The position numbers and the translations under genes were made by a program. From contig JANRMG010000023.1 of the NCBI GenBank assembly GCA_033761855.1, positions 1 through 32,338 on the forward strand: a stretch of 32,338 nt of DNA, read 5' to 3'. The DNA comes from Candidatus Caenarcanales bacterium. Lineage in GTDB: Bacteria; Cyanobacteriota; Vampirovibrionia; Caenarcaniphilales; Caenarcanaceae. Under the pieces are notes generated by a model. It was not told where the DNA came from. It worked only from the letters and a program-made list of their open reading frames with translations, and made no database searches. Of this stretch, positions 1-32,338 are shown piece after piece; positions within the stretch are counted from its first letter, which is position 1, and each line of letters opens with the position of its first letter.

Positions 1-1
1 G

Positions 2-148
2 GCTGCTTCAATTAATAAAATTACGGCCAGAAGGACCATTAATTCAAATGGTTCGAAAAGGGGTGAAATTGAAGAGCTTCTAATAATGATTAAAGCCAAC
101 AAAATTTTGCTTAAAAAAGAGGCAATGTCTGTTTCTCAAAATAGTTGA
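2..148 (+). CDS. 3' end of a probable DNA adenine methyltransferase (Dam/DpnM-like), truncated by window start
   Basis: Frame 2 is open from the window edge to TGA at 146-148: AASINKITARRTINSNGSKRGEIEELLIMIK... The A-R-x-x-INS-x3-KRG-x-I-x-ELLI segment resembles the C-terminus of Dam-family methyltransferases. Not in the ORF track. Confidence 0.65.
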   Translation, partial: AASINKITARRTINSNGSKRGEIEELLIMIKANKILLKKEAMSVSQNS

Positions 149-179
149 ACTTATTTAACTTATTGCTTAGGTTGAGCTT

Positions 180-2729
180 TCAGTCATTATCTACAATTTC
201 CTCAAGCTGGTTATCTTCACCCGCTACTAAAGTCGAAGATTGTTCTACTTCGGCATTTATAGGGTTGATTGAAACAACTCTGTCTTTATCGTCAACTTGC
301 TGCAATCTTACTCCCGTTGCCATTCTGCTCTGGGTTGGGATATCTGAGGACTTTTGTCTCAGAATTACCCCATTTGCGGTGGCGATAATCACTTCGTTAT
401 CGTCTTTCACAACACAGATTCCAGCGAGCTTACTAACATCTTTCTTAAACTTAGTTCCAATCAAACCGGTTCCACCGCGCTTTTGGTCTCTAAATTCACT
501 GGTATGAACTCTCTTACCATAGCCATCATCAGTTACTAACAACAAATAAGTATCATCTTCTTGCTTTGGATCGAACGTAGCACAACTAATCAATTTATCG
601 CCTTTTCTCAGATTAATTGCTTTTACGCCTGCAGCGGTTCTTCCCAAAGGTCTTAGTTCTGATTCAGCATAGCGGATAACCATCCCTTGGTGGGTTGCAA
701 GAACAATGTGGGATTCTGGCTTAGCCATTTTTACCCAACAAAGCTCGTCTCCATCCGATAGATTCAAAGCAATAATTCCTGAACGTCTAATATTGGTAAA
801 AGATCCCAAATTAATCTTCTTGATAGTCCCCAGCTTGGTAAGCATGATGAGAGTTTGATTGACATCAATATCCTTGGAGATTGGGATAACAGCCGTGATG
901 GTTTCGCCCGGAATGAGAGGAACAATATTAATTACAGCCTTACCTTTGGTTTGTCTCGTTCCTTCAGGGATTTGGTAAACCTTTTCGGAGTAAACAACGC
1001 CTCGGTTGGTGAAAAACAGCAGCTCATCGTGCATTCTAGCGGTTAAGCAGTGTTGAAGATCGTCTTCTTCTCTGGTGGCTATTCCTCCTTTGCCTCTTCC
1101 TGCACGGTTTTGGCTTTCAAATACCTCTGTTGGTATGCGTTTAATGTAATCCTGTGATGTTAGGAAAATCATCATTGTCTCATTTGGAATCAAATCTTCA
1201 GTGGTGAATTCTCCGTCTGATGGAAGGATTTGGGTCATGCGCGGATTATTGTGCTTGGCCTTCATCTCTATGAGGTCAGCTTTAATATTTTCAAGAATAA
1301 ATTCGCGACTGGAAAGAAGTTTCTCAAGCTCGGCAATTCTTTCGAGAAGAGAAAGGTGTTCTTTTTGTAACTTGTCTTGTTCAAGACCGGTTAATCTGCG
1401 AAGCTGCATTTCAAGAATGGCTTCTGATTGTCTTTCGGAAAGGTCACACTCTCTCATTAAAGCTTTTTTTGCTTCATCTGTTGAATTGGATCCTTTGATT
1501 AGAGCAATAACTTTATCAAGCATGCTCAGAGCTTTTAGAAGACCAATTACTATATGTGATCTTTCGTTGGCTTTTCTTAAATCGTATTTGGCTTTTCTGG
1601 TGACAACTTCGACTCTGTGCTCAATGAAATGATGCAAGAGGCTCTTGAGATCTAAAAGCTGTGGACGGCCATTAACAAGCGCCAGAGTGTTAACCGGGAA
1701 ATTTTGCTGAAGAGGAGTGAACTTGAAAAGGTTGTTCAGAACAACATCTGGATTGGCGTCCCGTTTTAATTTAATAACAACTCTAGTTCCTTGGCGGCCC
1801 GACTCATCGTTCAAGTCAGCGATTCCGGTTATTCTTTCATTTTTAACCAGGTCAGCTATCTTTTGAATCAAGGATTCAGGGCCGACTAAATAAGGTAATT
1901 CTTTAACGATGATGGCAGGATTCTTTACTTTGCCACCAATTTCTTCAATCTCGGTTAAAGCTCTAACAGGAACACTGCCTCTACCGGTGTGGAAGGCATC
2001 TTCGATGCCCTTCATGCCCATAATCATACCGCCCGAAGGGAAGTCGGGTCCCTTGATGAATTGCATCAAATCCCTAATCGAAGCCTCTGGATTCTCGATT
2101 AAATGAACCAATCCGTCTATTACTTCACCCAAGTTGTGAGGAGGAATATTAGTGGCCATCCCGACAGCAATACCGCTCGAACCATTGAGAAGAAGTACTG
2201 GGAGCTTTGATGGAAGTACAATTGGTTCCTTTAAACTGCCGTCAAAGTTGTCCTGGAAATCAACTGTCTCAGAATCAATATCAGCCAAAACATCGACTGC
2301 AACCTTGGATAGACGAGCTTCTGTATACCTCATGGCAGCAGGGTTATCGTCTAAACTACCAAAGTTACCGTGCCCCGCTGTGAGGGGATAGCGAGAAGAA
2401 AATGGTTGTGCAAGCCTGACTAAAGCGTCATAGACGGCCGTGTCACCGTGAGGATGATATTTACCCAAAACTTCCCCAACAATACGTGCACATTTTTTAT
2501 AAGGTTTGTCTGGGGAAAGGCCTATCTCGCTCATAGCGAAAAGGATTCTACGGTGGACGGGTTTTAAACCATCGCGAACGTCAGGAAGAGCACGGCTCAC
2601 AATAATGCTCATCGCATAATCGATGAAGCTTGAGCGCATTTCGTCGTTAATATCGGTTTGTACTACTCTTAATGTGTTTTTTGGAGTATTAGGTGTAGTT
2701 GGGTTATCGGAAGAATTATCTGAACTCAT
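180..2729 (-). CDS. gyrA: DNA gyrase subunit A
   Basis: [29 protein letters not shown] (catalytic Tyr), [14 protein letters not shown], GyrA-box variant QNRAGRG, beta-pinwheel repeats and an acidic tail. Confidence 0.97.
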
Positions 2730-2859
2730 TTAGAAATAAATTGTTATTGACAAGTGTTTAAAAATTAATAAGTTAATTTTAACCGCAAAAAGGGCATTCT
2801 TGTATGGATATCTTTTGTTAATGGATTGGATGATTGGGAGAATGATCTCATGGTGTATG

Positions 2860-3864
2860 TTAAATCCCAAAGATACCTAATGCTCTATTCAAAAGATTTT
2901 GTTGAAGAGTAATCTTATTGTCTTCAACAATAAATCTTAGTCCATATCTTTGAAGTTTCTCATTCGCTGAACTTGAAATAGCCTCAGACGGAGACCTCGA
3001 TTGTACGAACAATTCTAAAAGCGCATCATTGTAAGTTGCAGGGTCACTATATAATCCAAGAACCTCTTTTGTTAATGAGCTCATGGTTCCGTCAGATATA
3101 TTGGATTTCACTTGTATTCTGTCAGGCCGAACCAATAATTTTAAAGCTTCGAGTATTATCCTTGGATCGATTTTACGATCTTCAGATTGTATTATTTGCT
3201 TTGCCAATTCTAGATCAGTGCCACCAGACTTTAGCCACTTAACAGTTAAGCTCTCTGGCTTAGTGATTGTAAAATCATAGGTATTTGTCTGGGTATTAAA
3301 AGAGACAGAAATACCGGCATTTTTAAGAGCTGTTTCTGCAGGAAAATCCCTTTGGATTTCAGAATCCGAATATCTGGATCCCATTAAATTTTTGATAGCA
3401 TGTTGCACTATTAATTCTTCTGTATCCCTCGTCCATTGAGTCAAATCATCTTCGCCTTGTAGAGATTTAGAAAAAGCTGTATATGTAGTTTTTTGTATAG
3501 ATTGAAGTTCTCTTGATGCCAAGAGTAGCCTTAAGACTTGAGTTATTACAAATTTGTCTTCTTCAGGCATTGTATAAAAGGGGATTTTCTTTTCTCGAAG
3601 GTATTTTATAGCGAATTGGGTAACCTCTCCGTTTTCAGGATTAAAAGAAGTTGAAGGTTGAGAAGCTTTTAAAATTGCATTAGTAATTTCCCTTTCAAGG
3701 TCTGTCCCTTGTGCATAGTAAAAAATTGCAGAACTAAAGTTGGAAGGCAGCAAGAAGTCTGGATGTCTCTCTAGATAATCGACAATTTCCCTGAGTATAG
3801 AAATTGCGTTGTCACTGGCTCTTTTAATTCCGCCATAGCATTGGTGAGCACCCAGTTCAGACAA
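2860..3864 (-). CDS. Hypothetical protein, 334 aa; may be the C-terminal part of a frameshifted gene beginning at 6073
   Basis: Long ORF with a TTG start. Its frame stays open upstream to 3918, overlapping the end of the 721-aa ORF. No family recognised. Confidence 0.7.
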   Translation of the reverse strand: MSELGAHQCYGGIKRASDNAISILREIVDYLERHPDFLLPSNFSSAIFYYAQGTDLEREITNAILKASQPSTSFNPENGEVTQFAIKYLREKKIPFYTMPEEDKFVITQVLRLLLASRELQSIQKTTYTAFSKSLQGEDDLTQWTRDTEELIVQHAIKNLMGSRYSDSEIQRDFPAETALKNAGISVSFNTQTNTYDFTITKPESLTVKWLKSGGTDLELAKQIIQSEDRKIDPRIILEALKLLVRPDRIQVKSNISDGTMSSLTKEVLGLYSDPATYNDALLELFVQSRSPSEAISSSANEKLQRYGLRFIVEDNKITLQQNLLNRALGIFGI

Positions 3865-3890
3865 TAACCATTCTCGGAGAAAAGTGCTAT

Positions 3891-3933
3891 TAAAAGGTAT
3901 TCTGACATCAGACTGATGTCAGAATACCTTTTA
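3891..3933. repeat. Perfect inverted repeat, 20-bp arms, 3-nt loop
   Basis: TAAAAGGTATTCTGACATCA-GAC-TGATGTCAGAATACCTTTTA; the arms are exact reverse complements. Confidence 0.95.
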
Positions 3934-6073
3934 TAAGTGGATCACTTTCTGCTGGATCTTTGCTAAGAAATTGTTTTCTGAAATAAATGCCTGACGAATC
4001 TGTCTTGAATCTATTAACTTCATCACGGGCCAAATAATCAAGATGTTGCCCATTCTCACTTAGACGTTTCATCGCATCATCACAGCGGGTGGCATATTGT
4101 TCAATTACGAATTCTAATAACTCTTGTCCAGAAAGCTCAGCAGGATTGGCCGAAGCATAAATTTGTTGTCCGCGAGTGTTTATACTTGTGATTTCTCCTG
4201 TATGACTAGCCGCAACAGGAACTTGAATGGAAGTTTGATTTGAGGCGCTTCTTAACGCTTGAGTAGGAGCCATTCCATTGTTAAAAAGAATTTGAGCTAG
4301 TTGCTGTTGTTGGGTGGAGAGTTTGTTCCATTGAGCCAATTCCAATTCACTAAGTTTCGATGTAATTGGTTCAGATGTAGGAACTGGTCGAGGTACATTT
4401 GTTGGAGTTGTAACAGTTGTTGATGACGGGGCATGAGAGTTCACATTTGTTGGATGAGTTGAATCTACCGGAATTGTTCCAGAAGAAGTAAAACGAATAC
4501 CAAAAATTGAATTTATCTTAGTCAAATCTAATTTTTTACTTGTCAAACTCAAAAGCTCATCCATTTTATCAGATGGAATTATTTGGTTAAGACCACTCAT
4601 GTTGATTAGTTTGCTAATTTCATCAGCATTGGCGCCACTTTGGATTTTGCTTGCTAACAATAACCCCATTTGTTGCTTAACTGTTTCTAAGTCTTGCGCA
4701 GTAAGTTGTCCGTCTCGCGCTTTGTTCATGATTTCGGTTAAAGCCCTGACTTCAGGCCGATTTGCGTTGTTGAATAAATCATCAGCGCCAGCTCCAACTT
4801 GAGCATCTGGATGGACTATTCTTAGTAAATTTCGAGCCCATTGCCTGACCATATTGGAGTCTTTAGTGTTCAATAATTGTTTTGGATCCGAGCTTGAGCT
4901 GGCTGAGGGAATTGTTGCTAAGCTGCTAGAGCTAAAGAAATTATTAAAAGCAATTTTCCCTCCACTAATACCTATGCTTAAAATAAGGCTAAAAGCTAAG
5001 GTTCCTAACAATTGAGACCTGACTTCGTTTATTTTTTGTAGTTTTTCTTCCTCACCTAGTCTTGGATCGGACAAAATGCTTATATACTTAACCCAGGTTT
5101 CAAGCGTTCCTGTGCTTCCAGTAGTTAAAAAGGCAATTCCAGTTGAGCTTGCCATTGTTGCAAGAGAATGAGACAAACCCTTCCCGACAAAGAAATTAAA
5201 CAAAGGTTTAAAAAGGACAGTACTAATTTTGCTCAATCCAACATTAGAAGCTCCTCTCCATATATCGATCCCCGAAGCCTTAAGTGCTTCCCAAAATTGA
5301 TTCCAGTTTCCAGTTGAACTTGCCTGAGATAGGGCATTGGTTAAAGCTAACTCATCTCCAGAGGCTGTTCTTACTACTTGTCCGGTTAGAAAAGCCGAGC
5401 CGCTTCCTAATGCAGTATGAGCAATAATTGCATTAGTTCCTGTTCCAAATAAAGTTGTTGCTGCCGTTCCTGAGGTTAAAGTAAAGGTGCCCGCTGAGAC
5501 CGCCGTAGCTGTACCAAAAGTCACAATCGAAACCGGTATCATTATTAAACATCCACCAATTGTGTTTCTCAGCCCAATAAGTTCATCTCCTGTTGCATTA
5601 AAGGCTTGTGCTAGTGTTGAATCTAAGCTTGTCTCAAGATTTTGAAGGTATTTTAATACTTCTTGAGGTGGGGCGCCTTCATCAATGGCCTGGTCAACTT
5701 CATCCAGTCGTTGAAAAAATGCAGGATAAATTTCTTCTTCGATTAAACGCATTGAAGAACTCGTGGGTGTCAAATGTCTCCCAATTCCCTGGAGTCTCTG
5801 AAGTCTATTGACGGGATTTAATAGTGGATTGTTGGATAAATTAGAAAAATTGAATGAATCATGGATACTTTCCACGACGGTGTCACGAGAACCTTTTGCA
5901 AGCTCAACTAAGCTTGAATCCTGTCCGATTAATTCTTCTTCAAATTTTTGCCATTCATCTTGTTTTCGGGTTCTTAATCTGGCTACCTCTCTAATTACAA
6001 AAGCCTTTGTTGCCACGCTACCATTTGACGAGTTGGTCGCTAATGAGTTTATGCTTGAGCGCTGGATTGTCAT
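3908..6073 (-). CDS. Large hypothetical protein with a Gly/Ala/Thr-rich hydrophobic region, a J-domain-like HPD segment and a Pro/Thr linker; candidate effector/translocator
   Basis: 721-aa ORF with a Ser/Asn-rich N-terminus and no signal peptide. Hydrophobic stretches at about aa 165-380, then VRQWARNLLRIVHPD...EVRALTEIMNKAR. Confidence 0.75.
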   Translation of the reverse strand: MTIQRSSINSLATNSSNGSVATKAFVIREVARLRTRKQDEWQKFEEELIGQDSSLVELAKGSRDTVVESIHDSFNFSNLSNNPLLNPVNRLQRLQGIGRHLTPTSSSMRLIEEEIYPAFFQRLDEVDQAIDEGAPPQEVLKYLQNLETSLDSTLAQAFNATGDELIGLRNTIGGCLIMIPVSIVTFGTATAVSAGTFTLTSGTAATTLFGTGTNAIIAHTALGSGSAFLTGQVVRTASGDELALTNALSQASSTGNWNQFWEALKASGIDIWRGASNVGLSKISTVLFKPLFNFFVGKGLSHSLATMASSTGIAFLTTGSTGTLETWVKYISILSDPRLGEEEKLQKINEVRSQLLGTLAFSLILSIGISGGKIAFNNFFSSSSLATIPSASSSSDPKQLLNTKDSNMVRQWARNLLRIVHPDAQVGAGADDLFNNANRPEVRALTEIMNKARDGQLTAQDLETVKQQMGLLLASKIQSGANADEISKLINMSGLNQIIPSDKMDELLSLTSKKLDLTKINSIFGIRFTSSGTIPVDSTHPTNVNSHAPSSTTVTTPTNVPRPVPTSEPITSKLSELELAQWNKLSTQQQQLAQILFNNGMAPTQALRSASNQTSIQVPVAASHTGEITSINTRGQQIYASANPAELSGQELLEFVIEQYATRCDDAMKRLSENGQHLDYLARDEVNRFKTDSSGIYFRKQFLSKDPAESDPLIKGILTSV

Positions 6074-6174
6074 TTGAGAAGCAGATATTAACGATACTAA
6101 TGCAGTGTAATCCCTAAAATTTAAGGTCAGATATTCACTTAATTAAGAAATAGCTAAATCAATTTTCAGAAATT

Positions 6175-7611
6175 TTACCTTTCAAAAATACTCTTCCACC
6201 TCTCCCAGTCGGCGAAAATCTGTTTATTCGTCAGAGGTGAAAAAGAACGGTCTTTCTGCCAGAGTTTAATTAAGTTTTCTTTCTGGAATTCATGATGAGA
6301 TAAAGAAGCGGCGCCCCAAGCGGTTGCTTCTACATTGGCTGCCCTGTGAACATTAATCCGCAAAAGATTAGCGAGGGTTTGGCAGAAATAATCGCTTCGA
6401 GACAAGCCTCCACCAATTTTTAACTCTTTTAGTTCGTCCAAACGTTCTATCACTTGCTTAATTCGGAAAGCAAAGCCGTCAATAGTAGCTTTTAGAATGT
6501 CGGCGCCTGTTACTTCAGCCGTTAGACCCAATATCGAAGCCTTTTCGTTTCTTGTCCAGTCGGGCGATCCAAAACCTGTTAGGGATGGCATAACCGAAAG
6601 AGTGCTTGAATTGGAGGCTTCACCAATTAAAGAGTCAATGGCTGTTGGGTCTTTGGGAATAACATTGATTCTTTGCAGCCATTCAACCATGGATCCCATA
6701 GTCAAAATCGAAGCTTCTTGCATGTAAACTGGTTTTTGTTCTTTATTCTCCCAGGCTATGCTTGTTAATAAGCCCTCTGTTTTGGCGGGCTCATGGCCTG
6801 TATTTAACAACAAAAAGCCTCCGGTTCCACAAGTGAGCTCAGCTAAGCCTTTATCCAAACAAGCATGACCATACAAAGCGGCCTGCTGGTCTCCAACCAT
6901 GGCTCTAATTGGAATTTCCACTCCAGTAAATTCTTTGTCACTCAAGCCGAACTCATGCTGGGAGGGAAGAGCCTTCGGCAGTAAAATCATTGGTATATCG
7001 AAAATTCGGCACATTTTTTCCGACCACTCAAGTTCATTAATATCAAACAATAAAGTCCGAGAAGCATTGGAATAATCAGTCAAAAAGCTTTTACCTTTGG
7101 TGAGCTTGTATAAAAGCCAAGTGTCAACCGTTCCTGCCAAGACTTCACCAGTTTTTATCATTTGAGCAAATTCCGGTGAGTTCTTTAGCAGCCATTGTAA
7201 TTTTGTGGCTGAAAAATATGGATTAATGGGCAGTCCTGTGATCTCGCGGCTGAAATTTTGGTGTTTCTCAAATTCCTGAATTGTGTCCTTTGTTCTTTGG
7301 CATTGCCAACTAATAGCTGGTTTGAGGGCTTTGCCATTTTTGTCCCAGAGGCCAATTGTCTCTCTCTGATTGGTAATTCCAATGCTTGCTATTTCTTGCG
7401 GGGTAAAGTATTTAAGGCAGTCTTTAATGGTGGACAACTGCGTTTGCCATAAAAGCTCTAAATCCTGCTCAACCCACTGTGGCTGTGGATAGCTCTGGCC
7501 AAGCTTCTTTTGAGCAATGTGCTTTACTCTTCCATCGAGGTCAAAAATGATAGAGCGGCAGCTTGTAGTTCCTTGATCAATGGCGAGTAGAAATTTTTGT
7601 GCAGAATCCAA
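6175..7611 (-). CDS. glpK: Glycerol kinase (FGGY family), divergent in the C-terminal half
   Basis: LAIDQGTTS, WVEQD, GITNQRET, SWQCQRT, PYFSATK, GTVDTWL, TDYSNASRT, GDQQAAL. TTG start. Confidence 0.88.
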   Translation of the reverse strand: MDSAQKFLLAIDQGTTSCRSIIFDLDGRVKHIAQKKLGQSYPQPQWVEQDLELLWQTQLSTIKDCLKYFTPQEIASIGITNQRETIGLWDKNGKALKPAISWQCQRTKDTIQEFEKHQNFSREITGLPINPYFSATKLQWLLKNSPEFAQMIKTGEVLAGTVDTWLLYKLTKGKSFLTDYSNASRTLLFDINELEWSEKMCRIFDIPMILLPKALPSQHEFGLSDKEFTGVEIPIRAMVGDQQAALYGHACLDKGLAELTCGTGGFLLLNTGHEPAKTEGLLTSIAWENKEQKPVYMQEASILTMGSMVEWLQRINVIPKDPTAIDSLIGEASNSSTLSVMPSLTGFGSPDWTRNEKASILGLTAEVTGADILKATIDGFAFRIKQVIERLDELKELKIGGGLSRSDYFCQTLANLLRINVHRAANVEATAWGAASLSHHEFQKENLIKLWQKDRSFSPLTNKQIFADWERWKSIFER

Positions 7612-7699
7612 ATGCCTAACTGGAAGGGGGAAACGTCTATTGATGAAATAATACTAAAGACAAAATGAAATTTTTGAACAAGCAAATGATAAGCGATTA

Positions 7700-7714
7700 T
7701 TATGACAGTCATAA
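7700..7714. promoter_or_regulatory. Candidate operator palindrome in the divergent glpK/oxidoreductase intergenic region
   Basis: TTATGAC-A-GTCATAA, a perfect 7-1-7 palindrome about 20 bp upstream of the ATG at 7734. Confidence 0.35.
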
Positions 7715-7733
7715 ATAAAATCAATAGATTCTC

Positions 7734-8888
7734 ATGGTCATAAATTTTTTCTGCCTGGGAGTAGGGGATATAGCACTAGGGCAGTATCTTCCTTATATAA
7801 AGAAAAGATATCCCAATTCAGCAGTAACAGTATATGAGCCATCAGACGAGGCTTTCTTAAAAGCCTCGCGGACAAATGATATTAACAGGGCAAGAACACA
7901 GGAGGAACTAATAAAGGCTTTATCCTTAAATGATTATCTGCTTATTTTAAGCCCCTCTCGATACCATGCAGAACAGCTATCAATGGTAGCCGAATCAAAA
8001 GCACCAGCAAAGATATTATGCGAAAAACCAATAGGCTTAAACGAACAAGAAAGAATGCGCCTTTTACAACTTTCCGAGAAAGGGGCTTTAAATAATTGTT
8101 TTTTTGCCGATCATTGGTACCCCAGAGTAAGAGGAATAAGCTACCTGCTGGGGTTAGAAAGCATAAGGCCAACTGGTTTAATCTCGTCAGATGAACAACA
8201 AGAGCGTTTCATAGTAGGCACTTTGCATACAAAAAGGTTAACAAGAATAGAAGGGAACCTTGTCGAGAAGAGTTATTTGGATTCAAGCACTAACTTAAGA
8301 TACCCCCTGTCTTTTATGGGTGGAGACTTTTCTAGAGCTGAAGAAATCTTTAAATATCCAAATGGTGTTCTGACCGACACATTGATACATCCAATGAATG
8401 CAATATGTTGTGCTCTAGGACTGAACGGATTAACCTCGCAAAATATGCAGCTTTGGGATCGTCATGGACAATCGATTCAAAAAGGTGATTTTGAGAATGG
8501 AGAAGCTAAAGCTTGCTTGCAAGGCTCTTTTACATGGAGGAATCAAGCCGTTAAATTCCAATTGCTTGCAGATAAGCTTGCTGAAGAGGACAACAAAGGT
8601 ATTACTCTGCATTTTGATGATGGAACACAACTAGTCTTACGTTGCCAAGCCAGTAGAGACACAACCAGTGTGATTAATAAAAATGGTGAAGAAGAATTTG
8701 TATTGAGTGATGAGAAACAACCTTATGAGTTGCTCCTAGACTGGTTTTTCTCGGGTTGTGTTTTTAAGGAGGATAAAGATGAAAATTCAACCTCTCTAGC
8801 TTTATGGTTGAATTATGTTCAATTGAACAACTTGGCAAGCATTTTTAAATCACAAGGAGATTTAAGAGGAGCTTTCTCACAGCCTTGA
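7734..8888 (+). CDS. Gfo/Idh/MocA-family NAD(P)-dependent oxidoreductase
   Basis: N-terminal Rossmann LGVGDIA, ILSPSRYH, KILCEKP signature, GVLTDTLIH (D-x3-H motif). Confidence 0.8.
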   Translation: MVINFFCLGVGDIALGQYLPYIKKRYPNSAVTVYEPSDEAFLKASRTNDINRARTQEELIKALSLNDYLLILSPSRYHAEQLSMVAESKAPAKILCEKPIGLNEQERMRLLQLSEKGALNNCFFADHWYPRVRGISYLLGLESIRPTGLISSDEQQERFIVGTLHTKRLTRIEGNLVEKSYLDSSTNLRYPLSFMGGDFSRAEEIFKYPNGVLTDTLIHPMNAICCALGLNGLTSQNMQLWDRHGQSIQKGDFENGEAKACLQGSFTWRNQAVKFQLLADKLAEEDNKGITLHFDDGTQLVLRCQASRDTTSVINKNGEEEFVLSDEKQPYELLLDWFFSGCVFKEDKDENSTSLALWLNYVQLNNLASIFKSQGDLRGAFSQP

Positions 8889-9086
8889 TTATCTTAATTA
8901 ACCGATTATTACTTGTCTAAGAAGAAGCAGAAATTTTTTCATTTCAAAAATAAAATTCCAGATTTATGTATAACTATGTATGTTAGTATTTATCATCGTC
9001 AAATGTTGGGCGCCATTGTCACTTAAATTGGCGTCATAATTGTCGAAAAGTAAATAACAAAGAGTAAATAAAAAGAGTAGATAGAA

Positions 9087-9608
9087 GTGACTAATCATTT
9101 AATTTCTGGAGAAACTGATACCTCTCTCTCGCTTGATGAATTGGCGAGTGAACTTAGAATGATTCAATCCAGCTCAAAGCGTGTGTCCATAATTGGCACA
9201 AGAAATATTTCCATTACTCACCAAAAGATTGTAGAAGTCATATCCTTGGCTCTGGTTCAGGCTGGCAATACTGTTATTACCAGCGGCGGTGCTAGCGGCG
9301 TCAATTTTGCCGCCATTGAAGGCGCTCTTCAAGGCGATCCCTCTAAGCTTGAGATTATCCTTCCTCAGACTCTCAAACAGCAGCCTCTCGAAGTTCAAGA
9401 AAAGCTAAAGAATATAAGAGTTGTAATAGAGCATCAAGATCGAGTAGAAATGGAATTCGCTGAAGCCAGCCGCATTTGTTATAACGAAATCGTTGATGCG
9501 GCCCACCAGTTGATTTGCTTCCTCTACCACGACAGCAATACTCTTGCCAAAGCGGTTGAATATGCCAAAATTAATCACAAAATCGTAACTGTTTTTTATC
9601 TAGATTGA
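9087..9608 (+). CDS. Small DprA/Smf-like SLOG-fold protein of the cyanobacterial type
   Basis: VSIIGTRN, VITSGGASGVNFAAIEGA, ILPQTL, CYNEIV, LICFLYHDSNTL, KIVTVFYLD. GTG start. Confidence 0.8.
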   Translation: MTNHLISGETDTSLSLDELASELRMIQSSSKRVSIIGTRNISITHQKIVEVISLALVQAGNTVITSGGASGVNFAAIEGALQGDPSKLEIILPQTLKQQPLEVQEKLKNIRVVIEHQDRVEMEFAEASRICYNEIVDAAHQLICFLYHDSNTLAKAVEYAKINHKIVTVFYLD

Positions 9609-9612
9609 TTTC

Positions 9613-10263
9613 ATGAGTACAAAAGCGCATAGAGCAGTTATTTTCAAAAAAGATTTAACTCCCGAAAGATTGAATCAACACCTTACCTCGGGAGCCTATC
9701 TTGCTGTTGATTGCGAGATGATGGGTCTCAAGCCTCCAAGAGACAGACTTTGCCTAGTTCAAATGTGTGATGAAGCTGGCAATGTTTCTTTGGTACAAAT
9801 CGCTCCAGAGCAACAAGAAGCTCCAAATTTAAAACAACTTTTAGAATCCGATAAAATCACCAAAATATTTCACTTTGCTCGTGCGGACCTGGCTTTCTTG
9901 AGATTTCAACTTGGTATTCTTGTTCAGCCAGTTTTTTGTACAAAAGTTGCCAGCAAGCTCGCCAGAACCTATACAGAAAGACATGGTCTTCGTGAGTTGG
10001 CCCGTGAATTCATTGGAGTCGATTTAAACAAGAACCAACAATCGAGTGATTGGGGGCGAGATAAACTTAGTGATGAGCAGATCGAATATGCATCTAATGA
10101 TGTTCTTTTCTTAAATGAACTGAAGAACATCTTGATAACTATGCTTGAAAGAGAAGAAAGGCTTGATCTTGCCTACAAATGTTTTGAGACATTGCCTCTG
10201 ATGGTTGAACTGGACTTGTTAAATTACGATTTTGTCTTTGAACATAACACTCCAAAATCTTGA
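9613..10263 (+). CDS. DEDDy 3'-5' exonuclease, NrnC (nano-RNase C)/RNase D-like, without HRDC domains
   Basis: LAVDCEMMGLKPPRDRLCLVQ, KIFHFARAD, FCTKVASKLARTYTERHGL, QSSDWG, QIEYASNDV. Confidence 0.9.
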   Translation: MSTKAHRAVIFKKDLTPERLNQHLTSGAYLAVDCEMMGLKPPRDRLCLVQMCDEAGNVSLVQIAPEQQEAPNLKQLLESDKITKIFHFARADLAFLRFQLGILVQPVFCTKVASKLARTYTERHGLRELAREFIGVDLNKNQQSSDWGRDKLSDEQIEYASNDVLFLNELKNILITMLEREERLDLAYKCFETLPLMVELDLLNYDFVFEHNTPKS

Positions 10264-11065
10264 GGCAAAAGCATTGAATTCCAAGGAATTTGATAAATTA
10301 CTTTCCTTTTTGAAAGATTTTTTGTCCTCTCAAAAGCCTGATTTGGCAATCATTTTGGGTTCTGGAATTAGTTTTGATTTGCCTCTAAGTTCTGCTCAAT
10401 CGATTAGCTATCAGGATCTGCCAGGCATGCCACAAACCTCGGTAAAAGGCCACAAGGGTAAATTGGTTTTTGGAAAAACTGCCTCCGGCAAAAAGATTCT
10501 TATCTTTTCTGGGCGTTACCATCTTTATGAAGGCTTGGGATGCGAAGAGGTTCAGCTTCCGGTAAAAATTATTCACTCTTTGGGTTGTAAAAATATCTTG
10601 CTCACAAACTCGGCCGGAGGAATTCAGTCGGAGCTTAAAGTAGCTGACTTGATGATTATTGAGGCAATCAAAGATTATCAAAACGACGGCAAGTTAAATA
10701 ATCCAAGAGGCCTTTTAGATTGTTTAGAAAAATCTTCACTAAAGCTGGACACTAAACTCACTCAAGAAATTCTCATAGACTCTTCTTTAAAAACGGGAGC
10801 CTATGCTGCCGTTCTGGGACCCAATTATGAAACGTTGTCTGAAATTAGTCTTTTTAAATACCAAGACTGTTCGGCCGTTGGAATGTCCACTTATTTGGAA
10901 GCCAAATTTGCTCTCGAAAAGTCTTTAAACGTAGCGGCAGTCTCGGTGATTACAAACATCTGGAATGATGACAGTAAACCAACTCATAAAGAAGTATTAG
11001 AAAACTCTTCTAAAGCTAAGGTAAAGATGAATCGACTTTTTGAAAGAATTGTGTCTTTAATTTAA
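10232..11065 (+). CDS. Purine nucleoside phosphorylase (trimeric PNP/XapA type); start codon uncertain
   Basis: IILGSG, VKGHKG, GRYHLYEG, LTNSAGG, GPNYET, AVGMST, SVITN. Confidence 0.9.
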   Translation: MSLNITLQNLEAKALNSKEFDKLLSFLKDFLSSQKPDLAIILGSGISFDLPLSSAQSISYQDLPGMPQTSVKGHKGKLVFGKTASGKKILIFSGRYHLYEGLGCEEVQLPVKIIHSLGCKNILLTNSAGGIQSELKVADLMIIEAIKDYQNDGKLNNPRGLLDCLEKSSLKLDTKLTQEILIDSSLKTGAYAAVLGPNYETLSEISLFKYQDCSAVGMSTYLEAKFALEKSLNVAAVSVITNIWNDDSKPTHKEVLENSSKAKVKMNRLFERIVSLI

Positions 11066-11071
11066 GAAGTT

Positions 11072-11881
11072 TTAAGCTTTTTGCCCTACAAAGCATCTGT
11101 GAATACCTTCTATCAGTTCATCCATTGTTAGATAGCGTTGTTTAACCAATCCCATGAAACCATATTTATTCTTTGCAGTGGCTTTCTTGATCAAATCTGC
11201 TGTTCTGGGGCTTACGCTAGGGTTGTCTAAACGAGGATCGGCTGCCGGTGAAGGTTGATCCTTTAGGGTTAGCATTTTGTACATGGTTGCGCCAAGGCTG
11301 TATACATCGCAGCTAGCATCCAAAATTCCATTCATTTGCTCTGGTGCGGAATAGTTTTCTCTTAAACCTACTGCTTCAAAACCGGCTCTGGCAATACCAA
11401 AGTCAATTAGTACTAATTCTTGATTTGGAGTTATTACAATATTATCTGGTGCAATATCAGCATGAAAAATTGGACTGGGTCTGTCATGTAAAAATCTCAA
11501 AACATGGGCGAGCTTGAGACCCCAGGTTAGGACTTTAATCTCATCAATTGGTTTTGTCTGTTTGCGGATGAAGTCTTTCATATTCTCGCCCGCAATATAA
11601 TTCATTATTACAAAGAAAACACCGTTGTCCCAAAAGTAATCCAGAACCTGCACAATATTGGGGTGGTAAAGGCCACCGAAGAGTTGATAATCCTTTTCAA
11701 TTCCATAAAGCTCATCAGGTCCTAAATACATCTGCTTCATAACACAGATTTGGTTGTTATTTAAAGAATCCTGGACTAGGTAAATATAACCCTCTCCTCC
11801 GCGCGACAGGAGGCGGATAATACGATATCTACCGTTTACAACTTGGAAGTTATCTAATAAAAGACTTTGATGAAGTTGCAT
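11072..11881 (-). CDS. Stand-alone Hanks-type Ser/Thr protein kinase domain
   Basis: SRGGEGYIY Gly loop, VMK, HPNIV, HADIAPDN, LIDFG, YSAPE, DVYSLG. Confidence 0.9.
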   Translation of the reverse strand: MQLHQSLLLDNFQVVNGRYRIIRLLSRGGEGYIYLVQDSLNNNQICVMKQMYLGPDELYGIEKDYQLFGGLYHPNIVQVLDYFWDNGVFFVIMNYIAGENMKDFIRKQTKPIDEIKVLTWGLKLAHVLRFLHDRPSPIFHADIAPDNIVITPNQELVLIDFGIARAGFEAVGLRENYSAPEQMNGILDASCDVYSLGATMYKMLTLKDQPSPAADPRLDNPSVSPRTADLIKKATAKNKYGFMGLVKQRYLTMDELIEGIHRCFVGQKA

Positions 11882-12041
11882 TTATTTTAGGTTGTTAAAT
11901 ACATGTCCTAGTGTAATTTACCAAAGGAAATATGGTGAGTAACAAGATTTGGACTTTTAGGGAATAACCTGTACCTCGCTGATGACTCTGGGGCTTGGTT
12001 TTAGGAATTAGTTAATTTGTATCTCATCTTTAGACTTGAAA

Positions 12042-12965
12042 TTAGAGTTCAAACGATTTGTTGATCAAATAAAGTTGTTCTTCCTTTTTGCTCTCTGCGT
12101 TTAGCCATTGAATTTTGCTATTCGCTCTAAACCAAGTATCTTGTCTCTTCGCATATTGTCGCGTTGCAATTGAAATTAGTTCGCTGAGATCTGTTTTGCT
12201 TTTAATATTTCCTTTTAAATACTCGATGGATTCCTTGTATCCAATTGTTTTATTAAACAGTTCAAGTTCTCCATATTCATTTAGAAGTGCTTCTGTTTCT
12301 TCGATTAGTCCATTATCTACCATTTGATGAGTTCTTTCAGTGATATTTTGTCTTAGTTTTTCACGAGATTCATACTGCAAGCCAATCCAAACCAATTCAA
12401 AGTTATCTTTTAGAGCTTGATTTGCAAGATATTGATTAGTTTCTTTTTTGGGAGAAGATTCTATTTCAAGCGCTCTTATGATTCGGTAGCGATCATTTGG
12501 ATGCATCTTCCATTTGCCTTTTAAATCTATTGACTTGAGTTCTTGGTAGAGTTCTTCAGTAGATTTTTTCTGTAAAGTTTCCCTGAATGAGAGATCTGTT
12601 TCAAACTCGTTAATTTCAAGATCTCCAACCAATCCTTTAAGATAAAAGCCCGTGCCTCCTACGATTATTGGAAGCTTGCCTCTGGTACTAATATCAAGAA
12701 TTAAAGGAGTAGCTTTTTCTATAAAATTTATAAGCGAGAACTTTTGGTTCGCCTCTACCAAATCTATCATGTGGTGAGGAATCTTTAGTCTTTCTTCAAT
12801 CGTTGGCTTTGCGGTTCCAATATCCATCATTTTGTATATCAGCCTTGAATCAGAGGAAACAATCTCGGCCGCCAATGTTTCCGCAAGGACTAAAGACAAA
12901 GAGCTTTTGCCAGTGGCAGTTGCTCCTACAAGGATGAGGATTTTAGGTTTTTGCAGCTTAGCCAA
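12042..12965 (-). CDS. miaA: tRNA (adenosine(37)-N6)-dimethylallyltransferase
   Basis: GATATGKS, SSDSRLIY, MDIGTAKP, PHHMID, VGGTGFY, HPNDRYRIIRALE, IGYKE, TRQYAKRQDTWFR. Confidence 0.96.
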   Translation of the reverse strand: MAKLQKPKILILVGATATGKSSLSLVLAETLAAEIVSSDSRLIYKMMDIGTAKPTIEERLKIPHHMIDLVEANQKFSLINFIEKATPLILDISTRGKLPIIVGGTGFYLKGLVGDLEINEFETDLSFRETLQKKSTEELYQELKSIDLKGKWKMHPNDRYRIIRALEIESSPKKETNQYLANQALKDNFELVWIGLQYESREKLRQNITERTHQMVDNGLIEETEALLNEYGELELFNKTIGYKESIEYLKGNIKSKTDLSELISIATRQYAKRQDTWFRANSKIQWLNAESKKEEQLYLINKSFEL

Positions 12966-12980
12966 TTTTATTTTTGCCTT

Positions 12981-13670
12981 TTATTTTTCAACTCTTATTT
13001 TTTTATTAGGTAAAAGCTTTTGCTGAAGCGATGAGGCTTGTATTTTTCTTAGAAACTTTGCTCTGTGCATTTCGGTTGGGCCATGCTTGAGAATTGCTTG
13101 AACATGAACCTTAGTTCCATATCCAGCATTTGAATGCCAATTATAAGGCTTGTACTCCTTAAACTCTTCTGCGAGGTCAGCCATAAATTTGTCTCTGGCA
13201 GTTTTAGCAATTATAGAGGCAGCCGCAATATGGAAAGAGCTTGCATCTCCCTTTTTGATGGTAATTTGTTTATGTTTAAGCGTCTTTATTTTGCTGATTC
13301 CATCGACTAAGACAAGAAATTCTTTTTTATTTTCTTTTTTTGTAATTTCTTCAATGGCTCTGTGCATGGCAAGTAAAGTTGCATTCAAAATCCCAACTTG
13401 TTCTATTTCTTTCACCGAAGCTTGTCCCAGGGAGTAAAAAGAGTTTAGCTTAATTAATTTACAAAGCTCTTCACGCTTGCGAGGGGTTAACTTTTTGGAG
13501 TCGTTGATTTCCTCTGTCCAGGGATCACTTAGCGCTTTTAAATTACTAAAATATACAGCTCCAGCGTAAACGGGGCCAGCTAAACAACCTCTTCCAACCT
13601 CGTCAACACCAATTAGGTTTTTGGAAGGTAAGGCCAAATCGTAGAGGATTAGAGGAGAGAAAGTATTCAT
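12981..13670 (-). CDS. rnhB: Ribonuclease HII; ATG at 13670 preferred over 13718
   Basis: IGVDEVGRGCLAGPV, INDSKKLT, LVDG, KGD, IAAASIIAK, NAGYGT. Confidence 0.95.
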   Translation of the reverse strand: MNTFSPLILYDLALPSKNLIGVDEVGRGCLAGPVYAGAVYFSNLKALSDPWTEEINDSKKLTPRKREELCKLIKLNSFYSLGQASVKEIEQVGILNATLLAMHRAIEEITKKENKKEFLVLVDGISKIKTLKHKQITIKKGDASSFHIAAASIIAKTARDKFMADLAEEFKEYKPYNWHSNAGYGTKVHVQAILKHGPTEMHRAKFLRKIQASSLQQKLLPNKKIRVEK

Positions 13671-13874
13671 TAGCAATAATTTAAATCTTTTGTATTTAAA
13701 AAACCAGTCAAGAACCATTAAAAAGCTTAAAACGCTCTAAATAAAATAGTGAAAACGAGCAGCAATTGGGTTTTCTCCCCACGATCCCGTTTATTAAGTA
13801 TTAGCTTTAGGCAAATGAAAATTAAAAGCAGTGATTTCCTTGAATAAAGTTTTTTAGGAAGAAAGGGACAATAA

Positions 13875-14648
13875 ATGTTCATCAATAGCCAAGGCGGAAA
13901 CTTAAATTCTGGCAATAGTAAAGTTAATCTACAAGCAGATGCAAGAAATAATTCCCAACAACAACAGGGAATTAAAAATAGTTACATAAAAGGGGGGGAT
14001 ATTGCTCAAGGTGAAGGCCCCTTTAATGCTGCAAATGCTGCAAATAGTTTATTAAGTAGAGCTTCAACACCAGATACTTTTAATGCAGGTCAACATGCTG
14101 CAGGAAATCAAAGTAATTTCTTTTCTGGGACTGGTATAAGCCTTCAGGAAACTGCAACAGTTATTAATCAACAGCAACAGTTTATGGAATTAAAAGTTGC
14201 AAGCGCAGGGATTATTGAAGTGAAATCACCACCACCAAGACCAAACCCTCCACCTGTTAACCCAACACCCGCGCCTCCTCCTTATAATCCACCTCCATCA
14301 CCCCCTCCAATTGCTCCACCTCCAGTGGCGCCCCCACCTGCGGTACCTCCAACTCCTCCACTACCTCCACCTTACGCTCCAGAAGGTTACCCTTGTATAA
14401 ATGATGAAGGTTTAGAAGTTGGCTACAAGCTTATGTCTGATACCCGCATCATTTATTACAACCAGGGTGGACAAAACCTCTACTTCTCGGATGATCAATT
14501 CGCAAATGCTACTGGATACAATATGACTCTTCAGCAAGCTCATCAGCAAGGTTTATGTACTCCATTGCCGGTTGACGCTTCTGGACATCCAATTCTGGGC
14601 GGTACACCACATCCTGCAGTAGAGGGTGTTGACTACACTTATGGTTAG
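13875..14648 (+). CDS. Proline-rich hypothetical protein (N/Q-rich N-terminus, polyproline middle, small C-terminal domain)
   Basis: 257-aa ORF with an approximately 50-aa polyproline tract containing PPPY twice. No signal peptide visible. Confidence 0.75.
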   Translation: MFINSQGGNLNSGNSKVNLQADARNNSQQQQGIKNSYIKGGDIAQGEGPFNAANAANSLLSRASTPDTFNAGQHAAGNQSNFFSGTGISLQETATVINQQQQFMELKVASAGIIEVKSPPPRPNPPPVNPTPAPPPYNPPPSPPPIAPPPVAPPPAVPPTPPLPPPYAPEGYPCINDEGLEVGYKLMSDTRIIYYNQGGQNLYFSDDQFANATGYNMTLQQAHQQGLCTPLPVDASGHPILGGTPHPAVEGVDYTYG

Positions 14649-14666
14649 TTTTGAGTAGATAAAGTC

Positions 14667-15788
14667 TTAAGCGCCTTCGAAAGAAGCTAAGACAACAAGG
14701 TCATCTCTGTGAATTGCGCTGCTTCCATAGGAGTAGCCGAGGATGGATTCAATTTCGTCCGAGAGATGGCCTTTTATTTTTTTAATATCCTCATTGCGGT
14801 ATTTGGTTATTCCAACCGCTACAACGTGGATTTGACCTTCACCTTCAAATACAATTTCGATTGCAGCACCTCTTCCAAATTTGCCTGTCACTCTTTTTAT
14901 TCCAACAGGCAAAAGACTTTTACCTTTTCTTAGAGCTTTTAGGGCTCCTTCATCGATGAAGACTTTTCCTTTGGGGGGTGCTCCAAAAGCAATCCAGGCT
15001 TTTCGGGCATCAATCGGGTTGCTGCGAGGGAGAAAAGTTGTTCCGCAATTTTTGCCATCTAAAATATCTAATATCATAGTCGGCTTTTGCCCGGACATTA
15101 CATGCACCGTTGTTCCGAAGGAAGTGGCCATTTTGGCGGCTTGAATCTTTGAGGCCATGCCTCCGGTTCCCCATTTAGATCCTGAACTGCTGGCTTTAGC
15201 TTCGATTTCAAAATCGACTTCTTCAACAATCTCAATTAATTTAGCGTTTGGGTTTACCCTTGGGTCCTCGGTGAAGAGTCCTTCAATGTCGGTAAGAATA
15301 AACAAATGTTCTGCTGCCACAAGTTCAGAAACCACAGCCGACAAACTATCATTATCACCGAACTTGAGCTCTTCATCAGCCACAGCATCATTTTCATTTA
15401 TGATTGGAACAACGCCCAATTTCAGAAGCTCGCGAAGGGTTAAACGAGCATTTAGATATCTCTCTTTGTCCTGCATTCCTCCTTTGGTAAGCAAAACTTG
15501 GCCAATCACCTGATTGTATTTTTCAAAGTAATCTTGATAAACATTCGTTAAAAGATTTTGCCCAACTGAAGCGGCCGCTTGTTTGGTAACTATGCTCTTG
15601 GGTTTTTCTTTGAATCCCAACTGTTTGCAGCCCAAACCAACCGCTCCCGAGCTAAATAAGACAATTTGATGTCCTCTTTTTTTGAGTTCACCAATTACAT
15701 CCACTATTTGTTCAACAAGTCTAGAATTGATTCCTAAAGGATCATCTCCTGTAATTGAGCTGGTGCCTATTTTTATAACTATTTTCAT
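14667..15788 (-). CDS. proB: Glutamate 5-kinase with PUA domain
   Basis: VIKIGTSS, SSGAV, QAAASVGQ, PIINEND, FGDNDSLSA, GTGGMASK, SLLPVGI, IHRDDL. Confidence 0.97.
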   Translation of the reverse strand: MKIVIKIGTSSITGDDPLGINSRLVEQIVDVIGELKKRGHQIVLFSSGAVGLGCKQLGFKEKPKSIVTKQAAASVGQNLLTNVYQDYFEKYNQVIGQVLLTKGGMQDKERYLNARLTLRELLKLGVVPIINENDAVADEELKFGDNDSLSAVVSELVAAEHLFILTDIEGLFTEDPRVNPNAKLIEIVEEVDFEIEAKASSSGSKWGTGGMASKIQAAKMATSFGTTVHVMSGQKPTMILDILDGKNCGTTFLPRSNPIDARKAWIAFGAPPKGKVFIDEGALKALRKGKSLLPVGIKRVTGKFGRGAAIEIVFEGEGQIHVVAVGITKYRNEDIKKIKGHLSDEIESILGYSYGSSAIHRDDLVVLASFEGA

Positions 15789-16057
15789 TAATCGAGGCGA
15801 GAGAGAAAGTAATTCTAGTCTGAAATTAATTAATTAGATAAATTAATTGCGGTTAGCTTTATTTATGAATTTGTAATTTCCTGATTAGAATTCTAGAAAA
15901 TGAAGTAACTTTGAGCCAGTGGTTTATAATCATTTAAAATTCATTACACAAGTGAAAATTTCAGACATTTACGAATTTTGACACTTAACGAATTTTCTTA
16001 TAGTTCTTTTTTCCAAAGTTTTTAAAATTTCCTCACATTTTGCTTTAAGGTGCCAAT

Positions 16058-16885
16058 ATGCCAGAATCACAGAACAATGTTTTGTTAACCTACTTTATTG
16101 AATTCTTCGTACAGGACTGGTTCGCTTCAATTCCAATTGCTTTTTGCGGAATTATTACGCTTGCAGTTGCTATTGATAGAGCAATCTATTATTCCCGCAA
16201 CCAAAGAGATTTGGGGAGCTTTATCCGCAGAATTCAGATTGATCTGGAACAGGGAAATATTGATAATGCAATAAATCTTTCTAAGCAGGTTGGCGGCTTA
16301 ATTGGTTTGATGACCGAAGAAGGCCTCAGGCTTATGAAGCATCATACAAAAAATTTCTCTAGTGCATTTGACATTTCTGCAAGTTTATATGTACGTGACC
16401 TTGAGAAGCGACTTCCAGCACTGGCAACCATTGGGGCTACAGCACCTTTTTTAGGTCTCTTTGGAACAGTAGTAGGAGTTATTGTTACTCTTAAAATTCT
16501 TGGGGAAAGCGGCGGACAGAGCCAAGCAGTGGTAATTGGCGTAGCCAAAGCCTTGATTGCAACTGGTTTTGGTTTGATTGTGGCAATTTTTGCAGTAATT
16601 TTAAACAACTGGTTCAACAGTATGGTTAGAAGCTTTGAAAATGACTTCCAAGTAATCAAACTTACTATTCTCGACTTTATTAATTCACAGGCAACTTATT
16701 CTACAAGCCAAGAAGCTTTGGCAACAGGGAATCCCTCTTCGGCTCAATATTATGCATCCACAGCTCCTCAGCAGAATAATCCTCAACCTAATATCAAGCA
16801 GTCTTATGTTAGACCTCAAGCGAGAGTTGTTCCTAACCCTCAGCAAGAGGGTGGAAGCCAGTTTAATTCACCAGAATATTACTAG
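16058..16885 (+). CDS. MotA/TolQ/ExbB proton-channel family protein with a Gln/Pro-rich C-terminal tail
   Basis: LATIGATAPFLGLFGTVVG and ALIATGFGLIVAI; three hydrophobic segments; directly upstream of an ExbD homolog. Confidence 0.92.
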   Translation: MPESQNNVLLTYFIEFFVQDWFASIPIAFCGIITLAVAIDRAIYYSRNQRDLGSFIRRIQIDLEQGNIDNAINLSKQVGGLIGLMTEEGLRLMKHHTKNFSSAFDISASLYVRDLEKRLPALATIGATAPFLGLFGTVVGVIVTLKILGESGGQSQAVVIGVAKALIATGFGLIVAIFAVILNNWFNSMVRSFENDFQVIKLTILDFINSQATYSTSQEALATGNPSSAQYYASTAPQQNNPQPNIKQSYVRPQARVVPNPQQEGGSQFNSPEYY

Positions 16886-16931
16886 AAATCACTTAAACAC
16901 TTTACCTATACTTTAAATTTCAGGAGATCAA

Positions 16932-17456
16932 ATGGCATTATCAGGTGGCGGAAAAGGAAGACAAACATTCAACGAGATAAACATTACTCCGTTGACGGAT
17001 GTATTCTTGGTTTTGCTGGTTATTATGTTTTTGATTGCTCCTTTGCTCGACAATAAAGCTGCTTTAAAGGTTGATCCTCCAGCGGCTGAAAGCGCCAAGA
17101 GCACCGATGTATCAAAGCTTAAATCGATTTTGATAGAAGTAACCAAAGATGGAACCATCGCTATAGACGGACAAGTGGTGGCCGAAGCAGATGTTCCGGT
17201 GGAGCAAGTCCAATCCAAGGTTTATGAAACTCTTAAGAAAACTGCTGATTCAATTACCGGAGGAGCCAATCCTCAAGCGGCAGCACCCGAAGGAGAGGTA
17301 GCTTCTGCTGGCGCTGAAAAGCCACTTGTAAAGCTTAAAGCTGACAATAAAGTTGATTACGGCAGAGTTGTTGCGGTATTAGATGCCATTAATAAAGCAC
17401 AGTTAGGCAAGTTGAGTTTGGTAACTACCGTTCCTGCGGGACAGGTTGGGCAGTAG
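16932..17456 (+). CDS. ExbD/TolR family biopolymer transport protein
   Basis: EINITPLTDVFLVLLVIM (conserved TM Asp), KADNKVDYGRVVAVLD; AGGAG ribosome-binding site upstream. Confidence 0.92.
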   Translation: MALSGGGKGRQTFNEINITPLTDVFLVLLVIMFLIAPLLDNKAALKVDPPAAESAKSTDVSKLKSILIEVTKDGTIAIDGQVVAEADVPVEQVQSKVYETLKKTADSITGGANPQAAAPEGEVASAGAEKPLVKLKADNKVDYGRVVAVLDAINKAQLGKLSLVTTVPAGQVGQ

Positions 17457-17460
17457 GTTG

Positions 17461-20274
17461 TTATGATCTACCCTGAGCTAGCGATCCAGTTGTGTGGCTT
17501 TTAGAGCCTAAGTCTGACCATTCCTTGAACAAAGGATCTTCTGGATTAAGAGTTTTAATTTGCTTTATGAGACTTTGAGTTAACACAGCAGTTGGAATTC
17601 TGGCCTTGTTTCTTATTTGAAGCTCAAGCAAATCTAATCCATCTAAAAGAGGCTTTGGTTCAGTTATTCCGGTCAATTCTCTTACTTTACGCGTTGCAAG
17701 TTCGAATTCACTTTTTAGTTCTTGCCAAAGAGGAGAAAATTTAGGATCATCCATTAAGTGAGAGGTTACAAACATTTCCGTATATTGCAAACCATAAAGT
17801 AAATTGCCTAAATAATTATTTAATTGTGTTGAGTTACCCTCTTCATAAATTTGCTTTAAAAGCTCAAATTGTTCATGATTCAATTCGTTGAGCGAAGTGC
17901 CACTTCCATACCATATATAGATTTGCTGTAAAACCCTTGCAAAGTTTTCAACCGAAGGAATTGCTCTAATAGCTTCCATTCCACTGTCTTCTCGGGAAGT
18001 ATGCTTAGGAGGACGGCTTCCATAATTGTGAGTAAATCTAGAAGGAGTTGCTTCTCTGTAAAACTCAGCGAAAAGAGGATTTTTGTAAAGTTGCTTGAAC
18101 TTTGTTTTGATTCCTTCCATATATTTATCAATTACTTCAAACTTATTGCCACTGATTCTGGCCATGCTACCCCTTCCAGCAATCCCCTTAACCAAGGCTT
18201 CAAGCAATTTTGCGGAATAATATTGTCCAGTCTCTTTGAGACCATAGTCCCTATACACTCCATCTCCCTGAACTGTTAAGTGAAGGAGAAAACTGCCAGT
18301 TTCTGCTTGAATCGACTCATGGGTATCTTCAATACGCCTGCCGCCTCTTGCCGTTGCATAGCCTCCTCCAAGGAAAAATTGGCAAATAATATTAAAGCTT
18401 TCTGCAATTCGATTCACAGTAGCCTTTTTTAACTTATTAATTTGTGTTCTAAATTTATTAACAGCTTCTTCAATTCTGTAAGCAGCTTTATAAATTTCCC
18501 AGCCAGCAGGCTGACTACCCATTCGGACGCCCGTATCAGAGAACCCTAACATCCATTCAAATTTCTTTCTAATCGTAGCTATCTTTATTGTTAATTCATC
18601 GTTTGGATCCGCTATTCCTTCTGCAATTGCGCTAATAAAGGGTTCTTCTATATCGTCTGGTGTTTCAATTAAAGGAACAATATCGAGATTGAATTCCTCA
18701 AAAGTCTTTGTTGGATTAGCAATTTTCCAAAGTAGAAGAAGTTCACGAGTATTGAGTTTTCCATGATAAGTGTTACTCATAATATATGTCTGACAAGCTT
18801 TTGCTCCATGTTCTTCTTGAACCGTGTTTATCATCTTCAGGGTCTCAATTACTTCTTCTGTACTGCCACTCAGTCCTGAAGTTTGTATTGTTTCAGGAAC
18901 ATTTGGGAAATCAGAATCTAATAACTTATTGATTAGATCAATCTTTTCATCAGGAGATAGCTCAGAATAGGTTCCATTTTCCAGTATAATAAGTTCATTT
19001 AAGGCTTTAGTATGTCTGCCGGTGTTTTGCCTAACTTTACCTTCTGAGAGGTGAAAGCCAAAGATATCCACTCCGGCTATAAGCTTGTCTACTTTAGTTA
19101 AGTGCGCCTTATTTGCATTTAAAGAAATTTGTCTTAAAGCCAGAAGATCTTCTTTGAATTCTTCTAGTGAAGCATGAGGTTCGATATCATCAGATGAGAC
19201 ATTCAAGGCCCCTTGAAATTCTTGAAGCTTAGCCTCTTTGACCTTTAAAGTTTTTTGCAGTTTAGATTGAATTCTTGCTAGCAGTTCTGGAAGGCCTTGA
19301 ATATTAAAAGTAAAATATTTTGTTAACTGTGCAGACTCTTCAGATAATACTTTAAGAATAAAAACACTCTTACGCAAAGCATATTCTTCTGAAACTTGTG
19401 GTGTTACAAAAGGATTTCCATCTCTATCAAATGCCTCCCATCCTCCAATATGGAATAACGGTTTACATAATTTAATTCTTGTAGGATCGTACAGCTTATA
19501 AATTTCAACTTGATTCTCAGTTAATGCATGGTATAGATCTCTGCCTACAAGCTCCAAGAAATTTTGAGCTTCTTCCAAAGGCTTTTGTCTTTCGGAATAT
19601 CTGGCTCTTGTTAATGAAACTTGCTGTATATGGCTGATTATTTCCTCTTCATCACCTCTTTGTAGAGCTTTAATAAGAACGTTTCTTGCTGTCCAGTTTT
19701 GTTTAGTCCAAGTAAAAGTTGGATGAGAAGTAAAAGTTATTTCTAACCCAGCTTTTATTGAAGGATCCGTCTCGCAAAGCTGCCTCATTGCTGAAGTTAA
19801 ACCTTCTTGATTGAAAAGATCTTGAATAATTTCTTGTCCAGTCCTTGGACGAGTTTTTCCAAAATGTGCGTATTTAAGTGCTTCAAATAAAATAATATAG
19901 CGATCGCTATATTGCAAAAGCAGTCTGTAAACATCTTGTCTATCTTTGAAATGACCTGTAGACAGAGCTGCTTCAACAAAGCTATCAAAAGCTTCTATTG
20001 GAGATATTCCAACTTGTACTTTATCACCTTGTATTTGAAGTCTTAAATTTTCTTCCAGTTGAGGAAATATTTCATGAATGTATTCAAGCCCTGGATGAGC
20101 ACTTTCTCCGATGTCTTTGAGAAAAGGCCTATAACTTTCAAGACCACCGATAACATGACTTCGAAAATTTTGTTCAGCTCCTTGTTTTGTTCTAGGAATT
20201 AAATTTTGTGAACTATGAAAAGTTTTTCTGGCTCTTAGAGAGTGAAATTTACAAGACTCAGAATGAACTTTCAT
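17461..20274 (-). CDS. Highly divergent phosphoenolpyruvate carboxylase homolog (bacterial/plant-type fold)
   Basis: Motifs in correct order: TSHPT, DRDGNPFVT, FGFHL..VRQ, YIMS, IVPLIET, MLGFSD, ARGG, TVQG, GSRP, IRAIP, WYGSG. Several catalytic motifs are altered, so the ppc symbol is withheld. Confidence 0.85.
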   Translation of the reverse strand: MKVHSESCKFHSLRARKTFHSSQNLIPRTKQGAEQNFRSHVIGGLESYRPFLKDIGESAHPGLEYIHEIFPQLEENLRLQIQGDKVQVGISPIEAFDSFVEAALSTGHFKDRQDVYRLLLQYSDRYIILFEALKYAHFGKTRPRTGQEIIQDLFNQEGLTSAMRQLCETDPSIKAGLEITFTSHPTFTWTKQNWTARNVLIKALQRGDEEEIISHIQQVSLTRARYSERQKPLEEAQNFLELVGRDLYHALTENQVEIYKLYDPTRIKLCKPLFHIGGWEAFDRDGNPFVTPQVSEEYALRKSVFILKVLSEESAQLTKYFTFNIQGLPELLARIQSKLQKTLKVKEAKLQEFQGALNVSSDDIEPHASLEEFKEDLLALRQISLNANKAHLTKVDKLIAGVDIFGFHLSEGKVRQNTGRHTKALNELIILENGTYSELSPDEKIDLINKLLDSDFPNVPETIQTSGLSGSTEEVIETLKMINTVQEEHGAKACQTYIMSNTYHGKLNTRELLLLWKIANPTKTFEEFNLDIVPLIETPDDIEEPFISAIAEGIADPNDELTIKIATIRKKFEWMLGFSDTGVRMGSQPAGWEIYKAAYRIEEAVNKFRTQINKLKKATVNRIAESFNIICQFFLGGGYATARGGRRIEDTHESIQAETGSFLLHLTVQGDGVYRDYGLKETGQYYSAKLLEALVKGIAGRGSMARISGNKFEVIDKYMEGIKTKFKQLYKNPLFAEFYREATPSRFTHNYGSRPPKHTSREDSGMEAIRAIPSVENFARVLQQIYIWYGSGTSLNELNHEQFELLKQIYEEGNSTQLNNYLGNLLYGLQYTEMFVTSHLMDDPKFSPLWQELKSEFELATRKVRELTGITEPKPLLDGLDLLELQIRNKARIPTAVLTQSLIKQIKTLNPEDPLFKEWSDLGSKSHTTGSLAQGRS

Positions 20275-20311
20275 TTGATTATTTAATACAAAAGTTTACA
20301 ACAAACACCAA

Positions 20312-20340
20312 ATGTTAATAAAATATTACGAATGCGTCAA
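20312..20340 (-). promoter_or_regulatory. Candidate sigma70 promoter for the PEPC-like gene
   Basis: Minus strand TTGACG-N17-TAACAT ending about 37 nt upstream of ATG 20274. The -35 is embedded in an imperfect palindrome GAATGCG-TCAAT-CGTATTC (20330-20348). Confidence 0.45.
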
Positions 20341-20410
20341 TCGTATTCAGTCTTGCTTGTCGTTAAAAAGAATTTAAGTTAAGTAAATTGCAAAAATTAA
20401 ATCTGCCAAA

Positions 20411-20755
20411 TTAAATCTGTAAGTTCTCAAGTTGCTTAATGCCTTTAACTAACTCATTCATAGTCCTGATGGTAACGTTCAGTTTGTGTTCAGCTTCCAT
20501 CATTGAAATCATTAATTCGGTGGAATCATAGGGTCTTTTACCACTCACCATGTCTCTTGCCATTTGGTTTGGCTCGTTAATTTCTCCAGAAACTTTAGAA
20601 AGCATATTCGAAAAAGTACCCGCTAAAGAATTAGGTTGACCCGAAGCTCCCGGTAAATTGGGAGTGTTTGGCATCGTTGGAGAGCCTGGAAAAGACGGAA
20701 GCTTTGGCATCTCGGGATAACCGGGATAGGAGGGGAAACCAGGAAAAGTCGTCAT
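20411..20755 (-). CDS. fliE: FliE-like flagellar hook-basal body protein with a proline-periodic N-terminus
   Basis: C-terminal FSNML...MVSG...DSTELMISMMEAEHKLNVTIRTMNELVKGIKQLENLQI follows the FliE pattern (F..L, G...D..E.M....A...L....RN....Y.....MQI). Confidence 0.7.
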   Translation of the reverse strand: MTTFPGFPSYPGYPEMPKLPSFPGSPTMPNTPNLPGASGQPNSLAGTFSNMLSKVSGEINEPNQMARDMVSGKRPYDSTELMISMMEAEHKLNVTIRTMNELVKGIKQLENLQI

Positions 20756-20830
20756 AGGTTAGGGTTTTCTCGCTAATGTTTTCTTATTCTTCTTTCCCCG
20801 TTTTTGCTTGTTTTAATCTTCGGTGGAAAC

Positions 20831-20878
20831 AGTCCCCTACATCCGCCATTTAAAGCTAAAGAACGAAAGTGAGGCGCC
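20831..20878. repeat. Partial third copy of the repeat at 26340/26859
   Basis: AGTCCCCTACATCCGCCATTTAAAGCTAAAGAACGAAAGTGAGGCGCC aligns without gaps to AATCCCCTACACCCACCATTAAAAACTAAAGAACAAAAGCTTGGCGCC (26341). Confidence 0.75.
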
Positions 20879-21018
20879 ACTTTTAATTTGTGCGTGAGCA
20901 CAGGTTGCTCTTCAGAGCTTTGCGAGAGCGAAGACCCAGGAGCTTCATTTCTCAAAGGAGGCAAAGAAACTATCGCCAATTTAACGTCTTTCCAAAACAA
21001 GCTCGAAATTTACAAGCT

Positions 21019-22008
21019 TTAATCGCTAGCAGCCTTTTTCAATCTTTCAACCAAAGCCTTGCCAATTCCCTCTTCCGGTGGCAATTCACAGAGAATAGTC
21101 GCAATTCCTCGCTGATCACATTCTCGAAAAAAAGCAAAAAGATTTTTTGCATAATCCTCTAAATCTTTAGCAATAAATTTTGTTTTTAAATTTTTGTGTT
21201 CAAAATCACTTAAGCCAACATTTATCCCAATAAGCGCGCTAAATGGCGGAACACTCAACAATTCCTGATCCTTAGAGAACAAAACAATCTCCGCTTTCGG
21301 TGAATAATGGCGGTACTTCATCCCGGGACTTTTTGGAAAATCTTTTTCATCTTGCTTTTCTTTAGAAGAAAAAAATCCCCCCGAAAGAATTTTTTTGATT
21401 TCCTCTTCAGATACAGAGCCCTGCCGCAGGATACGAAAAGGTTTAGAAGAACAATCCACAACGGTGGATTCAAGACCAAAGACGGTTTCACCTTTTAAAA
21501 TACAAGGAATTTTACCCTCAAAATCCTGCAAAACATGTTCGGTTTTAGTAGCACTTGGCTTGCCCGACAGATTGGCAGAAGGAGCGGCAACTGGACAATC
21601 ACAAAGTCTTATCAATTCTCTAGCAAGCCTGTGAGAGGGCATCCTAACAGCTACGGTTTTCAGTCCACATGTCAAAGAGTTGCTTAGGGAGGACTTCTTC
21701 TTAAAAATTAAAGTTAAAGCTCCCGGCCAAAAAGCTTTTATTAATTTTTGCGCTTCTTCCGGGACTTCCTCAACCAGAGCTTCAATCTGAGACAAATCGG
21801 CAATATGGATAATCAGTGGATTATCTTGAGGTCTGCCTTTTAGCTTGTATATTTTTTTTACTGCTTCTTCAAATTTAATTAATGCACCCAAGCCAAAGAC
21901 TGTCTCAGTCGGGAAAGCCACAACTTCACCATTCATTAAAAACTCAGAGGCAATTTGGGGCGAATCGGTGATGAGAGGTGAATTATTTTGAGGACTACTT
22001 AGAGACAT
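21019..22008 (-). CDS. sua5: L-threonylcarbamoyladenylate synthase, Sua5 (TsaC2) type
   Basis: VAFPTETVFGLG, KGRPQDNPLIIH, FWPGALT, VAVRMP, AAPSANLSG, GLESTVVD, SPGMKYRHYSP. Confidence 0.95.
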   Translation of the reverse strand: MSLSSPQNNSPLITDSPQIASEFLMNGEVVAFPTETVFGLGALIKFEEAVKKIYKLKGRPQDNPLIIHIADLSQIEALVEEVPEEAQKLIKAFWPGALTLIFKKKSSLSNSLTCGLKTVAVRMPSHRLARELIRLCDCPVAAPSANLSGKPSATKTEHVLQDFEGKIPCILKGETVFGLESTVVDCSSKPFRILRQGSVSEEEIKKILSGGFFSSKEKQDEKDFPKSPGMKYRHYSPKAEIVLFSKDQELLSVPPFSALIGINVGLSDFEHKNLKTKFIAKDLEDYAKNLFAFFRECDQRGIATILCELPPEEGIGKALVERLKKAASD

Positions 22009-22126
22009 GATTGAATTAATAACTTATGTGATAATTGCTTAATTAAAGTCTGGACGAAAGAAAACTTATTAACAATGCAGCTTTAACTCCTAGTCATACT
22101 CGATAAAAACACATCCGAAAGCGGCT

Positions 22127-23788
22127 TTGAGAGAGTTACACAAAACAAATAATCATTTCTGGAGCGAAAAAGTATTGTCTAATAATAACTCAAAAAAATT
22201 ATCCTCTATAACCATCCTAATTGGTGTTAGTCTCCTGGCTCTTTTATCGGTGGTATTGCATTATTTGGGTTTTCTCTCTCAGGTTCTTGCCTATCCTTTG
22301 GCAGCTTCACTGCAAGAGTCTTGGAATACAACCTTTGCTTTTAGTCTTTATTCGCCAACAACAACTTTCTCTAATACTTGGAATTATGCCATCAGTCCAG
22401 CTTTTACAGAGCTTTTGATTGCCAGCATAAAAATTCTGGGAAAGAATTTCAATACAGAAAACATATCGTTTATCTTTAGCACCTCTCGAGTTTTGAGTCT
22501 GGTTGGGCTTTTGGGAAGCCTTAGCATATTTTATTTAATTCAAAAGAAAGAAGACATTAAACCATTAGCATCTCTTGCCTCTTTTTTAATTTTGCTTTCT
22601 CTTCCACTCATTCAAGAATTTTCTTTTAAATCTGCTGGCGCTTCTTTGGGACTTATGTTTGGGTTTTGTGCCATCTATCGGTTTATGACTTATGTCCGCA
22701 AAGAGAGTTGGCGCCCCGCTATATTGATTGGAAGCTGTTTGGCACTTTCCATAGCGCTTTCGCATAATTTGGTTTTTTGGGCTTTTCCTCTTTCGTGCTT
22801 TGTAATTCTTTTTAGCGTAAAAAATAAAGCAGCATTTTTTAAAATTGCACTCGTATTTAGTCTTCTAATCGCCTTAGATACATTTATTAGTTTTAGAACT
22901 CATGGTTTTTCTGGCAGCTTTTTGGGCTTAACCGGCTGGAAATCCGAGCTTTGGACACAGAATTTAGATATTTTTTATTCTTGGGCGCTTTTTTCATTGA
23001 TTGCTCTGTTTCTCTTTTTGGTTGGACGGAAAATTGATTTTGAGACAAACCCCATCCATCCTTGCAATACCATTGTTCTATTTGCTCTGCCATCCAACTT
23101 GTTGTTGTCGGGAATGTCTTTGGATAATTTGAGTGGATGGGCGCTTTTAAGTTTTGCTATTGTCTGGATGGGAGCCATCTTCCTCAACAAGCTTTTAACC
23201 GGGCGCCACAGATTGGGCTTAAATTTACTTAGCTGTTTAATTTTGGCCATTGCGCTCTTTACACCGCTTCTGCCGCCAGAATTAATATTGGTTCTGCAAG
23301 AAAAACCGTCTGCTCTGGCGGCAACTCAAGAATGGTTACAAAAAAACAAAGCAGAAAACCAGAATCAATCAAAAGTTGAAAAGCGCAAATCCAAAAGAAA
23401 AAAAAGAAAGATAAAGCAACAGCAAATTTTTTCACAAGACCCAACTCTGAACTTAATTGCTGCAACTTCTTTAGAGGAGATCTACGATCCAATCAAGCTT
23501 TTTAACGATGACAGTCTCACTGACAAACTTGAAACTGCTTTTTTAGAGCAAAAATTTGATAAGGTTTTCAAGACCAAATTCTTTGCTTTACCCTCTTCCA
23601 TTCAACAATCCATAAGAACCAGCTATCTTCCCGAACAGGAAATTTTGGTGGCTGGCTCTCCGGGAGCAATGTATATTCCTGGCATTCCTAGTGACGTGGA
23701 TAGACGAGATCCAAAATGGAAAACAGAGAATGAAGATCAAGTTGCTACTAGTGAAGAAGGTTATGCAACTTTTACAAAAGTAGAATGA
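22127..23788 (+). CDS. Multi-pass membrane protein, possibly a GT-C-fold glycosyltransferase; start uncertain
   Basis: About 11-12 hydrophobic segments with a first extracytoplasmic loop and a soluble C-terminal domain. Family inferred from architecture only. Confidence 0.55.
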   Translation: MRELHKTNNHFWSEKVLSNNNSKKLSSITILIGVSLLALLSVVLHYLGFLSQVLAYPLAASLQESWNTTFAFSLYSPTTTFSNTWNYAISPAFTELLIASIKILGKNFNTENISFIFSTSRVLSLVGLLGSLSIFYLIQKKEDIKPLASLASFLILLSLPLIQEFSFKSAGASLGLMFGFCAIYRFMTYVRKESWRPAILIGSCLALSIALSHNLVFWAFPLSCFVILFSVKNKAAFFKIALVFSLLIALDTFISFRTHGFSGSFLGLTGWKSELWTQNLDIFYSWALFSLIALFLFLVGRKIDFETNPIHPCNTIVLFALPSNLLLSGMSLDNLSGWALLSFAIVWMGAIFLNKLLTGRHRLGLNLLSCLILAIALFTPLLPPELILVLQEKPSALAATQEWLQKNKAENQNQSKVEKRKSKRKKRKIKQQQIFSQDPTLNLIAATSLEEIYDPIKLFNDDSLTDKLETAFLEQKFDKVFKTKFFALPSSIQQSIRTSYLPEQEILVAGSPGAMYIPGIPSDVDRRDPKWKTENEDQVATSEEGYATFTKVE

Positions 23789-23817
23789 TGTTTTTGCTTT
23801 TTACTCATTCGACATAC

Positions 23818-24501
23818 TCAGGTGAACAAAAACCGCCCAACCCGCAACATGGTTGAACCCGCTCGAATAGCTTCAAGATAATCACCAGACATTCCCATCG
23901 AAAGTTCATCCAAAGAAATATTAGAAAAATTTTTTTCTTGAATTTGTTTTTGCAAATCAGCTAAAGCCGAAAACAGCCTAAAATTCTCATCCGAAGGCAA
24001 TCCCCTTGGCAGTATTGTCATTAAGCCCTTCATCTGAAGATTCTCAAGCTTACTAATTTCTGGCAAAGCCTCCAAAAGCTCCGGGACAGCAAAACCAAAT
24101 TTACCAAATGAAGCGGGTGAACTATCGTCAGCAAGCTTTACCTGAAGAAGAAGCTTAGGTGGATGAAATCCCTTTTCATTTTTACAAACTTTTGTTTCTT
24201 CATTAATTAACTTTGCTAAACGCAAACTGTCTACCGAATGAATCCAATCGAAAATCTTAATTGCCTCTTTAACTTTATTGGTTTGTAAATGCCCAACCAA
24301 ATGCCAGTTAAGATCTTTTAAATCTTGCAATTCCTCTTTTTTTTGTTTGGCATCCTGAATCCGGCTTTCACCAAAGTCGCGCAAACCCAAAGCATAAGCC
24401 TCCCGGATAACCGAGGAATCAACGTATTTGCTTACGGCAACAACTTTTACCTTTACGTGAATTTGCTCTTTAATTTCAGCGATTTTTTGGGCCAATTTCA
24501 T
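23818..24501 (-). CDS. yggS: YggS family pyridoxal-phosphate homeostasis protein
   Basis: VAVSK, FGESRIQ, WHLVGHLQTNK, IHSVD, KFG, GLMTI, LSMGMSGD, GSTMLRVG. Confidence 0.95.
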   Translation of the reverse strand: MKLAQKIAEIKEQIHVKVKVVAVSKYVDSSVIREAYALGLRDFGESRIQDAKQKKEELQDLKDLNWHLVGHLQTNKVKEAIKIFDWIHSVDSLRLAKLINEETKVCKNEKGFHPPKLLLQVKLADDSSPASFGKFGFAVPELLEALPEISKLENLQMKGLMTILPRGLPSDENFRLFSALADLQKQIQEKNFSNISLDELSMGMSGDYLEAIRAGSTMLRVGRFLFT

Positions 24502-24510
24502 GAAAAAATT

Positions 24511-25070
24511 TTATTGATTAGTTTCATTTGGAAATTTAGCAGTTGCTTCTTCTGGAAACTGATAAGCCGTAATACCTTTTTTTAAAAGATATTTTAAATT
24601 AATTTTGTCACCTTCCGAGAAATTATTTTGTCTTGCAAAACCGGCTTTGGTCTCAAGCACATATTTTGCCTTCGCTCGTGGCCAGTATTGGATGCCGTCA
24701 TTCAATGGTTGCGCATTTTCAAAAACATCGATAATTTTGCCATTTTCCGAAATAAAAGTTATATCGAGCGGGATGAAAGTATTTTTCATCCAAAAAGGGA
24801 AAACACCGGGCTCCGGAAAAACAAAGAGCATTGCACATTCGTCACAGAGCGATTTTCTATTCATTAAACCAGTCTGTAATTCTTGCGGTCTTTCGGCGAT
24901 TTCTAAAGTTTTAAATCTTATTTTATGCAAACGCGTTTTAGGGATTGCCACTTCATGTGGTGTTTTATTTTGGAAAGTATCAGGCTTCGCAAAAGCGCAT
25001 GAATGGAGGCCAACACAGAGAAAACAACAAACAAAGTAAAAGACAAGAAAATCAAACCGAAGTAATACAC
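24511..25070 (-). CDS. DUF192-domain exported protein; start approximate (ORF-track start at 25176 runs through a REP element)
   Basis: LEIAE...GLMNR..L....AMLFVF, FWMKNTFIPLDITFI, YVLETKAG; hydrophobic signal-like stretch ending AFA. Confidence 0.85.
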
Positions 25071-25106
25071 CGTCAGAGAAAGGTCTCAACCCTTCCGCTA
25101 TCGCTT

Positions 25107-25144
25107 CCTCCCCTCTCCAAGCTGGAGAGGGGTTGGGGGTGAGG
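25107..25144. repeat. REP-like palindromic element
   Basis: CCCCTCTCCA-AGC-TGGAGAGGGG hairpin followed by TTGGGGGTGAGG, the widespread CCTCACCCC..CCCTCTCC..GGAGAGGG repeat type. Confidence 0.8.
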
Positions 25145-25326
25145 CTTTTCTCTTTAACAAAAAATCTAAACACCAAAATTTTTAAACCTTTAGAAATTTA
25201 CAATTTATCCAAAAATTTTTTCCTGCAATTGACTTCATTTTAAATGATCCGCTCAAAATCAGCGCTGGAACTTCTGTTTGCTAAAAACAAATTATGAAGG
25301 CAAAAGCCCAAAAAGATTTTTTTAAA

Positions 25327-25566
25327 TTATTTATTCTCGAAGAATTTTTTCTTTTTTAGAAAATCAATCAATCTTTTTACACCAATGATTACCCCTAAAA
25401 TTCCACCGCCCAAAATTCCCATAATTTCTGGGAAATTAAATTTATGAGAAAAATAGTATCCCACAAATCCAAGAACCAGAGGGAGAATTACAGGAGAAAG
25501 CGAAACTTCATAAGCTAAAAACGTTTCGCTAATTTCACTTCCATTCGATTTTTTTCTCTCGGGCAT
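25327..25566 (-). CDS. Small two-TM protein, AtpZ/AtpI (ATPase gene 1)-like
   Basis: 79 aa: PLVLGFVGYYFSHKFN-P-GILGGGILGVIIG followed by a basic tail. Confidence 0.6.
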   Translation of the reverse strand: MPERKKSNGSEISETFLAYEVSLSPVILPLVLGFVGYYFSHKFNFPEIMGILGGGILGVIIGVKRLIDFLKKKKFFENK

Positions 25567-25834
25567 ACAGAGTATATTTTGGTATCTCTCGCATTAAAGG
25601 GTATACGAATTGTAAAAGGAGCGCTTATAAGAAAGGATAAAAGATTTAAGTTCAACTTTGAGTTTCCAAAGATTAAGTTTTTGAACTACCTCGAAAAATT
25701 GCTTAAGACCAATCAAAACAGTATTAACAATCCAAGAGCAAAAACAATTTCTCAAATACTTAAAGTTAAATAAGAGTCTTCCGTTCTAAAGCATTCCTAA
25801 TTTCAAACTAACATCTCAGACCAAGAAGAAGAAA

Positions 25835-26260
25835 GTGAAAAAAACAACCAAATCTAAAGCTAAACCAGCTGCTAAATCTACCGTAGCCAAGAAAGCTGCT
25901 CCAAAGAAAGCTGCTGCTAAGAAGCCAGTTGCTAAAAAAATCATCAAAAAAGTAGCTGCTCCTAAAAAGTCAGTTGCTCTTAAGAAAATTGCTGCTCCTA
26001 AAAAGCTTGCAACCAAAAAAGCTGCTGCTCCTAAAAAAGCTGTTGCTAAGAAGCCAGTTGCTAAGAAAGGTATTGCTGCTAAAGCTCTTTCTACTCTTAA
26101 AAAAGCTGCTTCCAAAGTTGCCAAGAAAGTAACCAAAAAAGCTCCAGCCGCTAAATCCAAGGCTGCTAAAGCTAAAAAGGTTATTTTGGGTAAAGCTGTT
26201 AAGGCTAAAGCGCTCTCTTCAATCAAAAGAAGAGTTAAAGCTAAAGCCGCTAAAAAATAA
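25835..26260 (+). CDS. Histone H1-like Lys/Ala-rich DNA-binding protein
   Basis: 141 aa of KKAAP/KKPVA-type repeats with no Asp, Glu or aromatic residues; strong GCT/AAA codon bias; followed by a terminator. Confidence 0.85.
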   Translation: MKKTTKSKAKPAAKSTVAKKAAPKKAAAKKPVAKKIIKKVAAPKKSVALKKIAAPKKLATKKAAAPKKAVAKKPVAKKGIAAKALSTLKKAASKVAKKVTKKAPAAKSKAAKAKKVILGKAVKAKALSSIKRRVKAKAAKK

Positions 26261-26291
26261 TTAGCTAGCCAGGTTAACTCTACAAAATTAA

Positions 26292-26340
26292 GCTCCAGTC
26301 GGCAGATACAAGATCCTGCCTTCTGGAGTTTTTTGTTTTT
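26292..26340 (+). terminator. Rho-independent terminator of the H1-like gene
   Basis: CTCCAG-tc-GGCAG...CTGCC-tt-CTGGAG stem followed by TTTTTTGTTTTT. Confidence 0.7.
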
Positions 26341-26456
26341 AATCCCCTACACCCACCATTAAAAACTAAAGAACAAAAGCTTGGCGCCCCCTTTAATAAA
26401 GGGGGCCGAGAATCCATCTGTGATTTTACAGATTAATTATGTTCGAGGGGGGATTA
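26340..26456. repeat. MITE/REP-like element, copy 1 (about 117 bp)
   Basis: Terminal inverted repeats TAATCCCC...GGGGATTA; internal hairpins CCCCCTTT-AAT-AAAGGGGG and ATCTGTGA-TT-TTACAGAT. Confidence 0.85.
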
Positions 26457-26474
26457 TTCTTCGCTAAAGAGAAA

Positions 26475-26541
26475 AACGTCATACTGAGCTTGTCTCAGGA
26501 TCTAAAAGTGGATGATGCTGAAACAAGTTCAGCATAACGTT
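26475..26541. repeat. Palindromic repeat of the GTCATnCTGAACTTGTTTCAG type
   Basis: 28-bp arms (26475-26502 and 26514-26541) with 5 mismatches. Confidence 0.8.
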
Positions 26542-26547
26542 GGTTGA

Positions 26548-26745
26548 TTATTGTTGTTCGTTTTGGTTTTCTTCAATAGTGTTTTTTGAAAAACCTTCTA
26601 AAACACCCATATAATTTCTAATCTTTTTTGAAGATCTTTGTTTGAACCAACCACAGGAGATCGATTCTCTATATTCCTGACTCAAATTATTCATTTCAAA
26701 TTTATGTTGGAAAAGTGCAAAATCAAATTTTTTTATTGGTTTCAT
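26548..26745 (-). CDS. Small hypothetical protein (65 aa) between the two repeat copies
   Basis: ATG-initiated ORF filling the gap; no recognisable motif. Confidence 0.35.
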   Translation of the reverse strand: MKPIKKFDFALFQHKFEMNNLSQEYRESISCGWFKQRSSKKIRNYMGVLEGFSKNTIEENQNEQQ

Positions 26746-26858
26746 TTAATAGTTAATTTATTTCAATGAATTGATTGTACTATCCAGAGATTAAGCTTCT
26801 ATTGCGCTTTTTCAGGGATTTCCCTGTTTCATCGAAAAACTCTTAAGGTTTTTGTTTT

Positions 26859-26978
26859 GTAATACCCCACACCCAAAATTAAAAGCTAAAGAACAAAAAC
26901 GGTGGCGCCCCCGTTATTAAAGGGGGCCGAGAAACCATCTTTGATTTCACTGATTAGTTTTGTTCGAGGGGGGATTAC
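26859..26978. repeat. MITE/REP-like element, copy 2
   Basis: Aligns along its length with 26340-26456 in the same orientation. Ends GTAATACCCC...GGGGATTAC; internal CCCCCGTT-ATT-AAAGGGGG. Confidence 0.85.
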
Positions 26979-27322
26979 TTCCCTTCACGAAACATTTTTA
27001 CAAAATTCTCAAGCTGATTCATCATCTCCTGAACATCAGATTCGCTTTGAATATAACCTTGCCTTTTCTTTTGATGCTCTGAAAGAGCAATTTGGTAAGC
27101 CGAAAGCGCTTCGATAATTTTAAATTGTTGCTTTAAAAGCTCTGGCGGATGATTTCCACTGGATACATTTTTCGAATACTCATTCACAAAACGGTTGAAC
27201 AACTCTGTGATGTGAGTAGACTCTTCGCCAAGCCACTTAAGATCAACACCGATTGAATCCGCTCCGTCAGCAGGGATCTTAAAAACAAAAGGCTGAGAAA
27301 ATTCCGGCTGAAAATCATTCAT
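26975..27322 (-). CDS. Hypothetical protein (115 aa, helical C-terminus)
   Basis: ATG-initiated ORF divergent from tgt; its stop codon lies in the end of repeat copy 2. Confidence 0.65.
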   Translation of the reverse strand: MNDFQPEFSQPFVFKIPADGADSIGVDLKWLGEESTHITELFNRFVNEYSKNVSSGNHPPELLKQQFKIIEALSAYQIALSEHQKKRQGYIQSESDVQEMMNQLENFVKMFREGK

Positions 27323-27431
27323 AATTAATAAAGTTTTTGCAGGTAATTAAAGAATTAATACTAAGCTTTAATCCTTATTTCAAATATTAACACTCTCAAA
27401 AAACTCATCAAGTTAAGAAATTCTTTTTTTA

Positions 27432-28571
27432 ATGTCTATTGAATTCACTCTCCAAAAAGTTTGTCCGGTTACTGGTGCAAGAGCCGGACTCTTAAAAACC
27501 CAACACGGCATTATTGAAACCCCCGTTTTTATGCCCGTCGCAACCAAAGGTTCAGTCCGTGGCGTTCCCTGGGACACCATTGAAGGCCTTGGAACACAAA
27601 TTGTTTTAGGCAATACCTACCATCTTCACATTCGCCCGGGAGAAAAATTAATTGAAAAAGCCGGAGGACTTCAGGAATGGAGCAAATGGCCGGGGCCCTA
27701 CTTAACCGATTCAGGCGGGTTTCAGGTCTTTAGTTTTGCAAGACGAGGCAAGGCAAAAATTGGAGATACTGGTGTTTCTTTTAAAGACGATCTAGAGGGC
27801 AAAACCCATTTTATGGGGCCCAGCGAATCGATGGAAGTCCAAAAGTCTTTAGGGGCTGATATTGTTATGGCCTTTGACCATTGTCCGCCCGGAAACGCCG
27901 AAAGAGAAGAGGTAACAGTCTCGGTAGAACGCACCACTGAGTGGGCAAAAATCTGCATGGAGCACCAGCTAAAATCCCACCAGTCTTTGTTTTTAATTGT
28001 GCAAGGCGGACGCTTTGAGGATTTACGCAATCGCAGCTTGGATGAGCTGGTGGCCATGGATGCCCTCGGTTACGCTTTGGGCGGGGTGAGCGTAGGCGAG
28101 ACCCGAGAGGAAGTAGACAAAGTGGTTCAAACCATGGCGCAAAGGCTACCCCAAAACAAACCAAGATACCTGATGGGAGTAGGCACACCGCGAGACCTTA
28201 AAGTTGCAATTCCTTCAGGGATTGATATGTTTGATTGTGTTTTACCAACCCGACTTTCCCGCCACGGAAGCTTTTTTGGGCCGAGCGGCAGAGTAGAAAG
28301 CGTAACCCAAAAAGCTTTTACCGAAGATTTTGACAATCCCATTTATCCGGGTTGCCGATGTTCGACTTGCAAACGTTTTAGTCGTGGCTACCTAAAGCAC
28401 TTGTTCATGCGCTCTGAGCTGACGGTTTACCACTATATAAGCATTCATAATTTCCATACTCTTATTCATTTAACCAAGCAAATGAGGCAGGCCATTTTAG
28501 AGGATAGATTACCGGAACTTTTGGTAAAAATAAATTTGCAGGACAAAGAGTACCAAGCCCTTAAAGCTTAA
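27432..28571 (+). CDS. tgt: tRNA-guanine(34) transglycosylase
   Basis: TPVFMPVAT, LGNTYHL, TDSGGFQ, IVQGG, GGVSVGE, PRYLMGVG, DMFDCVLPTR, Zn motif CRCSTC...HN. Confidence 0.97.
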   Translation: MSIEFTLQKVCPVTGARAGLLKTQHGIIETPVFMPVATKGSVRGVPWDTIEGLGTQIVLGNTYHLHIRPGEKLIEKAGGLQEWSKWPGPYLTDSGGFQVFSFARRGKAKIGDTGVSFKDDLEGKTHFMGPSESMEVQKSLGADIVMAFDHCPPGNAEREEVTVSVERTTEWAKICMEHQLKSHQSLFLIVQGGRFEDLRNRSLDELVAMDALGYALGGVSVGETREEVDKVVQTMAQRLPQNKPRYLMGVGTPRDLKVAIPSGIDMFDCVLPTRLSRHGSFFGPSGRVESVTQKAFTEDFDNPIYPGCRCSTCKRFSRGYLKHLFMRSELTVYHYISIHNFHTLIHLTKQMRQAILEDRLPELLVKINLQDKEYQALKA

Positions 28572-28572
28572 A

Positions 28573-28602
28573 GAGGGCGGGTTCAGCATGCTGAACCCCT
28601 AC
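28573..28602. repeat. GTAG-family REP-like hairpin / possible bidirectional terminator between convergent genes
   Basis: Perfect palindrome GGGTTCAGCATGCTGAACCC (28579-28598); the element ends CCCCTAC (GTAGGGG on the minus strand). Confidence 0.7.
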
Positions 28603-28646
28603 AACAATTTGGATACTATTCAGCGTTACCTGGTAGGGGAGGGGGG

Positions 28647-29364
28647 TTATCTAGACCTTCTTCTAATAGGCGGAAACTTGATGCTTGTTTCCAAACGAAT
28701 TATGTGACGGATAAAATCTTCGCGCTGCGGCCGCAAAACATAACTAAGCTGATAACCAGCTTCCAAATTAACATAATCATTAATCCGCCGACCGACACCA
28801 AAATACCAACGATTCTCTGCCAATCCAGCCTGCAGATTATCATTTACCGAATTTAGATTAAAAAAGATTTCATCGGCGAAGGCAACATAGTTTTTGCTTT
28901 TACCAATTGGGTGGGTTAGCTTTACCCGGTTGCGGTTGCGAAGAGCTATTGTAGCCTCATTGTCTATGAAGCGCTCTTCGAGCCTAAATCGAGTATCGAT
29001 TGAAAGATTTTTATATTTGTTATTAAGTCTTATTTGTTGATTCTTGTACGGCATCCTCTCCGAGAGTGGGGAAATAATCGCCTCCGGCCCAAAGAGAAAG
29101 TACCTTATTTGGTTTATAAATTACTGCATTTCTTATCTGGACACGATTAAATGAAGTTATATTATCGACAGCAAAAGGAATAGTTTCTGAATAGAGACTG
29201 AGCTTATCCTCAACGACAGGCAACTCCAAAGCAATTACCGGCCAGAGCTGTGCGTCCTGTTAGGGGTCGCTTGCAGATACAATAAAAGACAGACCAAAAC
29301 AAAAATAAAGGACGAGAAAGACCTTGGTTAACTTAAGTAAGTGAAAAGAATTTGAATAAGCCAT
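28647..29364 (-). pseudogene. DUF2490-like outer-membrane beta-barrel pseudogene
   Basis: ATG 29364 with a signal-peptide-like start, in-frame TAA at 29260-29262 and a frameshift near 29040. Retains RFRLEERF, RNRNR, DEIFFNLN, ENRWYFGVG, LEAGYQ. Confidence 0.75.
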
Positions 29365-29534
29365 AAAGAGAGAAAATCCTACATAAAATTACTTATAAAA
29401 TTGTTTTTCTTTAGAGTCTCTTAATAAATATTTCTATGCCGAAATCGCGATTCTGTAACATTTTGCTAAGCAAAAGTATCACTAAATCAGTACCGCGGTT
29501 TAAACTTTTATAAATTTAGTAACAATAATTCCTA

Positions 29535-30398
29535 ATGCCTAGGAAAATCAAAGACAGTAAAAGACAACTAGTCGAGTTCTTGACTGAGCACTTTTTTGAT
29601 GCTGAGACAAAAGCTCTGAATGCTGTAAAACTTGGCATTGTTTATTTAAATGGCAAACTCGTAAAGAGGCCTGGAATCGAAATTGACGAAGATATTGACC
29701 AAATCAAAGTTGTAGGAGGAGGCAATATTTTTGTTAGTCGTGGCGGTTACAAATTGCAAAAGGCTCTTCAGCTCTACGATATAAACCTTCAAGACAGAAT
29801 CTGCCTGGACATTGGGGCTTCCACTGGTGGGTTTACTGACTGCATGCTTCAATCCGGTGCATCCAAAGTATTTGCCATAGACACCGGCTACGGACAAATT
29901 GACTGGAAACTCAGAACAGATCCTCGAGTCAATTTGGTTGAGCGCATGAATGTAAGATACCTGCTCCCCGAAAGATTGTATGCGAATGTAGAATCAGTTA
30001 ACAAGGCAACCTTCGCCGCCATCGATGTATCTTTTATTTCGGCCATTAAAGTTATTCCTAATGTGCAAGGATTATTGATGGGGCCAGACAAATCTGAGCT
30101 GGTGATTTTAATAAAACCCCAATTCGAAGCTGGCAAGAACCAAGTGGCCAGAGGCGGTTTAATTAAAAACCCTAAGATTCACTTAGAGATTTTATCTGAG
30201 TTCGTAAGCAGCTGTTACCGGGCAGGACTTGAAATTAAAAAAATCACACATTCACCCATCCTTGGTGCGTCGGGGAATTTGGAATTTGTTGCTTATGCAA
30301 CCTGGCCCAAAGCCGGCCCAAAAATAAACTTGCAGTTAAACGACTGGCTGAGCAAGATAATCGATCTTGCTTATACCGAATTGGGATTAAAGAGCTAA
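29535..30398 (+). CDS. tlyA: TlyA family rRNA 2'-O-methyltransferase (S4 + FtsJ-like)
   Basis: FVSRGGYKL, LDIGASTGGFTDC, AIDTGYGQ, IDVSFIS, LIKPQFE, SPILGASGNLEF. Confidence 0.95.
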   Translation: MPRKIKDSKRQLVEFLTEHFFDAETKALNAVKLGIVYLNGKLVKRPGIEIDEDIDQIKVVGGGNIFVSRGGYKLQKALQLYDINLQDRICLDIGASTGGFTDCMLQSGASKVFAIDTGYGQIDWKLRTDPRVNLVERMNVRYLLPERLYANVESVNKATFAAIDVSFISAIKVIPNVQGLLMGPDKSELVILIKPQFEAGKNQVARGGLIKNPKIHLEILSEFVSSCYRAGLEIKKITHSPILGASGNLEFVAYATWPKAGPKINLQLNDWLSKIIDLAYTELGLKS

Positions 30399-30430
30399 AG
30401 TTTGTTGAAGAAAACTTCGAGAGATCGAGA

Positions 30431-31180
30431 ATGCAAATAAGCTTAAACAATATAAGCAAAAAATTAAGCGAGAGCTTTGCCATTGCTGACCTAAACTTGC
30501 TTATAGAGAAAGAGAAGACCACAGTCCTTATCGGCCCGAGCGGCTCGGGGAAATCCACTGTTTTGAGATTGATAATCGGATTGGTAAACCCAGATAAGGG
30601 AGAAATAAAATTTGGAGATCTAAGCTCTAATGAAGAAGTGCTGAGCAAAAACAACTTGCAAAACCTAAGAAGACAAATAGGCTATGTTGCCCAAGGTGGC
30701 GGCCTCTTCCCTCATTTAACGGCAGAAGAAAATATTGTTTTGGCCGCTAAAGAATTTAGGTTTTCAAAAGAATATATTTTTCAAAGGCTTCAAGAGCTGC
30801 TATCACTCACAAATCTTCGCAAAGATTTAATGAGCAATTATCCGCACCAACTCTCTGGAGGACAAATTCAAAGAGTGTCCATCATGAGAGCTTTAATCCT
30901 GGAGCCAAAACTTATTTTATTTGACGAACCCTTAGTCGGACTAGATCCTGGAACTGAGAGCAATTTAAGAGAAGACTTAAAGACGATTTTTGCTAACTTA
31001 AAAAAGACAGTTTTGCTCATTACTCATGATATGAGTGCAGCCGAGTTTTTAGGTGACACAATAATCTTTATGTCCAAAGGACAGATTATAGACAGAAAGA
31101 TTGAGGGTCATCCAAACTGGGATTCACTGATAAATGCTTCTAAAGATGTTGGAAAGAAAGAGACAACAAAAGATGTTTAA
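30431..31180 (+). CDS. Osmoprotectant (glycine betaine/choline-type) ABC transporter ATP-binding protein
   Basis: GPSGSGKS, IGYVAQGGGLFPHLT, LSGGQ, ILFDEP, ITHD; overlaps the downstream binding-protein/permease gene. Confidence 0.9.
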   Translation: MQISLNNISKKLSESFAIADLNLLIEKEKTTVLIGPSGSGKSTVLRLIIGLVNPDKGEIKFGDLSSNEEVLSKNNLQNLRRQIGYVAQGGGLFPHLTAEENIVLAAKEFRFSKEYIFQRLQELLSLTNLRKDLMSNYPHQLSGGQIQRVSIMRALILEPKLILFDEPLVGLDPGTESNLREDLKTIFANLKKTVLLITHDMSAAEFLGDTIIFMSKGQIIDRKIEGHPNWDSLINASKDVGKKETTKDV

Positions 31181-32338
31181 AATCTTTTTTACGATTTGTT
31201 GTTTATTAACATCTTTTTGCTTTAACTTAGAAAGCAAAGCCAAAGCATTGACTGTTGGCTCTAAACCATTCTTAGAATCGAATTTATTGGCTGAAATAAC
31301 CGTTTTAAAATTTCAGGAGAAAGGCTTTAAAATCTCTCACAAAAAAAGCATGGGTGGAACAGCCATCTTGTGGAAAGCCCTCCAAAAAGGCGATTTGGAC
31401 TTTTACCCAGAGTATACAGGCACCATTCAAGAAGTTATACTGGGAAACAATAAGAATTTTGGAAAAAATTTAAGCAATAGAGAAATAAAAAAAGAACTTG
31501 CCAAACTCGGCATCGGAATGACCGCTTCGCTTGGCTTTAACAATTCTTATGGTCTCGCCATGCGCAGAACCAAAGCGGAACAATTGTCGGTTGAACGGAT
31601 TAGCGATTTACAAAAACATTCAGGGCTGCATTATGCCTTTACGCATGAATTCATGAACCGCAAAGACGGTTGGCAAAGACTAAAAGATTTTTATAAATTT
31701 TCACCCCAAAAGCTTCAGAGCATTGAACATACTATTGAACATTCTTTGGCCTTCAAATCGATAGAGTCTGGAAAAACCGATCTGATAGACATAAACACCA
31801 CAGACCCACAAATTAAAAGCCTTGATTTAAAAGTGTTAAAAGACGATAAAGCTTTTTTTCCACAATACGAAGCCGTCTTCCTCTACCGTCTTGATTTGGA
31901 ACCAAATGCCAAAGTGCTTTTAAAGAGTCTTGAAGGGAAGCTAGTGCAAAAGAAAATTATTGAACTCAACACCTTGGCTGAAAAAGACAAAGAGGCCACC
32001 TCCGCCGCCAAAGCCTTTTTAGGATTAGAAAAAACACAAACAAAAAAGGAATTCTTAGGACTGAACAAAGAGCTTCCTCTCTGGTTTATTCAGCATTTAA
32101 TTCTGGTCAGCCTTTCTTTACTTTTGGCTATCATCCTTGGAATCCCTCTTGGCATAATGTCCTACTCAAATAAACTATTAAGCAATTTAATTCTTAATTT
32201 TACAGGAATCATCCAGACCATTCCGTCGCTTGCTCTCTTGGCTTTGCTAGTCCCCGTGATGGGAATTAAATTTGAAACTGCTTTGCTGGCTTTGTTTTTG
32301 TACAGCTTGCTTCCCATTGTAAAAAATACTTTTATCGC
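31173..32338 (+). CDS. Fused substrate-binding + permease subunit of an osmoprotectant ABC transporter, truncated by window end
   Basis: Open from ATG 31173 to the window end (translated by hand): signal peptide, VGSKPFLES, MGGT, YPEYTGT, LGFNNSY, EFMNRKDGW, FFPQY, then QHLILV, GIPLG, IIQTIPSLAL, LYSLLPIVKNT. Not in the ORF track. Confidence 0.92.
   Translation, partial: MFKIFFTICCLLTSFCFNLESKAKALTVGSKPFLESNLLAEITVLKFQEKGFKISHKKSMGGTAILWKALQKGDLDFYPEYTGTIQEVILGNNKNFGKNLSNREIKKELAKLGIGMTASLGFNNSYGLAMRRTKAEQLSVERISDLQKHSGLHYAFTHEFMNRKDGWQRLKDFYKFSPQKLQSIEHTIEHSLAFKSIESGKTDLIDINTTDPQIKSLDLKVLKDDKAFFPQYEAVFLYRLDLEPNAKVLLKSLEGKLVQKKIIELNTLAEKDKEATSAAKAFLGLEKTQTKKEFLGLNKELPLWFIQHLILVSLSLLLAIILGIPLGIMSYSNKLLSNLILNFTGIIQTIPSLALLALLVPVMGIKFETALLALFLYSLLPIVKNTFI

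What the first reader, a model, noticed from the sequence alone, without database searches (positions are those of the whole stretch)
17461..20274. Intact PEP-carboxylase homolog with a selectively re-wired active site: possible new activity or pseudoenzyme
Seen: an uninterrupted 937-aa ORF with its own candidate promoter and all PEPC motifs in order. Compared from memory with E. coli Ppc numbering, residues for phosphoryl chemistry and metal/PEP binding appear kept: H138 (SHPT), R396 (VRQ), E506 (IET), D543 (FSD), R587 (ARGG), R699 (GSRP), R713 (IRAIP). Near-invariant residues linked to bicarbonate binding or loop closure are changed: YSDSxKDxG to FSDTGVRMG (K546 lost), FHGRGGxxGRGG to FLGGGYATARGG (H579 and R581 lost), SRPxKRR to SRPPKHT, RAIPW to RAIPS, and the C-terminal RNTG is absent (ends AQGRS). 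Inference: selective loss without stops or frameshifts suggests repurposing (PEP hydrolysis, phosphotransfer or sensing) rather than decay. The basic, Ser-rich N-terminal extension is also unlike ordinary Ppc.
Basis: partly seen in the sequence, partly recalled or inferred. Interest (0 to 1): 0.72.

Follow-up and report, generated by a model that had tools for sequence, protein, structure and literature searches.

The report
Fast-evolving spare PEP carboxylase copy
This is an intact but unusually fast-evolving second copy of the carbon-fixing enzyme PEP carboxylase in a non-photosynthetic relative of cyanobacteria; it keeps the residues that hold its substrate but has lost several normally invariant ones, so it probably no longer works as an ordinary carboxylase.

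Summary
Window 17461-20274 (-) is an uninterrupted 937-codon PEP carboxylase (PEPC) homolog with a full PEPC fold. It keeps H138, R396, E506, D543, R587, R699 and R713 (E. coli numbering). It has lost K546, R581, G583, G586, R703, W721, D394, K773 and N881.

The genome's other, ordinary PEPC (contig C135) belongs to that subfamily and keeps 86 of 87 conserved columns; this copy keeps 58.

New here: the closest sampled genus has, in the same nine-gene slot (exbD / PEPC-like / fliE), a 965-aa PEPC-like gene only 22% identical. It shares a conserved promoter-like site and the ATGAAAGTTC start. In a third genus, the only fragment found of the copy abuts a multi-copy insertion sequence. Only two partial clade mates turned up among 1.84 billion representative proteins.

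Both intact orthologs stayed open through extreme divergence, which argues for selection, though the copy is dispensable. My reading is an accessory, PEP/Mg-binding enzyme with rebuilt active-site lids; whether it still makes oxaloacetate is open. This is a new variant of a known kind, of moderate interest.

The parts
17461..20274 (-). 937-aa divergent PEP carboxylase paralog (P0001), stop codon included
   Evidence: ORF listing and translation. Pfam PEPcase 217.7 bits. AlphaFold pLDDT 85.3, pTM 0.90. Foldseek finds PEPC structures first, E 7e-34, TM 0.76-0.81.
20312..20340 (-). Promoter-like site TTGACG-17-TAACAT, 38 nt upstream of the ATG
   Evidence: Consensus scan, not above chance on its own. 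The same spacing and near-identical hexamers (TTGTCG / TAAGAT) occur in the orthologous fliE / PEPC-like spacer of G007, and the start ATGAAAGTTC is identical.
20188..20274 (-). Basic, Ser-rich N-terminal extension (residues 1-29) absent from ordinary PEPCs
   Evidence: Translation. Residues 1-24 have pLDDT below 50 and the first helix starts at residue 30. Homology to other PEPCs starts near residue 84.
19717..19731 (-). TSHPT (residues 182-186): catalytic His loop, H138 equivalent kept, A137->S
   Evidence: Alignments. S183 is shared with the clade mate P0077.
18517..18543 (-). FSDTGVRMG (residues 578-586): metal ligand D543 equivalent kept; K546->V583, D547->R584
   Evidence: Alignments. 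K is 62 of 62 in ordinary PEPCs.
18379..18435 (-). 19-residue insertion (residues 614-632) just before the glycine-rich loop
   Evidence: Alignment with 22 other PEPCs. Residues 618-629 have pLDDT below 50.
18337..18375 (-). Rebuilt glycine-rich loop FLGGGYATARGGR (residues 634-646): R581->G, G583->Y, G586->A, R587 kept
   Evidence: Alignments. Y and A are shared with the G002 fragment P0097. Residues 638-644 have pLDDT below 50.
17998..18021 (-). GSRPPKHT (residues 752-759): R699 equivalent kept, R703->H758 in the second mobile loop
   Evidence: Alignments. H is shared with P0097.
17938..17968 (-). IRAIPSVENFA (residues 769-779): R713 equivalent kept, W717->S, W721->F
   Evidence: Alignments.
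16932..17456 (+). exbD/tolR-like gene, convergent neighbour that marks the conserved slot
   Evidence: Pfam ExbD. Same position next to the PEPC-like gene in G007.
20411..20755 (-). fliE, upstream on the same strand; the other marker of the conserved slot
   Evidence: Pfam FliE. Same position in G007.

Best explanation
P0001 is a lineage-restricted, fast-evolving accessory paralog of the organism's own Bacteroidota-type PEP carboxylase. The organism is a member of the Caenarcaniphilales (Melainabacteria/Vampirovibrionia). The ordinary copy on contig C135 most likely does the anaplerotic work.

Shown here:
- The accessory copy keeps the PEPC fold.
- It keeps the residues that bind Mg2+ (E506, D543) and the residues I recall as binding the PEP phosphate (R396, R699, R713).
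- It keeps the catalytic His (H138), R587, and the pocket residues W248/L504/M538.
- It has rebuilt both mobile lids (the glycine-rich loop and the KRR loop).
- It has lost K546 and D394, and two of the three residues I recall as the aspartate inhibitor site (K773, N881).

Inferred: it still binds PEP-Mg2+ and carries out phosphoryl-transfer/enolate chemistry, but with a weakened or altered bicarbonate and lid-closure step. It would then be either a slow, feedback-insensitive carboxylase or an enzyme that mainly hydrolyses PEP to pyruvate and phosphate. Within this explanation I put roughly even odds on those two outcomes.

Shown: it is kept open by selection but is dispensable, as the order-wide distribution shows.
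For: Fold and family: Pfam PEPcase 217.7 bits; AlphaFold pLDDT 85.3 and pTM 0.90; best structural matches are PEPCs, including E. coli 1jqn, TM 0.76-0.81.

Second, ordinary copy: C135, 895 aa, Pfam 535 bits, keeps 86 of 87 columns that are at least 90% conserved in 62 ordinary PEPCs. P0001 keeps 58 of 87.

Positional ortholog: G007 has a 965-aa PEPC-like gene (Pfam 224.8 bits) in the same order rnhB, orf257, proB, exbB, exbD, X, fliE, sua5, orf553. It shares the promoter-like site and start. It is only 22% identical to P0001, while flanking proteins are 56-79% identical (two unnamed flanking ORFs, 32-33%).

Shared core: the two orthologs share 43 of the 87 conserved columns. Those include all of H138, W248, R396, L504, E506, M538, D543, R587, R699 and R713.

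Selection: no internal stop, against 51-100 in the other frames. Neutral simulation gives about 49 stops at 27% identity. dN is 0.75-1.03 against 0.37-0.38 for the main PEPC between the same genomes, with dS saturated or about 2.8.

Mechanism background: Mg2+ is held by one Glu and one Asp, a loop His deprotonates carboxyphosphate, and a hydrophobic pocket shields CO2 (passages of PMC10176493). H138, H579 and R587 are reported as important for E. coli PEPC activity (passages of PMC11832675).
Against: No assay, expression data or population data exist. No sequencing run was listed, and no close relative allows a usable dN/dS.

The invariants lost differ between the two positional orthologs (K546 and R703 go only in P0001; the R and N of DRDGNP and P503/F505 go only in G007). 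That fits relaxed constraint as well as it fits a new function.

The copy is dispensable. In G002 the only fragment found abuts an insertion sequence. Some populations carry that fragment split into 191-aa and 157-aa pieces. No such copy was found in six of the nine genomes of the order.

GC3 of 0.246 is the lowest of the 14 genes measured in the window, which may mean low expression.

I chose the set of ten 'core' residues from recalled literature after seeing the alignment, so its full retention is suggestive rather than a clean test. The roles I give to K546, R581, R703, K773 and N881 are recalled, not taken from a paper read here.
Confidence: 0.5

Rival explanations
1. It is a non-catalytic PEPC-derived protein (pseudoenzyme). 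It would be a PEP-sensing or regulatory subunit that may co-assemble with the ordinary PEPC tetramer, as bacterial-type PEPC subunits do in plant and algal Class-2 PEPC complexes (recalled).
For: Several 61-62 of 62 invariant residues are lost. Sequence change is very fast while the fold is kept. An ordinary copy is present in the same genome. Both orthologs carry a disordered basic N-terminal extension.
Against: Both orthologs, at 22% mutual identity, keep every metal, PEP-phosphate, His, R587 and CO2-pocket residue. A pure scaffold would not need them. No interaction was tested: two full chains exceed the size limit of the complex predictor, so no job was sent.
Confidence: 0.17
2. It is a working PEP carboxylase isozyme. 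Nearby residues would compensate for the lost ones: R584 next to V583 for K546, and R646/R647 after the loop for R581.
For: The catalytic core and hydrophobic pocket are intact. R581 is also replaced in a well-conserved ~1090-aa PEPC-like protein of another family of the class, f4. PF00311 gives only weak matches (best E 2e-80 to 3e-22) in 28 of 30 f4 genomes. In the three I inspected (G022, G027, G032) R581 is W, and 57-59 of 87 conserved columns are kept. So R581, W721 and the GG before DRDGNP can be replaced in a protein under strong constraint.
Against: K546, G583 and R703 are 62 of 62 in ordinary PEPCs and are kept in the f4 type, but are lost here. The ordinary copy already covers the function. 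The copy evolves 2-3 times faster than that one at nonsynonymous sites.
Confidence: 0.2
3. It is a redundant duplicate on its way to loss, still open by luck or because it died recently.
For: The distribution is patchy and G002 has an insertion sequence against its only fragment. Split 191-aa and 157-aa forms occur in the P0097 cluster. GC3 is the lowest of the genes measured in the window. The two orthologs have lost different invariants.
Against: Two orthologs of 937 and 965 codons are both open after divergence to 22% identity. Neutral drift predicts about 49 stops. dN is well below saturated dS. The promoter-like site and start codon context are conserved. The catalytic core is retained in both. 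A very recent death cannot be excluded.
Confidence: 0.1

Closest known systems
Bacteroidota-type short PEP carboxylase subfamily (about 850-900 aa; includes this genome's own copy on C135 and the main PEPC of 8 of the 9 order genomes, G000 included)
   Same: Nearest relatives by sequence, at 26-29% identity. P0001 branches at the base of this clade with SH-aLRT 100. It shares the GFSD form of the metal motif, FF before the glycine-rich loop, and the two extra residues after SRPxK.
   Different: The subfamily keeps TAHPTQFYP, GFSDGTKDGG, FFDGRGGPPxRGGG, SRPxKR, RAIPFVGAWT and the NA(S/E/G)RNS(V/A) end, and its member C135 keeps 86 of 87 conserved columns. P0001 keeps 58 of 87 and sits on a stem of about 3 substitutions per site. 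I know of no biochemically characterised member of this subfamily (recalled; not searched specifically).
Canonical bacterial Ppc (E. coli, PDB 1JQN/1FIY; EC 4.1.1.31)
   Same: Same fold (TM 0.76/0.81 to 1jqn). H138, R396, E506, D543, R587, R699 and R713 are kept.
   Different: About 23% identity. K546V, H579L, R581G, G583Y, G586A, R703H, W717S, W721F, D394K, K773Y; no RNTG end; a 19-residue insertion before the glycine-rich loop; an N-terminal extension.
Plant and green-algal bacterial-type PEPC (BTPC) subunits of Class-2 PEPC hetero-oligomers (recalled from the literature, not read here)
   Same: A divergent PEPC paralog that coexists with an ordinary PEPC and carries an extra disordered segment. 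It is a precedent for a paralog serving as a regulatory partner.
   Different: As I recall, BTPCs keep the catalytic invariants and are active carboxylases. They are not specifically related to P0001. No interaction was tested here.
~1090-aa PEPC-like protein of Vampirovibrionia family f4 (unnamed; PF00311 gives only weak matches in 28 of 30 f4 genomes searched)
   Same: It also keeps only 57-59 of the 87 conserved columns. It also replaces R581, W721, the GG before DRDGNP, D394 and K773, while keeping H138, R396, E506, D543, R587, R699 and R713.
   Different: It is highly conserved between genera (phmmer 1234-1706 bits among the three inspected), whereas the f1 copies evolve very fast. It keeps K546 and R703. 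It has no special sequence affinity to P0001 (30-47 bits). Only 3 of the 28 were inspected.

Membership tests
PEP carboxylase family (Pfam PF00311, PEPcase) | Profile match above the curated cut-off over most of the length | tested here: met
   217.7 bits against a cut-off of 22.4; best stretch residues 331-912 on profile positions 331-891 of 919.
PEP carboxylase family (Pfam PF00311, PEPcase) | PEPC fold | tested here: met
   AlphaFold pLDDT 85.3, pTM 0.90. All listed Foldseek hits are PEPCs, E 7e-34, TM 0.72-0.81.
Functional Ppc (NCBIfam equivalog NF000584 / PRK00009) | Score above the equivalog cut-off of 815 bits | tested here: not met
   196.5 bits. This carries little weight: the genome's ordinary copy (525.8) and a Bacteroidota-type PEPC (527.8) also fail it.
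Functional Ppc | Metal ligands E506 and D543 | tested here: met
   E537 and D580. Role from passages of PMC10176493.
Functional Ppc | Catalytic His of the TAHPT loop (H138) | tested here: met
   H184 in TSHPT. Role from passages of PMC10176493 and PMC11832675.
Functional Ppc | PEP-phosphate arginines R396, R699, R713 (role recalled) | tested here: met
   R415, R754 and R770.
Functional Ppc | Glycine-rich loop F(H/D)GRGGxxxRGGG with R581 and R587 | tested here: not met
   FLGGGYATARGGR: R581G, G583Y, G586A, G590R; R587 is kept. R581 is 61 of 62 and G583 is 62 of 62 in ordinary PEPCs.
Functional Ppc | Lys of the (Y/F)SDxxKDGG motif (K546) | tested here: not met
   V583; K is 62 of 62 in ordinary PEPCs. 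The G007 ortholog keeps it.
Functional Ppc | Arg of the SRPxKR mobile loop (R703) | tested here: not met
   H758; R is 62 of 62. H is shared with P0097; the G007 ortholog keeps R.
Functional Ppc | Aspartate/malate inhibitor site K773, R832, N881 (roles recalled) | tested here: not met
   Y831, R888 (kept), and T928 or R936 depending on the alignment. The C-terminal alignment is uncertain.
Functional Ppc | Bicarbonate-dependent oxaloacetate formation | not testable with these tools
   Needs an enzyme assay.

The most novel reading that the evidence does not exclude
Caenarcaniphilales carry, in a fixed chromosomal slot with its own conserved promoter, a PEPC-derived protein that has left carboxylation behind. 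It would keep the PEP-Mg2+ site, the catalytic His and R587 but have rebuilt lids. It would then be either a new PEP-dependent enzyme (bicarbonate-independent PEP hydrolysis or transfer to another acceptor) or the first bacterial PEPC pseudoenzyme acting as a PEP-sensing partner of the ordinary PEPC. Together with the conserved ~1090-aa f4 protein, which replaces some of the same invariants, this would mark an unrecognised functional radiation of the PEPC fold in Melainabacteria.
Probability: 0.25. Interest if true: 0.7.

Novelty: new variant of a known kind. Interest (0 to 1): 0.45.

Why it matters
PEPC is treated as a single-function family with a fixed set of invariant residues. I found no paper on a PEPC pseudoenzyme or neofunctionalised PEPC: the search for 'phosphoenolpyruvate carboxylase' with 'pseudoenzyme' gave one irrelevant paper, and with 'Melainabacteria' it gave three, seen only in the search listing and none on this topic by title and abstract start.

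Here natural variants have replaced K546, R581, G583, R703 and W721 while keeping the PEP/Mg core under selection. They are ready-made probes of which residues the carboxylation step really needs. They also warn that 'phosphoenolpyruvate carboxylase' annotations in Melainabacteria may overstate what these copies do, which affects metabolic reconstructions of anaplerosis in this group.

Tried and rejected
dN/dS between P0001 and its relatives. Synonymous sites are saturated (undefined in 3 of 5 pairs, about 2.6-2.8 in the other two), so no ratio is reported, only dN.

Public sequencing runs for expression or population variants. None was listed and no RNA holder was listed.

Metagenome scan with the G002 fragment. 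It gave one 2949-base contig that breaks in the same repeat, so there is no upstream context.

Search for the N-terminal half of the G002 copy. It was not found in G002 with P0001 residues 1-625, nor with P0077 in any of the nine genomes of the order. G002 is 83% complete, so this is not proof of absence.

A pyruvate-kinase bypass idea (PEP hydrolase replacing a missing PK). All 9 of 9 genomes of the order have PK, so it was rejected.

Defence-system idea to explain the fast evolution. PADLOC gave no match for P0001, P0215 or four neighbouring orphans.

Remnants of the gene next to exbD or fliE in G004. The genes there are pentapeptide-repeat proteins, a radical-SAM protein and a sigma factor.

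Placing the divergent clade inside or outside the order's own PEPCs. The trees leave a polytomy of very long branches at the base of the Bacteroidota-type clade, and long-branch effects cannot be excluded. The trees used the quick search only, and no AU test was run.

Earlier scan notes by words and by sequence gave nothing. Rfam and tRNA scans of the window gave nothing.

Complex prediction was not used: two full PEPC chains exceed its size limit, and I make no binding claim.
Full report
**1. The object.** Window 17461-20274 (-) is a 937-codon ORF. Its own frame has only the terminal stop. The other five frames have 51-100 stops, and 2000 shuffles gave a mean of 69.5 and a minimum of 43. It matches Pfam PEPcase at 217.7 bits. 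It matches the NCBIfam Ppc equivalog at 196.5 bits against a cut-off of 815. That failure means little, because the genome's ordinary copy (525.8) and a Bacteroidota-type PEPC (527.8) also fail. An AlphaFold model built on a 65-sequence alignment has pLDDT 85.3 and pTM 0.90. The weak segments are residues 1-24, 618-629, 638-644 and 930-937. Foldseek finds only PEPCs at the top, including E. coli 1jqn, with E 7e-34 to 1.6e-31 and TM 0.72-0.81.

**2. The motifs.** I took E. coli Ppc from NC_000913 to fix the numbering.
- Kept: H138 (H184), W248 (W279), R396 (R415), L504, E506 (E537), M538, D543 (D580), R587 (R643), R699 (R754), R713 (R770).
- Changed: D394K, K546V, D547R, H579L, R581G, G583Y, G586A, R703H, W717S, W721F, K773Y, and no RNTG end.
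- A 19-residue insertion (614-632) precedes the glycine-rich loop.

However, H579, W717 and RNTG are not invariant. The Bacteroidota-type subfamily has FFDGRGG, RAIPF and RNS(V/A) at those places.

To measure the losses I counted columns that are at least 90% conserved in 62 ordinary PEPCs. There are 87 such columns:

| Protein | Conserved columns kept |
|---|---|
| P0001 (this gene) | 58 of 87 |
| C135 copy (same genome) | 86 of 87 |
| P0215 (G007 ortholog) | 60 of 87 |

**3. A second, ordinary PEPC.** The assembly is 2.33 Mb in 356 contigs and about 92% complete. It has an 895-aa PEPC on contig C135 (Pfam 535 bits) with TAHPT, GFSDGTKDGG, FFDGRGGPPSRGGG, SRPTKR and an RNSV end. It is 51-59% identical to the main PEPC of the other genera of the order, and 45% identical to Bacteroidota PEPCs. 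P0001 is 27% identical to it.

**4. Who else has this copy.**
- A word-indexed search of 5.8 billion proteins gave no relative above 27% identity.
- An exhaustive HMMER search of 1.84 billion representatives gave 1371 hits at E <= 0.001. Only two of the hits listed stood out as clade mates. P0097 is 366 aa and 35% identical to residues 621-909. P0077 is 464 aa, 33% identical to residues 124-580, and comes from a 1908-base contig ending at ...MLGFSD.
- They share derived states with P0001: TSHPT, G(K/E)VRQNTG(R/K)H, G583Y, G586A, a three-residue insertion after RGG, R703H, and RAIxSVE.
- In trees the three form a clade (SH-aLRT 99) on a stem of 2.8-3.1 substitutions per site, at the base of the Bacteroidota-type clade (support 100). 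That node is a polytomy of long branches, so I do not claim when the duplication happened.
- Sources name P0097 'Candidatus Melainabacteria bacterium' and P0215 'Candidatus Caenarcaniphilales bacterium'.

**5. The copy in G002 abuts an insertion sequence.** P0097 is encoded on G002:C126.
- The 142 bases upstream of it recur in G002 in 20 matches, 9 of them full-length and 100% identical, and several lie at contig ends.
- In the 7 copies I compared, identity runs 7-8 bases further, through ATGGTCA. So the repeat end supplies the fragment's start codon.
- The repeat starts a gene on the other strand that looks to me like an IS3-type transposase. That is my reading of 27 codons and was not tested.
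- The same contig break occurs in the one metagenome contig found.
- The P0097 cluster also contains 191-aa and 157-aa members, seen on up to 10 and 7 contigs. I read these as further splitting; I did not see their DNA.
- No N-terminal half was found in G002, which is 83% complete.

**6. A positional ortholog in G007.** G007 is the genus closest to G000 by its neighbouring proteins. It has the gene order rnhB, orf257, proB, exbB, exbD, X, fliE, sua5, orf553, exactly as in the window. X is a 965-aa ORF, P0215.
- P0215 is PEPC-like (Pfam 224.8 bits) but only 22% identical to P0001 over 395 residues (BLASTP E 2e-7). phmmer finds no mutual hit.
- Flanking proteins are 56-79% identical (rnhB 56, proB 75, exbB 79, exbD 74, fliE 59, sua5 56). 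Two unnamed flanking ORFs are 32-33% identical.
- The fliE-to-X spacers align. The promoter-like site is conserved (TTGACG-17-TAACAT against TTGTCG-17-TAAGAT), and the start ATGAAAGTTC is identical.
- P0215 has TIHPT, WWDMDGHP, IDNRQ, VQLRES, GHSDARKDGG, FHGTGGSPERGGG, WSRPAGR and LRAISFHAVNY.
- It keeps 60 of the 87 conserved columns. The two orthologs share 43 of them.
- Its end branch is 6.9 substitutions per site.
- Residue numbers for E. coli and P0215 printed are unreliable, because --keeplength dropped residues. I use for numbering.
- With Pfam PF00311, the other six genomes of the order show no extra PEPC-like gene: G003, G004, G005, G006 and G008 have only the main copy, and G001 has none. 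None of the regions I fetched next to exbD or fliE in G002, G003, G004, G005, G006 and G008 holds one. I also checked the ORFs flanking them in G004.

**7. Selection.** Random substitution of the C135 gene down to 27% protein identity gives a mean of 48.6 in-frame stops (minimum 40, 30 runs), without counting indels. P0001 and P0215 have none. Nei-Gojobori distances are as follows:

| Pair | dN | Codons compared |
|---|---|---|
| P0001 - P0097 | 0.75 | 322 |
| P0001 - P0215 | 1.03 | 834 |
| Main PEPC, G000 - G002 | 0.38 | 880 |
| Main PEPC, G000 - G007 | 0.37 | 870 |

dS is undefined (saturated) or about 2.8. So the accessory copy changes 2-3 times faster than the main one, but well below the synonymous rate. 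This is weak purifying selection, not neutrality. A proper ratio cannot be given.

**8. What it most likely does.**
- *Established background.* PEPC binds PEP through Mg2+, which is held by one Glu and one Asp. Bicarbonate attacks the phosphate to give carboxyphosphate and the enolate. A loop His deprotonates carboxyphosphate, and CO2 is held in a hydrophobic pocket (passages of PMC10176493). H138, H579 and R587 are cited as important for E. coli PEPC activity (passages of PMC11832675). R703 lies in an exposed loop cut by trypsin (one passage of PMC8637149).
- *Recalled, not read here.* R396, R699 and R713 hold the PEP phosphate. W248, L504 and M538 form the pocket. K773, R832 and N881 bind aspartate. 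H138N and R587S mutants hydrolyse PEP without carboxylating. The plant equivalent of K546 affects bicarbonate affinity.
- *Shown.* Both orthologs keep all ten core residues: H138, W248, R396, L504, E506, M538, D543, R587, R699 and R713. They keep them while sharing only 43 of the 87 conserved columns. What varies lies in the two mobile lids and around them. I chose the ten-residue set after seeing the alignment, so this is suggestive only.
- *Inferred.* The PEP/Mg site is still used, lid closure and the bicarbonate step are altered, and in P0001 aspartate feedback is lost.
- My odds, over all readings, are set out below.

| Reading | Odds |
|---|---|
| Altered enzyme on PEP (slow, unregulated carboxylase or PEP hydrolase) | about 0.5 |
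| Ordinary carboxylase with compensation | 0.2 |
| Non-catalytic partner or sensor | 0.17 |
| Decaying duplicate | 0.1 |

**9. Wider context found on the way.** A PF00311 search of 401 genomes of the class found matches in 172. In family f4, 28 of 30 genomes have only a weak match (best E 2e-80 to 3e-22). The three I inspected (G022, G027, G032) encode a well-conserved ~1090-aa protein that keeps 57-59 of the 87 columns. It replaces R581 (W), W721 (F), the GG before DRDGNP, D394 (H) and K773 (T), and keeps K546 and R703. So replacing R581 and W721 is compatible with strong constraint in at least one lineage. This tempers the idea that their loss alone kills the enzyme.

**10. Verdict.** This is a new, fast-evolving variant of a known enzyme family, under selection but dispensable, with function untested. 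No paper on a PEPC pseudoenzyme or on PEPC in Melainabacteria bearing on this was found (search listings only).

Noticed in passing
L016:7836-9875 (+) = G002:C51, about 3 kb downstream of that genome's main PEPC: A third PEPC gene in G002: 680 aa from the first Met, 747-aa open frame, Pfam 593 bits, ending KNTG like canonical PEPCs. It lacks the N-terminal part with the TAHPT loop and has FFHGTGG (R581->T). It keeps 67 of 81 conserved columns.
   Followed up: partly
L068:2138-5413 (+), L069:4298-7570 (+), L070:342-3623 (-) = genomes G022, G027, G032 of family f4: A conserved ~1090-aa PEPC-like protein ending GNGCID. PF00311 gives only weak matches in 28 of 30 f4 genomes. It has R581->W, DRDGNP->RDIDGNP and LDxRQ->GHTRQ. 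It may be a distinct, unrecognised PEPC-derived family and deserves its own study.
   Followed up: partly
L017:3171-3319 (G002:C126 end) and 19 other places in G002: A multi-copy repeat (20 matches, 9 of them full-length and 100% identical) that starts what looks like an IS3-type transposase gene. It sits at many contig ends and donates the ATG of the truncated PEPC-like fragment.
   Followed up: partly
window 25835-26260 (+): A 141-aa Lys/Ala-rich ORF (repeats of AAKK/PKK) resembling histone-H1-like bacterial nucleoid proteins. An ORF on the opposite strand fully overlaps it and is probably spurious.
   Followed up: no
window 2860-3864 (-), 3908-6073 (-), 13875-14648 (+), 22127-23788 (+): Four ORFs of 257-721 aa with no Pfam match. 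Three of them, plus the ORF at 3908-6073, also have no PADLOC match. Those at 13875 and 22127 have syntenic counterparts in G007 at only 32-33% identity, so fast-evolving orphans flank the PEPC-like gene too.
   Followed up: partly
window 11072-11881 (-): A eukaryote-like Ser/Thr protein kinase (Pfam Pkinase 86.8 bits) lies 6 kb from the PEPC-like gene. Plant PEPCs are regulated by N-terminal Ser phosphorylation (recalled), but nothing links the two here.
   Followed up: no
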